DNA of 64,000 nt. Source: a virus (Duplodnaviria > Caudoviricetes). The stretch lies in the IMG/VR virus record IMGVR_UViG_3300043812_000026, one strand, 5' to 3'. Below, piece by piece: positions 1 through 64,000 of the stretch (its first letter is position 1; each line of letters opens with the position of its first letter). The translations under genes were made by a program, and so were the position numbers. The notes beneath the pieces were generated by a model that worked only from the letters and a program-made list of their open reading frames with translations, was not told where the DNA came from and ran no database searches.

Positions 1-183
1 TTCTTATGCTACTTATATGGGGTACTGATTCAACAAGTAGTTACATTGGCAATATTAAATTAAATATTAGCTATGGAGGTCTATTAATTAGGTTTCTTTT
101 TTGGTATAATTAAAAAGATGTCGAAAGACGGACAAGGCTTACTCTACTATCCACTAGGGTAAGACCTATTAACTATAAAGGAA

Positions 184-969
184 GTGTATAGGGTGGATAA
201 TACTAAAAAGGTAGATCCTTTAGTAAAAGACAATAAGTTTATTGGTACTTATTGGCAATGGTTAAAGCGAGAATTAAGTGGGTGGGATAGAGTTCCTTGG
301 TTAATTTTTGGCTTAGGGATTGGATTACAATTAGGTATTTTAATTTTTAATCCTATTAATTGGGTTACTATCGTATCCTTCATTGGTATCTTCTTTGGCT
401 TTTGGTGTACGGTAGCTATGGCGGCTGGTGGTTATAACTATGCTGGCGAACGGGTTGCTACACATAGTATCAATGGGTTATTAGGCGCTATCTCAGTAGT
501 AGCTTATATTATTGTTAATGCTCAAGCCGGTCACTGGTGGAGTTGTTTAGACCAATTAGTTTTCTTCTTTATGATTGACCTTGGGCTAATGATTAATTGG
601 CGTACTTGGGGACAAGGTAAGAATAATGTAATTAAAACCTTAACTAAACGTGGTTGGTTATATGTTATTTTAGCAATTATTATTGCGTGGATTGTATTAT
701 ACTTCGTTGGGGTTGAATTACATGATACTAACCCCGTATGGGACGCACTAACCCTCGCTATTGGTGGTACGGCTAGTTGGTTATGCTTTAGAAGATATAG
801 TCAAACTTTCACCTTATGGATTTGTTCAGATGTAGTCAACGTAATATTATGGTTTACTACGATTAGTCAGGGAATTAGTTCTGCTTCGATTGCAATGTTT
901 GCCATGACAATTATGTACTTTGTTACCGCTATTATGGGAAAGTTTAATTGGAAGCCAACAACTAAATAA
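184..969 (+). CDS. pnuC: PnuC-family nucleoside transporter (possibly deoxynucleoside-specific PnuN type)
   Basis: Seven to eight hydrophobic helices; PnuC-like motifs 'W..WG', 'P.WDALT', 'LWICSDVVNVILW'. True start may be the GTG at 193, after AAGGAAG. Confidence 0.85.
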   Translation: MYRVDNTKKVDPLVKDNKFIGTYWQWLKRELSGWDRVPWLIFGLGIGLQLGILIFNPINWVTIVSFIGIFFGFWCTVAMAAGGYNYAGERVATHSINGLLGAISVVAYIIVNAQAGHWWSCLDQLVFFFMIDLGLMINWRTWGQGKNNVIKTLTKRGWLYVILAIIIAWIVLYFVGVELHDTNPVWDALTLAIGGTASWLCFRRYSQTFTLWICSDVVNVILWFTTISQGISSASIAMFAMTIMYFVTAIMGKFNWKPTTK

Positions 970-976
970 TTAAAAT

Positions 977-1007
977 AAAAGGATAAGTATAAAAAACTTA
1001 TCCTTTT
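977..1007 (+). terminator. Intrinsic terminator
   Basis: aaaaggataagt-loop-acttatcctttt inverted repeat directly after the pnuC stop. Confidence 0.7.
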
Positions 1008-1058
1008 ACTATTGACTAAAAGTAATCGTTGTGATAACATTAATATTGTTGAAGGAGG

Positions 1059-1274
1059 GTGTTAATTATTAAAAAGATAGATCTGAAAAAAATTAAAACT
1101 GCAAGAACTAAACAACACCTTACACTGCAAGATTTAGCGGATAGCTTAAATCTAAGCCATCGAAGTGTATATGCTTTAAAGGAGCAGGGTAAACGTTCTT
1201 TTAAGGTTGACGAGTTGCCTACTTTATGCAGGGTGTTACATTTGACGTTAGACGAAATTTATACGAAAGAATAA
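1059..1274 (+). CDS. XRE-family helix-turn-helix regulator
   Basis: IKTARTKQHLTLQDLADSL..SVYALKEQGKR..F...EL..LC.VL pattern typical of Cro/C1 HTH. Confidence 0.85.
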   Translation: MLIIKKIDLKKIKTARTKQHLTLQDLADSLNLSHRSVYALKEQGKRSFKVDELPTLCRVLHLTLDEIYTKE

Positions 1275-1286
1275 GGATGGAAGTTT

Positions 1287-2225
1287 ATGTTTGAATTTAA
1301 TTATCACGATACATACGTATATGTAGTTAACTATAATGGTAAATATTGGGTAGATTGGAAACTACTAGCTTCTCCAGTATTTGACGAGGTTAACTATCAA
1401 AAATCAATGAGTAATAATTTTGCGTTGGATTGTCGATTAGTATTAAAGACATCTATTCATAAAGACGATTTACCAAGCTTATATAAAATATATTTAGGTA
1501 AGTCATGTTACTTAGTAGAATTAAATGCTTTAACTGAATATTGTATTAATTCTGGTCCAATGGAATTTATTGACTTTATCTTTGATGTGGTTATTCCGAA
1601 AATTAACAAGACGGATCATGTACATATTGATTGTAAAACAGATAAACTTGTTAAGCGTAACCCTAAAAAAGAACAACCTGAAAAAGTTAATGTTGATCTA
1701 ACTAAAGTTTTAGCAAGTATTGAAGAATTAAAAGAACGTCAACAAATTATTGAAGAGAAGCTAGATAAGTCTTTGGCTAATACTCCTCATCTATCTGCTA
1801 ATGATCAAGAGTTAATTCGACTTTACCAAGAAAACCAAGCTTTATCGTCTATTAATAATTATGCTCCTGTTTCTACTCAACCTACAAAGCGAGTCACGGT
1901 TGACCTCAGTAAAGAAACAGATAAAACTCTAAAAGACGATAAATCAATGACTATTGGAGACTTCTTACAGTCTTTTAATGCTATTTATAATCTACTCTAT
2001 ACAGAAGAAGACGCTATTAAGATCTTAAAGGATAGCAAGCAATTGAGTAATAGAAGGACTACTTATAACCAGCCTATTAATAATGCAAAGTATCGTCATT
2101 ACTTTGTTGATGGTAGTGCGCCTAAGGGTAGAGTACCTAAGCTTTCTCGGGCTGGTCAATTATGGTTAGAAAAGAAGTTGTTAAGATTTACCAAGTTTAA
2201 TAGTATGAAGGAGTTGCCAGACTAA
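1287..2225 (+). CDS. Hypothetical protein, antirepressor-like architecture
   Basis: N-terminus loosely BRO-like (F.DFIFDVVIPKI), central coiled coil, C-terminus loosely KilAC-like (PKLSRAGQLWLEKK). Confidence 0.45.
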   Translation: MFEFNYHDTYVYVVNYNGKYWVDWKLLASPVFDEVNYQKSMSNNFALDCRLVLKTSIHKDDLPSLYKIYLGKSCYLVELNALTEYCINSGPMEFIDFIFDVVIPKINKTDHVHIDCKTDKLVKRNPKKEQPEKVNVDLTKVLASIEELKERQQIIEEKLDKSLANTPHLSANDQELIRLYQENQALSSINNYAPVSTQPTKRVTVDLSKETDKTLKDDKSMTIGDFLQSFNAIYNLLYTEEDAIKILKDSKQLSNRRTTYNQPINNAKYRHYFVDGSAPKGRVPKLSRAGQLWLEKKLLRFTKFNSMKELPD

Positions 2226-3361
2226 TGAAAGCTCTAGTATGTGGAGATGTTCATTTAACTAATTATGGAATGTTTAATGAGCCGACAGATGATCCAGCAG
2301 TAGGGTCTCGTCTATCCTATATCTTAAAAGCATTAGATGATTTCTTTGCTTATGGTAAGGAAAATAACATTAATACATATATCATTAATGGAGATTTGTT
2401 TGACTCACGACAGAGCGATAATCCAACTACATTAGCTCATATCCGTAAACACTTTATTACTAGTTTCAGAAATTTAACTAATGTTAATAAGGTTACGCTA
2501 TACTTAAACTCGGGTAATCACGATCAACTTACTCGTAGTGTTACCCCAAATAGTTTAGAAGACTTTGAATTGTATTCTACTGATACTCATAAGATTAAAG
2601 TGATTAATGCAGTTACTCCTATTCAGGTAGATAACAATACTGAATTATTTTTTATTCCCTATGACGAGGATATTAAAGGAACTAAAGAAGCGGTTAAGGA
2701 TTATTTATACAAACATCCTTTTAATGGAGCTGTTAATGTGTTTGCTCATTTAGGTGTAACAGGGGCTACCCAAGGACGCTGGAACCATCGTTTAGGTGGA
2801 GCGTTTAATCTCGATGATCTAGGTTGGAACGCACCTAATGTAAAGTCAATTTCTCTTTCGCATTATCATACCCGCCAGAGCCTTAAAAAAGAGGGTACTA
2901 AAGACGCTTATTATATTGGTGACTTAACTGCTCTTAACTTTAATGATATTGGTAGTGATGGTTTAGGTGTACCTCGTGGATTTGATGAGATTGACTTAGA
3001 TACGGGAGAGCATAAGTTTATTGATTTAACACAAAGTCCCTATAATATTCCTACTTTTAATCAAATTAATTTAGATACAGACGATAATTTTGATTTAGCT
3101 ACACAAGTAGACGATCATTCTTATTATAAGATTAGTTGTAAGTCAAAAGATACTTATGAAAAGTTAGCTAAAGAATTAGAAAATAATTCTATTGCTTCTC
3201 GTGTGCAATTAATCCTTTTGCCTCAAGAGCAACGTGTTACAATTGATGTAGACGCTAATGCTACTGATACTGAATTAGTATCTAAATATTGTGATTTGAA
3301 TTATCCCGAAGTTAAAGATAAAGCATTAGACTACTTAAGAAAGGCAAAAGAAGCAGAGTGA
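2225..3361 (+). CDS. Mre11/SbcD-like recombination exonuclease (metallophosphoesterase)
   Basis: GDVH, NGDLFD, GNHD, AHLG, SHYH motifs. Confidence 0.9.
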   Translation: MKALVCGDVHLTNYGMFNEPTDDPAVGSRLSYILKALDDFFAYGKENNINTYIINGDLFDSRQSDNPTTLAHIRKHFITSFRNLTNVNKVTLYLNSGNHDQLTRSVTPNSLEDFELYSTDTHKIKVINAVTPIQVDNNTELFFIPYDEDIKGTKEAVKDYLYKHPFNGAVNVFAHLGVTGATQGRWNHRLGGAFNLDDLGWNAPNVKSISLSHYHTRQSLKKEGTKDAYYIGDLTALNFNDIGSDGLGVPRGFDEIDLDTGEHKFIDLTQSPYNIPTFNQINLDTDDNFDLATQVDDHSYYKISCKSKDTYEKLAKELENNSIASRVQLILLPQEQRVTIDVDANATDTELVSKYCDLNYPEVKDKALDYLRKAKEAE

Positions 3362-5175
3362 TAACTTTAGAATTAGGAAACGTTTTCATTAAGATAGTTT
3401 TTGAAAATGTGAATGATAAAACAATTGAATGGGTTTGGAGTCAAATTCATACTACTTTTGATCCGTTAGACCCCGAAAGGTTTAGGAAACGTCCTTATAA
3501 CCTTAGAAAAAGTAACGGAGATCGTGTGTGGGATGGCAGGGTAAACCTATGCGAGGAGAAAGATCATTTAGTACCATTAGGGTTTTATGACAGACTAATA
3601 GTGCTTATGAGAAGTATTGAACAATCCTCTGGGATTGTAGTTAAGGTAGTAGATAAACGAGGACCTGCTTTACACTTTAATATTCCAGACGAAATTACTA
3701 TTGATGGTCACGGTAAGGAAAAGACTATTACGTTACGTGACTACCAATATCAATCAGTTGTACAAGCAGAAAAAGAACAATCTGGTATAATCTTAAACGC
3801 TGTGAACTCAGGTAAATCAATTACTGCAATTACAATCTTTAAGTATTTGTTACCAAAATTAAAAGATGGGCAACATTTGCTTTTTATTGCTCCTAACTCT
3901 AGTATTATGAACCAGTTATATGATAAGTTTAGCCATTATCTAGGTGAAGGCATTACTGGTGTTTGGGGCGATGGTAAAAAAGATATTAATAAGCCTATAG
4001 TATGTGCTACCATTCAGAGTTTAGCCTCTGCAATTAAAGAACCAAAGACTAAACCTACTAAAAAGAAAGATAAGCTCTTAGGTCGTTTTGCTGAACGCTA
4101 CGCACCCGCTATTTTAGAATCTGGTGATCCTCGATCTAATCTTGAATTATTAGCTAGAAATTTCCACCCTAACTATAAGTATGAACAAGATGATATTGAA
4201 GAATTACGTAGTCTTTGTATGAATTTACAAACGTCTGATGACGTAGAGGACTATTTTAAGGGTGTACAAAAGCGCTATAAGAAGTTGCTTTATAGTCTAA
4301 ATGAAAGTGCTTATGAGAAGTATTATGACGCTATAGATTTATTAAAGTCTACTAGAGCTGTTATTTGTGACGAGGTTCATCGTGCTGGTGCTATTTCTTA
4401 CTGGAATGTTTTCCACTATCTTGATAACGCTAGAATGAAGCTAGGGTTAACTGGTACTTTAGATAAGACTAAGAAAATTAGTATGGCACATATTCGTGGG
4501 TTGTTTGGAAAAGATTTAGTAAGCGTTACTAATGACCAGATGATTAGTCGTGGTGTATCTGCTAGACCGCATATTAGGCTAGTACCTATTGATGAGCCTA
4601 CAGACCTCGAACCTCGTATTCAAGCTACAATGATGGCTAAGGGATATTCTCAGCTACCTACTGCTGATCTGTTGTCCTATCAGATTGCATATGATTTAGG
4701 AGTAGTCCATAATGAATACCGTAATCGTGTTGTTGCTGAATTAGCTTATAAAGCTTCTTCTAAGCTGGATAAGCAAGCAGTACTAATTATGGTTACGTCT
4801 ATTGAGCATGGAGAATTGATCGGAGAACAGCTTGATAAATTAGGTGCAGAGTACCAATTCTTGCAGGGTAAAGATGATAGTGCTACCCGAGAAAAAGCGA
4901 TTGATGATATTGTTAGTGGTAAGCTTAAAATTGTAATTGCTACTAAGATTTTTGAAGCTGGGATTGATATTCCTAACTTAAAGGTATTAATTCTTTGTGA
5001 TGCTTTAAAGTCTTACATTTCTGTTATTCAGAAGATCGGGCGTGTGTTACGGATAATGCCAGATAAGCGAGATGTGTTTATATTCGATCTTGTTGACAGG
5101 ACACAAAATTCGTTATTTAAACACGCTCAAGATCGAGTAAGGTATTATAAAGACGAAGGTTTTGAAGTTAAATAA
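3358..5175 (+). CDS. Superfamily 2 DNA helicase (UvsW-like)
   Basis: LRDYQ, SGKS, DEVH, LTGT, GIDIPNL, QKIGRVLR motifs. Confidence 0.92.
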   Translation: MITLELGNVFIKIVFENVNDKTIEWVWSQIHTTFDPLDPERFRKRPYNLRKSNGDRVWDGRVNLCEEKDHLVPLGFYDRLIVLMRSIEQSSGIVVKVVDKRGPALHFNIPDEITIDGHGKEKTITLRDYQYQSVVQAEKEQSGIILNAVNSGKSITAITIFKYLLPKLKDGQHLLFIAPNSSIMNQLYDKFSHYLGEGITGVWGDGKKDINKPIVCATIQSLASAIKEPKTKPTKKKDKLLGRFAERYAPAILESGDPRSNLELLARNFHPNYKYEQDDIEELRSLCMNLQTSDDVEDYFKGVQKRYKKLLYSLNESAYEKYYDAIDLLKSTRAVICDEVHRAGAISYWNVFHYLDNARMKLGLTGTLDKTKKISMAHIRGLFGKDLVSVTNDQMISRGVSARPHIRLVPIDEPTDLEPRIQATMMAKGYSQLPTADLLSYQIAYDLGVVHNEYRNRVVAELAYKASSKLDKQAVLIMVTSIEHGELIGEQLDKLGAEYQFLQGKDDSATREKAIDDIVSGKLKIVIATKIFEAGIDIPNLKVLILCDALKSYISVIQKIGRVLRIMPDKRDVFIFDLVDRTQNSLFKHAQDRVRYYKDEGFEVK

Positions 5176-5199
5176 TATTGAAAGGTTCTAGGTTGGTTA

Positions 5200-5724
5200 A
5201 TGGCAGTAAAAAATTATGAGCAATATACAGTTACTGAACACGCTAAGAAAAGGATTTTAACCCGTTTTAATATCACTAATAAAGAGTTTGATGAGTGGTT
5301 AGCCCGTTTGTTATCTCAGTGTACTTATTTAGAGACACAAGACAATAAGCGAATGCGTTATCGTTTAAATGATATTATTGTAGTAATTGATCCAAAACAG
5401 CATACAGTGGTAACTGTTTATTCACAGAACGAAAATGAGATCGATATTTCATCTGCGCCAACGAACCCAGAAATACAAACTGTAATTAAAGAAGCACTAA
5501 ACGATTATATGAATAAGAAAAAGGTATCATTAGCTGTTAAGCTTCAAGAGTCAATACAGCAGGCTTATGACGCTAACCAACGAATGATTAACCCCTATTC
5601 TAATTATCGTTATACAAATAAATCTTGGGATGAGTTTTGTAAGGCTTATGAAACTATTACTTCTATTGTTGAGAGTGGTAAGTCTTTATTGAAAGAAGCG
5701 GAGTCCAAGATCAAGGAAGGATAA
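5200..5724 (+). CDS. Hypothetical protein (N-terminus 'TEHAKKRI' resembles RelE-like/DUF4258 fold)
   Basis: ORF with start site; weak motif similarity only. Confidence 0.5.
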   Translation: MAVKNYEQYTVTEHAKKRILTRFNITNKEFDEWLARLLSQCTYLETQDNKRMRYRLNDIIVVIDPKQHTVVTVYSQNENEIDISSAPTNPEIQTVIKEALNDYMNKKKVSLAVKLQESIQQAYDANQRMINPYSNYRYTNKSWDEFCKAYETITSIVESGKSLLKEAESKIKEG

Positions 5725-5730
5725 AGCTAT

Positions 5731-8700
5731 ATGAAAAGAATGTTAGTAGTATTGGATCATTATGACGCTGATATGTTTAAAGTGGTTAATAAGAAAGCCG
5801 AAGGAAACTTTTTACATAGTGTCGTAGGTTCAATTCTTTCTAATAAAATTATTGGTCACCCAAAAACAGGTTTAGATACGAAAGATACAACAGTAGACTT
5901 GAAGTTTCTTTATACTGATAAAGTACCCCCTCGTAATAAATACACTAATGCAGTTGTTAAGCCATCTGCTAGTATCTTGCATAAGAAACGTGATGAGATG
6001 GTGCAGTATATCTTAGATACTAAACCCGATATTGTTGTTTCTTATGGAAGTTGGTTTAAGAATGAATTAACTTCTTTATATAAACTTCCTAAAGATATGT
6101 TTGAATTAATTCCGTTTAAGCTACCCCAAAGTGACTTTACTACTTACTTAGTATTTAACCCGTCACTTAAACAACAATTCTTCTTGGGTAGCTATGAACG
6201 AGATAAGATGATTATTAGTAATCGAATGGTTAATCGGTTTTTAAAAGGTGGGATTGAGAATACTAAGCCTCAGTTTGGTAAGTATCGTTTAGTTACTAAT
6301 TATCATGAGGTAGAACGTATTTTTAATGAAGTTTTACCTAAGTACCCAATCATCGCACTGGACTTTGAAACTAATACCCTTGAAACTTATCGTAAAGGGT
6401 GCTAAGGCTATTATGGTAAGTATGAGTTGGGAAGAACATCAAGGTGTTTCGATTCCGCTTAATCATCGTCTTAGTCCTAATTTGTGGACTAAAGAACAGT
6501 TCGATAGTATCATTAATATGATTAAAGAATTAATGATGAAAGAGCAACGTAAGGTATTACATAACTGTATCTATGATATTCATATGATGATGGATATTTA
6601 CGGGCTAGAGTATGCTACTAATTGTGTTGATACTATGCTTATGTATTATGAAACAGTGGATGAGAACCAAGGCGCTCAACGTGGGCTAAAGCACTTAGCT
6701 TATAAGTATACTGATATGGGTGGTTATGAAGACGAACGTGATCAAGCTATTGAACAATACTTAAAGAATGATTATGACCGTTGGTATTCTACTGAAATGG
6801 AAAAGTATGAAAAAGGCGAACGTAGTCGTAAGCCAAGTAAGACACAGTATACAGCTCCTACTAACCAAGTAGACGGTGGTAAGGTAGATTTCGAGTGGTT
6901 GCCTATGGAAACTATTTATAAGTACGCTTCTGCTGATACTGATGTTACCCTCCAACTTTATCACATTTTTGATAAAAAGGTTAAGTCTCGTCCTAAGTGG
7001 GTTAAGTTCTGCTATGAATTCTTCCCACAACTATGCGATACTTTAGCTTATATGCAACATACTGGTTTTCAAATGGATATGGATAAAATGGAGAAATACA
7101 GAGAACACTTCACTACTGATATTGAAGAAGTTACTAAAAAGATGTATGAGGTTTCTCCCGAAATCCAAGAATACGAAAATCATAACCTAGCTCTTTTGCA
7201 AGAACGGGAACAGATTAAAGCTATCAAGCCTGCTGATCGGACACCAGAGCAGAAAGAGAAATTTAAGGAATATGGTAAGCTACGTGGTGAAGATACTAAT
7301 GGTATTCCTAAATACAAGTTTAACCCTGGATCTAGTGAAAAGATTGGCTATGTTTTATACCATATGTTAGGCTACAAGCTACCTGCTGATAAAGAGTATT
7401 TAAAACCAAAAGCTGTCCAGTCTCGTAAGTTAAGCCATCCAGAAAAACTTACGTGGAAAGATTATAAGACTGATCGTAATTCAGCCCTACCCTATATTAA
7501 AAAGACTTATCATGCTCCATTAGTTGATTTATTGTTGGCTTATTCCAACGATAAGAAAATGATTAGCTCTACTGTTGAGGGATATAGTAAGCTGGCTGAT
7601 GCTACGGGAAAATCACATCCTACTTTCCACCCATCTGGTTGCTTAGACGGGGACACTTTAATCCCTACCAGTTTAGGTATTAAGAAATTAAAAGATCTTT
7701 CAGACAATAGAGAAGAAGATACTTTTAAGGATTTGAAAATTGATATTATTAATAAAGATAATAATAAAGAATTAACAGACGCTTTTTATTATTCTGGTAT
7801 TCGAGACTCCTATCAGATCAATTTAGAGAATGGTAGTAGTATTATTACTACTCCTAACCATCCTCTGATTGTTAATAATTTTTTAAAAACTAATAATAAA
7901 ATTCCAATGTACAAATATAAAGGAAAACCTTACTTGACTAACTATTTAAGTAAGTTTAATGATGAGGAATGGCTACCTACTAAAGATATTAAGGCAGGTT
8001 ATTGGATTAAAGGTACTATTGGGGGAAATATTTATGGTAATAAGACAACTATTGAATTTAACGACAGTGAATTTCCTAGCAATACTAGAAGTAAAAAGAA
8101 AAAAGTTACCCTCCCACATGAGTTGACTCCAGAGCTAGCAGAATTCTTAGGAATGTATACTGCTGATGGTAGTTATAGTAGTAGCAAAAAGGGTAGCCAG
8201 ATTCTTATTACTAATGATGATCAAGTTGTTCAGGAGAGGTTGGATTATTTAATTAAACACTTATTCAATGTAGATCCTTATTATCGAGTAGATACAAGAC
8301 ACGGTAGGGAAATTACTGTTAATATAGGCTCTACACAAGTTTTTAGGTATCTTAAAAAAATGTTTAATATTAGTTCCCGAGGGTACGAAAAAACCGTCCC
8401 ACAGTTAATATTAGACTCCACAAAAGAAGTTCAATTAGCTTATTTAAAAGGACTTACGCTTGACTCTAGTATTTATAAGAAAGGGTATCCTTCCATTTAT
8501 TTAAGTACAACCTCGGAGGAGCAGGCAAAGGCAGTCTATTCGATGCTATTAAATATTGGTATCTATGCTAGATTTGCTAAACGTAAGATTTACCCTAGAC
8601 TAGGGTATAAACATGAACATCCCTTATATGATATAATGATTAGTCACGAAGACGTAAAAGTTTTTGTAGAGTGTATAGGATTTGTTGAAATAGAAGAAAA

Positions 8701-10430
8701 GCTTAAACCTTTGATTGCTAAAATAAATAATTATTCTTATACGAAAAAACCTAAACATTATGGTGTTATAAGATATAATAATTTTATATGGTTAAAAATA
8801 AAGTCTATTGATTATTTAGGAAAAAGACCTATGTATGACTTAAAGACTTGTGACACTCATAGTTTTTTAGGTAACAATATTATTAGTCATAATACGTCTA
8901 CTTCTAGGCTCTCTAGTAGTAATTTTAATGCCCAGAATATTAAAAAGCCTACAAGTGACGTTTATGATCCTAATTATAATTATTCAGCTAAAGGACTATT
9001 TAAGTCAAGATTTAAGGGTGGATATATTTTTAATATTGATTATAAGTCACTAGAAATCTTTATTTCTTCTTTAATTGCTAAAGATATTGGTATGATGCAG
9101 GCTTTAATGGATGGTGCTGATATACATAAACGTAACGCTAGTTTAGCTTTTAACATTCCTGTTGATGAGGTAGATTCCGAACATAGATACCTTGCGAAAG
9201 CCGTAGACAAACTTGCGGCCATATTATAGTAATATAATTTGAAAAACATCCCCTAAACGGGCTTACCGTAATAAGGTGGTAAGAGAAGCTAAACCTTATA
9301 ATTTAAGTAGGGCAGGCTAATCCCGTACCAAGTTAAAACAGGTCTAACGACTATATAGGGAATATCCTAATAGGATAAAGATATAGTCTTAACTATAACG
9401 AAAGTTATTAGACAAAAATGAAGTTTTGGTTAATTACTAAAAGTAAGCCACTTTTAACAGTAATGTTAATTGAAAAATATCCCCTAAACGGGCTTACCGT
9501 AATAAGGTGGTAAGAGAAGCTAAACCTTATAATTTAAGTAGGGCAGGCTAATCCCGTACCAAGTTAAAACAGGTCTAACGACTATATAGGGAATATCCTA
9601 ATAGGATAAAGATATAGTCTAATCTACTTAGAAATAAGTAGTTAATATAATTGTTACTTTACGGAGAGTCTCCACAAGGACTTTCAGAGTCACGTGGATT
9701 AACTTTAGAAGAAGCTCAACAGGTTTATGATAAAGTGCTAAGTGCTATGCCACAAATGCAAAAGGCGATTGAGGTTACCGAAGACTTTGTAGAGCAACGG
9801 GGATATGTAGAGACGATTGCAGGACACGTAAGACGATTACCAGAAGCTACTCAGAGTTTAGATTATGGTAAGAAATCTCGTGCTATACGTCAGTCTTTTA
9901 ACGCAGTTGTTCAAGGTAGCGGAGCATATTGTACTAATACTGCTCTAATTATCATTCGCAATACGTTACGTAAATATGGGTTAAAGTCTCGTATTGCTAT
10001 TACGGTGCATGACTCGATCGTATTAGACGTACACCCAGATGAAATTAATATTGTCCCAGCAATGGCAAAGAAGATTATGGAACATTTACCTATTCAAGAT
10101 TTTATTCTTAACATAAATGATTTCCCTACTTTAAAAATTGCTGATAAGTATAAGATTAATGATACTCAATTCCGTTTCCCACTTTTCGGTGAAATTGCTT
10201 TTGGCAAGACTTATGGTGATGATCTTGACTTCGACTTTGATGATTACAAAGCTCTGGGGATTGATAGGTATTATCAATTTAGTATGGAATGTAAGTACAT
10301 TGAGGATAAGGCTAATACTGATTTAAGTAAGGAAGATGATAATGATAAGAAAGCTGAGATTGTTAAACAACGAGATCGGCAATTAGAGGAAATTAGAAAT
10401 AAATATTTTAAAAAGGTTGACAATAAATAA
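5731..10430 (+). CDS. polA: Family A DNA polymerase (N-terminal extension, 3'-5' exonuclease, polymerase), split by one frameshift, an intein and two group I introns
   Basis: ExoI DFET, ExoII HN..YD, ExoIII YASADTD, T.TSRLSS, motif A DYKSLE, motif B reconstructed as RYLAKAVSFGLLYG, motif C VHDS. Removing 1 nt at 6397-6399 and both introns gives a 4260-nt frame (1419 aa precursor, 1001 aa without intein). Confidence 0.93.
7640..8893 (+). mobile_element. Intein with LAGLIDADG homing endonuclease domain (418 aa)
   Basis: Starts CLDGDTLI, block B TPNHP, LAEFLGMYTADG and LAYLKGLTLDS motifs, ends ISHN before +1 Thr; exteins rejoin as HPSG/TSTSRLSS. Confidence 0.93.
9205..9420 (+). ncRNA. Group I intron 1 in DNA polymerase (216 nt, no ORF)
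   Basis: P1 exon GCCGU with GCGGC (U.G at splice site); P10 AAACUU with exon AAGUUU; P7 GACUA/UAGUC; terminal G9420. Confidence 0.9.
9239..9620 (+). repeat. 151-bp direct repeat (9239-9389 and 9470-9620), the two intron cores
   Basis: One mismatch seen (C9247/T9478); offset 231 nt. Confidence 0.95.
9421..9430 (+). other. 10-nt micro-exon of DNA polymerase (completes Val, then Ser-Phe-Gly of motif B)
   Basis: GCC GT|A AGT TTT GGT|TTA CTT TAC GGA restores frame and AVSFGLLYG. Confidence 0.88.
9431..9653 (+). ncRNA. Group I intron 2 in DNA polymerase (223 nt, no ORF)
   Basis: P1 exon UGGU with GCCA; P10 AAAGUAA with exon UUACUUU; same core as intron 1; terminal G9653. Confidence 0.9.
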
Positions 10431-10445
10431 TGTATGTTATATACT
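10417..10445 (+). promoter_or_regulatory. sigma70/sigmaA-type promoter
   Basis: TTGACA-17 nt-TATACT. Confidence 0.85.
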
Positions 10446-10451
10446 ATACTT

Positions 10452-10830
10452 ATGGTTAGGGACTAGCCGTGGTAAGATAGCAAAGTTCTGTAAGTTAGGT
10501 ATTCAGAATACTGATGTAAGATCCTAAATACTACCTTGTGTTCCCAGAAACTTAGTCATTCATGACCGAGTAGTTCACTATAATAACTGTTGACAGATAT
10601 GTTAACGAATCTGATTTTAACAAGTTGTACCTAGCATAAAGGCGTTCCTATTTTATTACAAGTTTAATATGGGATTATCTTACGTCCAGCTAGAAATTAC
10701 AGCTAATCGCATAAAACAGTTCCTATTTAAAATTGACTCGAAATCAACCTACAGTTTACTGTTAGCGATTAATGAAAGTTCCTTATAGCGGGTACATAGC
10801 GTGCACAGCCCGTTGTAGGGAACTTTTTAC
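10452..10830 (+). ncRNA. Candidate structured ncRNA/leader with two covarying repeat units and a terminal hairpin
   Basis: ORF-free; multiple helices; units at 10631-10693 and 10704-10771; long hairpin 10776-10826 followed by a U-run. Confidence 0.6.
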
Positions 10831-10852
10831 ATACAAGAAAGGAAGTATAATA

Positions 10853-12946
10853 ATGAAAAACTTTTCATATGCTATGTTAAATTCAATTAATGACGTAACT
10901 ATTCGCTTATTTAAGGGAGTAGATATGGATATTCAGGGGGATAAGGTTTCCCGTTCTGCTACAGAAGTTCAAAAAATGGCTAGAAACGCTATGAGTTACG
11001 GGCTTATGTTTGATACTGAAATCCTAAAGTCTGTTTCCGTAATGGCATTAAAAGATATTTTCAATACAGCAAAAAAATATTACGGAATTAGTAATAGTAT
11101 GGTTAATTCAACCTTCTTCCAGACTTTAGATCAGAATATTAATACTCCTACTTATATGCGAATGTATATGCAGGCTCTTAACTACTTGCAAACATATGGT
11201 GGAGTTAATGTAACTAGTCACGAAACTGTTCAGTTTGGCTCTAATCGGCAATTAGACGATAGTATTAAATTAGATTTACAACAAAACTTTACAGTCATTT
11301 CTGCTTTTACAACCGAAGAATTAAATCAAAAGGTTCAGTCTTTACTTTACAGTGGTATGGCTTTAGAATCTAAAGCTGTTGAGGATTTAATTTACTTAAT
11401 TAGTAAACTGAATCTAAAAATTGAAATTAGTAAAGTTAAGAACCGTGAAGCTATGATTAAGCTTAGCAAGGAGTTAGAGCTTTATCCAGCAAATCCAGAT
11501 ATGTTTATGAATTACATTTACAGTTTAGTTACTGGTGATACAATGCTGGTAAAGAACGATCAAGCTTACCTTAAATTTAATGATATGCTCCTTGATTCTA
11601 ATTCTACTAATGACTTTGTTTATTCATTAATGCACGAATATGACAGTAACCATTCAACGCCTTCACTAAGATCATTAGTTAATCGTTACCACAAGATGTT
11701 CTTAATCCTACGTAAGAATGCTCCTTCAAGAGAAGAAAGACGTTTCTACAATCGTATCATGCGTCAAGGTAAGAATACTAAGAAAAATTACCGTCAAAAA
11801 GGTATTTTAGATCAGTTGCCAGAATACATTAAAGGTGAAGTATCTTTTACTGAAAAGCAGATTTTAGGTGCTTTATCTAATGCTAGTACCTATAAATTAG
11901 CTCGTATTTATACTTATCTAGTTAACCTAAATAAGAAAGATAAGAATGGATCGCTATATCGAATCCGTAACGGTAAGTCTTATTATGTATCTGGTAAGGA
12001 AGACCTCGATGATATTTTTAACTCATTTATCTCCTTTAAGAATGTTGCTGATAATAAAGTGATTAAGGATTTAGTTTCTAAGATTGTAGATGAGCTTCTC
12101 CAGCGGGGACAAAATGCTTTTGCTGATAACGATAATAAAACTGTTTACTATATTCCGGGTGGGCTATATTATAGCATTCCTACCTCTGGTAAGCAGTTTA
12201 CTGGTAATATTCCAGATTACACTAGCTTTGACTTCCAATTGACTGGTGACGAACGACTTGGTGTAGGTATCCACTGGGACAAGCAAGCAGATCTCGACTT
12301 ACACGCTGTTACCTTAGATGGTGATACCTTTGGTTGGAATACTGATTGGTTGGACGATGATAGTAAGGTTGTCTATTCTGGTGATATGACACGTTTAGAT
12401 GATAGTGGAAATGCTAGTGAAATTATGTCCCTTTCTAAGGACTTAGATAAACCAGTCTTATTATCTGTATCTCCATACTATGTTGACGGGGGCTACAAAG
12501 ATTTCAACTTTGACTTATTTGTAACTCGTTTTAATCAAGGAAAACTTAGTTCAGATTTAAACTCAACGCCTGAGGTTTATGTTAAAAGTATCTCCAAAGA
12601 TGCTTTTAACATTAATAAGTTATCCTTTAAGAATCAAAGTACCATGACTCTAGGGGTGATTATTCCTCGTGGGGACGGAAAATTTAGCTTTGTAATTACT
12701 AATTTTAATTTCGGTGCAGTACACGTCCCAAACCAAGATCAGAATAAGCAATTATTAAGCTACCTCAATGATTATACTGAAAATGTTCCGCTCTTAAATA
12801 ATATTCTCGGTGGTAAGTTAGTTGATGATAAAGACTTATTACCACACTACACAGAACAAGGTTACAAGGTAGTGGACTTATCGCCAGCCAATGTAACTGT
12901 TGATACTTTCACTGATTTAATTGATGAGTTAGATGAAAACAAATAG
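10853..12946 (+). CDS. Large uncharacterised protein with C-terminal TerD-like domain (697 aa)
   Basis: GIHW..ADLDLH..GWN..VYSGDMT..ASE resembles TerD-family DLDL/SGD motifs. ATG 10853 follows SD AAAGGAAG, so the ORF-track start at 10772 is unlikely. Confidence 0.65.
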   Translation: MKNFSYAMLNSINDVTIRLFKGVDMDIQGDKVSRSATEVQKMARNAMSYGLMFDTEILKSVSVMALKDIFNTAKKYYGISNSMVNSTFFQTLDQNINTPTYMRMYMQALNYLQTYGGVNVTSHETVQFGSNRQLDDSIKLDLQQNFTVISAFTTEELNQKVQSLLYSGMALESKAVEDLIYLISKLNLKIEISKVKNREAMIKLSKELELYPANPDMFMNYIYSLVTGDTMLVKNDQAYLKFNDMLLDSNSTNDFVYSLMHEYDSNHSTPSLRSLVNRYHKMFLILRKNAPSREERRFYNRIMRQGKNTKKNYRQKGILDQLPEYIKGEVSFTEKQILGALSNASTYKLARIYTYLVNLNKKDKNGSLYRIRNGKSYYVSGKEDLDDIFNSFISFKNVADNKVIKDLVSKIVDELLQRGQNAFADNDNKTVYYIPGGLYYSIPTSGKQFTGNIPDYTSFDFQLTGDERLGVGIHWDKQADLDLHAVTLDGDTFGWNTDWLDDDSKVVYSGDMTRLDDSGNASEIMSLSKDLDKPVLLSVSPYYVDGGYKDFNFDLFVTRFNQGKLSSDLNSTPEVYVKSISKDAFNINKLSFKNQSTMTLGVIIPRGDGKFSFVITNFNFGAVHVPNQDQNKQLLSYLNDYTENVPLLNNILGGKLVDDKDLLPHYTEQGYKVVDLSPANVTVDTFTDLIDELDENK

Positions 12947-12955
12947 TTAATTAAT

Positions 12956-12978
12956 AAGAGACTTTTAGGTCTCTTTTT
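12956..12978 (+). terminator. Intrinsic terminator
   Basis: aagagac-tttta-ggtctctt followed by T-run. Confidence 0.75.
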
Positions 12979-13002
12979 ATTTTTAATTTTTTGTACAAAA
13001 GT

Positions 13003-13056
13003 AGTTGAAAATTCAACTAAAAGTGTTATACTTATAATTGAAATAAGGAAAGGAAG
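13003..13056 (+). promoter_or_regulatory. Repeated promoter with palindrome over the -35 box, plus SD
   Basis: AGTTGAAAATTCAACTAAAAGTGTTATACT; close copies at ~17660 (+), ~36665-36695 (-) and ~55554-55583 (-). Confidence 0.75.
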
Positions 13057-13063
13057 GGATAAG

Positions 13064-13612
13064 ATGAGTTTATATGGTAATTATGTTCCAGAAAACATCG
13101 AAATGACTTATAGTAAATTCCAAGAACTAGAAGGTAAGCAAAAAGCTCTACAAGAAGAATACGAAGATAAAGCTAAGTTTATGATGAGTGACTATAATTT
13201 ATATGATCCTAATATCAAAACTCTGGTAACTGGTTATTCTTTAGGTGAAGTTATTTTTAGTACTTGGGAACATGATTTATATGATGATGTTACTAGTATC
13301 TTTTATGACCTAGTTGCAAGTGTTGAAAAAGCAATTTATATGAAAAAAGGTAAAAAAGTTGCTAATGATACTGATCTTGTCGGTAACTTTGTAAAATGTT
13401 TTAGTAAGTCTTACGATAATGACTTGGCTAAATCTGATGCTGAAGAATTTTGCTTCGGTCTTGATGATTGGGTTGAAGAATTAAAGATTGAACATGATAG
13501 TCAATATTTCTATGTTCCAGACCCCCTGCTTCTCTTACAGAATACAGACAATAATGACATAAAAGGGCTTGCCGAAATTATTTATGAAGGCGGGGTTAAG
13601 AAAGTATGCTGA
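13064..13612 (+). CDS. Hypothetical acidic protein
   Basis: ORF with strong SD and own promoter. Confidence 0.7.
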   Translation: MSLYGNYVPENIEMTYSKFQELEGKQKALQEEYEDKAKFMMSDYNLYDPNIKTLVTGYSLGEVIFSTWEHDLYDDVTSIFYDLVASVEKAIYMKKGKKVANDTDLVGNFVKCFSKSYDNDLAKSDAEEFCFGLDDWVEELKIEHDSQYFYVPDPLLLLQNTDNNDIKGLAEIIYEGGVKKVC

Positions 13613-13860
13613 GTTTACAGACGGTTAAATTAGTTAAGGTATTAAAGGAACGTCCTTTACCAGAAAAGATTGCTAAAGAACTTGAAAGTTTAAAACTAAA
13701 CCCTAACAATTATGTGTTTGTTGACTATGATGTTACTTGTCCTATTGGTCATCGTCATTATACAGATCGTATCTGTCTTAAAGACGAATGGGAAGTTCTT
13801 AAATCAACTGGTTATGAATTAGAGTATGTAGATTACGACAAGATTATCCCTAATGGCTAA
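13606..13860 (+). CDS. Hypothetical protein
   Basis: ORF overlapping the previous stop. Confidence 0.6.
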   Translation: MLSLQTVKLVKVLKERPLPEKIAKELESLKLNPNNYVFVDYDVTCPIGHRHYTDRICLKDEWEVLKSTGYELEYVDYDKIIPNG

Positions 13861-13933
13861 AAATTGTGCTAGCGTTTTTGTGATTTGTTGGTAAATTTTG
13901 TTTAATGAATTTAGAAGTTAAAGGACTGTTATA

Positions 13934-14530
13934 ATGTTTAAAGTATATTTTAATTATGGTTGTATGAAATCTGGTAAAACCGCTGATTTATTAATTACAG
14001 CACATAATAATAGAGAGAAAGGCGTACCTGTTTATATCCTTTCTCCTAAAATTGATAATCGTAATGGTGAGGGTGTAGTTTCTACTCGAATTGGTATCTC
14101 AGCTAAGGCTGATTTTATCTTGGATAAGTATGATAAAGAATTACATGACTTTCTTATCAAAGTTTATAATGAAGACGGAATGATTATTATTGACGAATGC
14201 CAATTTGTTGATCCACTTACGGTTCATTCAATGTGTAAGTATTGTCGGGATTTAGATTTTAGTAATACAAGCCAAAAGACTAATTTTAGTATTATTGCTT
14301 ATGGTCTTCTAACTGATTATCGTTCTAGCTTATTTGACGGAACTATTGCTTGGCTAGACGAAGCAGATTCAATTAATAAGATTAAATTTAGCTGTGCTTA
14401 TTGTTCCAGACAGGCTACTCGTAATCTGCTAACTAATAAAGTAGATCAAGATGGTAATGTTTTAATCGGTGATAGTGAATATAAGCCTGTCTGTTCTTAT
14501 CACTATTGGAAGTATAATAATAATTTTTAG
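13934..14530 (+). CDS. tdk: Thymidine kinase (type II)
   Basis: YGCMKSGKT, IDECQF, YGLLTDYR, CxxC and Y.PVC motifs. Confidence 0.93.
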   Translation: MFKVYFNYGCMKSGKTADLLITAHNNREKGVPVYILSPKIDNRNGEGVVSTRIGISAKADFILDKYDKELHDFLIKVYNEDGMIIIDECQFVDPLTVHSMCKYCRDLDFSNTSQKTNFSIIAYGLLTDYRSSLFDGTIAWLDEADSINKIKFSCAYCSRQATRNLLTNKVDQDGNVLIGDSEYKPVCSYHYWKYNNNF

Positions 14531-14550
14531 CTAATATGGAGTGGGAGTAA

Positions 14551-14703
14551 ATGAATAAGTATATTGGAATAGGTTTGTTGATTGCGTTTTTAGTAGTTCT
14601 AAAACTATTTTCAGTAGCGATTGCTAGTGCAATTACAATTACATTAATTTTAGGAGTTGCACTAGTTTGTGATTTGTTAGAAAGGAATAATTTAGATGAA
14701 TGA
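14551..14703 (+). CDS. Small membrane protein (50 aa), not in ORF track
   Basis: SD GGGAG; MNKYIGIGLLIAFLVVLKLF...; stop overlaps next start. Confidence 0.65.
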   Translation: MNKYIGIGLLIAFLVVLKLFSVAIASAITITLILGVALVCDLLERNNLDE

Positions 14704-14884
14704 TTTAGAAAAAGCTTATTGGTTAGTATTTGATAGTGGACTTACGCCTTATGAATTGTCAAAGAAGTTAGGTGTATCTACTACTTTAGTTTATCGTTGG
14801 CAAAAGGATAGTGATACCCTACGCCGTATTCAGCGAAAAACCTTAGATAAGTTGGTAAGTGTTTATGACTCGATTAAAAAATAA
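14696..14884 (+). CDS. Small HTH DNA-binding protein
   Basis: TPYELSKKLGVSTTLVYRW. Confidence 0.75.
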   Translation: MNDLEKAYWLVFDSGLTPYELSKKLGVSTTLVYRWQKDSDTLRRIQRKTLDKLVSVYDSIKK

Positions 14885-15015
14885 AAAGTTTAGTTTTAAT
14901 AAAGTGGTAGCAGGATTAACCTTGGTTGAAGTCTTGCTGTTTTTAACCTACTTCGATTGGTTCTTGTATTTGTTTCCTATATGGATAATTTTAGGCAGTT
15001 GGTGGGTGATGAAAA

Positions 15016-15537
15016 ATGTCTGATAGTACAAAAGAAGTTTTAGATACCTTGGATCGAGCGTACGTTAATGAGTTTATAAAACATCACATTCTATATAAGA
15101 AGATAGATGATTATAATTACCTGCTAATGCACCAAGGAAAGTTCTGCTATTTGTTCTGTACAGGTATTGCTCGTCCATTTTTAGCTTATTATCCCTTGTT
15201 AAAAAAATTTAATTCTGATATTTTCAATAATGTTTTAAAACAGATTATTACTAAAGTTTCTAATTCAAATACTAAAGAATACGGTTTTAGTACTATACTT
15301 AGTAGTTCTAAGTATCCAAACTACGGAGACGTAATTGGAGATCTTAATTTCTATCAAGGTAGGTGTAAAAATTATGAAAATACGATTCATAAGAATAAAT
15401 GTGCCTATCACTGTAGAATTAAAAATGGGTATCTTGATGAGTCTAATCGTATTTTGTTAGATAGAATTAGACTGTCATTGTTAGGTTATAAGAATTTTAA
15501 GAAAATGCGACAAAAGGTCTATGGTGATTTATTATGA
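15016..15537 (+). CDS. Hypothetical protein
   Basis: ORF in operon context. Confidence 0.6.
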   Translation: MSDSTKEVLDTLDRAYVNEFIKHHILYKKIDDYNYLLMHQGKFCYLFCTGIARPFLAYYPLLKKFNSDIFNNVLKQIITKVSNSNTKEYGFSTILSSSKYPNYGDVIGDLNFYQGRCKNYENTIHKNKCAYHCRIKNGYLDESNRILLDRIRLSLLGYKNFKKMRQKVYGDLL

Positions 15538-15710
15538 AAAGGTTTTTAAGTGCTTGTGGTGTTATCTTAGGTGTTGTAGCAATTGGTGTTTGCTATACTC
15601 TGTATCTCTATTTAATTTTCTCTGTTTTAACTGGTTTGATTAGCGTGGTTGTAGCTCTTATTCCAGCTATCCTAGTTTTAATATTCTTGGCGGTGCATTC
15701 CATTGACTAA
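15534..15710 (+). CDS. Small membrane protein (58 aa), not in ORF track
   Basis: ATGA overlap with upstream gene; two hydrophobic segments. Confidence 0.65.
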   Translation: MKRFLSACGVILGVVAIGVCYTLYLYLIFSVLTGLISVVVALIPAILVLIFLAVHSID

Positions 15711-15960
15711 AAGTAAAATTGTATATACCTTAGAGGATAATTATAAGTTAATCTTAATCCGTGATACCATTGAAGACGACGCTGTATTTTATATTACAGG
15801 TATAAGTAGTACTATTCATTTGCGTCAATTACCTAAAACTGACTTGCATACATTAATAAAATCAATTACTGATGACTTGCCTGCTTGGATTCATGCGGTT
15901 TATATTGATAGAATGTTAATGTGGTGGAAGTATGATCAGATAAAACCAATAACAATATAA
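15703..15960 (+). CDS. Hypothetical protein
   Basis: ORF in operon context. Confidence 0.55.
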   Translation: MTKSKIVYTLEDNYKLILIRDTIEDDAVFYITGISSTIHLRQLPKTDLHTLIKSITDDLPAWIHAVYIDRMLMWWKYDQIKPITI

Positions 15961-15973
15961 AGGAGGCTTTTTA

Positions 15974-16546
15974 TTGGTTTACTTTATCTCACCTTATATT
16001 ACTGCTGTTAGAGCGAAAAAATATAAGCGTAATGTGTTGCAACAAATTAATCACACCTATACTGCAACCCGTTATTTAATTTATATTCCGGTTTTTATTG
16101 CTGGTTTAATTCCTAATGACTTAAATAATCCTAAACAGTACTTTTACTATGTAGGGGCAATGGTTCTTGTTTGCTTGTTAGCTTACTTATGTATTCGTTT
16201 GATTGCTTACTATTTTAAGTATTCGGTTAATAGAACTTCAATTGGCTTGCTTGATTATGTGATCTTGTATGAGACCAAAGAAGACCTGCCTTTAGACACA
16301 GTTAATCCATTGATTCCAACTTTTGAATATAATCGTACTCACCCTAAGAATAAGGTCTATTTTGGTGGCTATACCTTAGAGGAATTCCGAAAGGCTATGC
16401 AGGAGGTTTATGAAGCTAAAAACGATCGGCGATATGGAGAAGATACTCACCGTTATTTAGCTTTACTATTCCATGATATGGAAGATTATTATATCCATAC
16501 TTTGTCTGACCCCGCAGTAGAGCAAGAGGTGATTAAACATGACTAA
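15974..16546 (+). CDS. Hypothetical membrane protein
   Basis: SD AAGGAGG; two hydrophobic segments. Confidence 0.65.
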   Translation: MVYFISPYITAVRAKKYKRNVLQQINHTYTATRYLIYIPVFIAGLIPNDLNNPKQYFYYVGAMVLVCLLAYLCIRLIAYYFKYSVNRTSIGLLDYVILYETKEDLPLDTVNPLIPTFEYNRTHPKNKVYFGGYTLEEFRKAMQEVYEAKNDRRYGEDTHRYLALLFHDMEDYYIHTLSDPAVEQEVIKHD

Positions 16547-17024
16547 TGATAATGATAAATTAGATAAGGTAGAAAAAGCTTTAGACAAAATACGTGACTC
16601 CTTTCTGTTTCCTCGCCCAGAACTGAACAGCACTTTGGAAAAGAATACTAGAAATCTACTTGATGTTAGCTATTCACTTCTCTATTCGGCAAAGGAACAG
16701 CAATCTGAAATTGAAAAATTAAAAGAAGACTTAGCACGAAATAGTATATCAGACGAAGATCAAGTAGTTATCTGGGTTGATAATAAATATTATCTAATTA
16801 TGAAATTGTTATACAATAATGTATCATTTGCATTGTCAAAGCCTCATTGTAATTGTGTTGGTTGTTATTCCTATGGGGATGCTAAGTTTGTTTTAGATGG
16901 TAGTGATTATCATTCTTTACACCTTTTAGAGGATCATAATGTTGAGCTTATCCCGATAAAAGATTTTAACAAAAAACTAGAAACTAGTTATAGTTTCGTG
17001 GGGTTAGATTTTCATGAAGAATAA
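16539..17024 (+). CDS. Hypothetical protein
   Basis: SD GAGGTG; overlaps neighbours. Confidence 0.65.
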   Translation: MTNDNDKLDKVEKALDKIRDSFLFPRPELNSTLEKNTRNLLDVSYSLLYSAKEQQSEIEKLKEDLARNSISDEDQVVIWVDNKYYLIMKLLYNNVSFALSKPHCNCVGCYSYGDAKFVLDGSDYHSLHLLEDHNVELIPIKDFNKKLETSYSFVGLDFHEE

Positions 17025-17610
17025 ATGGATTGTAATTTATTTTATTTTAGGCATTTTAGGGTTAGCTCTATTATTATTATTGGTTATCCCAGTTAATATT
17101 AAAACTGTTCGTACGCAGACTATTAATGTTTCAGACTCTCCACAAGTTAAAGTGGATCATATTAATGCAACGGTTGATTATTATGGAATGCCTAGCGATT
17201 GGGCTGATCCAGATTCTAGCGTTGACTGGGATTCTCTGTATAGTTTTGAAGCTGATCTAATGGATAGTTCTGACAATTATTTAACAGAAGGTGATAGGGT
17301 AGTGGATGAGTCTGTAATTAGAACTCTTAATGCAGTACCAGCTTATAACTATTATTCCCATACTAAGCACAGTTATCAAAAGGTTACACATCGTGTTACT
17401 AATATTTATGGTTTGCATTGGAATTACAGTTCTGATAATGATCATGATACATCTAAAATTGTACAGTCTAATGATAAATCTTATATCCCTATCTATTTAG
17501 ATATTGATTGTCACTATAAACAAGGTAAGTATTCCCGTTCTAGGGATCTGCACTATAAGCTTGTGCCTAATGGGGATAAGTATGCAATGGTTAGTGGTGC
17601 TGATGATTAA
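17014..17610 (+). CDS. Membrane-anchored/secreted hypothetical protein
   Basis: Basic N-terminus plus long hydrophobic stretch. Confidence 0.65.
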   Translation: MKNKWIVIYFILGILGLALLLLLVIPVNIKTVRTQTINVSDSPQVKVDHINATVDYYGMPSDWADPDSSVDWDSLYSFEADLMDSSDNYLTEGDRVVDESVIRTLNAVPAYNYYSHTKHSYQKVTHRVTNIYGLHWNYSSDNDHDTSKIVQSNDKSYIPIYLDIDCHYKQGKYSRSRDLHYKLVPNGDKYAMVSGADD

Positions 17611-17721
17611 ACTAAAGTCCTTTATAGGGCTTTTTATTTTTATCTTTTTACACAAAAATAGTTGAATATTTAACTAAAAGTGTTATACTTATAATTGAAA
17701 TAAGGAAAGGAAGTTGTAAGG

Positions 17722-17877
17722 ATGGTTTTATACTTAGTTTACATTGCTCTTTGTTTTGCCTTTCTATGGGGCATTACTCAAGCATTCCCATATTTTAAGC
17801 TTTTCATCTACTTAGGTGGGTGGATATTCTGTACTGTTGTCTATTTATTTTTGGTACTATATAATCCGGGGTGTTAA
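17722..17877 (+). CDS. Small membrane protein (51 aa), not in ORF track
   Basis: Follows repeated promoter and SD AAGGAAG; hydrophobic. Confidence 0.6.
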   Translation: MVLYLVYIALCFAFLWGITQAFPYFKLFIYLGGWIFCTVVYLFLVLYNPGC

Positions 17878-18151
17878 TAATGGTAATTCTATTAATTTTG
17901 CTTTTAATGACTACGTTTGATTTAATAACTTTGTTGGTTGTCAATAACATTAAGCATGGAGTGAGGTAACTGTTAATAAAAATGCAGAGCTATAAGAATG
18001 ATATAGAAACATATGCTATAGGTAAATCGTAGAAAGAATAAATGTAGGCGATTTATCAAGGATAATTGAATGAAACTAACTGAAAAATAGAAGAATTGTA
18101 AGTATTGTCATTATCCCTGGAAGAAAATCATTGTAGAGAGGTGGTAGAATA

Positions 18152-18346
18152 ATGTTAACAACACAAGCACGTTTGGCAAAGAAGAATAAACAGCCGGTTA
18201 GGTTAGTTGGTGACCTGTATCGCATAATTGACATTAAGCACGTTAATGGAACAAGAAAGATGGTTGCCACAATTAAGAAAATAGGCTTGGATCAGTATCG
18301 ATATAAGCCAATTGATGTTGACGTTGATTATTTAGAACAAGCATAA
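18152..18346 (+). CDS. Small basic hypothetical protein
   Basis: SD GAGGTGG; followed by a terminator-like hairpin at ~18367-18405. Confidence 0.7.
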   Translation: MLTTQARLAKKNKQPVRLVGDLYRIIDIKHVNGTRKMVATIKKIGLDQYRYKPIDVDVDYLEQA

Positions 18347-18719
18347 CTATAGTGAATAACATATTAGAGACCAAAAATTTTATTATTAGATTTTGGTCTT
18401 TTTTGTTTTGCTTCCTTTTCTAAATTCCAGTTAGGTAAAAAGACGGGGGTGTACTAGAGGCAAGATAAAGATATAGATAGGGGTAAAACAAGGACATTAA
18501 TAGAGATAAAGATAGCTGTTCATGAATCGGGTGAACAGCAGAATTTCTAGTATAAAAATTTTTTGGGCTGGGGAATAGAGAACCTAGCCTTTTGTGAACC
18601 TAGCCTTCAAGATTAACGGGGGTGTGGTCTCAACCGTATTAACTAGACCCGAAGACTAGAAAACCTATTTAGCAAAATAAAAAAGCCCCTTCGGTAAAAA
18701 GTACCAAAGAAGCTAATAG

Positions 18720-18932
18720 TTAGATTAGGTTAAATTTTAATTTTAGGAATAAGACAATCAACAATAAACCAGCACCAGCAAAGCTTACTAGTATAGTGCA
18801 GACACCAGTGCAAGCCGTTGAGTATTCAATTCCGAGTAGTTTAGAAGTAGCCTTACAAGTTAGCTCCAGCAAGCTAATTAAAGCATTAGCAAGCAAATAG
18901 AATAAGTTATAAACACTAATTAATAAAGTCAT
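18720..18932 (-). CDS. Small membrane protein, early region
   Basis: Repeated promoter and SD AAGGAAG place the start at 18932. Confidence 0.6.
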   Translation of the reverse strand: MTLLISVYNLFYLLANALISLLELTCKATSKLLGIEYSTACTGVCTILVSFAGAGLLLIVLFLKLKFNLI

Positions 18933-19278
18933 GATAAAACTTCCTTTTTCTTTATTTCTTATTACATTATTATAATACAATAAGCATTTTATATTGTCAA
19001 TACATAATCATAAAATAAAAGGTTAATTATCATATAGCCTTAATTGCTTGTATAAGGCTTTCTAAGACGTTTTATGATAGTTAGGTGTAATTAATCATTA
19101 AAGCAATAAGACAAGCACAGACAAGCAAACAGACTAAAATAATAATAAACTGAGTTAAATAGATAAGAATAAAGGGGATGATTTATAATAATGTTGCAAA
19201 TGCAACAATCCATCCCCTGCATAGATAAGACTGATAATAAAGCAAAAATAAAAAGGACTTATGAAAAGCCCTTGAATA

Positions 19279-19707
19279 TTATTTAAATCCTAATTGGTCG
19301 TTAATGTAGTTCACAATGCTATCTGCTTGCGGGTCGGTTAAGTCTTCTTCAATATCAATATCAAACTCATCACTTAAATCATTTAACACGCATTCTATGT
19401 TAATATATGCAACCATATTAGCAACCTTTTTAGGGTCGCTTAAATCTGTATTAACTAATCCAAATTGTTCAGTTTCATAACTCTTGACGTACTCAATAGC
19501 ACCAAAGACACCGTTTAAATTAGTGCTTGCATAAAGCTGATCTTCCTCACTAAACTCTTCTAATGCTTGTGAAGCCTTATATGTTCCAATAATCCATAAA
19601 TTGTTGCTAGTAGTATTCATTTGAATATCTTCAAGTGAATTGCTTCCGTTTTCTAATGCATCCGCAATAGTTGATAACATAGTGTTGTAGTTAAATTCTT
19701 CAGTCAT
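19279..19707 (-). CDS. Acidic early protein
   Basis: Own promoter and SD; D/E-rich. Confidence 0.75.
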   Translation of the reverse strand: MTEEFNYNTMLSTIADALENGSNSLEDIQMNTTSNNLWIIGTYKASQALEEFSEEDQLYASTNLNGVFGAIEYVKSYETEQFGLVNTDLSDPKKVANMVAYINIECVLNDLSDEFDIDIEEDLTDPQADSIVNYINDQLGFK

Positions 19708-19794
19708 AATAATTACTTCCTTTTCTTTATTTATCTTACATTATAATAATAACATTGTTAGTTATTATTGTCAATAAAAAATTTAACTTTTTAT

Positions 19795-20124
19795 TTATAC
19801 AATAGCTGGAAAGTCTTTACCAGTTACGTAGTTTTCTAGCTTGTCGCCTTGATAGTTGGCTGAAAATTGCTTTGCAAATTCCTTTTCGTGACGGCTAGTA
19901 GTAGCGCTATAAATACCATTAGATAAAAACTTTCCATCTGGTAAAATGCAAGCTACGACCACATTATAAGATAATAGCAACTTTACACCATTTACCAGGC
20001 TTTTGACCTTGGCTTTACCATAGAATGATTTTCGGCTATCATAACGGGGGTTCAAATCTTCCCAATTAGTAGCGCTTTGAGCATTGAGCAATTCATTTAA
20101 GTTATAAGCAAATTTCTTCATCAT
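19795..20124 (-). CDS. Early hypothetical protein
   Basis: Own promoter and SD. Confidence 0.75.
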   Translation of the reverse strand: MMKKFAYNLNELLNAQSATNWEDLNPRYDSRKSFYGKAKVKSLVNGVKLLLSYNVVVACILPDGKFLSNGIYSATTSRHEKEFAKQFSANYQGDKLENYVTGKDFPAIV

Positions 20125-20195
20125 TTTAATAACTTCCCTTCATTTGATTACATTATAATAATAACATTGTTGGTTATTATTGTCAATAGTTTTAT

Positions 20196-20504
20196 TTAAT
20201 TTTGTTGTAATTCTTCCCACGTAGACTCATCATCGTAATAATCAACAGTCCCCTCAATGTAATTATCGATTTCCTTATCTTCGCCCCCGTTTTCCCAATA
20301 ATGATCAAATTGTTCTTGAGTCCAATTTAAGTCATACATATAATAATCAATAGCGGATTCATACACTACTTCTGACAATCCAGTGTTAGCGATGACAAGT
20401 TCTTTTTCTTCTTTACCCCGTTTCATTGTTAAAATAGCTTCACCGTAAGTTGTTTCAATAAGACTAACTAATTCAGTTTTTACCTTGTCTGTTAATTTTT
20501 CCAT
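20196..20504 (-). CDS. Highly acidic early protein
   Basis: Own promoter and SD; D/E/aromatic-rich C-terminal half. Confidence 0.75.
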   Translation of the reverse strand: MEKLTDKVKTELVSLIETTYGEAILTMKRGKEEKELVIANTGLSEVVYESAIDYYMYDLNWTQEQFDHYWENGGEDKEIDNYIEGTVDYYDDESTWEELQQN

Positions 20505-20593
20505 TTTTATTACTTCCTTTTCTTATTACATTATAATAATAACATTGTTAGTTATTATTGTCAATAGTTTATTTAAATTTTTATCTGGTCTGA

Positions 20594-20848
20594 TTATTTT
20601 AGTTTGTTAAATTCTTCAATTCTATCAATTCTATTAATTAGTTTGATAACTAAATTATTAGTGATTCCATTGGCTTGTAACTGTTCCTGCTCCTTTGGTG
20701 TAAGCAATTGCCAACTATCGTTAACAATTAGATTTTGTGGAAAAATGTTAGCATTATCATGTACAGTCTGTAAACTGATACTAGCATTAGTTGCTTCCCT
20801 TACCTTGTTAGCTAAATCATTCAGAACATTTTTAATATCATTAGTCAT
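20594..20848 (-). CDS. Early hypothetical protein, paralog of 24031-24303
   Basis: Shared VN.SWQL.TP.EQE...L..KL..RI.R.E motif. Confidence 0.75.
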   Translation of the reverse strand: MTNDIKNVLNDLANKVREATNASISLQTVHDNANIFPQNLIVNDSWQLLTPKEQEQLQANGITNNLVIKLINRIDRIEEFNKLK

Positions 20849-21991
20849 TTTTATAACTCCCTTTCTTTATTACATTATAATAATAACATTGTTGGTTTAG
20901 ATTGTCAATAGTTTTTCTAAATAATTAAGAGTTTAAGCTTAACTCTCAAAATAAATCCTTGTTTCTTATTACACTTTTATAATAGCATACTTTTAACATA
21001 ATGCAAGCCCTAATTTTAATTTTTATTGATTGATTTTAGCAATTATAGCACCTACTAGATAAACAATAACTAGAATAGCCCTAATTTTCCATGTAAGCTA
21101 TTCTGAGGCGTTTTATCATTGTTTAGGTATAATCTATCATTAAAGAATAAAAATGAATTATACGGGGTTATATAAAGAAATAGGGCTATAGGATAATCAA
21201 GTTTCTTTTTTCTAAATAAGTATTGACAATGAAGCCTAATAATGTTATTATAATAATGAAAGGTAAATAGAACAAGCCCAGATAGCTGGTAAGGGAAACC
21301 GTTTTGGTTGTTGTTAGCTAGATATGTTTAGAGTAATCCGTACTTTTTTAAAAATCAATTGTCTACTTCCCTAATCATATACATCCACCGTATAGCCCTA
21401 ATTAATCCAAGGCTATATTCTGTTCTCAATGTTACAGTCCATATTATTCAGTTGTTTAATTAGTTTGTTTTTATCCTTATCACTTCCCTTCCTTAACTTT
21501 CAATTATATTATATCATTATGTAATCGTATTGTCAACACATTTATAGAATTAATTGGATCGATCCACTTATTAATAATGCTATTATATCAGTCTTCACGG
21601 GGCTTTTTTAACTCTAAAATTTATCAGTTGTTAAAATATTTTTATTAATTTATTTATACATTTTTGGTTCCATTCTGTTTTGATTAGTCTTTAATTAGTT
21701 TACTTTGCCTTTAATTAGTCCTTTATTGTTTGAATATTGTTATGTATTAGTCCTATATAGCTAATATTATGCTTGTTTTAGGCTTTATTAGTCTAATTAA
21801 GGCTTTTTATCCTCTTTTATTGGCTTTTATAAGGCTTTTTTATTGTTTTTAATTAGTGAAAATCATCACTAATTACTCTTGTTATGCTTATCTTTTATAT
21901 ATAAAATTAAAAGGGTGAAAACTCGTTAAACGTTGATATTACAACATTCTCAGTTTTTACCCTTGCTTGTGAATTGTTTAATTTATTCCCT

Positions 21992-22312
21992 TTACCGGAA
22001 AAGCTTATACTCTTCAACTAGTTTTTGCTTTAATTCAAAGATAACACTAGCTAGTCTATCGCTTAAATCCTTATATTCTGCATTATCATAGCTTAACAGA
22101 ATTGAGTCAAGGCGGTGTAATTCCTTATAGTATATACTATCAATATAATGAAGTGTATTATCCTTTACTAGTGCAATATCGCCCACGCCTAAACTCTTGT
22201 AATTCTGATTCATGTAATAGTTATTACTATCTTTAAAATAGCTTACTTTTATTTTGTCTTTATTACCATTAATACTAACAGTAACTTCTTTTTGTTCTAG
22301 TCCTTTTTTCAT
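21992..22312 (-). CDS. Early hypothetical protein
   Basis: SD AAGGAAG and upstream promoter. Confidence 0.7.
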   Translation of the reverse strand: MKKGLEQKEVTVSINGNKDKIKVSYFKDSNNYYMNQNYKSLGVGDIALVKDNTLHYIDSIYYKELHRLDSILLSYDNAEYKDLSDRLASVIFELKQKLVEEYKLFR

Positions 22313-22534
22313 TGTGATACTTCCTTCCTTATCTTTTAATTATATTATATCATATTGTATTTACTTTGTAAAGATACAATTTTAAGATTATTTTATACCA
22401 CAACAACCGCAAGAAGTCAAGGCTTTTACTGGGTAAAGTTATAAAGTTAGGTTTGTCTAAATTATGTTGTATTTGCAACAATTTTTTAATCTATTATTTG
22501 ACTTTTACAACAAAAGAAGGTAGGGCTGAATATA

Positions 22535-22582
22535 TTGTTTTATTCTGCTTACTTGTTTTATTCTGCTTACTTGTTTTATTCT
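22535..22582. repeat. 18-bp tandem repeat, about 2.7 copies
   Basis: ttgttttattctgcttac at 22535, 22553 and partial at 22571. Confidence 0.9.
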
Positions 22583-22606
22583 TTGATATAAAAAAAAGAA
22601 GGTAAA

Positions 22607-22789
22607 CTAATCACCTTCTTTAATTACTTTATATACAATTGAATTTTTTTCTAGCTCATCCAATCCTACTAGATACTTATAGTTAGGGTTAATATTAATT
22701 ACTTGATAATTTTTATCAAAATAGCAATTATCACCTTGTGAATTTTGAAAATCAATCATATCTTTACCCGTCATTACAATAGGCTCCAT
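22607..22789 (-). CDS. Early hypothetical protein
   Basis: SD AAGGAG. Confidence 0.7.
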   Translation of the reverse strand: MEPIVMTGKDMIDFQNSQGDNCYFDKNYQVININPNYKYLVGLDELEKNSIVYKVIKEGD

Positions 22790-22804
22790 TTTAATTGCTC
22801 CTTA

Positions 22805-23122
22805 TTAATAATCATATTCTGAACGGCGTAAACCTAAATAATAACACTTACCATCTTCAGCTTTACCAAATGATTTGTAAAGATAACTTTCTGGGTCGTC
22901 ATCATCCGTTGTATAAGCTTCACCCATGCAAAATGTTTGAATGAACTTGATACCTAACTGATTTTCTAAAATTTTTTTCGTTGCTTTTTCTAATGGATAA
23001 GGTGGCAAAACTTCATACATTTCAGAATAGATTTCATAGTCAACTTCTTGAAATAACTTTGGATTTAATTCACCAGTTGCTTCATTATTCCAATCTTCCA
23101 TAGTATATACATTATTAGTCAT
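22805..23122 (-). CDS. Acidic early protein
   Basis: Own promoter and SD. Confidence 0.75.
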   Translation of the reverse strand: MTNNVYTMEDWNNEATGELNPKLFQEVDYEIYSEMYEVLPPYPLEKATKKILENQLGIKFIQTFCMGEAYTTDDDDPESYLYKSFGKAEDGKCYYLGLRRSEYDY

Positions 23123-23199
23123 AATTATAACTCCCTTTCTTTATTACATTATTATAATAACATTGTTTTGTTATATTGTCAATAGATTAAATTAAAAAA

Positions 23200-23511
23200 T
23201 TAAATATGTTCGATAATATTATCATAGTCAAATTCTTGTAATAAATAACGGTTTAAATCTTTCATAAAATAAGTAACTTTCATTTTACCCTCTTTTTCTA
23301 GTTGGTTGTTTTCTAGGTCAAAAAATCCAAAATCACCAGTTATAAGATTAACAACTTGAATATCACCATAATAGTTAACAATCATTCCAAAGTAGACTTG
23401 ATTTTTATTATTAACAAATAGTCGAGAATTACTATCAAAATTATCAAAATCCAAATCTTCAGCAATTCCACACGCTTGATTAAGGTTGTTCATATATGTT
23501 TCAATAATCAT
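23200..23511 (-). CDS. Early hypothetical protein
   Basis: SD AAGGAAG; stem-loop leader. Confidence 0.75.
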   Translation of the reverse strand: MIIETYMNNLNQACGIAEDLDFDNFDSNSRLFVNNKNQVYFGMIVNYYGDIQVVNLITGDFGFFDLENNQLEKEGKMKVTYFMKDLNRYLLQEFDYDNIIEHI

Positions 23512-23647
23512 TTTTATTACTTCCTTTTCTTATTCTTATTAATAAAGTCTAAACACGTAAAAGTTTAAGCTCAACTCTTGAAATAATCCTTGTTCCTTAT
23601 TACATTATTATAATAACATTATTGTGTTATATTGTCAATAGATAATA

Positions 23648-24001
23648 TTAAAAAATTGAATAAGGTTTGAAATAAATACCTGCAGGCGTTTGTTTATAAC
23701 TTTTTAATTCTTGTTGAATAGGTAAAGGGTAATCGTTGAACAAGTCTTTAATAGCATTCTCACCATTAACCAATAAATACTCTTCTTGTAGCGTATCTTC
23801 TGGATAATAGCCTAATTCTAGCTTATTAGCTAATTCATTAAGGTTAGTACTTGACCCTTCAACGTTGCCTTCCCAATCAGTTAAAACGTGTTCATAAGTA
23901 ACTGAATAAAGTTCTGCATTTTTGTAGTCATTAGCCTTTGAATAAACAAAATGCTTGTAAAAACGGGAATCACCATACTCTGGTAGTTTGTAGATTTTCA
24001 T
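23648..24001 (-). CDS. Early hypothetical protein
   Basis: SD AAGGAAG. Confidence 0.75.
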   Translation of the reverse strand: MKIYKLPEYGDSRFYKHFVYSKANDYKNAELYSVTYEHVLTDWEGNVEGSSTNLNELANKLELGYYPEDTLQEEYLLVNGENAIKDLFNDYPLPIQQELKSYKQTPAGIYFKPYSIF

Positions 24002-24030
24002 TTTTATAACTTCCTTTTCTTATTTTAATA

Positions 24031-24303
24031 TTATGCTTCTAATCGATTAATCCGATCAGCTAATTTTTTAGCTAACTCCCAGCTTGAACCGCAAAGCAGA
24101 ACTTCTTCTTGTTCCCGTGGGGTCATTAATTGCCACGAGTTATTGACTACGAGAACGTGTTCAACAATGTTAACAGGGTCATCAATTGCTTTATAGTCAA
24201 TCATCGCCCGTACCTTAAGATAGCGGGAAACCATACCAGCCAATTCATGGAATTTGTCGCAAGCGTAAATATTGACTTCTTGTTGTTCAGTTAAACGTTT
24301 CAT
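24031..24303 (-). CDS. Early hypothetical protein, paralog of 20594-20848
   Basis: Promoter and SD place the start at 24303. Confidence 0.75.
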   Translation of the reverse strand: MKRLTEQQEVNIYACDKFHELAGMVSRYLKVRAMIDYKAIDDPVNIVEHVLVVNNSWQLMTPREQEEVLLCGSSWELAKKLADRINRLEA

Positions 24304-24475
24304 TTTGATAACTTCCTTTTCCTTATTACAATTATATAATAACATTGTTAGTTATTATTGTCAACCCTTTTTCTAAATAATTAAGAGTTTAAGCTCAACT
24401 CTTGAAATAATCCTTGTTCCTTATTACACTTTTATAATAACATTATTGTGTTATATTGTCAATACTAATTACATA

Positions 24476-24934
24476 TTATTTTTTGGGAATTTTAAAATCC
24501 TTGTCTTTTAAGAATTTCAAAGAATTATACATATTATACGAGTGTCCGTATTCTCTTTGATTTGTTAGTAAATCAATAAATATGTTATTAATAAAAATGT
24601 AGTTATCAAAAACAGTTAACATCCTTTTATAGCGGGGTTGCCAAACTAATAAGCAACTTGAAAAGTTAGGGGCGTAAATTCTAATGGTATCAATTTTAAT
24701 TACTTGCTTTAATTCATAATCTAACGCCTTGAATGTAATTAGATTAGTTTCTGAATCTGGTTTTGTGTAGTCATCCATGTTAATCATATATGAACGGTAA
24801 AAACTATACATAGATTTAGGCTTGTTTTGCGGTTTGATTTTGAAAAAATCTTTTAAGGTTAACACAATCCAGTCAACCCCCTTTATCTTCTTACCCACAA
24901 TGGTGTCATAATTGTTACAAAAATAATTATCCAC
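24476..24934 (-). CDS. Hypothetical protein
   Basis: ORF; start uncertain, overlaps upstream ORF. Confidence 0.5.
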   Translation of the reverse strand: MDNYFCNNYDTIVGKKIKGVDWIVLTLKDFFKIKPQNKPKSMYSFYRSYMINMDDYTKPDSETNLITFKALDYELKQVIKIDTIRIYAPNFSSCLLVWQPRYKRMLTVFDNYIFINNIFIDLLTNQREYGHSYNMYNSLKFLKDKDFKIPKK

Positions 24935-25080
24935 CAGTTAGCAGGGTCAAGCATAGATAACACGATAATAGGAGTAACAAGCACCAGTAAACAGATAATA
25001 ATTATTTTTTTGATCTTTTTATAAGATTCTGGAATCTGTTTATCACGTACATAATTACGGCGGTTGTCCCTTTCATTCAT
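24883..25080 (-). CDS. Small membrane protein
   Basis: G-run SD then MNERD...; two hydrophobic segments. Confidence 0.55.
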   Translation of the reverse strand: MNERDNRRNYVRDKQIPESYKKIKKIIIICLLVLVTPIIVLSMLDPANWWIIIFVTIMTPLWVRR

Positions 25081-25096
25081 AATTGCCCCCCCCCTT

Positions 25097-25387
25097 TTAT
25101 CTACTCTCAATTAATGCTTCAACCGTGTTAAGGCTATCAGTAATTACTTGACTAACTTTTTCTAATTCCTTATTAGTAGGATTGTTACGGTTAATCAATA
25201 GCTTGTGTGTACCACTGTTATTAGTCGTGTAGATTAATACATCGTTTTTGTCGGTGCTATCATAGTCAAAAAGCCAATTGCCTTCATAATAAACGTTCAA
25301 TAAATCAAGGTCGATTGTAATATCATCGCCTTCAAGCACAAAGTCTACAAGTTCCATGATTTTATTAGTTAATTCCACATTAGTCAT
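25097..25387 (-). CDS. Early hypothetical protein
   Basis: Own promoter and SD. Confidence 0.75.
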   Translation of the reverse strand: MTNVELTNKIMELVDFVLEGDDITIDLDLLNVYYEGNWLFDYDSTDKNDVLIYTTNNSGTHKLLINRNNPTNKELEKVSQVITDSLNTVEALIESR

Positions 25388-25454
25388 TTTGATTACTTCC
25401 TTTTCTTTATCTTACATCATTATAATAACATTGTTGGTTAGTATTGTCAATAGA

Positions 25455-25862
25455 TTATTTAAAATATATCGATAAATAATTTATTAAATCGTATTGTAAT
25501 TTTTTGCTAGTCTTAGCAATAGTAATAACTTTTTTAGTATTGTCTAATTCTACTACTTTCCACCATTTTTCATTGACTAAATTGTTAACGTCAACTTCAT
25601 GGATACCGAGTACATTGTACTGTATTTTATTATAATTATTGAGTTCAAATTTTTGGATGTATTGACTTAAAACATCAATCGCAATTTTTGACCCCGCTTT
25701 CCCACTTGTAAGAACATCCAAAGCCTTATCAAATTTACTTTCAGAAACAAGGTCAAAGGCTTTTTCTAAGTATTCAAGTTGTTTCAATGTTTTTGCATCC
25801 TTCTTGCATAAGTCTTTTTTGAGTTCTAAATTGTGATTAAATGTTTTTGTAATGTTATCCAT
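25455..25862 (-). CDS. Early hypothetical protein
   Basis: SD; stem-loop leader. Confidence 0.75.
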   Translation of the reverse strand: MDNITKTFNHNLELKKDLCKKDAKTLKQLEYLEKAFDLVSESKFDKALDVLTSGKAGSKIAIDVLSQYIQKFELNNYNKIQYNVLGIHEVDVNNLVNEKWWKVVELDNTKKVITIAKTSKKLQYDLINYLSIYFK

Positions 25863-25997
25863 TTTAATATACTTCCTTTTCTTATTAAATTTACAGTCTA
25901 AACACTTAAGAGTTTAAGCTCAACTCTTGAAATAAATCCTTGTTCCTTATTACATTATTATAATAACATTGCTAGTTATTATTGTCAATAGATAATG

Positions 25998-26403
25998 TTA
26001 AAAAATTAGCTTAAAAATATTAGTAATATAATTATCTTTTAAGTCTAGTATATTATTACGATAATATAGATTGACACCATCAACACCAAGGTAATCATGT
26101 AAGATTGTAGAATTAACATTTTCTAAAAAAATATACTTCTCACTTGCATCCATCCAGTTAAACAACCATAAAGCAATAGGCGTTTCATCATTATCATGGT
26201 TATCGTACCAGTCATCGAGTTCAGTCCAGCACTCACGAAGTCCAGTTTCATCTTCTTCCATGAAAGCCATCGAAGTCACCATCGTATAAATCGTTAACTG
26301 TATCATTAACACGATTTTCAAGGTCAATAGCGCTTAAGGCTTGAACTTGCGCACTCTTTAATTCCATTTGATTAATAACATTCATGATTTCTTCATTAGT
26401 CAT
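25998..26403 (-). CDS. Acidic early protein with one +1 frameshift near 26267
   Basis: Promoter/SD precede ATG 26403 (MTNEEIMNV); deleting 1 nt gives 134 aa. Confidence 0.7.
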
Positions 26404-26754
26404 TTTTATTACTTCCTTTCCTTATTACATTATTATAATAACATTGTTAGTTATTATTGTCAACCCTTTTTTCTAAATAATTAAGAGTTTAAGCTCAACT
26501 CTTGAAATAAATCCTTGTTCCTTATTACACTTATTATAATAGCATACTTTTAACGAAATGCAAGCCCTAATTTTAATTTTTATCTGGTTTGGTAACTATA
26601 ACCCCTACTCACTCAACAGATACACAATTTTTTAGATTATTTTCTTCATATAATAGCAAATAGGACAAATTTAACACGCTTATAAATACCACACTAATCA
26701 ATAGAAGTCAAGGCAAAACAACACATTTTTTAATCTGTCTTTTTTCTTAAAAAA

Positions 26755-26837
26755 CCTCTGGTACTCGAAAATTAATATAATATAAAAGGAACCCATTTTA
26801 CTGGATTCCCTCTGGTACTCGAAAATTAATATAATAT
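26755..26837. repeat. 29-bp direct repeat pair; related copies at 29259-29279 and 29314-29338
   Basis: cctctggtactcgaaaattaatataatat at 26755 and 26809. Confidence 0.9.
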
Positions 26838-27643
26838 TAGTCTAGTTTATTGGTAGCAGTTAACATACTAACCACCATTATCAATAAGTTTCCTTCTGTA
26901 CCTCGTAGTGTAATTTCTGTTTCTAGTGCGCTTTCGCCTTTGATAAATTTATTTAAGGACTCCTCGGAATTAGTTCCGTCTAATTTTCTCCAAGCACTAG
27001 AGTCACAATTAACTAATGTTAAAGGTTTAGTATCTAATAACATATGGTAATTATTTCTAATATCAATACCATAAGCATTAAAATAGGTAGTTCTTACTAC
27101 GCTAGAGTCTAAGTCTTTAATCTCGCTAAAAAATATCGGCGTACTGTTAAACATTAATTTAGTTACTCGTCCTAATAAACCTAAATTAATTAACTCAGAC
27201 AAATTATAAAGACTAATATCTTTATCATCCCAACTAGGCTTAATTAGTGGGGTAATTAGATACTCCCTTTCCCCCATTAATAGGTTAAACACGTATTGGT
27301 CATAGTAAAGCTTAACAATCGTATAGTCATGATTATCAACTTTAAATTCTCGATACTCATAATAACGGGGTACCTTATTTAGAAAAGTCCATTCATGAGG
27401 TTCACTTTCCTCAAACAGACCGGAGGGGTCATTCTTCAAATTCCATTCTAGCATTTCTTGACTTGAAAAAGTGCTGAATTGTAATAGTTCTAAGTCTTTA
27501 CTAAAACGGGGTTGAGCAACTAGATAAGTAAAACCTCTTTGACCTACATCTTTAGCTTGGCTAATACTCATGCTAATTAAGTGGTAGTTTTCTATGTGGT
27601 TAGCCATTGCCCGAGATGTTTTTAACTTCTTATACGTAATCAT
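26837..27643 (-). CDS. Hypothetical protein
   Basis: Long ORF in operon. Confidence 0.7.
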   Translation of the reverse strand: MITYKKLKTSRAMANHIENYHLISMSISQAKDVGQRGFTYLVAQPRFSKDLELLQFSTFSSQEMLEWNLKNDPSGLFEESEPHEWTFLNKVPRYYEYREFKVDNHDYTIVKLYYDQYVFNLLMGEREYLITPLIKPSWDDKDISLYNLSELINLGLLGRVTKLMFNSTPIFFSEIKDLDSSVVRTTYFNAYGIDIRNNYHMLLDTKPLTLVNCDSSAWRKLDGTNSEESLNKFIKGESALETEITLRGTEGNLLIMVVSMLTATNKLD

Positions 27644-27644
27644 A

Positions 27645-27938
27645 CTACTTCATTCTTTCACTGTATTTTTTGAGCATAGCTTTCGGATCCATAATGTCGT
27701 CTAAAATCCCACTTTCATCTAGTTGTTTCATTAAGTCCAATAGAGCAGGAATGGCATATGCTTTAATGTTATTATTAACTACTTTCGGTGTTAAATCAAG
27801 GATGTAATTAATAATATGTTGGTCTGGTGTTAAATCCCCAGCATTAAAAATAAAGTCGATTAACTGTACTAAATGTTTCTTGGTTAAAACATGATCTGAG
27901 ATTGATTTCAATTCATTTTCTAAGACACCTAAGATCAC
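27645..27938 (-). CDS. Hypothetical protein
   Basis: ORF in operon. Confidence 0.6.
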   Translation of the reverse strand: MILGVLENELKSISDHVLTKKHLVQLIDFIFNAGDLTPDQHIINYILDLTPKVVNNNIKAYAIPALLDLMKQLDESGILDDIMDPKAMLKKYSERMK

Positions 27939-27939
27939 A

Positions 27940-28233
27940 TTAAGCGTAGAGTCTTCTACAGTCTACCTCTTCAATCTTACTGATTAGTAAGTCCCGATCA
28001 TATCCATATTTAGAAACACCTGCACCAGCAATCGTCTTCTCTAACGTTTCATGTAGTTGAGTACTACCCATCTCTCTTAGTGCTTTATAATTTTCAAGTC
28101 CGAATGGAATAAAGTAAGTATCTTTATCCACTTTAATTACACTAAAGTTTTCAATTGGAACAATTTGTACGGCAACATCACCCATACTAGTCATATAGTA
28201 GCTAGTGTTATGTCTCATTGCATTAAATTTCAT
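27940..28233 (-). CDS. Hypothetical protein
   Basis: SD AGGGGAG. Confidence 0.7.
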   Translation of the reverse strand: MKFNAMRHNTSYYMTSMGDVAVQIVPIENFSVIKVDKDTYFIPFGLENYKALREMGSTQLHETLEKTIAGAGVSKYGYDRDLLISKIEEVDCRRLYA

Positions 28234-28247
28234 TATTAATCTCCCCT

Positions 28248-28962
28248 TTAGTTTAAGCTTAACCCAGCATTGTTTAATTGTCTAATTAATTCTTTACCAT
28301 CTTTAGTTGCACCAATCTGATTAACAATCTGGTTTACTCGCTTATCAATTTCATTTAAGGCTTCTTCTTGTTTATCTTTAGGAATGTATCGAACAAAAAT
28401 TTCCTTTAGTGCAGTCATTTCAGACTCTTTAATTAATTGGTACTGCATAAGAGCTTCCGCAGTCAAACCTCTTGTTCTGCTACCGAAGTATTTAGCATGA
28501 AGACTTAGGGCACTCATTAATGTTTTAGGGTCAATAAATTCAGACTCCTCAATAGTTTTTATACCCTTGTCAATAATCATTTCCAAGGCTTGATCCTCAG
28601 AATATAACTTTCTTACTGGACCAGTTGCAGAGTTGCTTACTACTGGTTGTTGACTTTGACTTTTAAGTTCATTAGTTTTACCAGTAAAGCCAACAATCTT
28701 ATTACTGTCTACATCATCAATAGAATTCTTTTCTCGCTTATCCATTAACTGTTCTAATGGAATATTTTGTTCTTGTGATTCTTTAATTCTTTTCTTAAGT
28801 TTAGTAAGGTTTCCCTTAGCCATTTTATAGCCTTTGGAATTTAAATAGCGAATGATATAATCATAGCTCATTTGTTGTTCCATTAGTCCCGATAACCTTA
28901 CTAAAAATAGCCTTATTGTTATAAAGCTCTTTTAAGCTTAGTGATTTTAAGTCTGTAGCCAC
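28248..28962 (-). CDS. Conserved Herelleviridae-type hypothetical protein, +1 frameshift at 28888-28890
   Basis: SD AGGAGG then GTG 28962; deleting one base gives 237 aa; similarity to a Twort-like core protein recalled, not searched. Confidence 0.65.
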
Positions 28963-29524
28963 TCTAAGCCCTCCTAATTGATTTTAGTATAATTTATCAT
29001 GAACAAATTAAAATCGCTAAAACAGGCTCTTATAGCCTAATTTGAGCATATATAAATTGAGTTTTAACCTAGATAGGAATGTTTTAAAAATCGGTTCTTG
29101 CTTACTGTCTGTAAGTATCTTCTAATCGTAGTCCTAACTAGGCTCTGTTTATAGTTTAACTCAATAAATTTAAATATATGCTGAATTATAGCCATTTTAA
29201 GGAGTTTTAGCTGATTTTAACCCACTTAAAATAAGTACACTAAATTGTGTGTTATTCTTGGTTTTCAAAAATTAATATAGTGAACAAAAGCTAATGAAAA
29301 TGTGAATACTTTTTCTGGTACTCAAAAATTAATATAATTCTACATACAAAACTGTAGACAAAAAGGACTTTGAATAGCCTTAAAACCACTCAAAATCCCT
29401 ATGTTTAGCGTCTATGATAATTAATTAGGATTGGTAAAGAAGCACCAGTTACAAACCCTAATGCAGTAGTTAACTCTAGCATTTGCACATGAGGCAAACC
29501 TAAAACATAGCCAATCAAATAACC

Positions 29525-29700
29525 AGCAAATACAATACCTTGCCGTCAACTACCTAGCACTAAAGTACTAGGCTTGTAACTCACAATTAGTTATCTAGCT
29601 AATTAGAAGTACAAACATTATTAGTATCTAATAACTCCTTCGTAACGTGGTTACATTGGGCTGGTTGACAACAACCTCTACTATTAACATATCAGTCAAT
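29525..29700 (-). ncRNA. Predicted omegaRNA (reRNA) scaffold plus flank-derived guide
   Basis: GTCAAC near the 5' end can pair with terminal GTTGAC; guide would begin GGCAAGGTATTGTATT; 5' boundary uncertain. Confidence 0.7.
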
Positions 29701-31035
29701 AGCGTTAATTATTTCAAATTTAGGATTAGGATTACCAGTAATATACTGTTTCCCAAGATCATATAAGTTTATAGCACCAATCCGATCATCATTAGTCTTA
29801 AAACCGCAATGGTCACAGATATATAGGTGTAATTTATGATTACGGTTATCCTTTCTAATTTGTCCACATCTAGGACAGCGTTGGCTTGTATATTGTGCTG
29901 GCACCTCTAGTACAGTTGATCCTACTAAGTTAGCCTTATATTTTAACTTTGTTTCTAAATCATAGAATGCCCACGAATGTAAATCTCTAATATTATCCTT
30001 AGACTGCATTCTTTGTTCAAAGGAAACATCAGTTAAGTCTTCTAAGACAAATAGTGTATTTTTACCACAGTGGTCAATAAGTGTCTTCGACAAACAATGA
30101 TTAACATCATTCATCCAGCGGTTCTCTTTTTGACCTAGTTTCTTTAATTTGTGCTTAGCAGACTTAGTACCACATTTTTGCAATTGTTGTCGTAAGTATT
30201 GATACTTCTTACGTCTATAAGCAATTGTCTTACCATTAAAGAACTTAGTATTACCTTGTTCATCATAGAGAGTCATGATCTGTCGTAACCCACGATCTAT
30301 ACCAACAATATGTTGGTTATTATCCTTAGTCCAATCTAGGCACTCCCGTTCATAGGAAATATGTAAATACCATTTACCTTGATTATGAACTAACTTAGCT
30401 CCACCCAGTTTAACTTGGTCATTAATAAGAATATTAATGTAAGTTTGGTCGTAATCAACCTTAATTCTTTTGCCAATAACATTCATGGAAATTTGTGTTG
30501 CATTCTTGACAAATGAGTAATTAGATTGACGAACATAATCAGCCTGTGGTCGCTTAAAATTAATTGGTTTTTGCAACCAACCTAAGTTTCGATATTGCTT
30601 ATACCACTTACCAGTATTCTTATCTTGATAATGATAGGGATGCTGTTTTATCTGTGTTTCTACGGTTTTATATCTAGCTACCACAGTCCTAAAAGTAGAT
30701 TGAACCATCAATGAATTTAATTCACTATTAGATCGTAACGGATAGTACATTTCTTTTTGAAATTCTTTCCTATTAGGCTTGAAATAGCTATCAAAATACC
30801 ATTGACTTACAATGTTACAAACTCGTTGATATTCCTTAGATACTGCTTTAAGCATACCAGCCTGTTCTTGGGTAGGATATAGTCTAACTTTAGCAGTTAA
30901 ATTTTGTATCATATTATCACCTCTTTTCTTTAATCACTAATTATATTATACAGTTTGATTAAAGCATTGTCAAATATAAAAAAGAGATAATTCATCTCGT
31001 CACTAAAGTAACGAGTTTTCTCATCTCCTTAATTC
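29545..31035 (-). mobile_element. IS200/IS605-family TnpB-only (IS1341-like) element
   Basis: Inserted 3' of TTTAT with no target duplication; subterminal hairpins at ~30997-31015 and ~29552-29570 share a CACTAAAGT core; right end ...GGTAGTTGAC. Confidence 0.9.
29692..30912 (-). CDS. tnpB: TnpB RNA-guided endonuclease
   Basis: N-terminal HTH (RLYPT.EQ), RuvC D (GIDRG), E (VLEDL), D (NDDRIGA), Zn ribbon CPRCG/CDHCG; own TTGACA/TATAAT promoter at ~30944-30973. Confidence 0.95.
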   Translation of the reverse strand: MIQNLTAKVRLYPTQEQAGMLKAVSKEYQRVCNIVSQWYFDSYFKPNRKEFQKEMYYPLRSNSELNSLMVQSTFRTVVARYKTVETQIKQHPYHYQDKNTGKWYKQYRNLGWLQKPINFKRPQADYVRQSNYSFVKNATQISMNVIGKRIKVDYDQTYINILINDQVKLGGAKLVHNQGKWYLHISYERECLDWTKDNNQHIVGIDRGLRQIMTLYDEQGNTKFFNGKTIAYRRKKYQYLRQQLQKCGTKSAKHKLKKLGQKENRWMNDVNHCLSKTLIDHCGKNTLFVLEDLTDVSFEQRMQSKDNIRDLHSWAFYDLETKLKYKANLVGSTVLEVPAQYTSQRCPRCGQIRKDNRNHKLHLYICDHCGFKTNDDRIGAINLYDLGKQYITGNPNPKFEIINAID

Positions 31036-31113
31036 ATAAAAAGCTATAAACAACCGTCATTATAAGGGTCATTAACAACCAATTATTAATTAGCTTTTTC
31101 ATCTGCGATTACC

Positions 31114-31449
31114 TTATTTCTTAGCTGTAGTAGTTGTCTTTTTAGCTGATGTTCTAGTAACTTTCTTAGTTGCTGTCTTCTTAGGCTTAGGTTCTTCTTT
31201 CTTTAAGGGCAAGAATCCCCACTCAGTATCATAAATCCCATGTTCTACGACTTTAACATTCTTAAAATCTGCTGTTAATTGTACAGTATAGGACTTGATA
31301 ACACCAGTATTAGGTTCTTTAACTCTGAAAGTAGGCAAACCATTAAGGCGATTGTATTCTTGGTCCTTAGCTCTAACTTCATACTGCTTAAAAGCCAAGC
31401 TGTCAATCAATTCATATGTTTTCTTTTCAACAATCCGTTTATTAATCAT
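31114..31449 (-). CDS. Hypothetical protein with Lys/Thr-rich basic tail
   Basis: SD AAGGAG; KKTATKKVTRTSAKKTTTTAKK. Confidence 0.7.
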   Translation of the reverse strand: MINKRIVEKKTYELIDSLAFKQYEVRAKDQEYNRLNGLPTFRVKEPNTGVIKSYTVQLTADFKNVKVVEHGIYDTEWGFLPLKKEEPKPKKTATKKVTRTSAKKTTTTAKK

Positions 31450-31451
31450 TT

Positions 31452-32018
31452 TTATCTCTCCTTGTATTTACGTCTAATATTTTCTTGCTTATTCTCGTGT
31501 AATTGTACCTTACGGGACACCTTTTTCTTACCTATTTTGCGTCCTTTACCGTAACCGGGGTTTTTATGAGTAACTCTGCTATCCAGAGAGTCATGAATAT
31601 TAAAAAAGTCACGTGAAGTGGTACGATAGCGATAATTATACATAATTGTAATATAGTTTTCAGATAAGACCTGTGCAGTAATGTAAAGTTTACCATTAAT
31701 CATTGCCCCAGTCCTTACTTGGTATATTTCAGTAGTGGTTGAAATAGTACCTTTCTGATCTATCTTTTTTAGCTGTAGTAGTTTTAAGTCAATCTTTTCA
31801 TACCTAGAGACCAATTCCAGACCATACTTTTCTGCGTTGTATAGGTCCTTTTTACTGGCTTTATTAATCTTAGTAAAGAAACCCTCTAAGTAATATCCTC
31901 TTTTACTATTTAAAAACCCTGCGCCGGTTAGCGACAGACCTTTGATGCCACTTTCGTTTTTCTGCTTTGCTATGAAACTCACCACCTGTTGTAGTATCGT
32001 GTGTATAGATATTGCCAA
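31452..32018 (-). CDS. Basic hypothetical protein (start uncertain, possibly ATA 31973)
   Basis: ORF; annotated start overlaps upstream gene by 113 nt. Confidence 0.65.
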   Translation of the reverse strand: MAISIHTILQQVVSFIAKQKNESGIKGLSLTGAGFLNSKRGYYLEGFFTKINKASKKDLYNAEKYGLELVSRYEKIDLKLLQLKKIDQKGTISTTTEIYQVRTGAMINGKLYITAQVLSENYITIMYNYRYRTTSRDFFNIHDSLDSRVTHKNPGYGKGRKIGKKKVSRKVQLHENKQENIRRKYKER

Positions 32019-32631
32019 AATGGTAACGTTGTAAAGATTTTTTAGAATCTAACATACCTTTGATATAAAGACTGGCAATTACTTTTTGTTGATTATCCCT
32101 ATTAAACATCTCGCCAAATAGATTTTCTGCTTCTACCCGTCTACGCTTTTCTCGGATATGAGTTTTAGCATTAAGGATAGCATTAAGTTCGCTAGACCAT
32201 AAAATGGAAGTAGTCCCTCTTAAAGTTACTTTAGGCGAAGGTTCAGCCTTTTTAATCATTCCTGTAATTGCTTGGTCTTCAAATTGCTCATAGCTAATAA
32301 TACCTACACAACTTAATTCTGGATTACTTTCAATCAGCTCTTTTACTTTTTTAACGTGGGAGTCGTGGCAATAAACATAAGTATATTTACAAACTCTTAT
32401 ATAATCTGCTAACTGATGAGGAAGTCTTCTGAGAGTATCATATTCAGTTTTAATTTCAATTCCAATGATACCCTTATTACTACTAAACAGTAGGCAATCA
32501 GCAATTGTTTTCCAGTTAATTGTCTTTTCGTAGATAATTAAGCTGTTACCAATTGGACCATAACGATCAAATAGGTTTTTATTATGTAAGATACTGTTTT
32601 TAATCTCATCTTCCATTAATCGTTTCATCAC
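31906..32631 (-). CDS. Sce7726-like PD-(D/E)XK-fold protein
   Basis: IADCLL..IGIEIKTEYDTLRRL..QL..Y motif. Confidence 0.7.
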   Translation of the reverse strand: MMKRLMEDEIKNSILHNKNLFDRYGPIGNSLIIYEKTINWKTIADCLLFSSNKGIIGIEIKTEYDTLRRLPHQLADYIRVCKYTYVYCHDSHVKKVKELIESNPELSCVGIISYEQFEDQAITGMIKKAEPSPKVTLRGTTSILWSSELNAILNAKTHIREKRRRVEAENLFGEMFNRDNQQKVIASLYIKGMLDSKKSLQRYHFGNIYTHDTTTGGEFHSKAEKRKWHQRSVANRRRVFK

Positions 32632-33197
32632 ATTGCCCCCGAAGAAGTTAATACATTAAAGTAAGGCATATAGGTACTGTATAAAGGTCCAATATACCCT
32701 TTCCAGCGATCGAATTGGTAAGTATCTTTTAACCATTTAACATTATTAAGACCAATGAATATACCAGTCTTTTCCATCTTTTCATATTTACCTGTCTTTG
32801 GTCCTACTAACACTTTTTTGTGCATTTCGGGGAAACCTAAGCCCCAATTACCAGTAACTGTATCAGTACCCCTAATGACTGGAGTAGTAAAAATAGCTGG
32901 CAAGTAGTTGAATTTACGTTTAACTTTTAACTTACGCTTATTATTGAGATGTTGAGCTAAGCTTGTTCCCTCATAAGGCTTTTCCTTAGTCTCTACTAGC
33001 ATTCGCTTCTTAAACAATACGTTTGGGTCCTTAGTTTGCTTATAAAGTTCAATTCCTTTAGTACCTAGTTCATAGGCAATTACTAATTTACCATCGTCAC
33101 CTTGGATTAAGTCTATATAGTAATAAGGCTCATTATCAACAATAACAACGCCTGATTGTACATCAAGCATCTTTTCCAGTTCGTTCATTCTTATCAC
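32628..33197 (-). CDS. Conserved hypothetical protein
   Basis: ORF in operon. Confidence 0.65.
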   Translation of the reverse strand: MIRMNELEKMLDVQSGVVIVDNEPYYYIDLIQGDDGKLVIAYELGTKGIELYKQTKDPNVLFKKRMLVETKEKPYEGTSLAQHLNNKRKLKVKRKFNYLPAIFTTPVIRGTDTVTGNWGLGFPEMHKKVLVGPKTGKYEKMEKTGIFIGLNNVKWLKDTYQFDRWKGYIGPLYSTYMPYFNVLTSSGAM

Positions 33198-33534
33198 CCA
33201 TTACTTTATGTTCATAATATTTAAGTCTAGCTTTATACTGATAAGCGATAAACTTACGGACGATTACAGAGTCAATAATATCTCTTACCCAGAAAGCTAA
33301 AATTAAGCCAATAATAAATGCAACTTCATTTTCAAGCCCTAAGTAAGTGTATACAATGTATATACCAGTTACTCCTAATAGAATGGTTAAGGTATAAGAG
33401 ATTAAGATACTAACACTGTAAACGTTTCTTTGGAATCTGGTTATGTTTTGCTTATCTTGTCTAATATTAGTATAAGCAGAGATACCTTCAAAGATTTCAA
33501 CTATAATATAAGTAATTATACAATATTGTATCAT
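33163..33534 (-). CDS. Membrane protein
   Basis: Three hydrophobic segments. Confidence 0.7.
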   Translation of the reverse strand: MIQYCIITYIIVEIFEGISAYTNIRQDKQNITRFQRNVYSVSILISYTLTILLGVTGIYIVYTYLGLENEVAFIIGLILAFWVRDIIDSVIVRKFIAYQYKARLKYYEHKVMGDKNERTGKDA

Positions 33535-34166
33535 TAGTCTGTTATCACCTCTTTATTGTCCTCTGTTTTTACTTCACCGTCTAAGGCAATAGGTAAATTC
33601 ATAATTTTACCATCGAAGTCTTTAATGTGTTCATTAACATAAGCTTGAGCAGAGTCTTTACTAGAAAAAGTAAGAACAGCATTAAGCTCATCAGACCAGA
33701 ATAGTTGGTTGTCATTAGTTAATAAGTAGTAAGCACCACTAATACAGTTATTTTCCCGTTGGAACCCTTGAATAATCTTACTATCAATTAAATGCTGTGC
33801 TTCTAACTTCTGTAATTCATTTGATTTTTTGTTATTACCGAATTCTTCGTATAGGTCTGCTAAGTTCTCAGTATTAGACAAGAACATAACTTCCTTTTCA
33901 CCTTTTTCGTTTAGACGACTTACCACTAATTCGTCATAATTATAAAATAGTTCCTGTTGTCCTAAGTTATACATTGTTTCACCTAGCACAACTATACCAA
34001 TAACTAAGAGGACTAACCAAGCCCAAACACCCCACATAGGTATAGTATACCCAGTAACAATGGCAATAATTAGCAATGTAAATAATGCGATTAATAAACC
34101 AAAAGACCAATGAAATCTGTTAATTAATTTATCATATGGAATATTCATAATTTTATTATCTTTCAT
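33534..34166 (-). CDS. Membrane protein
   Basis: Two N-terminal TM segments. Confidence 0.7.
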   Translation of the reverse strand: MKDNKIMNIPYDKLINRFHWSFGLLIALFTLLIIAIVTGYTIPMWGVWAWLVLLVIGIVVLGETMYNLGQQELFYNYDELVVSRLNEKGEKEVMFLSNTENLADLYEEFGNNKKSNELQKLEAQHLIDSKIIQGFQRENNCISGAYYLLTNDNQLFWSDELNAVLTFSSKDSAQAYVNEHIKDFDGKIMNLPIALDGEVKTEDNKEVITD

Positions 34167-34232
34167 TAAATTAAAAACCTCACTAAATTTATTAACTTAA
34201 TTATAGCTAATAAATAGTGAGGTTTAATTATT

Positions 34233-35723
34233 TTATAGGTTTACTACCAATGGTGTAATTGTTTCTGGAGTAACATTTAACATTACTTGACTAGCAGAAG
34301 CATAGCACCCTAGTCGATCGCTGTATTCTGTAGGACCAATCAGCGACCCTGACTGAACTACTAGCCCATTATTTTCTTTAATCATTAATGAATGTAAATG
34401 ACCTCCTACCAATGCGTCTAAAGTAGTATGTTCAAATGCTCCAACCTTAGCAAGACAGTTGTTGTCATTAACCTTATCTAAATCTCCATGAACAAAAGCT
34501 AAATTATGACCTTGCACATTAACAATATGACGGTATTCTGTATCTGGATTAATGACTTTAAAATTAGTCATTGCTTTATTAGTATTTTTAAAGCTCTTAG
34601 TTAATTCTCGTGCTACTACAGCAACACTATCACCGTAGAGTTGATCTTTTTTATTAGGAGCAAAGCGATCATGATTACCTGCCAATTCAGTAAATTCAAA
34701 TTGAATATTAGGAAAACTAATCGCTAAGCTGGATAAGAAACTATCTTGTAATTCGGTAGCTTTAACAATCTGATTAGACAATTCAAATTCAGTGTAGTAA
34801 CCTTGGTTTTGTCTCATCTGGGAATTTTCAATTAAGTCACCTAGGTTAATAATCTTAATATTACTTGGCTTGTATAATTGAACAGCCCGACAAATAGCTT
34901 GAATGTATTTATCTAAACGCTGTTGAGCAATCGCATAGCTGTATTCATTATTCTTAAGTTCTACTTTAGCTCCAATGTGCCAGTCAGATGTAATAATAAT
35001 TAAAGTGTCATTATTATTAACACCAAGATTATCTTTTACATATCTATTAGTACGAATAACTCGGGGCTTACTAATATTCTTAATTAGTTCTCGACTAAAG
35101 ATCGTTTGATCTGTTAATTTACGTTGTAATTTATTAAGCTCACGATTTTTATTTTGTAATTCCCGTTTCTTAATCTGGTATTCGCCTAATTCGCTACCAA
35201 AGGCTTTATTAACAAATTGTTGTTCTGTTGCTGAAAGCTCTTGTCTAGGAGACTGTTCTAATTCGTCTTTACGTCTCATGACTAATTCTTTAAAGTCTCT
35301 ACTTGGCGAGAAGACTAAATCTAATTCTTTAGCCTTGGCTCTAACCTTACGCCATGAAATAGATTTACTAGGACTAGCATTTTCTAATTCTCTAACAATC
35401 ATCACAACCTTATCCAATTCCGTTGTCGGAATAGACAAAACTTCATCTCTAGTATTAACATAATGAACTTTAACTGGAGAAGAAGTTAAACCCAGAACAG
35501 ATTCAATAGTTTCACTACCCTCTTTAACACTCATATATACTTTATGAGCGCTACTATCTTTATCAGATAGGTTACTAATGAATTGATCTAGGTCTTTAGA
35601 GTTGATTGTTTTTTGACTATAGTCTCTTAAATAAGAGTTAATGATACCAAGAGAAACTTGGTTATTAAATTTACGAGCAATATCACCTAAAATTGCATAT
35701 ACAAGCTTTGTATTGATTAGCAA
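34233..35723 (-). CDS. Calcineurin-like metallophosphoesterase with N-terminal helical/coiled-coil region
   Basis: SDWHIG, LGDLIE, GNHDR, HGD, GHLH. Confidence 0.88.
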   Translation of the reverse strand: MLINTKLVYAILGDIARKFNNQVSLGIINSYLRDYSQKTINSKDLDQFISNLSDKDSSAHKVYMSVKEGSETIESVLGLTSSPVKVHYVNTRDEVLSIPTTELDKVVMIVRELENASPSKSISWRKVRAKAKELDLVFSPSRDFKELVMRRKDELEQSPRQELSATEQQFVNKAFGSELGEYQIKKRELQNKNRELNKLQRKLTDQTIFSRELIKNISKPRVIRTNRYVKDNLGVNNNDTLIIITSDWHIGAKVELKNNEYSYAIAQQRLDKYIQAICRAVQLYKPSNIKIINLGDLIENSQMRQNQGYYTEFELSNQIVKATELQDSFLSSLAISFPNIQFEFTELAGNHDRFAPNKKDQLYGDSVAVVARELTKSFKNTNKAMTNFKVINPDTEYRHIVNVQGHNLAFVHGDLDKVNDNNCLAKVGAFEHTTLDALVGGHLHSLMIKENNGLVVQSGSLIGPTEYSDRLGCYASASQVMLNVTPETITPLVVNL

Positions 35724-35731
35724 ACCTTCCC

Positions 35732-36634
35732 TTACTCTAACGAATTAAGTAATAGGTTTTTTAAGTTAATCTCTGATACAGCATAGCCGACTTTGCTAAT
35801 TGGCTGTTTAGGTATAAAAGTATTATTTGTCAAGAATTCTTTGAGTTTTTCATTATTGTAAGCACTAGGATGTAACACTAGGTACTTAGCGACTGAATTC
35901 TTCGAAGCTTTAATATCAAACGTAACCAATACATCAGCTTGCTGGTATTGACCTAATACGAAGCGAGACTTACGATAGTCTCCTTCTTCTCTAGCAATAA
36001 CAATATAAGTGTCATAATACTTAATCATTGTACTATCTGGTTTAGTATACATATTAATCACTTTAGGCATATAGTAATAAAGTTTGTTAGATTGTAAGTA
36101 AAAATGAGTATTAACTACAACCTTAGTGTTAATAAAATTATAAACGTCTTTAGTATCTAGGTCAGGGATTTTTAGTCCATATTCTAATTTATCCAGTTCA
36201 TCAATCAAGTTATATGATTTATTGTGTTCTTGGTCAAATAGAATTGGTAAAATTCCTGTAAAGTAAGATACCATTGCTAAAACGTTAGGTCTCATATCAT
36301 CAGAGTAATAACTAAAACCATACCCTTCACATATTATACTACAATTTGAGATATTTTTAACAGTTTTTTCATAATTTGTCCAATAAGGATTAAAAGAAAT
36401 AAACTCTTGACCTGCTAAACTAGATAGGTTAGTTTGTGGCGATAAAGCAATTCCAATCAAAATGATTTTAACGGGCTGTTGGGAAGTAATACCCTCTAAT
36501 TGACTTAGATAACTAATAGAATACATATCAACCTTATATCCCTTATTAAGGTAATAGGCTTTAGCTAGTAAACCAGCTAAATAACTTACTCTATCTGTGT
36601 GGTGATAGATAATAACAGGTTTTTTAGTAGCCAT
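35732..36634 (-). CDS. Hypothetical protein, possibly degenerate DHH-fold
   Basis: VIIYHHTD..SYLA N-terminus; DHH motif not evident. Confidence 0.5.
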   Translation of the reverse strand: MATKKPVIIYHHTDRVSYLAGLLAKAYYLNKGYKVDMYSISYLSQLEGITSQQPVKIILIGIALSPQTNLSSLAGQEFISFNPYWTNYEKTVKNISNCSIICEGYGFSYYSDDMRPNVLAMVSYFTGILPILFDQEHNKSYNLIDELDKLEYGLKIPDLDTKDVYNFINTKVVVNTHFYLQSNKLYYYMPKVINMYTKPDSTMIKYYDTYIVIAREEGDYRKSRFVLGQYQQADVLVTFDIKASKNSVAKYLVLHPSAYNNEKLKEFLTNNTFIPKQPISKVGYAVSEINLKNLLLNSLE

Positions 36635-36751
36635 TATTACACATCCTTTCTCTTTTATATTTTAAGTATAACACTTTTAGTTAAATATTCAACTGTTTTT
36701 GTACAAAGGGCAAAAATAAAAAGAGGTTAAATTAATAACCCCTTTTATTGA

Positions 36752-36964
36752 TTATCTACCTGCTTGAACGTTGAAAGCAGGAACTTTAGCAGTATCACCG
36801 ATGACTTTACCATCTGTGTAGGCTACTGTATATTCCCCTTCTTTAACTGCTTGACCAGCTTTTAAGCCTTTAATATTTACAGTGTTCTTACCAATATCAC
36901 CTTGAGCTACTAAGCTACCGGCTTGGTTAAACACTTCTAAGATTAATCCTTGTCCGTTATCCAT
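36752..36964 (-). CDS. Small FN3/Ig-like virion accessory protein
   Basis: Paralog of the N-terminal domains of the three upstream genes. Confidence 0.65.
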   Translation of the reverse strand: MDNGQGLILEVFNQAGSLVAQGDIGKNTVNIKGLKAGQAVKEGEYTVAYTDGKVIGDTAKVPAFNVQAGR

Positions 36965-36977
36965 GTTTTAAATCCCT

Positions 36978-37229
36978 CTATTCTGCGCTAATTGTTGTTC
37001 TCTTACTACTTGCAACTACTTTAATATTTGTTGGTTTTTCAATTGCCTTATTTAAGATAATTTCTGGTACGTCTACTAATTCAGACCTATTAATACCGTC
37101 ACTAAAGGCTACTTTATAATCCCCAGCTTTAACGTTTTCTTTAGTGACAAAAGTAACCGTATTACCTTGCCCCACATTAACCAAGCGACCGTTCTTAAAT
37201 AAGAGTAATTGTAGTCCTTGATTATCCAT
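36978..37229 (-). CDS. Small FN3/Ig-like virion accessory protein with C-terminal tag
   Basis: GDYKVAF..G..SELVDVP; ends KPTNIKVVASSKRTTISAE. Confidence 0.65.
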   Translation of the reverse strand: MDNQGLQLLLFKNGRLVNVGQGNTVTFVTKENVKAGDYKVAFSDGINRSELVDVPEIILNKAIEKPTNIKVVASSKRTTISAE

Positions 37230-37250
37230 TAGCTATTTATTTCTTTAACC

Positions 37251-37822
37251 TTATACTGAAGCTGGGCTTGCTGGAGTAGCTGATGTAGGCTCATTACTTT
37301 CTGCTGGTTGACTAGAGGCTGGTTCTGGAGCAGGGGCGGGTTTAGCTGTAACTTCTACATTTTGGGTTAACTTAGCCCCACCGTCTGCTGATGTCCAATT
37401 AAAGGTAGTTCTACCCGCTTTAACTAGATGAGCAGAAAATGCGTGCTTAGCGTCATCCCACTTAATAGTAGCAATACTTTCATCTGCACTAACAGCACTA
37501 ACAGTATTATTAGTAACATCACTTGGATTAATGCTAGTAACTGTAACATTTAAGTCGTCACCTTCGGTACCTGTAATAGTATCTGGGGCTAAGGTGAAAC
37601 TTTCCATTAGAATAGCTAAAGTCTTAAAGTCTGGGCACACTAATTTTATCGCTAGTATCTCCATTTTCCTTAACCCAAGCCTACTGTGTATGAACCGTCT
37701 GGATAATCAGTATTAGGAATTAAATCAGTAATCTCTACCTGTTTAGCTCCCTTTTCTCCAGTAGCAATTACTCTATTATCTTTGTCATAAATTACTAAGT
37801 GTTCGTTTGTTCTATCTTCCAT
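37251..37822 (-). CDS. Ig-like (Big_2-type) virion protein, two +1 frameshifts (~37680, ~37634)
   Basis: SD GGAGG before ATG 37822 (MEDRTNEHL); corrected 189 aa aligns with paralog 37837-38430. Confidence 0.72.
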
Positions 37823-37836
37823 TTACTCGTACCCTC

Positions 37837-38430
37837 CTAATTTACTTTAATTGTAGCTGAATTACTCTTACTATCTACAGTTACTTCTTCTGGGGCTTCT
37901 GGTTTAGGTCTTACTTCTACAGATAGGTCAAAAGTAGCTCCACCACCGTCTAAAGCAGTAAATACAATATCTGTTTCTCCTTCTTTTACAAAGTTAATAT
38001 CATAAGTACCCCGTTGACTATTATACTTAGCGAGGGCAATATCTTCGTCTTTACTTTCTGCTTTAACATTAACATTAGAAGTATTAGTTGGCTTGTAGTT
38101 ACCCGGAAGAACAGACTTAACTTCGCCTTCTACACCACTAATCTCTTTACCTACGTCAATATCAAAACTTTCCATAATGACGGGTTTAGTTCTAAAAGCT
38201 GGTAGTTGCATCCGCCCGCTACCATTACCTTGTTCACTGTAGTAAGCAACACTATAAGATCCTGCTGGATAAAACGTGTCAGGCTGAAGACCAATGATTA
38301 CAACTTTGTTTTCACCAGCTTTACCAATACCAATTTTGTCAGGAGACTCTAAGCCCTTAAAAGCGACCATACGCTGTTTGGTTCGATCACCAGACATGAT
38401 AAATTTTGGTTCATACTGAAAAGGTAGCAT
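37837..38430 (-). CDS. Ig-like (Big_2-type) virion protein
   Basis: GLQPDTFYP.GSY domain; P.N.SN.NV..ES.DEDIA..TA.DGG Big_2-like domain. Confidence 0.78.
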   Translation of the reverse strand: MLPFQYEPKFIMSGDRTKQRMVAFKGLESPDKIGIGKAGENKVVIIGLQPDTFYPAGSYSVAYYSEQGNGSGRMQLPAFRTKPVIMESFDIDVGKEISGVEGEVKSVLPGNYKPTNTSNVNVKAESKDEDIALAKYNSQRGTYDINFVKEGETDIVFTALDGGGATFDLSVEVRPKPEAPEEVTVDSKSNSATIKVN

Positions 38431-38452
38431 CTATCCTACTCCTTTCATTTTA

Positions 38453-39037
38453 TTACTTTTCTTTATCTGTACTTACTGTTGCTGATTTAGTCTTTGAATC
38501 TACGGTTGGGCTTTGTGGGGCTGACGGCTTAGCTGGTTTGGTTGATGCAGATTCGCCATTTTCTTTTAAATCAGCTACTAATTCAGCAAGGGTTACCAAA
38601 CGTGAGTCATAACCAGAAATGTTGTAAGTACCATGAATATGGGCTTCTAAAGCTTCTAACATAGGTTGCCCAGCATCTGTACCATAGTACTTAGATTTGC
38701 GTAATACGTGGTAAGCCTCAAATGGTTGTTGTTCTTTATGATCTTGTTTCCAGATAATTTCTTTCTTATCTGCATCAGTTGTAACAACTAATTCACCCTT
38801 AGTTGGGTCACTAGCTTGTTCTAGCTTTTTGAGATGGTAGATGTCTGTACCAACGATTCCAAAAATTAATACGTCTGCACCGCGTGGATCAAATAAATCA
38901 CCAAAGTCTGTAACATCTTTAATAACAACAAACTTCGTATTTAAATCACTTGCCTTTACCTTACTTGCCTTTACAATTAAATCTCTTAAAGCGTCATTAC
39001 GAGCCTTTTCTGCTTTTTCTGCGGAATGTAATTCCAT
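38453..39037 (-). CDS. Putative virion protein with C-terminal PSAP tag
   Basis: Position after sigma factor as in Twort-like phages; ends PSAPQSPTVDSKTKSATVS. Confidence 0.6.
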   Translation of the reverse strand: MELHSAEKAEKARNDALRDLIVKASKVKASDLNTKFVVIKDVTDFGDLFDPRGADVLIFGIVGTDIYHLKKLEQASDPTKGELVVTTDADKKEIIWKQDHKEQQPFEAYHVLRKSKYYGTDAGQPMLEALEAHIHGTYNISGYDSRLVTLAELVADLKENGESASTKPAKPSAPQSPTVDSKTKSATVSTDKEK

Positions 39038-39106
39038 GTTATTTCATCCTCTCTTTTGTTATCTTTTTCTAATATAGTTACTTTTAGCCTTATTATTAGA
39101 ATTTGA

Positions 39107-39865
39107 TTAAAGATAAGCTCTCATTAGCTTAACTAAAGTACCATATTCTTTTTCTAATTCACTCTTACTTAAACGATATTGTTCTTTTACTTTATCCTTT
39201 GCCTCTTTAGCTGTTAATCCGTCTTTAGCAATATAATCTACTAGAGAATGCAGTTCAGGGTCATTATATCCTTGGAGCTTAAAAGCAGAATGAATTTCAG
39301 CTAAGCTATTATCCATTTCATTGGTATTAGGTGTATCAATAGCCTCTGAAACAATTCCTCGAACTTTACCGTCTTTACGTTGTACACGATTATACTTACT
39401 CTTACGTGAATAACTAAAAGTAACGGGAGCTTTTCCATATTGCAAATCCGCTATCTCTTCGACACTCTTGTTACCATCTTTTAAAGGCGTAATATGGGAC
39501 TTATAGTCTTGAATAGAGTCTAAGTAGCTTCCTCTAATTCTTGTAGGAAGCATTTTAGCTATATAGCCCGGAAAGTCCATTCCATTGCTCATATCAAACT
39601 CTCTTACAAGGTCAATAAATACCTCAGTGATGTAAGCATATAAATCTTGTCTTTCAGCGTAGGTCATATTAATGTTACCGAACCTACGTCCCATGTTATG
39701 AATTAAGTTAGAATATTGTTTAATTAATTGTTCGTAGTCCCTTACAAAAGTAATGTTATGGTTGCTGTTACCAATATAAACACCGTTTAAGCTATTAAAT
39801 ACGTTTTTGTTATCAGTATTATATCCAGTAATCCGATCTTTTTTATTAATCTTTTTTCTTGCCAT
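39107..39865 (-). CDS. Phage RNA polymerase sigma factor
   Basis: Region-2-like LIKQYSNLIH..ERQDL..F.DLVREFD...DFPGYI; synteny after recA. Confidence 0.8.
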   Translation of the reverse strand: MARKKINKKDRITGYNTDNKNVFNSLNGVYIGNSNHNITFVRDYEQLIKQYSNLIHNMGRRFGNINMTYAERQDLYAYITEVFIDLVREFDMSNGMDFPGYIAKMLPTRIRGSYLDSIQDYKSHITPLKDGNKSVEEIADLQYGKAPVTFSYSRKSKYNRVQRKDGKVRGIVSEAIDTPNTNEMDNSLAEIHSAFKLQGYNDPELHSLVDYIAKDGLTAKEAKDKVKEQYRLSKSELEKEYGTLVKLMRAYL

Positions 39866-39968
39866 TAAACGTAAAAATTCTCCTCTCTATTAATTATTTT
39901 AAAGTAAGAGGAGAATAAATAAATTTAAGTATAGAAAAAGACAGCTACAAATGTAACTGTCTCTTCTC

Positions 39969-40265
39969 TTAATCATATAATGATGATCCGTCTTCCCAAC
40001 AAGACCTATCATCAAAGTCATGACAAATTAAAGAATTATAAGTAATTGTATAAGGCATCTTTTCACCTGTTGCTTTGTTTAATACATATCCATAAACAAA
40101 GTGAGGATAAAGTTTAGTGAAAGTAACTTTAGTTGCAGAGTCTGGAACATAGATATTATGTTCAACAATCAAAGCTTGTTCACCGTTTTCAATATGCTTA
40201 CGTAACTTTTCTTTAATAACACTAACTTGATCAATCAAGCCATTACTTAAATTTGTCATTAGCAC
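39969..40265 (-). CDS. Conserved hypothetical protein
   Basis: ORF between recA region and sigma factor. Confidence 0.65.
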   Translation of the reverse strand: MLMTNLSNGLIDQVSVIKEKLRKHIENGEQALIVEHNIYVPDSATKVTFTKLYPHFVYGYVLNKATGEKMPYTITYNSLICHDFDDRSCWEDGSSLYD

Positions 40266-41400
40266 CGTCCTTTAGCAAATTATATTGTTTCAGTACCTTA
40301 AGTACTTCTCTCTTTAGATCTTCAGTGTAGTGGCTTCCCTTATATGGTATACGTATTAATTGTACACCATGTTTCTTACAAAGAATATCTTTATTTTTAT
40401 CTCTTAATTTATTTTTTATAAGGTTATTATTAAAATAGTTGATATTTTTAGAGTGTTGTAAACCGTCTATCTCTATGGCAATTTTTTTGTCTGGGAAATA
40501 GAAGTCTAAATGTTGGGGGCCTTTATATCGAAGCCACCAAAAATGTTGATGGTATTTATAATTAACCTTTAATTGATCCAACAAGTGTCTTACAATAGGT
40601 TCCGAATTAGTACGACTAGCCGTTCCACATCTATCACATCCATAGCCACTTAATAGATTATTAGGAGTTGTTTCCCATATATGACCACATTTTAAGTGCT
40701 TAATTTCTAACTTAGTAAATCTATTAATATAAGTCCCTAATACTAGATATATCCCGGACCCATATTTTAAGTCTAAATCTTTTTGAAAGTCTGCTGTAGT
40801 TTTTTTATATGCTTTATGTTGTATAGGACATCTATTACCTCTAATAAAGTCCCTAGGGCGCACCCAATATACATATCCACATTTATTATGTTTAATCTTA
40901 ATTTTTGTACCCGAATTTACATAGGTTCCTAATACACTATATTCGTCCCCAGTAAGATCTTTTACTTTTTCCTTAAACCAAGCAGTTGTATGGGTTCTAT
41001 CAGCTCTTGCACACTTTGAACATCTACTACCCGCTAAGAATGATTGAGGATTAACCCAATATACATATCCACATTTATTATGTTTAATCTTAATTTTAGT
41101 GCGAGCATTTTTATAAGGAGTAATAATGGTATACTCATTGCCTACTTCTTGGTAGAATTCTTTAGCATATTCGTCAGCACTTTTTGTTTTAGTCTTTGAA
41201 ATCCTTTTTGGCGCACACTTTGGGCAACGAGTACCATTATAAAAATTAGACGGGAGTACTTGATATACGTATCCACACTTATTGTGCTTTAATGTCACTT
41301 TAGTAGTTCGATTAATATATTCACCAATAAGACTATAATCGTTACCTACTAAATTATATATTTTTTGTTTAAATTCTGCCGTAGTTAGCCTTTTACTCAT
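40243..41400 (-). CDS. Free-standing homing-type endonuclease: four Zn-binding repeats plus Vsr/DUF559-like nuclease
   Basis: 4x Y.N..TK..IKH.KCG..Y...P..F..G.RCP.C; C-terminal LDFY..IAIEIDGLQH..RD..K...C...G..LIRI. Confidence 0.82.
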   Translation of the reverse strand: MSKRLTTAEFKQKIYNLVGNDYSLIGEYINRTTKVTLKHNKCGYVYQVLPSNFYNGTRCPKCAPKRISKTKTKSADEYAKEFYQEVGNEYTIITPYKNARTKIKIKHNKCGYVYWVNPQSFLAGSRCSKCARADRTHTTAWFKEKVKDLTGDEYSVLGTYVNSGTKIKIKHNKCGYVYWVRPRDFIRGNRCPIQHKAYKKTTADFQKDLDLKYGSGIYLVLGTYINRFTKLEIKHLKCGHIWETTPNNLLSGYGCDRCGTASRTNSEPIVRHLLDQLKVNYKYHQHFWWLRYKGPQHLDFYFPDKKIAIEIDGLQHSKNINYFNNNLIKNKLRDKNKDILCKKHGVQLIRIPYKGSHYTEDLKREVLKVLKQYNLLKDGANDKFK

Positions 41401-41449
41401 GGTGTTAATGCAAATATAGCCACAGCTTAGTGTGACTATTTCCTTTCTA

Positions 41450-42700
41450 TTAAATTAAGTCCTTAACTTCATTAGCAATATCATCTGGAATATTACCTGC
41501 TTGTAGTTCTTCTTTAAAGTGCTTGTAATTATAGTGTTGCTGTTCTTCGGGTAATTGTTCTTGTTGTTGTACATAGTAAGCACGTAAGCCTTTAATCATA
41601 GGGAAGTCTTGTTCGTGCATGAATAGGCTTGTGTTAAATAAAGGTGGGTAGCACTTAGGGAAATACATTAGTAATAAACGTTGCCAGATTTCATCTCTAA
41701 TGGCTTGGTTTTCTGGTTTCTTTAACTTTTGTACTAAGTTATATACATTACTACCCTTAATTTCGTCCCCATTATCGTTAACATACTTAGGAGAACGTCC
41801 CGTAGTAATAAGGCCATTTTCTTGGGCAGAGTTTACTAAGTTATATTCAAAGTCATAACCAGACTCACCGATAATACACATGGTAAAGTCAGAACCCCAG
41901 TTATCACCGACTTTGGACTTAACAACCTTAACTCTAGTAGTAGTACCAATTGGCTCCGTATCTGTAGATTTAGCTTTAAGCTTACCAGATTGGGCAAGAC
42001 TAATATTAGTAGATAAAAGGTGTTCCCACCCTTTACCCCCTACAGTTTTAACAGAAGCATAACGGGGATTCATAGCATTAAAATCATCACGTGCTTGATT
42101 AATCGCCAGTAAAGTACCATTGTTATGAATAAGGTTAACCTGTAGCTTACGTCCTACAGTCGCAAGAGCCTTAGCTTGTTGTCCCACTACTTGATTACCT
42201 AATTCGGTATTAGTTTGCATTTCAGAGTCTGAGATAGCGACACTATCCCAGATAAACAATACTTGTTGGTTAGGATCAGCTTCATAAACCTTAGCTAGTG
42301 TATCAATAATAGTCTTACCAATTTCTTCAATAGATAATTCTTGCATGGTCCCATCTTTTTTACGGGTAGTGGTATATGTAAGAACTTTAGAAGTATCGAC
42401 ACCAAGAGCTTCAAGACGAGAATTATTTTGTGTACCTTCTAAGTCAAAGTAAACTACAATGGCTCCCATCTTAATTGCATTTTTCATAACATTGCCAGAG
42501 AAGGTACTTTTACCAGACGAGGGTTTCCCGAAAGCTTGAGAAACTCTACCGGAAGCTGGAACACCACCTACCATATTATAATCAAAGACAGGGATTAAAG
42601 TTGGGTACCAGTCCATAATTTCACCACTGTCCGTTTGGTTAAAGGTAGTGAGCTTAGGATCTTTATTAAGTTCTCCAATAATATCAGTAATTTTAGACAA
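41450..42700 (-). CDS. recA: RecA/UvsX-like recombinase
   Basis: GKPSSGKST Walker A, IWDSVA, INQARD, GGKGWEH, KVVKSKV. Confidence 0.9.
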   Translation of the reverse strand: MSKITDIIGELNKDPKLTTFNQTDSGEIMDWYPTLIPVFDYNMVGGVPASGRVSQAFGKPSSGKSTFSGNVMKNAIKMGAIVVYFDLEGTQNNSRLEALGVDTSKVLTYTTTRKKDGTMQELSIEEIGKTIIDTLAKVYEADPNQQVLFIWDSVAISDSEMQTNTELGNQVVGQQAKALATVGRKLQVNLIHNNGTLLAINQARDDFNAMNPRYASVKTVGGKGWEHLLSTNISLAQSGKLKAKSTDTEPIGTTTRVKVVKSKVGDNWGSDFTMCIIGESGYDFEYNLVNSAQENGLITTGRSPKYVNDNGDEIKGSNVYNLVQKLKKPENQAIRDEIWQRLLLMYFPKCYPPLFNTSLFMHEQDFPMIKGLRAYYVQQQEQLPEEQQHYNYKHFKEELQAGNIPDDIANEVKDLI

Positions 42701-42715
42701 AGCAATCTCTCCTTA

Positions 42716-44086
42716 TTACTTTAAGTTGGCTAAGAATGAGTCAACATCAGAACTAGCGTTTAAGTTAGCTAATGGATCTGGTGTTGTATTCATTTGTGGT
42801 TGTTGGGTAGGGGTAGTTGGTTGTACTGGAGCTTGACTAGCTGGTGCAGGTTCTTGCATATCAGCAGAGTTAGGGAAAGGCATACTCAAATCGCTCTCTG
42901 GAGTGTCTGTAGTAGGTTGTGAGAATGGATTAGTGAAATCCCCTTGTTCTGGTGTAGAAGAGCTTACAGGAGCTTGTGTTGATTGTGGTGCTGGTTGTGC
43001 TGGGGCTGTAGGTTGAGTAAAGTTAGAAGCAGGCTGACCAGTCATGTTAGCAACAACATCTACCTTTTGGGCTTGAGGTTGAGTAGGTGCAGTAGGTTGT
43101 GTGTTATTCATAGGTGCTTGTGGAGCTGGTTGACCAGTCGTAGGGGCTTGATTATTAGCAGGAGCAGTAGATGTTTGATTTTGATTAGGGAATGGCAAAT
43201 CACTTGCGCCTACTTGTGGAGCTTGATTAAAGCTAGCACCTGTAGCATATGGGTTAGAACTTACTTGAGCCATTTGTGTGTTGTAGGATTGGGTAAGTTG
43301 CTTAAGGACGATTTGGTAGAAGTTAGGATCGGATTCAATTAAAGGCTTAGCTTCCTTTTCAATATCATCTACATACTTCATATTACCTTGAGCATCACGT
43401 TCTAAGTAGTTAAAGTTCATAGCAGGTAAGATCATAGCTTGGTTAACACTAGCATTCCAACTACCTACACCACCATTAGGAGCGTCAACAAACTTAGCGC
43501 TAACAGGCATTGTTTCTTTAGCAGTCATGAATTGTGCTTGGTCAGTAAACATTGGTTGACCAGTCCGTGCATTCATATAAGGCATTTCTGGAGTAAGCAA
43601 GGAAGAAATAGCATACATACCAGAGTAGCTAATTTGATAAGCTTCTACAGCAGGGCGACCTTGGTTATCTACCGCTTGAGCATAAGTACCATTTTGGTTA
43701 GTAACGGGAACACCAAGAAAGTAAGCACGTGTACGAACAGATAGTGGGAAACGTCCAGAAGCTAATTTAATAGTATCTACTGCATAACCTTTTTCGTCCT
43801 TAGCACCTTTGTCTTTATTGAATTGAATAACCGTATTAAGAAGTTTAGCTAATTGATCATTTTGATTGCTAGGGTCAATAATTACTGGTAAGGCTGTAAC
43901 ACTGCCATCTTTCTTAGTAAAGCTAACCCATGCTTCACGGAATTGAACAAACGGAAATCCTCCGTTTTCTAATGGTAAGATACGACCAAAAAATGCTTGC
44001 TTTTTGCCAAGGGTAGTAGGACGAAAGTTGTTTTCGTTGCTGTTTGAGTTAAGTTGGTTAATTGCGTCTGCGAAATTCATTGCCAT
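42716..44086 (-). CDS. Putative single-stranded DNA-binding protein with long Pro/Gln/Ala-rich tail
   Basis: GRILP N-terminal motif, low-complexity linker, DVDSFLANL end; synteny upstream of recA. Confidence 0.7.
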   Translation of the reverse strand: MAMNFADAINQLNSNSNENNFRPTTLGKKQAFFGRILPLENGGFPFVQFREAWVSFTKKDGSVTALPVIIDPSNQNDQLAKLLNTVIQFNKDKGAKDEKGYAVDTIKLASGRFPLSVRTRAYFLGVPVTNQNGTYAQAVDNQGRPAVEAYQISYSGMYAISSLLTPEMPYMNARTGQPMFTDQAQFMTAKETMPVSAKFVDAPNGGVGSWNASVNQAMILPAMNFNYLERDAQGNMKYVDDIEKEAKPLIESDPNFYQIVLKQLTQSYNTQMAQVSSNPYATGASFNQAPQVGASDLPFPNQNQTSTAPANNQAPTTGQPAPQAPMNNTQPTAPTQPQAQKVDVVANMTGQPASNFTQPTAPAQPAPQSTQAPVSSSTPEQGDFTNPFSQPTTDTPESDLSMPFPNSADMQEPAPASQAPVQPTTPTQQPQMNTTPDPLANLNASSDVDSFLANLK

Positions 44087-44343
44087 TAGTTGTTTCCTCC
44101 GTTGTTCTTTTCTTCTGTATCATCTTCATTTAAGGTGTCATACATAGCACCAATAGTTTCTAGTAGTCCTTTTTTAGAAAGACCATAACGTTGCATAGTG
44201 TTTACAAAGCCTACTGTAAAGTCACTTAGCATATCACTAGCATTTTTACCCTGTTTAGGGTAATCTTCAAACAAAACATTAGTTAGAAGATTGCCCTTAT
44301 TGTCGTCTTTACTAACAACGACAATTCTGCGTTCTTTTTCCAT
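44086..44343 (-). CDS. Hypothetical protein
   Basis: SD AAGGAG; translational coupling. Confidence 0.65.
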   Translation of the reverse strand: MEKERRIVVVSKDDNKGNLLTNVLFEDYPKQGKNASDMLSDFTVGFVNTMQRYGLSKKGLLETIGAMYDTLNEDDTEEKNNGGNN

Positions 44344-45053
44344 TAGGCTACTCCTTTCACTCGTTTATCATGCAGTCGGTTAAACTCATTAAGACTTAAT
44401 TTTCCTAGGTTAACAAGCTCATTTTCAATCTTATCTAAGACCATGTTTTTATCATCTACATTATTAACAAAATCTACATTATCTAAATCTAATTTGAGAA
44501 CTGGAGTATTACCATAAGAGTTATACCAGTCTCGGTAGATGTTCCATACAGACTTATAATACTCTGTTAGCTTAGGGTCTGTAGTTTCCATTTCCCGCCC
44601 ACGTTTAGCAATATTACTCAACATTTGTTCAAATGGTGCTTCGAGATAGATAATTAAATCTGGACCCATGAAAGGATGACCTGCTACGTTACGTTGCATA
44701 ATATTATTAAGACGTAAGTAGTCCTTATAAAGAATCTCTGGGAATTCACCACGATTATAAAGGTTATGACTCATAATCCCGTCACTAATAAGCGAAGAAT
44801 CATAGACAGTATTTGTAATACCTTCTAGTCCTAAATGAACACCTTCCATAAGTTGCTCATATCGGTAATCCAGAAATTCAATCTGAACTACGAATGATTT
44901 AAGCTCTCGTGAAATCTTACCATCCTCATAAAAACTATTTAATAATGGAATCTTTTCGGGTTCTTCTAAAAATGCAGGTGTACCTAAATCCTTAGATAAA
45001 ATCTTAGCTAAACTTGTCTTACCGATACCGATCGGTGCGTTAATATAAATAAT
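44343..45053 (-). CDS. Deoxynucleoside kinase (dNK), probable ATT start
   Basis: Frame stays open upstream of the ORF-track start and contains P-loop APIGIGKTS, FLEEP, FYED, QIEFLDYRYEQ; then PDLIIYL and IAKRGREME. Confidence 0.88.
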   Translation of the reverse strand: MIYINAPIGIGKTSLAKILSKDLGTPAFLEEPEKIPLLNSFYEDGKISRELKSFVVQIEFLDYRYEQLMEGVHLGLEGITNTVYDSSLISDGIMSHNLYNRGEFPEILYKDYLRLNNIMQRNVAGHPFMGPDLIIYLEAPFEQMLSNIAKRGREMETTDPKLTEYYKSVWNIYRDWYNSYGNTPVLKLDLDNVDFVNNVDDKNMVLDKIENELVNLGKLSLNEFNRLHDKRVKGVA

Positions 45054-45092
45054 TAAAATCCACTCCCTGTTTCTAATACAAGATATTACCTG

Positions 45093-45650
45093 TTATTTAT
45101 TTTCAAGACTAATTATAAACAATACATAGTAGCCTAACAAGTCTTGTATAGTATCTGCGAGTGATTCATCTTTTACTTTGACTGTTTTGTTACTATTAAT
45201 TAGATTATCTAGTCGATTACACTTGTCTAAAATTCGCACTGAAAACGCTGGAATAGCACCTAGAATATCTGCCACCTTTTGATAGCTAGAACCATAATCA
45301 TGGTTCTTCTTAATTAGTAGCTTTTTAGTAGCAGTAGTAATAGTGCTTAAAGCCTCTACAAAGGTGGAGTTATCACTATCTGGTAAAACGCCCTCGTAGG
45401 CTAGGGCATAAATAAATCCTCGGGAACAATAATCTTTAATCATTTCAACCTGTTGATATTCTTTAAAAGTATCTTGTTGAAGATCTCGCACTAGGGTTTT
45501 ACCTTCTTCACTTATTAACTTAGCAACTAGATTATCAACATTTCCTACATGACGATTAAGCACTAACTGTTCAGAGTCTTTTAAATCTAGGGTTAAATTA
45601 TAAATATTATTACAAATATCTTTTACTTTAGTTTCAAAATTATTAGCCAT
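45093..45650 (-). CDS. DUF1599 / nucleotide-modification-associated domain protein
   Basis: KKNHDYGSS..RILDK.NRL..DESLADTIQDLLGY. Confidence 0.8.
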   Translation of the reverse strand: MANNFETKVKDICNNIYNLTLDLKDSEQLVLNRHVGNVDNLVAKLISEEGKTLVRDLQQDTFKEYQQVEMIKDYCSRGFIYALAYEGVLPDSDNSTFVEALSTITTATKKLLIKKNHDYGSSYQKVADILGAIPAFSVRILDKCNRLDNLINSNKTVKVKDESLADTIQDLLGYYVLFIISLENK

Positions 45651-46134
45651 TAAATCCTCCTTGTGGGATCATTTTTTGCTGTTGTCGTTGGTTAGCACTA
45701 ATGCTTTGCATCATATCAGCTTTATTTTCAATTGCCTTGGTTAACCAGTTAAGACATCTAAATTGATAATCAGCTAGATTTCGTTGCTTATTCAATTCAA
45801 CATATTTAGGATCAGATTGAATTGCCGTAGCAAGCATAGACTCGGGTGGTTTACGCCCGCCATTAAACTTTTTAAGGCTTTCATCTTGCACGTATTGGAT
45901 ATATAGAGTTCCCTTTAGAGCATCTAATTGTGTATCTAAGTCTTTAGCCTCTAATCGTTTACGCTCTGCAAGTCTAGCCACTAAGTAATAGATATTGGGG
46001 TTGTTTTGCATTTCTTCAACTAATTTATTAGTATCAAAATTAAGAATTTGTTCTGGTACTAAAGTTTTAAGTTCCCCATTCATGTCTACATATTGTAGAG
46101 GACGCAGGGCATCCTTGATAATATCCGCTGTCAT
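45643..46134 (-). CDS. UvsY-like recombination mediator (putative)
   Basis: Helical; I.SDPKY..L...A.E.K.DM.QSI pattern; synteny. Confidence 0.6.
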   Translation of the reverse strand: MTADIIKDALRPLQYVDMNGELKTLVPEQILNFDTNKLVEEMQNNPNIYYLVARLAERKRLEAKDLDTQLDALKGTLYIQYVQDESLKKFNGGRKPPESMLATAIQSDPKYVELNKQRNLADYQFRCLNWLTKAIENKADMMQSISANQRQQQKMIPQGGFNG

Positions 46135-46136
46135 AT

Positions 46137-46427
46137 TTACACTTCCTCTCCTTCATCCGCATAGCTAATTAAGCAACCATTACGATAATAAGTATTCTGT
46201 TTACTTAAAGCATAACGAATGCTAGATTCTGGAACGTTAATATAACGAGCAGTTTCTCGAATACTAGGATAATAGAAGTCTTGTCCTTGAAACGTTACCT
46301 TAACTTTCTTAGGGTTGTTCTTTTCACCATATGGAATAGGGGCAGTTTGTGCTTTAACCCATTCCATTACTTTATCTAATTTAGATTGAGCAATCTTGAA
46401 TTCTTGCATTACTGCGCACTCATTCAT
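46137..46427 (-). CDS. Small protein with NUMOD1-like HTH
   Basis: YPSIRETARYINV..SSIRYAL; start MNECAV follows AAGGAAG. Confidence 0.6.
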   Translation of the reverse strand: MNECAVMQEFKIAQSKLDKVMEWVKAQTAPIPYGEKNNPKKVKVTFQGQDFYYPSIRETARYINVPESSIRYALSKQNTYYRNGCLISYADEGEEV

Positions 46428-46557
46428 GTGTCTGTCTTCCTTTCTGCCCAAAGGTTTACGCATTTCTGCGCATCTAATCTTGCGCACCTCTTATTATGAA
46501 CTAAAAGTGTAAGGATTGCAATAGAAAAATAAAAAAAGACAGGCTAAATTAACCCGT

Positions 46558-46872
46558 CTAGTATTGGTGGCTATCTTCTATTTCTTTTAATTGCTTAAGA
46601 GCTTTAAACTTAAACCGAAGTCTTTTTGGTACTGTTACATACTTAGAACCTTTACCCATTCCTCGGTAGTGTTTGTGACTAGGGCGAATAGTAGGTTCGA
46701 TAATAAACAACTTACCAATTTTAATTCGTTGTTCTGTGTCTAAACCATAGGCAATTACTTCTGATTGAAGATTTAATACCTTTTGTATGTCTTTTAATTT
46801 TAAGCTAGGATCTCTGAATTTAATTAGCCTAGCTAAATCTGTTGTATTAAGTGTTTCCACGTCTTTTTTCAT
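46558..46872 (-). CDS. HU/IHF-like DNA-binding protein
   Basis: IKIGKLF....RP......VP.R....FKA.KQLK. Confidence 0.8.
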   Translation of the reverse strand: MKKDVETLNTTDLARLIKFRDPSLKLKDIQKVLNLQSEVIAYGLDTEQRIKIGKLFIIEPTIRPSHKHYRGMGKGSKYVTVPKRLRFKFKALKQLKEIEDSHQY

Positions 46873-46917
46873 TTTAGTTTGTCCTTATAACATATTAGAC
46901 AACGAATGATATAAGGT

Positions 46918-47529
46918 CTATTTATATTTCTTAATTAAGTACTTACTTAGTTTTTGGTGTTCTGCTTCACTAGAGTAACTAAGATATAGCTGAATAGTCC
47001 AGCGGGCTAGAATTTCATGTAGAGTATCAAAATAAGCCTCTTTTAAGTCTTGAGTAGCGTCATCGTTAAATTCAAGATAAACCCGATCTGCAATGAATCT
47101 AGCATCTTCTATATCAAATAGCAAAGGAGTAATCCTTGTATCTTCTGTAATGTTTGGTACATAAATAGCAGTAGTCCCAACCTCAGAAGCAGTGTTCATA
47201 TTATCTAATTCTGCTTGGCTAAAGTTATGAAGTCGGTACATATAAATAGCTTTTCGATTAGATCCAATAGCTAAAAAGACGCTCATTGGAATTAAGTCAT
47301 TAGTAACATAAATGATATGGTCTTGACTCTTATATACTTTATGGTTAAGCAATAAGTCGTCACTTGTACCATCAATTACGTAATAGTGTTCTTGATCGTC
47401 ATTTAGACAAGCTAAGACTTTCTCCTTGTTTTTAGCATTAACTTTTACATAATCACGTTTCTTATCATAAAAGTTTAGGTTTAATACCCGAAAAGTATTA
47501 TCAATATTTAATTGTCTTTGTAAACGCAA
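46918..47529 (-). CDS. Hypothetical protein
   Basis: ORF in operon. Confidence 0.65.
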   Translation of the reverse strand: MRLQRQLNIDNTFRVLNLNFYDKKRDYVKVNAKNKEKVLACLNDDQEHYYVIDGTSDDLLLNHKVYKSQDHIIYVTNDLIPMSVFLAIGSNRKAIYMYRLHNFSQAELDNMNTASEVGTTAIYVPNITEDTRITPLLFDIEDARFIADRVYLEFNDDATQDLKEAYFDTLHEILARWTIQLYLSYSSEAEHQKLSKYLIKKYK

Positions 47530-47534
47530 TTTAA

Positions 47535-48179
47535 TTAAACCTCGTCAATTAATTTATTTAAATCCACTTCTTTATGCTTTACCTCATGAGTATTTAGGCT
47601 ATCCCAGTTAAAACTTTTATATTGTTGATACATAAACTCTGGGTCTAGGCTCATAAAGTTATCTAAAGTGGTAACAATCATATTATACCGATTAACGGTC
47701 TCTGTACGCTCTTGTGTATAGCTAATCATTGTAGCCAATACATTATCATGGTCTTTAGCTAAAACTTGATATACACTTGCTTTGAAAGGAAATAGAGCAT
47801 AGTCATTTTCTCGCTTAATATGAATAATTAAACATGGTACTGTATGACCAACCCCACCTAATCTGCTAGAGTCTGTAGTTACCTGTTCCATAAAACTAGG
47901 AATTTCACCATTAGAATTAAAGAATTGAGTAAACTTAACAGAGTCATGATTCTTTAGTTCATAATTAAAGATACTCATTGGGTGATCTGCTGGAAAGAAT
48001 AAATCACCAACAAAACCCATATTCCCTGTTTGATCAGAATGGTTGTACTGGGTTTCAATTCCTCTTGTTGCCCCAGAATAAGCAGTACGACTTACATTAG
48101 TCTTATAGTGTAATGAAAACTTTTTAGCTACTTTTCTTTCGAAGACCTTGCCTTTAGATTGTTTTCCCCTACCGTCCAT
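47535..48179 (-). CDS. Holliday junction resolvase (Hjc-like PD-(D/E)XK)
   Basis: SKGKVFERKVAK, SGA, GDL, YELKN. Confidence 0.85.
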   Translation of the reverse strand: MDGRGKQSKGKVFERKVAKKFSLHYKTNVSRTAYSGATRGIETQYNHSDQTGNMGFVGDLFFPADHPMSIFNYELKNHDSVKFTQFFNSNGEIPSFMEQVTTDSSRLGGVGHTVPCLIIHIKRENDYALFPFKASVYQVLAKDHDNVLATMISYTQERTETVNRYNMIVTTLDNFMSLDPEFMYQQYKSFNWDSLNTHEVKHKEVDLNKLIDEV

Positions 48180-48253
48180 TTATTATCACCTATTTGTAAT
48201 ATAGTTTTGTTTCTTTAATGAAAAAGACTAACATAATTGTTAGCCTAATCATA

Positions 48254-48943
48254 TTAATCATACATCATTTTTAAGTTATTAAATAGCTTGACTTTTTCTC
48301 TTACGTCTGGATCATAGATTGCCCGTTGAGTAATAAGTGGATCAAGATGACTAATGTAAGTCTTGTTTTCCTTATAAGACTTTTTAGCTAGTTTATTTAA
48401 CTTCATAAATTGGTCTTGCTTATCCTTATTAGTATCAATATCTTCGGACTCGGCTAGATCTCTTAATTGCTTAATAACCTTTAATTTAATTAAAGCTGGT
48501 TCTTTCTTAAACATATAAAGATGATCCTCGTCTTCGTCTTTAACAACTAAAATACCTAATTTGTCCTCTTTTACTAATTTAGCCATGTAAGAGTCATAAT
48601 CAATTTCATCTTTTAAGTTATTGCTTACACTTTCTAGTCCCTCAAGACCTAATACAAAAGATCGAACAACACTCTTAAATAGGGCTGAATTTAATTCCTT
48701 ATCATACATAACAACACTAATCTTCTGATCTTGAATATTAACAAAAGATTCTTCAAAAACGTTAACTAATTCAGCTTGATTATCTGCTACGTCACTTTCT
48801 GAAATTCCAGCTAAAGGAGCTAAGCCAAACTCTTTATTTAAAGTCTTTACTGTATATACAGTTACATTTCCTGTATTAACAGCTTTCTTTAATTGAGTAA
48901 AGCCAACCTCACCTAAAGCCTTTTTAAGGTCTGCTACACTCAT
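48254..48943 (-). CDS. Hypothetical protein
   Basis: ORF in operon. Confidence 0.65.
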   Translation of the reverse strand: MSVADLKKALGEVGFTQLKKAVNTGNVTVYTVKTLNKEFGLAPLAGISESDVADNQAELVNVFEESFVNIQDQKISVVMYDKELNSALFKSVVRSFVLGLEGLESVSNNLKDEIDYDSYMAKLVKEDKLGILVVKDEDEDHLYMFKKEPALIKLKVIKQLRDLAESEDIDTNKDKQDQFMKLNKLAKKSYKENKTYISHLDPLITQRAIYDPDVREKVKLFNNLKMMYD

Positions 48944-49323
48944 TACTTACCTTCCTTTAAGTCTGCTACTTGTTGCTTGAATGATTCCTGCATCTTTTCA
49001 CTAGCTTTACGGTTAGCCTTATCCAATTCCTTATGAGCATCCGCCCAGATCTTATCAATTGTCTTTTCATCTAAGCCATTCTTTTGCATTGACTTATCTA
49101 ACGCAATTGCAGTTAAACTAGCCCGTTGATTAATTGCAGATAATTGTTGACTAAGTGGTGAATTAACAAGATCGATTACATCTAATACTTCTTCCATTGT
49201 TAAGCGCTTCTTGAGCAAGGTTTCAGCACTAGTCTGTTCTAACTTAGTCATTGGCATTGGTAGTTGTTTATGAACCTTAATTGCATTTAGAATTTGTACT
49301 TTACTTAGAGCTGATTTTACCAT
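48943..49323 (-). CDS. Hypothetical protein
   Basis: SD GGAGG favours start MVKSA at 49323. Confidence 0.65.
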   Translation of the reverse strand: MVKSALSKVQILNAIKVHKQLPMPMTKLEQTSAETLLKKRLTMEEVLDVIDLVNSPLSQQLSAINQRASLTAIALDKSMQKNGLDEKTIDKIWADAHKELDKANRKASEKMQESFKQQVADLKEGK

Positions 49324-49651
49324 TATTTTCTTCCTCCCAAATTTGTTGAGCAATTCTGCTTACTTCATTTAATTCTTTTTCACTAATAATATGTTTTTTA
49401 ACTAATAAAGTAGCTAGACTAGAAAACAAGTCCGCAGTATAGTTATTAGCTTGCTGGGCTTCACCCGTTACTTTATTAGCTAAATCTTTTAATGCTTCAT
49501 AGGCTTCCTTATAGGAAACAGGGTCATTATTATGCTGAGTAACCGTTTCTGTTGGTAGCTTACCATCTTGTTTAACTAATTCCATTAACCGGATATAATC
49601 TTGAAAACTTAGTGTACTTAAGTTTCTTACATCTGGTAAGTCTCTTTTCAC
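49301..49651 (-). CDS. Hypothetical protein
   Basis: GTGA overlap with primase stop. Confidence 0.65.
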   Translation of the reverse strand: MKRDLPDVRNLSTLSFQDYIRLMELVKQDGKLPTETVTQHNNDPVSYKEAYEALKDLANKVTGEAQQANNYTADLFSSLATLLVKKHIISEKELNEVSRIAQQIWEEENNGKISSK

Positions 49652-50688
49652 TTTTTATCACCTCTTACTAGATACAGTAATGATTGTAGATTAACAGGTT
49701 GAGCCTTGTCTAACAATTCTTTAACTATTGTACTACCTAAATCATTAGCATCTTTATCTTTATAGGGATTTACAACTAAATATATCCGGTCTAGGCTAAT
49801 TCTTTGCTTTAGTCGATCTATTAACTTAATTTCTTCTTTCATAGCGTCATTATCTAAAAATACATAAAAGTACTTAGGGTTAGCTTTAAGCATGAGATTA
49901 ATCTGATCATCTGTAATTGCCTTACCTAAAGTAGCAACCCCTACATAATCAGCTATAGTCGAGCTAATTGCATTAAAAATACCTTCGCAGATAACCATTT
50001 TGTCTTTTACATGATTAAGGTTAAAAACAACATCTTTCCTAGAGTATTCATTGTCCTTAGCCAGTGCATTAAAAGACTTGATAAATGGATTAGGTTCAAT
50101 ACTTCTAGTACTCCAATAAATAACATCATTATTAAGACCATAAGTTGGGAAGATAATACTATTACTAATAGTCATATCCTTATCTTGGGTTTTGATAGTA
50201 CCAGAGGTAAGATAGCCCAGATTATATTTATATATTTGTTGTAGTGTAATTCCACGATTTTTAAGATACCATAAATAGGGATAAGACTCGGGATTATTAA
50301 GATTATCTCTTAATAGCTTAGTATTAGTAGGAAAAGCAGGACACTTTTTACCTACTTGTTTTTGCTTTTCTACTTTAGTGTTAAGAGCAACTAAGCGACT
50401 TAAAAGCGTTTCATTATCAACTGGCTCTACTTTAGGACTAGCGAAGTCTTCATCTTTTAACATATCACTAGCTTCTTTATAGGAAACATCATAATATTGC
50501 ATAAAAAAGCTGATTGGGCTGTTACCACGAGACTCACACTTAAAACAGATAAATTGACCTTTAGGAGAGATATAGAGCTTTTTATCATGCTCTCCACAAA
50601 AAGGACAATCTAAATGAACTTCACTCGTTGCAGTTTCTTGATAATCCTCATTAACACAATTAACAATAATTTGTTGTTCCCGAGTCAT
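49648..50688 (-). CDS. DNA primase
   Basis: CPFC..CFKC Zn finger, YLKNRGI, TOPRIM CEGIFNA and LDND, KDAND. Confidence 0.92.
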   Translation of the reverse strand: MTREQQIIVNCVNEDYQETATSEVHLDCPFCGEHDKKLYISPKGQFICFKCESRGNSPISFFMQYYDVSYKEASDMLKDEDFASPKVEPVDNETLLSRLVALNTKVEKQKQVGKKCPAFPTNTKLLRDNLNNPESYPYLWYLKNRGITLQQIYKYNLGYLTSGTIKTQDKDMTISNSIIFPTYGLNNDVIYWSTRSIEPNPFIKSFNALAKDNEYSRKDVVFNLNHVKDKMVICEGIFNAISSTIADYVGVATLGKAITDDQINLMLKANPKYFYVFLDNDAMKEEIKLIDRLKQRISLDRIYLVVNPYKDKDANDLGSTIVKELLDKAQPVNLQSLLYLVRGDKK

Positions 50689-50696
50689 AATTTCAC

Positions 50697-51320
50697 CTAT
50701 CTTACGTTATCCTCGTACATGATCTTGGCTACCTTTCTTTGATATTGGTTCATTCTAAATCCCATTCCAAGATCACTTAACATTGTCATTTCTTCTTTGG
50801 TTGCAAACTTTGTTGGGTTGGACTCAAGGGCGTTTGGGTTAACTCCCTCGTCATGTTCTCGTTTAATAATCTTTTGTTCAATATTGTCTAAAGTTTGGCT
50901 TAATAATAAGTAATTTCTTTGTACGTCTTGTAAAGTATAGAAACCATCCCAAGTCTTTAGACCTATTGACTTTAGCTTAGTAGTAATTCCTAGGTTAAAC
51001 ATATACATAGATTTATCTGTACCGAGTTCGTCTTTTTTATATTCATAATAATTATGTAAGAAATGGTGATTATCCTTAAACCGCTCTTGAATATCCTTAG
51101 GTGCAATTGGATCAACCTTTAACATAATATTATGGAACATCGATACATAATAATAATCAAAATAAAAAGACAACGGATACCAATACATACCATATTCAGC
51201 AGGAATATAGGCAACCTCAAGATTGCCTTGGCTTGATTGGCACTTTGCAACAATATAAATCCGTCCATCTTTTTTAGTAGCCTTAATTTTAAGACCGTTA
51301 GTATTTACTAAATCGAGCAT
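50697..51320 (-). CDS. Hypothetical protein (position of Twort-like anti-sigma factor gene)
   Basis: Synteny between sbcC and primase only. Confidence 0.5.
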   Translation of the reverse strand: MLDLVNTNGLKIKATKKDGRIYIVAKCQSSQGNLEVAYIPAEYGMYWYPLSFYFDYYYVSMFHNIMLKVDPIAPKDIQERFKDNHHFLHNYYEYKKDELGTDKSMYMFNLGITTKLKSIGLKTWDGFYTLQDVQRNYLLLSQTLDNIEQKIIKREHDEGVNPNALESNPTKFATKEEMTMLSDLGMGFRMNQYQRKVAKIMYEDNVR

Positions 51321-51403
51321 TAATAAACTAAAAACCCCTTATATCAAAGTATAGGTCTATTTTAAACCCATTCGATACAAGAGGTCAAGTAACCTTTAAA
51401 AGA

Positions 51404-53296
51404 TTAATTATTAACTAGTTTCGAAGTGTTGTCAACCTTTTTAACTAATAATTGATTATCAATATTATCATTAAACTTCATATCATCATTATGAGAAACA
51501 ATAATAATATTACCTACGCTTTGCTTTAAGTCACTTAATACATTAATAACGCTATCAATCCCCGCCTTATCTAATGAATCAAACACCTCATCAAATACCA
51601 CTAGGTTAAGTCCACCAATTTGTGACTTAAGATAGTTCATAAAAGCGAGATTAAGGGCAATCCCAATTCGGCGCTTTTCACCAGAAGATAAGTCTTGATA
51701 ATTGCTACCAGAAACACTAGAATCAACGTCTAAGCTAATCTGTTCATTAACCTTACCAGACTTAGTAGTAGTCTTATTATTAAGAGCTACGGTCATTGTA
51801 TTGTTAGTCAATACTTTTAAGATCTTTTCTAGTTGATCATTAAGATACGGAATAACTAAAGATAAGGCTTGAGCTTTAACACCCCGATCTGAATAAACTT
51901 TAGTAAGTTTTTCAAAATCCTCTTGGGCTAATTGTTGCTTATGTAGATCTGCTTCTGTTTCCTTAATCTGTTTTTCGATTCCAGCAGTATCTAATTGCTT
52001 TGGCTTTTCAATTGGTGTCTGTGCTTGTTCCAGTTCAGTTTTTAGCTGGTTGATGTCATTATTAAGACGATTAATTTCATTTACTAGATTTTCTTGCTCA
52101 TTGAGTTTTCGTTGGGCAACATTAAGAGCATTAGTTAGCTTACGGTACTGTTCCTGTTGCTTAGAAGCCTGCTCCTGCTCTTCTTTAGCGAGTTTAGCAT
52201 AATTGTCCACGTCTTGGTTAAGAGCGCTTAGACGGGGTGAGAGAGACTTATATGAGGTCATAAGCTCATTAGCTTTCTTATTCATATTGTTTAGCTCTAA
52301 TTGCTTATGTTCTGCATCTAATACATTTCCACACCAACTACATACTGCATTCTCTGAGTTTTGCAATTGCTTATATTGAGCAGATAAGTCAGTAAGCTGT
52401 TTCTTAATATTTTCCTGCTGTAATTCAATATTCTTTTGTTGAGCCTGTGCAGTTTGGAGCTTATTAGCATATTCATTACTATGTGTAAAGTTAAAAGCTG
52501 ATACCTGTTGTTGATAAGTGTTATATTCTGTTTTAACAGACTCGTGGATTGTTGGGTTGTAATTAAGCGAGTCTAATTTAGCTTTCCTTAGCCTCATTTG
52601 ATTTTCAAGATTATCAACCCGTTGCTTTTGCATAGCTACAGATTGCTCATGTTGGCGTTGTAGGGCTGTTTGACTATCCATTAAGGTATCTAGTCGTTCT
52701 AGCTCTTTTTTATCCTCTATGAGCTTGCTAGACGATTCTTTGCTGTCTTCCTTAACTAATTGTAAGGCTTGCTTATAAATATTAGTATTAGTAAGTTCTT
52801 CTAGGATTTCCTTACGGTGCTTATCTGTAGCACTAATGAATGTATTAAGCTTTTCAGGACTAAAAATAACAGAGTTAAGTAAAGTATCAAAGCCAAAACC
52901 TAAAGTAGCTACAATCTCCTTATCCGTTTCCTTATTAGTCGATAGGGTAACGTCTTTACCATCTCGATACATGATTACTTTATTTTTAAATTCTTTATCC
53001 TTACGGTAACGAGTAATCTCATATTCATGACCAAAATGGGTAAATACTACTTTAGCAAAACAATTCTTACCTACGTCATTCTTAATCACTTCATCACTTT
53101 TAGCACCGTCTGGAGTTTCACCATAAAGAGCATAAATCATCGCATAGATAATCGAACTTTTTCCAGATCCATTTGTCCTCTCACTATCAATACCAGTGTT
53201 TTGACCATTAAGCAGAGTTAATCCTAGATCATTTAGTTCGAGCTTAAAGTGGCTAAAACTACGAAAATTTTGAGCTTCAATTGTTTTTATCCTCAT
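51404..53296 (-). CDS. Rad50/SbcC-like ATPase
   Basis: NFRSF, NGSGKSS, coiled coil with CSWC hook, LSSGEKRR, FDEVFDSLD, VSH. Confidence 0.93.
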   Translation of the reverse strand: MRIKTIEAQNFRSFSHFKLELNDLGLTLLNGQNTGIDSERTNGSGKSSIIYAMIYALYGETPDGAKSDEVIKNDVGKNCFAKVVFTHFGHEYEITRYRKDKEFKNKVIMYRDGKDVTLSTNKETDKEIVATLGFGFDTLLNSVIFSPEKLNTFISATDKHRKEILEELTNTNIYKQALQLVKEDSKESSSKLIEDKKELERLDTLMDSQTALQRQHEQSVAMQKQRVDNLENQMRLRKAKLDSLNYNPTIHESVKTEYNTYQQQVSAFNFTHSNEYANKLQTAQAQQKNIELQQENIKKQLTDLSAQYKQLQNSENAVCSWCGNVLDAEHKQLELNNMNKKANELMTSYKSLSPRLSALNQDVDNYAKLAKEEQEQASKQQEQYRKLTNALNVAQRKLNEQENLVNEINRLNNDINQLKTELEQAQTPIEKPKQLDTAGIEKQIKETEADLHKQQLAQEDFEKLTKVYSDRGVKAQALSLVIPYLNDQLEKILKVLTNNTMTVALNNKTTTKSGKVNEQISLDVDSSVSGSNYQDLSSGEKRRIGIALNLAFMNYLKSQIGGLNLVVFDEVFDSLDKAGIDSVINVLSDLKQSVGNIIIVSHNDDMKFNDNIDNQLLVKKVDNTSKLVNN

Positions 53297-53314
53297 TATT
53301 ATACTTCCTTTTAT

Positions 53315-54778
53315 TTATTTATTAGGGCTAATAGCATCATTAATCGTTTGAATTAATTCTGCGTTTTTATCTATTTTATTACTAGGACGTGAATGGGTTG
53401 TATTTGATTCATCTAAAGTAGCTAAGTGGTCTGCTTGTTCATCTTTTGACTCGGGGTGCAGACGCATAGACTTTAAATCATACCGTAAGTACATAAAGTT
53501 ATCATCAAAACCAAAGTTATTACGAACCTTATCTAAATAAAGTCTAATGTAACCTTTCTTATATTCTTCTGGCGTTGAGTTCAAAGTAGCACCGAAGGCA
53601 ATTGTGTTCTTCTTACGATATGAACCTTCCACATTTTCCATGGTCTTAATTTCAGCAATCCCCGAACCACGATTAAGCTGAGAAGCAGTAAAGATTAAAG
53701 TATCTGTTTCTTGAGCTAAACGAACTAAATCTTGGTAAAGCAATTCTCCCGCTTGTGCTTCATTATCAGAATACTGTTTCTTAATAAGTAAGTCGGCATA
53801 GTCCAAGATAACTACTTCAATCTTAGTTTGCTTTTCTCGTTCTACTTTATTAATTACTTGTCTTACATCGTCTACCGTCCATGTTAATGGGGTAGACTTT
53901 GCATAATAAACATTTCCTACCATTTGATTTTCATTTACTTTACTGTAGTAGTTATGAACTCGTTCCTTATAGTCTTCTCTGATTTCACCATCGGGAGTAA
54001 ATACATCATGTATATCAGAATTAGTAATAATCCGGTCAAAACGTAAAATCTGATCGGTATTTAACTCTTCTAGTGTAATATGTAAAACATTATGGTGAGC
54101 AACCATTGAATAGTAATAAGTAAGATTGGATAAGAAACTACTTTTACCCCGTCCAGAAGGAGCATTAATAACTGCGATTTGTCCTGTTTCTAATCCCCCA
54201 CCAGTAACAACATCTAATGGTTTTAGACCAGAATACAGCTTACGATTACCAAACTCATCATAAATAGCTTCCTTACGGGCTAGGTCTTTAAAAATATCGA
54301 TAACTTCGTAATCTGTTCCAGTAAGCTTAATTTCATTAATTTTAGCCATTCGCTTTTCTACCCGCTCCGAAATATGATCGGATCCTTTAGTAGCTTCTTC
54401 AATAATGGCCTGATTACCTAATTGAGTATGTACATAATTTTCCAGCTCAGTAAGAACAACTGTATTATTATCCTCTTTTGCATTAATAAGATTAGAGGTA
54501 GTTTGAAACAAACCATTTAATACATTGTCTGGAACAGTAGTGTTACTTCTTTCTGCTTGTCTCTTTAGACGTTCTTCAACTTTTAAGTTAAGAGCATTTA
54601 GGCTTAAGGGTTCGTCTGTAGTTGCATAGTATTGGACTACAGTTTCAGCAATTAGTTTATAAGTAGGATCTTTAATTAGCACTCCCACATTACGTGACAA
54701 TACATTCTTAGCAGTATGAGCACTATGGATTGATCTTATTAATAATTGCTCTTCTTTTTGACGGCTATCTAATTCCAT
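53315..54778 (-). CDS. DnaB-like replicative helicase
   Basis: APSGRGKS, ITLEE, ILDYADLL, TASQLNR, DKVRN. Confidence 0.92.
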   Translation of the reverse strand: MELDSRQKEEQLLIRSIHSAHTAKNVLSRNVGVLIKDPTYKLIAETVVQYYATTDEPLSLNALNLKVEERLKRQAERSNTTVPDNVLNGLFQTTSNLINAKEDNNTVVLTELENYVHTQLGNQAIIEEATKGSDHISERVEKRMAKINEIKLTGTDYEVIDIFKDLARKEAIYDEFGNRKLYSGLKPLDVVTGGGLETGQIAVINAPSGRGKSSFLSNLTYYYSMVAHHNVLHITLEELNTDQILRFDRIITNSDIHDVFTPDGEIREDYKERVHNYYSKVNENQMVGNVYYAKSTPLTWTVDDVRQVINKVEREKQTKIEVVILDYADLLIKKQYSDNEAQAGELLYQDLVRLAQETDTLIFTASQLNRGSGIAEIKTMENVEGSYRKKNTIAFGATLNSTPEEYKKGYIRLYLDKVRNNFGFDDNFMYLRYDLKSMRLHPESKDEQADHLATLDESNTTHSRPSNKIDKNAELIQTINDAISPNK

Positions 54779-55521
54779 TAAATTATTAATCCTCTCTGAT
54801 TAAGATAATGGTAAGCATTGAATAGATACTTTAATTCATCTGGGTCTCGAAGCTCTATTTCATTATTAATTCCATAATAGTAATAGCTGTATTCCGTTAC
54901 TCCTAAATGATGACTTAGGGCTTCATGTGGCTCCTTACAAATCAAAAATATTACTGGTTCAAAATACTCCACACCATCTAATAATAACATATTATCCCAC
55001 GTTTTATTAGAGCGTTTTAGAAGTAATCTTCTAACCTTTTCCATTGAAACATTAATATAAGAAGTGTTACGATAGTCAAAAACTCTTTCTTTAAGATAAG
55101 TCTTTTCTTCACTATATAATTCCTTAATTGGAATTTTAAATAGCATATTAAGAGCCTTTAAGTAAAGGTTGTCTAAGGTAACATATAGGTTTATATTAGC
55201 TAGTTTTCGGTATTTATCTTTTCCATCATAAGCCTTTAGAATCATTTCTTGATTAAAGTTACCCAAAGGCATGAATGGGATAGTTTTACGTTTTCGATTA
55301 AGGTATAAATAGTAATCAAAAACGCTAGACATTAACCAGACGGGATTTTCTTGCAATTTTAAACTTAAATCATAAAAATCATTCATAATCTGCTGATCTA
55401 ACTTACTAGGCTTAACAAAATAATTTACCATAGCTGTCTTATCTTCTGCTAAGGTGTAGTTAAAACAATCATAGGCTTGTCCTAGCAGATAGACATAATC
55501 TTCTTTTAAATAATTACACAT
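54778..55521 (-). CDS. Hypothetical protein coupled to helicase (possible loader/replication protein)
   Basis: Stop/start overlap with helicase; own promoter. Confidence 0.55.
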   Translation of the reverse strand: MCNYLKEDYVYLLGQAYDCFNYTLAEDKTAMVNYFVKPSKLDQQIMNDFYDLSLKLQENPVWLMSSVFDYYLYLNRKRKTIPFMPLGNFNQEMILKAYDGKDKYRKLANINLYVTLDNLYLKALNMLFKIPIKELYSEEKTYLKERVFDYRNTSYINVSMEKVRRLLLKRSNKTWDNMLLLDGVEYFEPVIFLICKEPHEALSHHLGVTEYSYYYYGINNEIELRDPDELKYLFNAYHYLNQRGLII

Positions 55522-55636
55522 TACATCACCAGCCTGTTTTATTGTTAACTCTACTATAACACTTTTAGTTGAATTTTCAACTACTTTTATATAAAAAGAT
55601 AAAAATAAAAAGAGAGGTAGGAATTTTACCCCTCCT

Positions 55637-56002
55637 TTATTGTAAGTGGATATGCCCTAAGATAGTTGGAATAAAGGCAATCAAAATGGGTAACCAGATC
55701 AAAGTCCATGTATTGTTCTTCTGCTGATTATCCTTTTCTAGCTGTTTACTCTTCTCTAGGGCTTCTTGTGCCTTATCCCGTGCTTTAGTGGAATCCTCTT
55801 CCACACTATCAATACGAGTATTAAAATCTTGCTTTAACTCATCAAATTTACGATTAGATTGATCTATCTTCTCATTTAATGAATTAATTTCAGTTTGAAT
55901 AGACGCATTAGAAGATTTCAGTTCCATTAACAAGTTAAAGATTGTATCGTTATCTACCTGCATAGTAGATTTACCTTGATTATTGTCTCTACTTTCCGCC
56001 AT
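55637..56002 (-). CDS. Coiled-coil protein with C-terminal TM helix (lysis-cassette associated)
   Basis: Start probably MAESRD at 56002; follows holin. Confidence 0.6.
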   Translation of the reverse strand: MAESRDNNQGKSTMQVDNDTIFNLLMELKSSNASIQTEINSLNEKIDQSNRKFDELKQDFNTRIDSVEEDSTKARDKAQEALEKSKQLEKDNQQKNNTWTLIWLPILIAFIPTILGHIHLQ

Positions 56003-56468
56003 TTTCAGATACTTGGTTAGTAGCTGGTTGACTTGCTTGGATATTATCTTTTCCTTGTTCTGGTACTGTTGGAGCTGGCTTTTCCACCGTAGTATTAGCA
56101 CTTTTTAGTTGCTGAGGATCAGTAGGTGTAGTAGGTTGGCTCACACTTCCATAAACCTGTTCTAAACGATCTTTTTGGGTAAACCAAGAACGTTCAATTT
56201 GTGCTTTAATTAAGCTTTCATCAACATCTGTAATACCTAAAGCTTTAAGCTGGCTATTAACAAAGTTAAGAGCATATTGGAATTGCTCATTACCAGTAAG
56301 TTGTTTTGTTAAGCCAAGCTTTTCAGCTTCTACCACTGCCATGCTAACTAGGTTCTCAATCTTATATGCTTGTTCCCCTAGCTTATGATTATTAATCAGT
56401 TGTTGACCAATCCAGCCCATTACAACTGGAATTAATGCAATCGCAATCGCCATCAGTAAATCGTGCAT
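55989..56468 (-). CDS. Holin, LL-H family
   Basis: Single N-terminal TM; AV..AE....G.E.F..A..FV...L...GI......I.A.IE. Confidence 0.78.
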   Translation of the reverse strand: MHDLLMAIAIALIPVVMGWIGQQLINNHKLGEQAYKIENLVSMAVVEAEKLGLTKQLTGNEQFQYALNFVNSQLKALGITDVDESLIKAQIERSWFTQKDRLEQVYGSVSQPTTPTDPQQLKSANTTVEKPAPTVPEQGKDNIQASQPATNQVSENGGK

Positions 56469-56607
56469 TTTATTCTTCCTCTCTGATTATCAATCAAGTC
56501 AGGTAAATCTAATCTGTGCTAGTTCTAATATAGGATATTTAAGGTAAAGAAAAAGTACCTAGCAGTTAAACTAAGTACTTTCTAATTTAATCTAGTTTTA
56601 CAAACTA

Positions 56608-59600
56608 CTATACGTCATACTTAAAAACTCCAGATAATTTTCTTACCTTAGGGCTTCTAAAATTGCTAGAAGCATGGAGATTAAGACGAACCTTAAACTG
56701 AGTAGCTAAATGATGTTGATCCGTTGCATTAGGAACAGTTGCTTGGAAGATATAACGAGTAAAGTAAGGACTAACTTGCTTAGTTGAGGTTGGTTTAGAA
56801 CCGCTAGAAGCGTCCTTATTTAACGTTGTACTCTTTCCACCGTCCTCTGGGAAATTATACCAAGTATTCCCACCGTCTACCGAATACATAGGTAATACAT
56901 AAGACTCCTCTGCTCCCGGATTAGGAATATAAGCGTCATATTGAATCTTAACCTTATTAAAATGAGCATCACCCGACTCGTCTAAGTTAATAGATTCATA
57001 ATGAGCCTTAGTACCAGTAAGGATAGATACTAAACTTAGCGACTCAGTAGTTAAGATAGGAGCAATGTATCTATCAGTAGTAAACTCAGCCATTAACTGG
57101 ATAGCATAAGTGTTTTGGAATAAAGCAAGTTCACCATCAAGTTGTTGTGGATCATTACTTGTCGTAATCTTAGGAACAGTAGTAGTAGTAGTCCCCGGAA
57201 CAGATACCACTTTATTGTTATTATTAACAACTAATGGTTTCCATTGTGCCTTATCCAATATAGTAGTTAAATTATTGCTACCATCGGTATTAATATCTGA
57301 TTGCTGAACTAGCTTAATGTACCAGTGCATAGCAGTGTTTTGATAAGTTAAGAAGTTAGTCAAGGTGGCTAAACGGTCAACCGCTGATAGATAAGTGTTA
57401 GGAGTTGTTCCTTTATAGTCCATGTTAGGTCCCATATCAGTTTCCTTATCCCAAACTGTATTAGCAGATTGGTTAAAGTCAGACATAATAATTGGGTCAA
57501 AAACAACTTGACCATTATCTAAGAACTCAGCTACGTTAACTCTGAACTTCAAACTAGAAGCACCGTCAGCAGTCCAAGTCATACCATTGTTAGAAATGAA
57601 TAGGTCACCATTTGAGTTAGGTGCTTTACCTAAAACATCACCCACATTAGCAGAAACAGTAGACGAAATAACAAAGTTTTGACCAGTAGCTTGTGGGTCA
57701 TCATTATAGATAGCTTGGTAGTTAGTGTTGTAACCAGTTTCAGACTTACCAGCGCTCATAACAGTTTCACCCTTAGTAGCCTTAAAGACAGTATACTCAT
57801 TACTATCTGAAATTAAGACCACCGCATAACCTTCGTTAGCTTTAAGAGTAACTGGATCATCAAAGGTAATCCGAGTTGCAACACTACCGTCATTACTAGT
57901 ATGAATTTCTTCTGGGTCCAGATATTGCTCTGCTCTAACTATTCGATTAGGATATTGGGTATCTCCTAATTCCCGAATTTGAACGATTAATTGAGGACGA
58001 TGGGCTTCATTACTATTAGCACTAGCGGGCTTAGTCATAAAGTACAAGTCGATAGACGATAATTGTCTAGTTTCTTGTAGGTAGAATGATTGAGCTAATG
58101 GGTCCCAAAGGTTAACAGTATAAGTTTGTTTTTCAATAACGTTAGTGGTTGTTCTAAGAGTACCATTAGCGGTGTAGTTAGTAGAAGCCACATCACCACT
58201 ACCATTAACAATCTTAACTACTCGGGTCCCACAACGAATAGATCCACCCGGAATTACAAAAGTACCATGAATCTCACCTTTATTATCAGCCTTAAAGGTA
58301 TTAGCTTTAGTTCCTTTATAGTTGTCGTTTTCGGGGGTAGGTTCTTGAACTGGAGTACCATCAATCGTAATTGTGTAACCATCAGTTAAAGGTCTAAAGT
58401 TAGTAGCCTTAAAAGTAATCTTCTTAGATCTCATGTATTCGACTAAAGAGTCCGTAGTAGAAGTACCCCCATCACCAATCATCCAACCAGTTTGACCTAA
58501 GGTGTTACCAGCACCAGTATCAACAACCCCGTTAAGACCACCATAACGCATTAACTGTTGACCAGCTTGATCAATGGCGTGTTCTTGTGCAGTACGACCA
58601 TCATTATACCAGCCCATGCTAGTATCACTCATGTGTCTCCACCACTTATCCATGTTAATCGTACCTTTATCAACACGCTTAAAATCAGTAGTAGTCTTAC
58701 TATCAATCCAATTATCAACAGCAGGATCAATAGTTAAATTACCATTAGCAGAGAAAATATTAAACTCATTAATATTAATAACACCAGTGGCAATAGATTG
58801 GCTAAGTGCTTCAACTTCATGATAAGGTGGACGAACTAATTTACCATGCAATGAAATATTAGAAAGAGCCTTATTCATGTCAGGTGATAAATCAGCCTTA
58901 GCTTGTGCTGGAATAGAAATTTCACCATTTTCAAAGTCATATGCAACATTACTATTACTGTCGTCACGGTTAGCAATTGTAGCAAAACTATCAGCAAAAG
59001 CATCTTTCAATACTACTGGGTCTTCTGAACGCTTGACATCAGATTGCATATAATTAAGAGCCATGTTGTATTCTGCATTATCTAAACGATGTCCCCATTG
59101 TTGTAATGATTCAAAAGTAATCCGAGTAATGGTTTGCATAGTAAAGACAGCATTATGCGAATTAGGCTCAATATATACATAACCAAGTTCAAGCGTTAAT
59201 GGATCATCTACTACTGGAGGGGTAATTGAATTAATTGGTCCGGGTTGTCCCTTAATAATCTTAAATGGATTTGCTTGATCCATAGTAATTCTAATCATAT
59301 CAATCCGAGCAGTAAAGTAACTGTAAGTAACATTAATTGTTGAACCCGCAACTGGTTTAGCACCTTTCATGCTATCAATATCAATAGAGGTAACACCATC
59401 TTGTACAGCTACTCGATAATCGGTACCCTCTTTAGCATTAGTAGCATAGTCATAAGTAATATTATAACTTTGTCCGGGAGTAGGTAGGTCATTAGCATTT
59501 GGAAGAGGATTACCCTTAAGATCAACTCCCCAGTAAATAGTATTCCCTACATACGTGAAATGTTTTCCGTCTTCAAATTCTTTTGCATTATTCCAAACTT

Positions 59601-61121
59601 TACGAATATAAGTAACATTCTTATTAGTAAAGTTATCCTTAACATCACTACCTGCACCGCGTGCATGATTAATGGTTTCACGTGACGTATAAGTAACCCC
59701 AGAAACATTTCTAACTGGTTGGTTAATTAATTGGTAATTTGAGCCATCGCCACGATAGTAGAAACCTTCGTTAGTTGCAGTACCTAATTGATTAGCAACG
59801 TCAAGTTTAAGCGTAGTAGGTTCAGAAGTAGAGATACTATAACCCTGTACATAAGCTTGTCCTGCATCAATGTCAAGTAAAATCTTGTTTGCGTCTGTTG
59901 GGTCTTGTGCCCCTTTAGACGGATCTGGATTCTTTCTCAAGTGGGCTTCAAAACCATAAGAACGGAAAGAACCAGATTGGTCATAGGTACGTTTAGCTAA
60001 AATTGGTTCTAGGTTAGAGTAATCTGGTTTAATTGCTCTTTGATTAAGAACGTTATCTTGGAATACTACAAAAGGTGTAGCACTGGCATCTTGATAGGTA
60101 AGAGCAACATTATAATGAAGTCGATCTGCTCCAGCTTCACCCTTAGTTACTGCACCGGGAGTATCATCAAGTAAGGATGGGTCATCACTAGCCGTAACAA
60201 TATTTTCATCTAGTCTTAAACCAATTTCTTCTCGACCAGTTCCCTTAATTGAAAAGTCTTGTTGGTCAAATTCTCGAACAGCACCGTTTAAGTATACCCG
60301 ACCAGACCTTACAGTATAGTCCTTAATCCGTTCAGTATCAGAAGCAGTACCAGAGTCTTTAGAATTAATCTTCCAATCAGTAGCCTCATTACCATCTTCA
60401 ATATAAAGCTTATCAATATTAACTTCAGCAGTATTAGAAGGTTGGATCATAACCAGCATTAATTGCAAGCTTAAAACTAACAGAACCAGAAGCCTTAGTA
60501 CGATACTTAACAACAAACTTATGTGAGCCATCATTAAGATTAACTTGGTTCCCATTAGTCAAAACTAAAGCAGAAGCATTAGTTAAATCAGTAATACTAG
60601 AGCTAATAGTGTTACCGTCTACAGTCCAGCTAATTAATTCTAGCTTACTGTCGTCACCCTACTAAGTTAATCTTATTTAAATTACCAGAGTTCTTACTAA
60701 TAGTAAAGCTTACTACTACGCCTAACCCCTGAGTAACGTTACCAGTAAAGTCAATAGAAGGAACATCAGTAGGTAAGTTACCCTCTGTTGTTACCGTAAT
60801 TCTACCGTCTCGAACGTAGCCACCCGTTGAATACTTAGAATTATTGGCAAACAAACTAGCTACTGAGAATGAGTTTGGCATTTTAGTATCTGCTGTTGTC
60901 CGATCTGGTTTTGGAATAATTTCCATCCCAGAAATAATAGCCCCTTCTTGAAAAAGGGAATCACCTAGCATTTCTAGTTGATTGTTTTGAATACTTTGCA
61001 ATTCAAGCAACTCTGAACTTAGTGCAGGTCTTCCGGGGCGGAATAAAACCTTAGAAAATCTCTTAGAGAGGTTAAAGTGGTTTCCATAAGGTTGTTGGCT
61101 ATCATCAATTGTTCCTGCCAT
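56608..61121 (-). CDS. Large baseplate/adsorption-associated tail protein (DUF4815-like), two +1 frameshifts (~60658, ~60440)
   Basis: PY..F....F.KVLFRPGRPA..SEL.ELQSI N-terminus, GADRL, LAKRTYDQSG, GQAYVQGY, DPLAQSF; deleting 2 nt gives 1503 aa. Confidence 0.85.
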
Positions 61122-61156
61122 ATACTTTTATCATTCCTTTCTACTTAGGTTTTAAT

Positions 61157-61705
61157 CTAAAACTGAATCATGTATTTCATAATCTTACGTTGTGTATTAC
61201 CATATGTTTCCATTGGTCTATTTTCATAGAAATACATATTACCCCAATTAGTAACATTTTGCTTTTGTGCTTCATGTTTTGACGGAGCATTATCTGCAAT
61301 TGCTACATCTTCTGCTACACCGATTTGAGTAAAGCTAAACATTGGTAACTTAGCTACGTCTAAAGTACCAATTAAACAAACATAGTTAGCAGGTTGGAGT
61401 AATTGGTTATTACTTAATACTTGGTCTGATCTAATAGTCTTCCACTTGCTACCCTTATAGATAACAAAATCGTCACCATCCGAAGCACTGTCTGGAACGT
61501 GTTCATCTGTCTTATAGCATAACACTAACCGATCAACCTTAACTACGGCTAATGGATTCTCAATCATAGTAGTAGTTACACTCTCAGGGCTAGGACTAGA
61601 CGGGTCCGGCCAGTCTTTATCCCGACCTAATACAAAGTAAAGATCACGTTTTTGGCTAAAATCAATAGCTTGGAGAACGTGTCCCATGTTAGTTTCAATT
61701 GCCAA
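61157..61705 (-). CDS. Baseplate structural protein
   Basis: MAIETN.GHV..A....YFVLGR..W.D...P.PE..ENRP pattern; synteny. Confidence 0.72.
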   Translation of the reverse strand: MAIETNMGHVLQAIDFSQKRDLYFVLGRDKDWPDPSSPSPESVTTTMIENPLAVVKVDRLVLCYKTDEHVPDSASDGDDFVIYKGSKWKTIRSDQVLSNNQLLQPANYVCLIGTLDVAKLPMFSFTQIGVAEDVAIADNAPSKHEAQKQNVTNWGNMYFYENRPMETYGNTQRKIMKYMIQF

Positions 61706-61707
61706 TT

Positions 61708-61950
61708 CTATTCACCCCTTACTTCTACACTCGTAGTAGATACGTAGAGCTGAATAGAAGCAGGAGGATTAGGAATGATAATATCGTCTGGTTTTGTAAA
61801 GTATTTCTTATGTAAGACTTGTGCCTCTTTTTCATCAATCCAGCCGAAATCTACAGCCTTATCGATGTACCATTCTTCCTTAAATACTCCTTTTTCATAA
61901 CCCGCACACATCTGGTTATACCAATAATTGTCGTAAAATTCAGCTCTCAT
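61708..61950 (-). CDS. XkdX-like protein with C-terminal tag
   Basis: YEKGVF....IDKAVDFGWIDEKE. Confidence 0.65.
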   Translation of the reverse strand: MRAEFYDNYWYNQMCAGYEKGVFKEEWYIDKAVDFGWIDEKEAQVLHKKYFTKPDDIIIPNPPASIQLYVSTTSVEVRGE

Positions 61951-62468
61951 TACTTATCACTGTCCTTTGTTGGGTCTGGAGTGTCTGGGTTTGCTGAATT
62001 AACGTCTGCTGAGCTAGAGTCAGAACTAGCTGGTTGAGCTTGACTAGTTGCGTTAGCTGGACCCGGGTTCGTCCCATTAAACATATTCATCATATTAGAT
62101 AATGTACCACCATCAGGACTTGCAGGTGTAGTAGACGAGCTATCAGCAGAACTAGCTGGGGTAGTTGGTTGAATTGAACTAGAATCTCCTGAAATACTGT
62201 TATCGCCTTTAGAAGCTGAAACTAAACCATTCAATTGTGCTTCAAGAGTATTAATCTTTTTAATTAGTGGGTCATCACTTGATACAGTCCAGCTATTAGT
62301 GTTCCAATCATAACGAATACCACGATTTCCTAAACTAGCGTCTGGCATCGAAGTAACGATTGGTAACTGTACATGAGCATTTTCTGGTACAAATACAGGA
62401 TAGTAGTAGTTACCATTTTCATCTGGATAATCTGTTGTCATATATGCTTGCGTAAACTTAACAACCAT
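61950..62468 (-). CDS. Tail-fibre-assembly-like protein with Ser/Pro-rich tail
   Basis: RYDWNTNSW motif, short coiled coil, precedes XkdX-like gene. Confidence 0.5.
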   Translation of the reverse strand: MVVKFTQAYMTTDYPDENGNYYYPVFVPENAHVQLPIVTSMPDASLGNRGIRYDWNTNSWTVSSDDPLIKKINTLEAQLNGLVSASKGDNSISGDSSSIQPTTPASSADSSSTTPASPDGGTLSNMMNMFNGTNPGPANATSQAQPASSDSSSADVNSANPDTPDPTKDSDK

Positions 62469-62582
62469 TTTAATTGCTCCTTTAATTTATTCTTTCTTAG
62501 TATACTAGAAAGTCTCTTTTGTCTTGCTTTAATATAGTTGAATCTAAAAAGACAGGGATTAACCTGCCTCTTAATTATCATA

Positions 62583-63924
62583 TTAATCTTGTGTATACGC
62601 ACCCATCTTAAATTGACCATCAGTCGATCCCATTCGCATGACACCGACACTATCGTCTTCATAATCAAAACCAAAGTAATCAACTGAAATAGATGACTGA
62701 GTATCAAACATAAACTTAACATACATAATTCCATTATTATTAAGGTAAGGTTTCAAGGTATTAAAACTAATCCGGTATAGCTTATATTTTGAACTTAATT
62801 CATAATCAGAAAACTTTACCCACATATTATTAATAAAATCATATACATAAGGATGAATTGTTTGCTTATTACCCAAGCCCTTAACTTTCATATAAGTAGC
62901 AAGCGTCTTGATTGGGAAGCTATCTAATTTATTAAGCACTGCTTGTTTAGGAGTACTACCAGTTAAATTACCCCCTAAGAAAGTATAGAAGTCAATCCCC
63001 CCACCAATACCTAAAGAGTTATAATCAAAGTCTTTTGATAAGTTATCTATTCTTGACATTGCATTATAATCTTGTAATGGTAGCATTTCTACAAATGATT
63101 TTGATTGTCCTGTATCTAAGGTTTGAGCTGGTTGGTAATCCTTTAAAACCTTACCAAGCCAAACCATATTATGAAAACCGCCGGGAGTGTAGTATTTCTT
63201 TCCTCCATTTAACAAGCTATCGTTATAAATAAACGGATCAGTTACATGGATAGTTCGATCAAAATTAGGAAGAATATAATTAGCGTCTCTTTCAGTAAAC
63301 CCAATATAATCAACATCTTCGGTTACAAAGTTATATTTATCATAAGCAGTAAAGTCAATAATTGGTGCTTTAGTACTTAATACATTAACTAGGGAAGTAA
63401 TAACCCAGATAACCCCAGCAGGTCTAAATAGATTAATAATTTCACCAGCAATTGTATTAATTGGAGAATCAATCTGAACGTCAATTACTGCATAGCGGTA
63501 GTAAGTAGAAGGGATAAAATTTGTAAGTATTCCACTTGCTAGAATTCCAGATAAACATATCACGATAAGGCTCATAAATATAAATATTACCTACGTTAGT
63601 ATGCAAGTAATCAGCAAGTGCTTGTCTAATACTGTTATTCGTACTTCGACTATGCAAAACATGGTGTTTTAACTTTTCACGATAAGTATAATCATTTTCA
63701 CCACTTAGACGTTGCAACCCCAACCAGCTACCCCAATAGTCAAGCCAAACACCCCTAGCAGTATCTAAGTAAGAGTCAATCTTAGTCGAATACATACTAG
63801 CTTCTGCCCGATCTACTTCATACTGGAGCGCATTAATCAGAGCATCATTAACTTCCCCTGTAGGCTTATTATAACCCCTTAAAGCACCTTTCCATAATGG
63901 ATGTAAGTTATTAGCAATACTCAT
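62583..63924 (-). CDS. Baseplate wedge/tail morphogenetic protein, +1 frameshift at 63511-63513
   Basis: LDTARG.WLDYWG...GL.R..GE.D..YR and FRPAGV motifs; corrected 446 aa. Confidence 0.78.
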
Positions 63925-64000
63925 AACCTACACCCCCTATTTACCAATTCCATTAGCTAATACACTTGGCAAGGAATCATCTTGTGGTGCTTTATCATTG

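Follow-up and report, generated by a model that had tools for sequence, protein, structure and literature searches.

The two tandem structured units that lie 5' of an unnamed gene for a 697-aa protein in a Lactobacillus-type phage belong to a large RNA family outside Rfam and are probably small non-coding RNAs. Our analysis leans towards the view that these RNAs and the neighbouring protein make up a ribonucleoprotein particle organised like Ro60 and Y RNA. Mimics of parts of tRNA are frequent in the family, and such a particle would probably act in the conflict between phage and host over tRNA. The features of the locus, numbered within the window (the whole 64,000-nucleotide stretch of DNA that was analysed), are as follows.

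10417–10445, + strand: sigma-70-type promoter TTGACA-17-TATACT, the top match in 9000–14000 (11 of 12 positions)
10446–10570 (roughly), + strand: extra, clade-specific leader segment, the source of the present -10 box by alignment
10631–10693, + strand: RNA unit A, a handle with a 25-nt insert, from sequence and folding
10704–10771, + strand: RNA unit B, a handle with an anticodon-arm-like hairpin insert, from sequence and folding
10733–10747, + strand: insert hairpin of unit B, UUGA/CUCGAAA/UCAA, with a 7-nt loop C-U-CGA-A-A that resembles the anticodon arm of tRNA-Ser(CGA), from sequence
10774–10828, + strand: terminator-like hairpin of 20 bp with a 14-nt loop and a UUUUU end (-28.2 kcal/mol, z -7.0)
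10838–10845, + strand: ribosome-binding site AAAGGAAG, 7 nt 5' of the ATG, from sequence
10853–12946, + strand: gene for the 697-aa partner protein, with an AlphaFold2 model and structural matches to TerD
12956–12985, + strand: intrinsic terminator 3' of the gene

The consensus promoter of the original prediction is the best of its region, and in two relatives (L001 and L003) TTGACA-17-TATAAT stands immediately 5' of the array. The roughly 400 nt of ORF-free leader described there hold up in part: some of this DNA is conserved, but the segment at about 10446–10570 is missing from the alignment in L001 and L003 and is present only in the closest relatives (L002, L004, L030 and L085). Leader identity is 93.5–97.8 % compared with 86–92 % for coding DNA, indicating that the leader is under stronger conservation. 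The first reading overlooked the terminator-like hairpin that separates unit B from the ribosome-binding site, and plain co-transcription of the RNAs and the gene is therefore not supported; 'co-transcribed' here means read-through of a terminator-like signal. GC-rich hairpins with U-runs occupy the same place in L005, L006, L007, L036 and L095. We suggest that the promoter drives a transcript of units A and B, that most transcription would end at the hairpin, with read-through giving the mRNA and RNA output exceeding protein output, and that the transcript may be processed into stable RNAs. No tRNA gene was found in the window by ARAGORN or as an Rfam RF00005 cloverleaf.

Sequence and folding both bear out the two adjacent units of shared architecture at the positions first proposed. 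Their common fold consists of P1, a 3–4 nt A-rich joint, P2 (5 bp, with an invariant G-C closing pair), UUCCUAU, the insert, UAC, P2', a 1-nt bulge and P1', and the invariant motif of the handle is G-UUCCUAU...UAC-C. In unit A, P1 pairs CUAGC (10631–10635) with GCUAG (10689–10693), the joint is AUAAA (10636–10640), P2 pairs GGCG (10641–10644) with CGUC (10683–10686), UUCCUAUUU starts at 10645 and UUA lies at 10680–10682. The corresponding elements of unit B are UAAUCGC (10704–10710) with GCGAUUA (10765–10771) in P1, AUAA (10711–10714) in the joint, AACAG (10715–10719) with CUGUU (10759–10763) in P2, UUCCUAUUU at 10720–10728 and UUA at 10756–10758. Both units adopt this fold, with folding z-scores of -2.05 (A) and -2.72 (B), and score 24.8 and 39.6 bits respectively with a covariance model that had both in its training set. 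GTTCCTATTT occurs only twice within the 64 kb, once in each unit, and it is the relatives, not the window alone, that place these units beyond chance. The window's inserts are 25–27 nt long, and that of unit A has no resemblance to an anticodon arm, in agreement with the earlier statement that it lacks a canonical anticodon loop. The conserved handle (P1, the A-rich joint, P2 and UUCCUAU...UAC) is a putative protein binding site, and the insert may be a freely evolving display module.

About 100 viral loci have the motif next to a gene for a homologue of the 697-aa protein. They include loci in two cyanophages in culture, S-CRM01 and S-CBWM1, and in Phass-1, a phage whose complete genome comes from a human-gut sample; with different stems, the motif also stands 5' of homologues at only 28 % identity. 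The expectation that it would recur upstream of homologues is thus borne out, and no Rfam family matches the units in the window. Covariation among structured RNAs with invariant unpaired motifs, also predicted, is strong in 138 distinct units, in which 93 % of cells are paired and 11 of 11 pairs have compensatory changes, figures that should be read with three points in mind: the covariance-model alignment is biased to the model's own structure, the first unit scanner demanded a paired P2 and inner P1, and related phages have units in common, so that the counts are only partly independent. For the same units none of 500 shuffles matches the observed pairing, sliding of the partners leads to a steep fall in pairing, and RNAalifold finds P1 and P2 unprompted. 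There are about 40 G-U cells in the alignment, which the opposite strand would read as A-C, and these pairs, together with the orientation shared with the gene, point to RNA made from the + strand. A DNA polymerase gene lies beside the units in the window and at nine other loci, and an invariant 8-bp word is repeated, as might be expected of repeats acting as DNA, either as protein-binding sites or as an origin beside the polymerase gene; we find this scarcely credible, given that pairing is kept by compensatory changes and G-U cells, that orientation relative to genes is fixed and that the tRNA-like inserts are meaningful only as RNA.

Pattern scans with the RNA as the only query find a homologue adjoining the array in about 68 of 92 loci, which upholds the tie of the units to this protein family. 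These scans place the array usually 10–30 nt 5' of the gene on the same strand, with the final unit directly adjoining the ribosome-binding site in the majority of loci. Such an arrangement fits mRNA autoregulation and hence a cis-acting leader, a tandem operator or riboswitch-like element through which a small ligand, or the protein that the gene encodes, controls termination at 10774–10828 or translation, with no separate small RNAs; the terminator 3' of the array in the window's clade is expression-platform-like, and the leader is highly conserved. We nevertheless regard a purely cis-acting role as unlikely. Units also lie 3' of the gene or flank it on both sides (L039, L087, L158, L170, L172, S-CRM01 and Phass-1), and in the jumbo phages L136, L137 and L159 single units are scattered between tRNA genes, placements that argue against a mere mRNA leader. 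Moreover, the arrays contain between 1 and about 7 copies, the terminator of the window's clade parts the array from the gene and is lacking in most other clades, there is no conserved alternative pairing with it, and the variable inserts, up to a whole tRNA-like body, are unlike a ligand pocket.

There are tRNA genes in 36 of 60 loci, and RNA ligase or Pnkp-Rnl1 genes nearby in several. At one locus a phage RNase P RNA lies close by, and g173c, a gene predicted in S-CRM01, is antisense to these RNAs and overlaps them, a gene call of consequence for annotation. The units are invariably co-oriented with flanking genes, intergenic and interspersed with tRNA genes, and it could be argued, with the RNase P RNA in mind, that they serve polycistronic tRNA-type transcripts as signals for processing, stability or punctuation, as hairpins that host or phage RNases cut or protect, the protein being the processing factor or unrelated. 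That seems highly improbable to us: simple hairpins would not keep an invariant 7-nt loop and G-C pair across very distant phages, mimics of anticodon arms or tRNA bodies are too frequent, and the association with a single protein family is very close.

The inserts themselves provide the link to tRNA. Across the family they take the form of a plain linker, an anticodon-arm-like hairpin or a whole, circularly permuted tRNA-like body, the last in the siblings L029, L089, L116 and L125; the inserts of the window contain no T arm, closed acceptor stem or D arm. Heptaloops of the form Y-U-NNN-A-A occur in 30 of 196 units (4.8 ± 2.2 expected from dinucleotide shuffles), and those with a stem of at least 4 bp number 21 (1.5 expected), an enrichment of about 6-fold for stems of at least 3 bp and 14-fold for at least 4 bp. 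More than 20 distinct stems bear such loops, and the likeness of unit B to an anticodon arm, noted at the outset, is not an isolated case. It counts against the proposed reading that the share of units with an anticodon-like loop is only about 15 %. Between the window and L003 the 'anticodon' changes from CGA to UGA (loop UUUGAAA), and between L036 and L095 from CGA to GCA, in each case with the stem, U33 and A37-A38 kept. The most frequent mimicked anticodons are GUU and UUU, and GUA is also found; GUU and UUU are the anticodons of the tRNAs cut by PARIS AriB and PrrC, and Ser(CGA) is absent from the nuclease targets given in the same papers (PMC12409363, PMC11555353). Unit B presents an arm like that of tRNA-Ser(CGA). 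The proposed particle would most likely engage tRNA-acting enzymes, either drawing off host anticodon nucleases in the manner of a decoy or sponge, or serving as an adaptor that brings tRNA-acting or RNA-repair enzymes to the protein. A more specific version is conceivable, though doubtful, namely a programmable phage decoy in which the TerD-domain protein holds arrays of scaffolds copying the anticodon arms or bodies of nuclease-cut tRNAs, with fast-evolving anticodons (CGA, UGA, GCA, GUU, UUU and others) that track the defences.

At 50 % identity the protein's family comprises 2,481 clusters. AlphaFold2 models the protein (pLDDT 79, pTM 0.79) as a helical-repeat N-domain (residues ~1–425), a TerD-fold beta-sandwich (~430–640) and a small C-terminal domain. 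The TerD-like character claimed for it is supported at the level of predicted structure, with Foldseek probability 1.0 to the TerD structures 2qng, 3ibz, 2kxt and 2qz7, and VIA-align matches to TerD over residues 460–638 at Z 9.2 (rmsd 3.5, 145 aligned) and Z 8.5 (rmsd 3.5, 147 aligned); the acidic motifs DLDL and SGD..D/E are found family-wide, and Pfam TerD (PF02342) gives no match at E up to 1 among 46 members. A vWA domain with a MIDAS site was considered and rejected, since the model has a TerD-like, all-beta sandwich in its C-terminal half. The best structural match to the N-domain (Z 6.8, rmsd 1.9) aligns 48 residues, and no RNA-binding fold is among its matches in Foldseek or VIA-align.

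Kinship of the protein to TROVE/Ro60, to which the original prediction had looked, finds no support in any of these comparisons: Pfam scans of the window protein and of 45 homologues, at E up to 1, give no match to TROVE (PF05731), the family profile matches no Ro60 chain among PDB sequences at E up to 10, and the Foldseek and VIA-align lists contain no Ro60 with either the full model or its N-domain as the query. A strict but highly diverged Ro60/Y RNA system, with the N-domain as its TROVE ring and the units as its Y RNAs, is accordingly very unlikely, the more so with a TerD sandwich present and not a vWA domain. In its favour are the helical repeat of the N-domain, the resemblance of the handle's 5' strand (GGC-A-U/A-A-A/G-G) to GNCGAAN(0-1)G, the motif proposed for Rsr binding (PMC4201824), and the scores of the YrlA model with the tRNA-like inserts of siblings (48, 44 and 38 bits, all below the RF02553 gathering threshold of 69 bits); these scores come from the tRNA-like part, however, and not from the handle, and in the window the RF02553 model finds no match even at E up to 10.

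Should the particle prove real, it would represent a second, apparently unrelated lineage of modular RNPs in the style of Ro60 and Y RNA, widespread among phages with 2,481 protein clusters and hundreds of RNA units, and a large unannotated protein family would gain a name and a testable partner. Its tRNA-like modules bear on the response of phages to tRNA-cutting defences such as PrrC, PARIS, retrons and Schlafen-type nucleases, and the decoy version, if true, would be RNA-based counter-defence of a new class and would offer a natural scaffold on which to display RNA hairpins. Since the system is present in the cultured cyanophages, it is directly testable.

Members of the TerD family are tellurite-resistance, Ca-binding beta-sandwich proteins. 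The window protein shares their fold over residues ~430–640, with DLDL and SGD..D/E at the positions of TerD's metal-binding motifs, but differs in that this domain is joined to a large helical one in a protein of 700 aa, the Ter operon genes are absent nearby and Pfam TerD is not matched; a literature search found no link between TerD and RNA. The MXAN_6230/SCO0854 RING proteins (NF041916) are similar in predicted structure over about 627 residues (TM 0.70 by query), and two homologues match that family weakly (E ~1e-7, 28–30 bits, ~90 residues); those bacterial proteins, however, are about 990 aa long with a prokaryotic RING, whereas the window protein has no RING domain by Pfam and no match to NF041916, for which the curated cut-off is 600 bits.

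Phage tRNAs are known to counter anticodon nucleases, those of T5 acting against PARIS AriB (PMC11464382, PMC12409363), tRNA-Tyr against retron-Eco7 and tRNA-Lys against PrrC (PMC11555353). Like them, the present family provides phage-encoded anticodon arms, often within tRNA gene clusters, and the mimicked anticodons GUU, UUU and GUA are those of the nucleases' targets; unlike these complete, functional tRNAs, which replace the cut ones, its members carry the arm alone on a foreign, protein-tied scaffold and so would be unable to decode.

Bacterial Y RNAs include YrlA and YrlB of Salmonella and Yrn1 of Deinococcus (RF02553; Chen et al., 2014, PMC4201824), and the Ro60 of a Thermus phage is a phage version of the system (PMC12135203). 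In place of the TROVE and vWA domains of Ro60/Rsr, of which it gives no signal, the window protein has a TerD-fold domain; the handle has its own invariant motif, the window's units fail RF02553, in many units of the family the display is limited to an anticodon arm or plain linker, and the arrays reach about 7 units, chiefly 5' of the gene. The analogy with Ro60/Y RNA drawn in the original prediction nonetheless has some substance, as seen in the siblings' permuted tRNA-like bodies with their sub-threshold YrlA matches. Both systems place one or several small RNAs beside a single protein gene, both build these RNAs from a conserved stem or handle and a tRNA-mimicking module, and both have links to RNA-repair genes and occur in phages; the tRNA-like bodies even follow the order of Y RNA, with the 3' strand of the anticodon stem, the T arm, a closed acceptor and the D arm.

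The window is part of a phage genome of about 150 kb, related to metagenomic contigs 130-156 kb long. Lactobacillus fermentum phage LfeInf encodes the most similar DNA polymerase (59 % identity), and megablast found no near-identical DNA among phage records. From the end of the polymerase gene at 10430 to the ATG at 10853, which opens the ORF of the 697-aa protein, some 420 nt lack a credible ORF. The original prediction placed two tandem RNA units, A and B, in this leader behind a consensus promoter; the coordinates and pairings of both are borne out by the window sequence and by folding, and the promoter is the top match in the region (11/12). Within the 64 kb, GTTCCTATTT occurs only in units A and B. 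As had been anticipated, the leader has no match in Rfam, either at the gathering threshold or at a permissive E of up to 10, and ARAGORN found no tRNA gene in the window. A terminator-like hairpin that had escaped the original prediction stands between unit B and the ribosome-binding site, so that the layout, all on the strand of the gene, is as follows:

10417-10445, promoter
10631-10693, RNA unit A
10704-10771, RNA unit B
10774-10828, terminator-like hairpin of 20 bp followed by UUUUU (-28.2 kcal/mol, z -7.0)
10838-10845, ribosome-binding site AAAGGAAG
10853-12946, gene of the 697-aa protein

The 5' arm of the hairpin holds GUUCCUUAU, yet we rejected it as a third unit because it has neither the inner stem (P2) nor a partner for the UAC motif.

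The polymerase gene upstream is split. Its first part (6326-9229) encodes a family A DNA polymerase with an intein that carries a LAGLIDADG homing endonuclease (residues ~453-856), and in the gap lie two group I intron-like elements (9195-9410, 45.8 bits; 9415-9641, 42.4 bits; Rfam threshold 50 bits), back to back and about 4 nt apart, with cores identical over ~145 nt and with differing 5' (P1/P2) and 3' ends. The gene is therefore interrupted by both kinds of element.

The 697-aa protein is found in four viral contigs at 88-95 % identity, and their leaders, from about 10582 to the ATG, are almost invariant (93.5-97.8 % identity, versus 86-92 % for coding DNA), with the rare changes falling in the variable inserts of the units; in one relative (L003) the CUCGAAA loop has become UUUGAAA on a retained stem. 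Positions ~10446-10570 are missing from L003 and a second relative (L001), in which a perfect TTGACA-17-TATAAT lies directly 5' of the array. Thus, of the roughly 400 ORF-free nucleotides originally remarked upon, the absence of a credible ORF stands, whereas the conserved element is the array with its hairpin rather than the full length. The extra segment, ~125 nt long, separates the -35 box of the array promoter from its old -10 box, brings its own -10 (TATACT), has a predicted fold of -28 kcal/mol, and has relatives only in the closest phages and none elsewhere. Homologues with only 28 % identity to the 697-aa protein (P0043-P0045) also have the motif directly 5' of their genes, as had been proposed as a check: in each of the three contigs a pair of units is followed by a U-run hairpin rich in GC and then by a ribosome-binding site, and the stem sequences of the units differ while G-UUCCUAU and UUAC are unchanged.

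Tandem and single-unit pattern scans of a viral collection place true units in about 100 loci; since the first tandem scan was estimated to yield some 100 chance matches, only loci passing a pairing filter were kept. Trained on 66 units, a covariance model found 193 further ones in 69 loci (E up to 0.01). The consensus reads, on the 5' side, GGC (outer stem, P1), A-U/A-A, a 5-bp P2 ending in G, UUCCUAU and an A-rich stretch, and on the 3' side, after a variable insert of 11-94 nt (median 23; 196 units analysed), U/A-UAC, P2', a bulged C and GCC. We refer to P1, the joint, P2 and UUCCUAU...UAC together as the handle. Both stems were found by RNAalifold unprompted. Across 138 distinct units 93 % of cells are paired and both-sided changes occur at 11/11 pairs, none of 500 shuffles comes up to any of the five observed measures, and sliding the partners by one column reduces pairing to 39-53 %. 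The first unit scanner demanded a paired P2 and inner P1, and the second alignment was fitted to the covariance model; the outer P1 pairs, which were not selected for, covary as well. The RNA structure of the units is thus far beyond chance, and the combination of covarying stems with constant unpaired motifs, first noticed in two units, holds for 138. That the RNA is read from the gene strand is indicated by about 40 G-U cells and by the unvarying co-orientation of units and genes. A weak antisense match to RAGATH-12 in locus L089 (16.5 bits, E 0.75) was taken as chance.

The inserts show two kinds of likeness to tRNA. Those of five loci (L029, L053, L089, L116 and L125) form a circularly permuted tRNA-like body, running from the anticodon-stem 3' strand through T arm, closed acceptor stem and D arm to the anticodon-stem 5' strand, a topology that is also reported for bacterial Y RNAs (PMC4201824). 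The Rfam YrlA model gives 48, 44 and 38 bits (threshold 69) to the units of L089, L116 and L125, respectively, and these scores are owed to the tRNA-like part, not the handle. In the second kind, the insert holds a hairpin with a 7-nt Y-U-NNN-A-A loop, as predicted for unit B. Among 196 distinct units, compared with 200 dinucleotide shuffles of their inserts, such loops are enriched as expected: 30 have one on a stem of at least 3 bp (4.8 +/- 2.2 in shuffles, maximum 11) and 21 on a stem of at least 4 bp (1.5 +/- 1.2), on more than 20 distinct stem sequences; still, only about one unit in seven carries an anticodon-like loop. The triplets are GUU (7), UUU (4), UGA (4), GCA (3), CGA (2) and GGU (2), with CUU, GUA, UCU, GCG and others seen once; phage Phass-1 has a further GCA and a further UUU. 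Between close relatives the stem, U33 and A37-A38 are kept and the triplet is swapped (CGA to UGA, CGA to GCA).

Of 92 loci with units, about 68 have a homologue of the 697-aa protein next to the array by tblastn, and those lacking one are mostly truncated at the array or are jumbo-phage segments. All three named phages with a homologue in phage records carry units: S-CRM01 has four 5' of g174 and one immediately 3', S-CBWM1 has one 5' of gp22 and another within a tRNA cluster, and Phass-1 (whose complete genome comes from a human-gut sample) has four about 1.3 kb 3' of the gene. The last unit usually stops 10-30 nt 5' of the start codon and, because it adjoins the ribosome-binding site in so many loci, could double as an operator; this would also suit a ligand-sensing or purely autoregulatory mRNA leader. 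Such a leader would not, however, behave as the units do: they also lie 3' of the gene or flank it at either end (L039, L087, L158, L170, L172, S-CRM01 and Phass-1), or singly in intergenic gaps among the tRNA genes of jumbo phages, always co-oriented with the flanking genes; their number varies from one to about seven; and in the window's clade a terminator separates array from gene. For these reasons we prefer a partner RNA to a leader. We think it on balance probable that the units are partner RNAs of modular build, in which a handle that binds the protein is joined to a display module that mimics tRNA, and that a leaky terminator yields them in excess over the protein: the protein would bind the handle, the insert would present the mimic, and partial termination would give more RNA than protein.

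Two of these loci merit separate mention. In S-CRM01 (L204, 2752-2898) the minus-strand g173c overlaps three plus-strand covariance-model matches of the array, and is therefore probably not a real gene. A 68-kb contig in a Limosilactobacillus agrestimuris bacterial assembly (L126) carries two units (6959-7093) together with a copy of P0045 at 91 % identity; it probably derives from a prophage or from a phage assembled along with the bacterium, and gives a hint of the host group of the P0045 clade.

No conserved neighbour gene was found beside the arrays, DNA polymerase A being the commonest (9 loci, as in the window). tRNA genes, often dozens, are present in 36 of 60 loci, a Pnkp-Rnl1 fusion lies three genes 3' in two (L007 and L008), and Rnl2-type ligases are nearby in four. 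Other RNA genes were also seen: a bacterial-type RNase P RNA (L029, 4448-4744; 148.8 bits) among 34 clustered tRNA genes, a block bounded at its end by the RNA array and partner gene of this viral contig, and, by ARAGORN, a tmRNA gene (tag AKSFAVAA) directly 3' of the partner gene of another (L022, 2870-3124), tRNA-like genes with a four-base anticodon (cccc) just 5' of two arrays (L036, 144-218; L095, 1554-1628), a tRNA with anticodon UUA, which reads a stop codon, in L095, and one with CUA in L033. PARIS AriB cleaves the Lys(UUU), Thr(UGU) and Asn(GUU) tRNAs, retron-Eco7 depletes tRNA-Tyr, PrrC cleaves tRNA-Lys, and phages counter such defences with tRNAs of their own (PMC12409363, PMC11555353). 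The overlap of the commonest mimicked anticodons with these targets is no more than suggestive. A specific decoy role against anticodon nucleases is an inference, which we regard as rather unlikely.

The partner protein belongs to a family of 2,481 clusters at 50 % identity (1,222 at E up to 1e-30). The family has no match in Pfam, PHROGs, PADLOC or PDB sequences, and these searches, with NCBIfam, gave the window's member no family assignment either; an NCBIfam type III ATPase match (19 bits, cut-off 604) is noise. In an AlphaFold2 model from 46 sequences (pLDDT 79, pTM 0.79), residues ~430-640 fold into a beta-sandwich of the TerD type (Foldseek probability 1.0 to 2qng, 3ibz, 2kxt and 2qz7; VIA Z 9.2, rmsd 3.5, 145 residues aligned), with conserved DLDL and SGD..E motifs located where TerD binds metal, so that the TerD-like label originally given is right for this part. 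Residues 1 to ~425, a helical repeat that includes an invariant RIRNGK hairpin, match nothing specific when folded alone (best VIA Z 6.8 over 48 residues; best Foldseek E-value 0.1). Botulinum-toxin rows in Foldseek (rmsd ~30) are meaningless. ESM Atlas gives, for the whole length, TM 0.70 to bacterial MXAN_6230/SCO0854 RING proteins, with weak matches to NF041916 from two homologues, and a feature search with the N-domain gives only a nameless viral cluster. Ro60, to which the system had been likened, is absent from the Foldseek and VIA matches of both the whole model and the N-domain, and the protein cannot therefore be called TROVE-like.

We found no description of this RNA-protein system in the full-text literature, in which TerD and Y RNA meet in one paper only, treated separately. 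The closest comparison is with Ro60 and its Y RNAs: while the RNA does not qualify as YrlA (RF02553), nor the protein as TROVE, the system in the window would work in much the same way.

Follow-up and report, generated by a model that had tools for sequence, protein, structure and literature searches.

Pairs of adjacent introns that flank a short exon are already known, and the locus described here adds another case. In phage Twort, orf142 carries two similar group I introns, I2 and I3, around a 23-nt exon (Landthaler and Shub, 1999, as cited in PMC10136302). A 34-nt exon has been reported in Coxiella 23S rRNA (PMC10136302), a 1-nt exon separates mitochondrial tandem group I introns in placozoan cox1 (PMC5436844), and the mS917 tandem intron occurs in Endoconidiophora mitochondria (PMC6279837). 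In engineered tandem Tetrahymena introns, like cores combined with differentiated P1, P10 and P9 suppress exon skipping (PMC10136302). In Herelleviridae, polymerase and terminase genes with several introns are frequent (PMC11878797). The PolA introns of SPO1, SP82, Bastille and Pf-WMP3 are located at E. coli position 674, that of phiL7 at 676, and those of phiI and W31 at 881 (PMC3428280). The polymerase element of Iacchus and Lpa804 was left undecided between an intron and an intein in the genome paper (PMC6669764).

Layout of the interrupted polymerase gene

The host gene is a family A DNA polymerase of a Herelleviridae-like Lactobacillus phage. All features described below lie on the + strand of the window, which is the whole 64,000-nt stretch of DNA analyzed. 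The polymerase open reading frame (6326-9229) closes with ...AKAVDKLAAIL* and the following one (9651-10430) opens at LLYGES, in agreement with a previous model-generated reading of the letters and ORF list (the sequence-only reading), which had placed the break between these two points. The 3' part of exon 1 (8894-9204), downstream of an intein, ends with ...RYLAKA and the GT of a Val codon (...GCCGT). It corresponds to Pfam DNA_pol_A profile positions 116-212 and is colinear with the polymerase of LfeInf and of the intron-less relatives L019 and L020. Intron 1 (9205-9420, 216 nt), a micro-exon of 10 nt (9421-9430, AAGTTTTGGT = AAGUUUUGGU) and intron 2 (9431-9653, 223 nt) follow. Exon 3 (9654-10430) begins with TTACTTTACGG and encodes LLYGES, the remainder of motif B, and then motif C. 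It corresponds to profile positions 217-359 (E 2.3e-27) with 59% identity to the LfeInf polymerase.

The profile gap separating exons 1 and 3 is positions 213-216, exactly four residues, and the micro-exon contributes the third base of the Val codon followed by Ser-Phe-Gly, the SFG of motif B. When both introns are taken out and 9421-9430 is kept, motif B is restored in the predicted product (RYLAKAV-SFG-LLYGE), which has both the DNA_pol_A match and the family A pattern R..AK...FG..YG. The introns interrupt motif B (O-helix, ...AKAVSFGLLYG...) of the polymerase at what we take to be about E. coli positions 760 and 763/764, numbered from Klenow K758, F762 and Y766. A 10-nt exon between introns of 216 and 223 nt had been proposed in the sequence-only reading; it was recovered here from the sequence, and the cDNA junction predicted there is identical to the one obtained in silico. 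Gene callers would give two polymerase fragments for this locus, omitting three active-site residues.

The intein of the same gene (7640-8893) has 418 residues, a LAGLIDADG endonuclease domain and the residues Cys...His-Asn / Thr (Pfam Intein_splicing, 1.1e-14; LAGLIDADG_3, 5.7e-12). It is the third selfish element of the polymerase gene beside the twin introns, and was not found at this place in G001, L019, L020 or LfeInf. An apparent 1-nt frameshift was also observed near 6395, where an A run has one extra A relative to G001; either the sequence is imperfect there or the gene is damaged.

Relatives and splice junctions

Intron-less relatives, named in the sequence-only reading as a check, were found. 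LfeInf, L019 and L020 are uninterrupted here and colinear with the predicted spliced product, as seen when RYLAKAVSFGLLYGE (predicted) is aligned with RFKAKSVGFGLMYGE (LfeInf). L019 and L020 (89-94% nucleotide identity) have neither intron nor intein at this place and read AKAVSFGLLYGE. G001, L006 and L011 have intron 1 alone, at the same site and with identical ends, carrying a 305-aa phrog_2081/NUMOD1 ORF that sits in L6 in G001; their site 2 is uninterrupted. In relatives without intron 2, AAGTTTTGGC runs directly into TTA.... The comparison with these relatives settles the predicted junctions.

Intron 2 was not found in any relative recovered, and its junction is missing from the viral contigs searched. 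Viral, metagenome and genome collections scanned for the core motif yielded relatives and no second twin arrangement, and 50,697 phage records searched by blastn with the region as query gave no match. A 19-nt motif is also present in L008, L010, L013, L030 and L031. L008, L010 and L013 were rejected as relatives, the motif there being a chance match in unrelated sequence.

Group I architecture and the shared core

Both introns matched the Rfam model RF00028 over its full length in local searches, with 45.8 bits (E 1.9e-10) for intron 1 and 42.4 bits (E 2e-9) for intron 2. These scores are slightly below the curated gathering score of 50 bits, yet significant by E-value; a gathering-threshold Rfam scan of the window gave no match, and the introns emerge under E-value thresholds only. 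In an RF00028 search of the whole 64 kb window they were the sole matches (E 1.9e-8 and 1.9e-7). The same model gives the related terminase introns 45.7 and 34.7 bits. Each intron ends in a 3'-terminal guanosine (G 9420 and G 9653), and P3-P8, the P3/P7 pseudoknot and the J8/7-P7 consensus (AAGAUAUAGUC) are present. Neither intron encodes a homing endonuclease; no + strand ORF of at least 40 aa was found within 9205-9653.

In intron 1, P2 (9223-9238) has a GUAA loop, P3 pairs 9248-9255 with 9356-9363, P4 pairs 9257-9261 with 9322-9326, P6 spans 9327-9343, P7 pairs 9349-9355 with 9382-9388, P8 spans 9363-9377 and P9 (9395-9408) has a GAAA loop. The corresponding elements of intron 2 are P2 (9454-9469, GUAA loop), P3 (9479-9486 with 9587-9594), P7 (9580-9586 with 9613-9619) and P9 (9624-9641, GAAA loop). 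The intron 2 core is the intron 1 core displaced by 231 nt, and the shared ribozyme core of 151 nt (9239-9389 and 9470-9620) has one mismatch, at 9247. The core match given in the sequence-only reading is therefore exact (150/151), and P2 and P9 are unlike between the two introns, as it had also noted.

A P2-P8 model over six family members had 95.8% of its cells paired and included 8 pairs with compensatory changes, located in P2, P5, P5a, P6 and P8. None of 500 shuffles was as good, and slid controls were ~36% paired. P4 and P7 are invariant across the six-member alignment and hence uninformative there. Between the window and G001, P4 covaries (ACGGG/CCCGU versus ACAGG/CCUGU), as does P6 (ACC/GGU versus GCC/GGC). 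The P4-P6 helices were redrawn by hand from covariation, the Rfam alignment there being poor with many mismatch marks. P9 was read sequence by sequence; MAFFT puts its gap wrongly, so this helix was not counted on the alignment. The assignment of both elements as ORF-less group I introns, put forward in the sequence-only reading together with a check against Infernal group I models, is supported by the Rfam model, the guide pairing described below, the compensatory changes, the relatives with no intron or one, and the four-position gap in the Pfam profile.

Guides and pairing of the micro-exon

An unbiased guide search identified one contiguous P10 and P1 guide in each intron, with a U.G pair at the 5' splice site. 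The intron 1 guide, AAACUU-GCGGC, consists of a P10 part (9209-9214) and a P1 part (9215-9219) and forms a P1 of 5 bp (GCCGU/GCGGC), in which the final base of exon 1 (U9204) pairs with a guide G, and a P10 of 6 bp (AAGUUU/AAACUU). The intron 2 guide, AAAGUAA-GCCA, is likewise divided into P10 (9440-9446) and P1 (9447-9450) parts, which form a P10 of 7 bp (UUACUUU/AAAGUAA) and a P1 of 4 bp (UGGU/GCCA). The latter helix is short. The minimum-energy local fold of 9421-9452 is exactly this proposed P1. Shuffled guides equaled the real pairing totals in 12 of 20000 trials for intron 1 and 185 of 20000 for intron 2, so that the separate, exon-fitted guides claimed in the sequence-only reading are significant against shuffles. 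Contiguous P10 and P1 guides are present in 8/8 family introns, spread over four gene sites, and P10 covaries with the exon (AAGUUU/AAACUU in the window versus AACUU/AAGUU in Iacchus).

All ten bases of the micro-exon are guide-paired: 9421-9426 with the intron 1 guide (P10) and 9427-9430 with the intron 2 guide (P1, with U.G at 9430). The sequence-only reading had the micro-exon serving both introns in this manner and considered that splicing order may be constrained. The dual service stands. The two pairings use adjacent, non-overlapping halves and are mutually compatible, and a forced order is therefore not supported by base pairing.

Proposed mosaic origin of the two introns

Judged by segment identities, both introns read as mosaics, a result that is new relative to the sequence-only reading. 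Intron 1 is identical to the G001 intron in the guide (16/16), P2 (26/26) and P9 (30/30). Its P4-P6 region matches intron 2 at 75/75 positions and intron B of the L005 terminase gene at 73/75, compared with 42/57 for G001. Intron 2 has a P2 identical to that of terminase intron A (27/27), and from P3 to the 3' end its successive segments match terminase intron B at 16/16, 73/75, 51/52 and 33/33 positions; only its first 20 nt are unique. Intron 2 thus appears as a terminase-intron body with the P2 of a second terminase intron and 20 unique nucleotides, and intron 1 as the ends of the resident endonuclease intron with P4-P6 swapped for the intron 2 version. The G001-type P4-P6, with its extra P5 extension, is also found in the distant Iacchus intron (95/147), which marks this form as the older one at site 1. 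The terminase gene itself was not found within the 64 kb window.

A tandem duplication of intron 1 was rejected, the P2 and P9 of intron 2 matching terminase introns and not intron 1. Of the duplication or gene conversion with guide re-targeting proposed in the sequence-only reading, simple duplication thus fails, and the segment identities favor a terminase-derived intron 2 and a conversion of P4-P6. Site 1 would have been occupied first by an old intron whose L6 held an endonuclease gene, the state seen in G001 and the Harbinvirus phages. An intron from the terminase gene may then have transposed to a site 10 nt downstream and gained a new guide. Recombination between the conserved P3 and P7 segments could have replaced the intron 1 P4-P6 with the intron 2 version, and the same replacement would delete the endonuclease gene of intron 1. 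Close relatives provide an allele series in three steps, from an uninterrupted site through a single endonuclease-bearing intron to twin ORF-less introns. Together with the traceable donor segments, this series would document ectopic intron spread between genes and the loss of a homing endonuclease via intron-to-intron gene conversion, steps that are usually only inferred.

Splicing model and alternative explanations

The explanation that best joins these results, and that we hold very probable from the sequence comparisons, is that two independent introns with private guides lie in motif B, that both are removed with the 10-nt exon kept, and that they have a mosaic origin. Such removal with retention of the micro-exon would be required for an active polymerase. 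In each intron the 3' half of the guide would bind the end of the upstream exon (P1, its U.G wobble marking the cleavage site) and the 5' half the start of the downstream exon (P10), and the standard two-step, guanosine-initiated transesterification would be expected to proceed up to each terminal G. Either splicing order is possible on paper because the pairings do not overlap. With transcription running 5' to 3', intron 1 may finish before intron 2 is complete, and simultaneous docking of two catalytic cores on adjacent halves of a 10-nt exon is probably disfavored. A nested twintron was rejected, as the introns lie side by side and the intervening 10 nt are an exon needed for the frame and for SFG. 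A single 449-nt intron was also rejected; for both readings, a direct exon 1-exon 3 junction would put the gene out of frame.

Regulated or frequent skipping of the micro-exon, in which the like cores would act as a single large ribozyme and splice exon 1 directly to exon 3, is quite improbable. The product would be frameshifted, as the sequence-only reading had anticipated and the predicted skip product bears out, and truncated (...AKAVYFTESLHKDFQSHVD*) with the exonuclease domain retained; the twin introns would then be a switch or throttle on polymerase output, not neutral passengers. When 9195-9665 is folded, both the minimum-energy and the centroid structure join P7 and P8 strands of one intron to those of the other, so that misfolding and exon skipping are thermodynamically plausible. 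Skipping is moreover documented in Twort orf142 and in engineered identical tandem introns (PMC10136302), and in phage SIOphi (PMC11878797). However, neither guide has a P10 complement to the exon 1-exon 3 junction, and the two introns differ in P1, P10, P2 and P9 alike, a differentiation by which the engineered tandem introns lost skipping altogether (PMC10136302). The polymerase is also an essential enzyme, and the conserved SFG of its motif B comes from the micro-exon. In a related reading, which we consider unlikely, the pair would be one coupled device whose cores fold either separately (inclusion) or as one large ribozyme (skipping), with an obligatory handover of the exon from P10 to P1. 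If this were true, inclusion would give active polymerase and skipping a truncated protein with the exonuclease only, and polymerase output would be under GTP- or folding-sensitive control.

A decaying gene, with the polymerase a pseudogene or one of the introns dead and the arrangement a functionless relic, is very improbable. The apparent frameshift at ~6395 and the presence of three selfish elements would fit it, but the frameshift concerns a single base of an A run, the remaining ~3 kb of exon sequence is open and shares 89-98% identity with relatives, the splicing residues of the intein are retained, and the two cores are identical to each other and 96-98% identical to a core that a complete phage genome carries in its essential terminase gene. 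Scarcely credible is an assembly artefact, in which the 231-nt repeat would stem from a mis-join or duplicated reads of one intron, here or elsewhere in the genome. Such an origin might be suspected from the near-perfect repeat, the uniqueness of the twin arrangement among the contigs searched, and single-base indels that mark the window assembly and G001 as imperfect sequence; yet it would not give the second intron a guide that suits its own exons, P2 and P9 helices that differ while their stems stay compensated, or a 10-nt spacer restoring exactly the missing residues and the frame. The arrangement of two independent introns with private guides offers a small natural system for studying how tandem ribozymes escape mis-splicing when their cores are identical, with an exon so short that a guide pairs every base. 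Its like cores and unlike recognition helices follow the design that engineered tandem introns require for exon inclusion.

Comparison with known systems

The precedent of Twort orf142 cited in the sequence-only reading holds: both loci have a pair of highly similar introns around a short exon, a Herelleviridae host and a splice-site guide for each intron. The exon is 23 nt in Twort and 10 nt here, where the cores agree at 150/151 positions and the interrupted gene encodes the polymerase. The Twort introns are assigned to subgroup IA2, whereas in the window P3' (9356-9363) abuts P8 (9363-9377) and leaves no room for P7.1/P7.2, so that the IA2 architecture is lacking. Exon skipping has been demonstrated in Twort orf142, whereas splicing is predicted from sequence here.

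The same targets are described in Bastillevirinae, PolA and TerL with 2-3 group I introns per gene, and so are the same endonuclease families, with phrog_2081 in the introns of polymerase genes and phrog_559 in those of terminase genes (PMC11878797). Those phages have Bacillus hosts, and their introns average 802 nt and are mostly ORF-bearing; neither a 10-nt exon nor a near-identical twin pair is described for them in the text consulted. The known PolA introns likewise belong to group I and interrupt conserved functional motifs of family A polymerases in phages (PMC3428280). Their sites are unlike those in the window, both of which are in motif B. The polymerase intron of the Lactobacillus phages Iacchus and Lpa804 (Harbinvirus) occupies the same site as intron 1 (AKAV, after GCCGU), with the P1 guide GCGGC, a homologous endonuclease (37% amino acid identity) and a P4-P6 homologous to the G001 form of intron 1. 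It differs in being a single ORF-bearing intron with a longer 3' half, apparently ending in A instead of G.

The mitochondrial and Coxiella cases similarly have side-by-side group I introns with very few exon bases between them, and a second intron that inserted beside one already in place; in one case this newcomer was a paralogue that integrated ectopically. They differ in their organellar or rRNA hosts and in that the introns are not near-identical. Since shorter exons occur in mitochondria, 10 nt is no overall record.

Layout of the twin introns

The family A DNA polymerase of the phage is encoded by a long plus-strand ORF (6326–9229), which comprises a 3'-5' exonuclease, a LAGLIDADG intein (7640–8893) and the polymerase domain in this order and ends with AKAVDKLAAIL and a stop. 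The remainder of the polymerase domain is found in ORF 9651–10430, which starts with LLYGES. Intron 1 (9205–9420, 216 nt) and intron 2 (9431–9653, 223 nt) are separated by a micro-exon of ten bases (AAGTTTTGGT, 9421–9430). Motif B of the polymerase, RYLAKAVSFGLLYGE, results when GCCGT, AAGTTTTGGT and TTACTTTACGG are joined, and both insertion sites are located in this motif. Positions 9470–9620 correspond in register to 9239–9389 with a sole difference at 9247 (150/151 identical); the 151-nt repeat with one mismatch described in the sequence-only reading is thus exact. Outside the shared segment, the P1 loop, guide, P2 and P9 all differ, and the P2 and P9 stems are unlike between the introns, as that reading had also stated.

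Group I identity

Both introns matched the Rfam model RF00028 from its first to last position, with 45.8 bits (E = 1.9e-10) for intron 1 and 42.4 bits (E = 2e-9) for intron 2. These scores are slightly under the curated cut-off of 50 bits, and a default Rfam scan is therefore empty. They are the only RF00028 matches in the whole 64-kb window (E = 1.9e-8 and 1.9e-7). The base before each intron is U and the last intron base is G. An assumption-free search of the 5' part of each intron for a G opposite the last U of the exon, with flanking complementarity to both exons, yielded the guides AAACUU-GCGGC for intron 1 (P1 of 5 bp and P10 of 6 bp) and AAAGUAA-GCCA for intron 2 (P1 of 4 bp and P10 of 7 bp). 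Shuffled guides reached these pairing totals in 12 and 185 of 20000 cases, respectively, which agrees with the claim that each intron carries its own internal guide. When 9421–9452 is folded by itself, the minimum-energy structure is the P1 proposed for intron 2, including an intron-side extension (UUACU/AGUAA).

Six family members lacking ORFs were aligned, and a P2–P8 model with P7 as a pseudoknot was drawn on the alignment. In this model, 95.8% of the cells are paired (approximately 36% in slid controls), and none of 500 shuffles was equally good. Two-sided changes were observed at eight pairs in P2, P5, P5a, P6 and P8, while P4 and P7 are invariant and hence uninformative in that set. Comparison of the window with G001, a related contig with intron 1 only, revealed covariation in P4 (ACGGG/CCCGU vs ACAGG/CCUGU) and P6 (ACC/GGU vs GCC/GGC). 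The GUAA loop on P2 and the GAAA loop on P9 are kept in both introns despite differing stems. P8 directly follows P3' in both; the introns are therefore compact, without the P7.1/P7.2 of subgroup IA2. The full-length RF00028 matches (albeit under the curated cut-off), the guides and the paired P2–P8 model together support the assignment of two group I introns that had been made from the sequence alone.

Exon junctions judged from relatives

The nearest named phage is the Lactobacillus phage LfeInf (Hopescreekvirus, Herelleviridae; 59% amino acid identity in the polymerase). Its polymerase is a single uninterrupted CDS reading RFKAKSVGFGLMYGE and is residue-for-residue colinear with the predicted spliced product of the window. 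Two further, close relatives (L019 and L020, 89–94% nucleotide identity) have neither intron nor intein and carry GC(G/A)GTTTC(A/G)TTCGGACT, corresponding to AKAVSFGLLYGE; the proposed comparison with intron-less relatives thus bore out the predicted product in all three. In the DNA_pol_A profile of Pfam, exon 1 stops at position 212 and exon 3 begins at 217, and the four-position gap is V-S-F-G.

In three related contigs (G001/L001, L006 and L011), site 1 alone holds an intron. Its first 58 and last 83 bases are the same as those of window intron 1, while its P4–P6 is different and larger. A 305-aa ORF in loop L6 matched phrog_2081 (HNH endonuclease) and, weakly, NUMOD1. The exon in these contigs runs unbroken past site 2 (AAGTTTTGGC TTA TT(G/A) TAT GGC GAG), which indicates that site 2 is empty there and confirms, at the sequence level, the predicted junction of intron 2. 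An intron at site 2 was found in no relative or contig searched besides the window. The intron-bearing alleles have the common exon sequence GCCGT/AAGTTTTGG with Ser as AGT; in the intron-less alleles Ser is TCA or TCG, and nearly all silent positions differ. This contrast would be expected if the flanking exon is transferred together with intron 1 and sustains the P1 and P10 of that intron.

The intein (Cys1 ... His-Asn / Thr) is 418 residues long, includes a LAGLIDADG endonuclease domain and is placed in the HPSG/TSTSRLSSSN region. It is not present in G001, L019, L020 or LfeInf. With the two introns, the polymerase gene therefore contains three self-removing elements. Separately, the frame is broken at 6390–6400, where ORF 5731–6405 ends with ETYRKGC and a stop, and ORF 6326–9229 resumes in another frame. 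The window has one extra A here (CGTAAAGGG vs CGTAAGGG in G001), and G001 has a separate 1-nt deletion just past the intein site (L001, about 1425). These indels are probably sequencing errors, but there may instead be a real frameshift.

Mosaic structure and probable origin

Members of the same ribozyme family also occupy the gene for the terminase large subunit in two related phages, L004 and L005, the latter being part of G002, a 152.7-kb genome that is complete and has terminal repeats. YTFP precedes terminase intron A and LDEYDR precedes intron B, and intron B of L005 has a phrog_559 endonuclease ORF inside the P1 loop. Intron 2 matched L004 intron A over P2 and J2/3 (27/27) and L005 intron B over P3 and J3/4 (16/16), P4–P6 (73/75), P7 to P7' (51/52) and P9 to the 3' end (33/33). 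Only its first 20 nt (P1 loop and guide) are unique. Intron 1 matched the G001 intron in the guide (16/16), P2 (26/26) and P9 (30/30), while its P4–P6 matched intron 2 (75/75) rather than G001 (42/57). This comparison shows both introns to be mosaics. The sequence-only reading had offered duplication or gene conversion, with a re-targeted guide; conversion is upheld and duplication is not.

The polymerase intron of the Harbinvirus phages Iacchus and Lpa804 occupies the same site 1 with the same GCGGC guide. It shares the G001-type P4–P6 (with an extra P5 extension) and the endonuclease, which makes the G001 state the older one at site 1. The most economical account would be a four-step history. 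A gene without introns would have acquired an endonuclease-bearing resident intron at site 1, and a terminase-type intron with a new guide would then have landed 10 nt downstream. Recombination via the conserved P3 and P7–P8 segments would finally have copied the P4–P6 of intron 2 into intron 1, with loss of the endonuclease gene. The donor and recipient sites of intron 2 have GU/UUA alone in common, as would fit either illegitimate repair or reverse splicing of low specificity.

Further elements were observed in other contigs. The split terminase gene (L004 4356–7800; L005 466–2337, minus strand) has at least two group I introns, probably three or four, some with endonuclease ORFs. A partial RF00028 match (L004 6526–6607) lies immediately 3' of a 325-aa ORF. 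A 393-aa TnpB-like ORF and, after it, a Transposase-1 RNA (RF03014, 65.4 bits) occupy L004 2391–3671, immediately upstream of the terminase gene. A group I-like core with the same P7–P3' motif, followed by GAAAUAGUCC, seems to be placed inside a tRNA-like gene (minus strand; L003, about 6530–6830; L012, about 4500–4800), with acceptor- and anticodon-arm-like sequence upstream and a T-arm (GGTTCGAATCC) downstream; an Rfam search at E <= 0.01 gave no match for this core.

A terminal G is near-universal in group I introns. In three related introns, the last base appears to be A instead (Iacchus, L014 3396–3410; Lpa804, L032 1800–1812; L004 4550–4565; L005 2125–2140, minus strand). The 3' end is ACCAUA/AACUUUUGGC for the Harbinvirus polymerase intron (two independent isolates) and UUUGUAA/AC(U/C)UAC for terminase intron A (two contigs). 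These junctions are fixed by protein colinearity with LfeInf and by P10 pairings covarying with the exon, and the A-ending introns have no G-ending alternative that preserves the frame. Among natural introns, the hexacoral ND5-717 intron is the sole precedent found (PMC6545197).

Probable splicing and possible exon skipping

As judged from the reading frame, both introns must be removed and the micro-exon kept for the polymerase. The unspliced RNA would have a stop eight codons inside intron 1. As had been predicted, skipping the micro-exon shifts the frame: the exon 1–exon 3 join stops after 17 codons. The micro-exon does serve both introns, 9421–9426 in P10 of intron 1 and 9427–9430 in P1 of intron 2, which engages all ten bases without overlap. 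Base pairing alone therefore forces no order, and the possible order constraint that the sequence-only reading drew from this dual use does not follow from the pairing. Removal of intron 1 first would be favoured by transcription polarity, and docking both halves of the exon at once in two active sites seems sterically unlikely.

Exon skipping could follow if the introns folded across each other, as in engineered identical tandem introns where a "single large ribozyme" causes skipping (PMC10136302). The identity of the cores allows strands to pair across the two introns, and the minimum-energy and centroid folds of 9195–9665 (-113.3 kcal/mol, z = -3.4) indeed join P7 and P8 strands of intron 1 to P7 and P8 strands of intron 2 rather than within each intron, which makes this misfolded state energetically competitive. 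Two observations speak against frequent skipping: P1, P10, P2 and P9 all differ between the introns, and a P10 complement to the skip junction is absent from both guides. In the engineered introns, differentiated P1, P10 and P9a/P9.2 elements were enough to suppress skipping (PMC10136302).

Comparison with known systems

The twin-intron observation is confirmed, and its interpretation is supported by the sequence comparisons with a refined origin. Two or three group I introns frequently occur in Herelleviridae polymerase and terminase genes, with occasional small exons and exon skipping, and their endonuclease families are the same as in the relatives of the window (PMC11878797). The documented PolA intron sites are at E. 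coli positions 674, 676 and 881 (PMC3428280), whereas the window sites are in motif B. Site 1 is common to the window and the Harbinvirus phages, for which the genome paper left the polymerase interruption undecided between intron and intein (PMC6669764). The Twort orf142 precedent holds, with a 23-nt exon between two highly similar introns; Coxiella 23S rRNA has two introns around a 34-nt exon (PMC10136302), and mitochondrial tandem group I introns have one or zero exon bases between them (PMC5436844, PMC6279837). Similar tandem group I introns on either side of a short exon are thus a known kind, of which the window is an extreme case, with a 10-nt exon, 150/151 identical cores and a location inside the O-helix motif, and its comparative intermediates are unusually complete.
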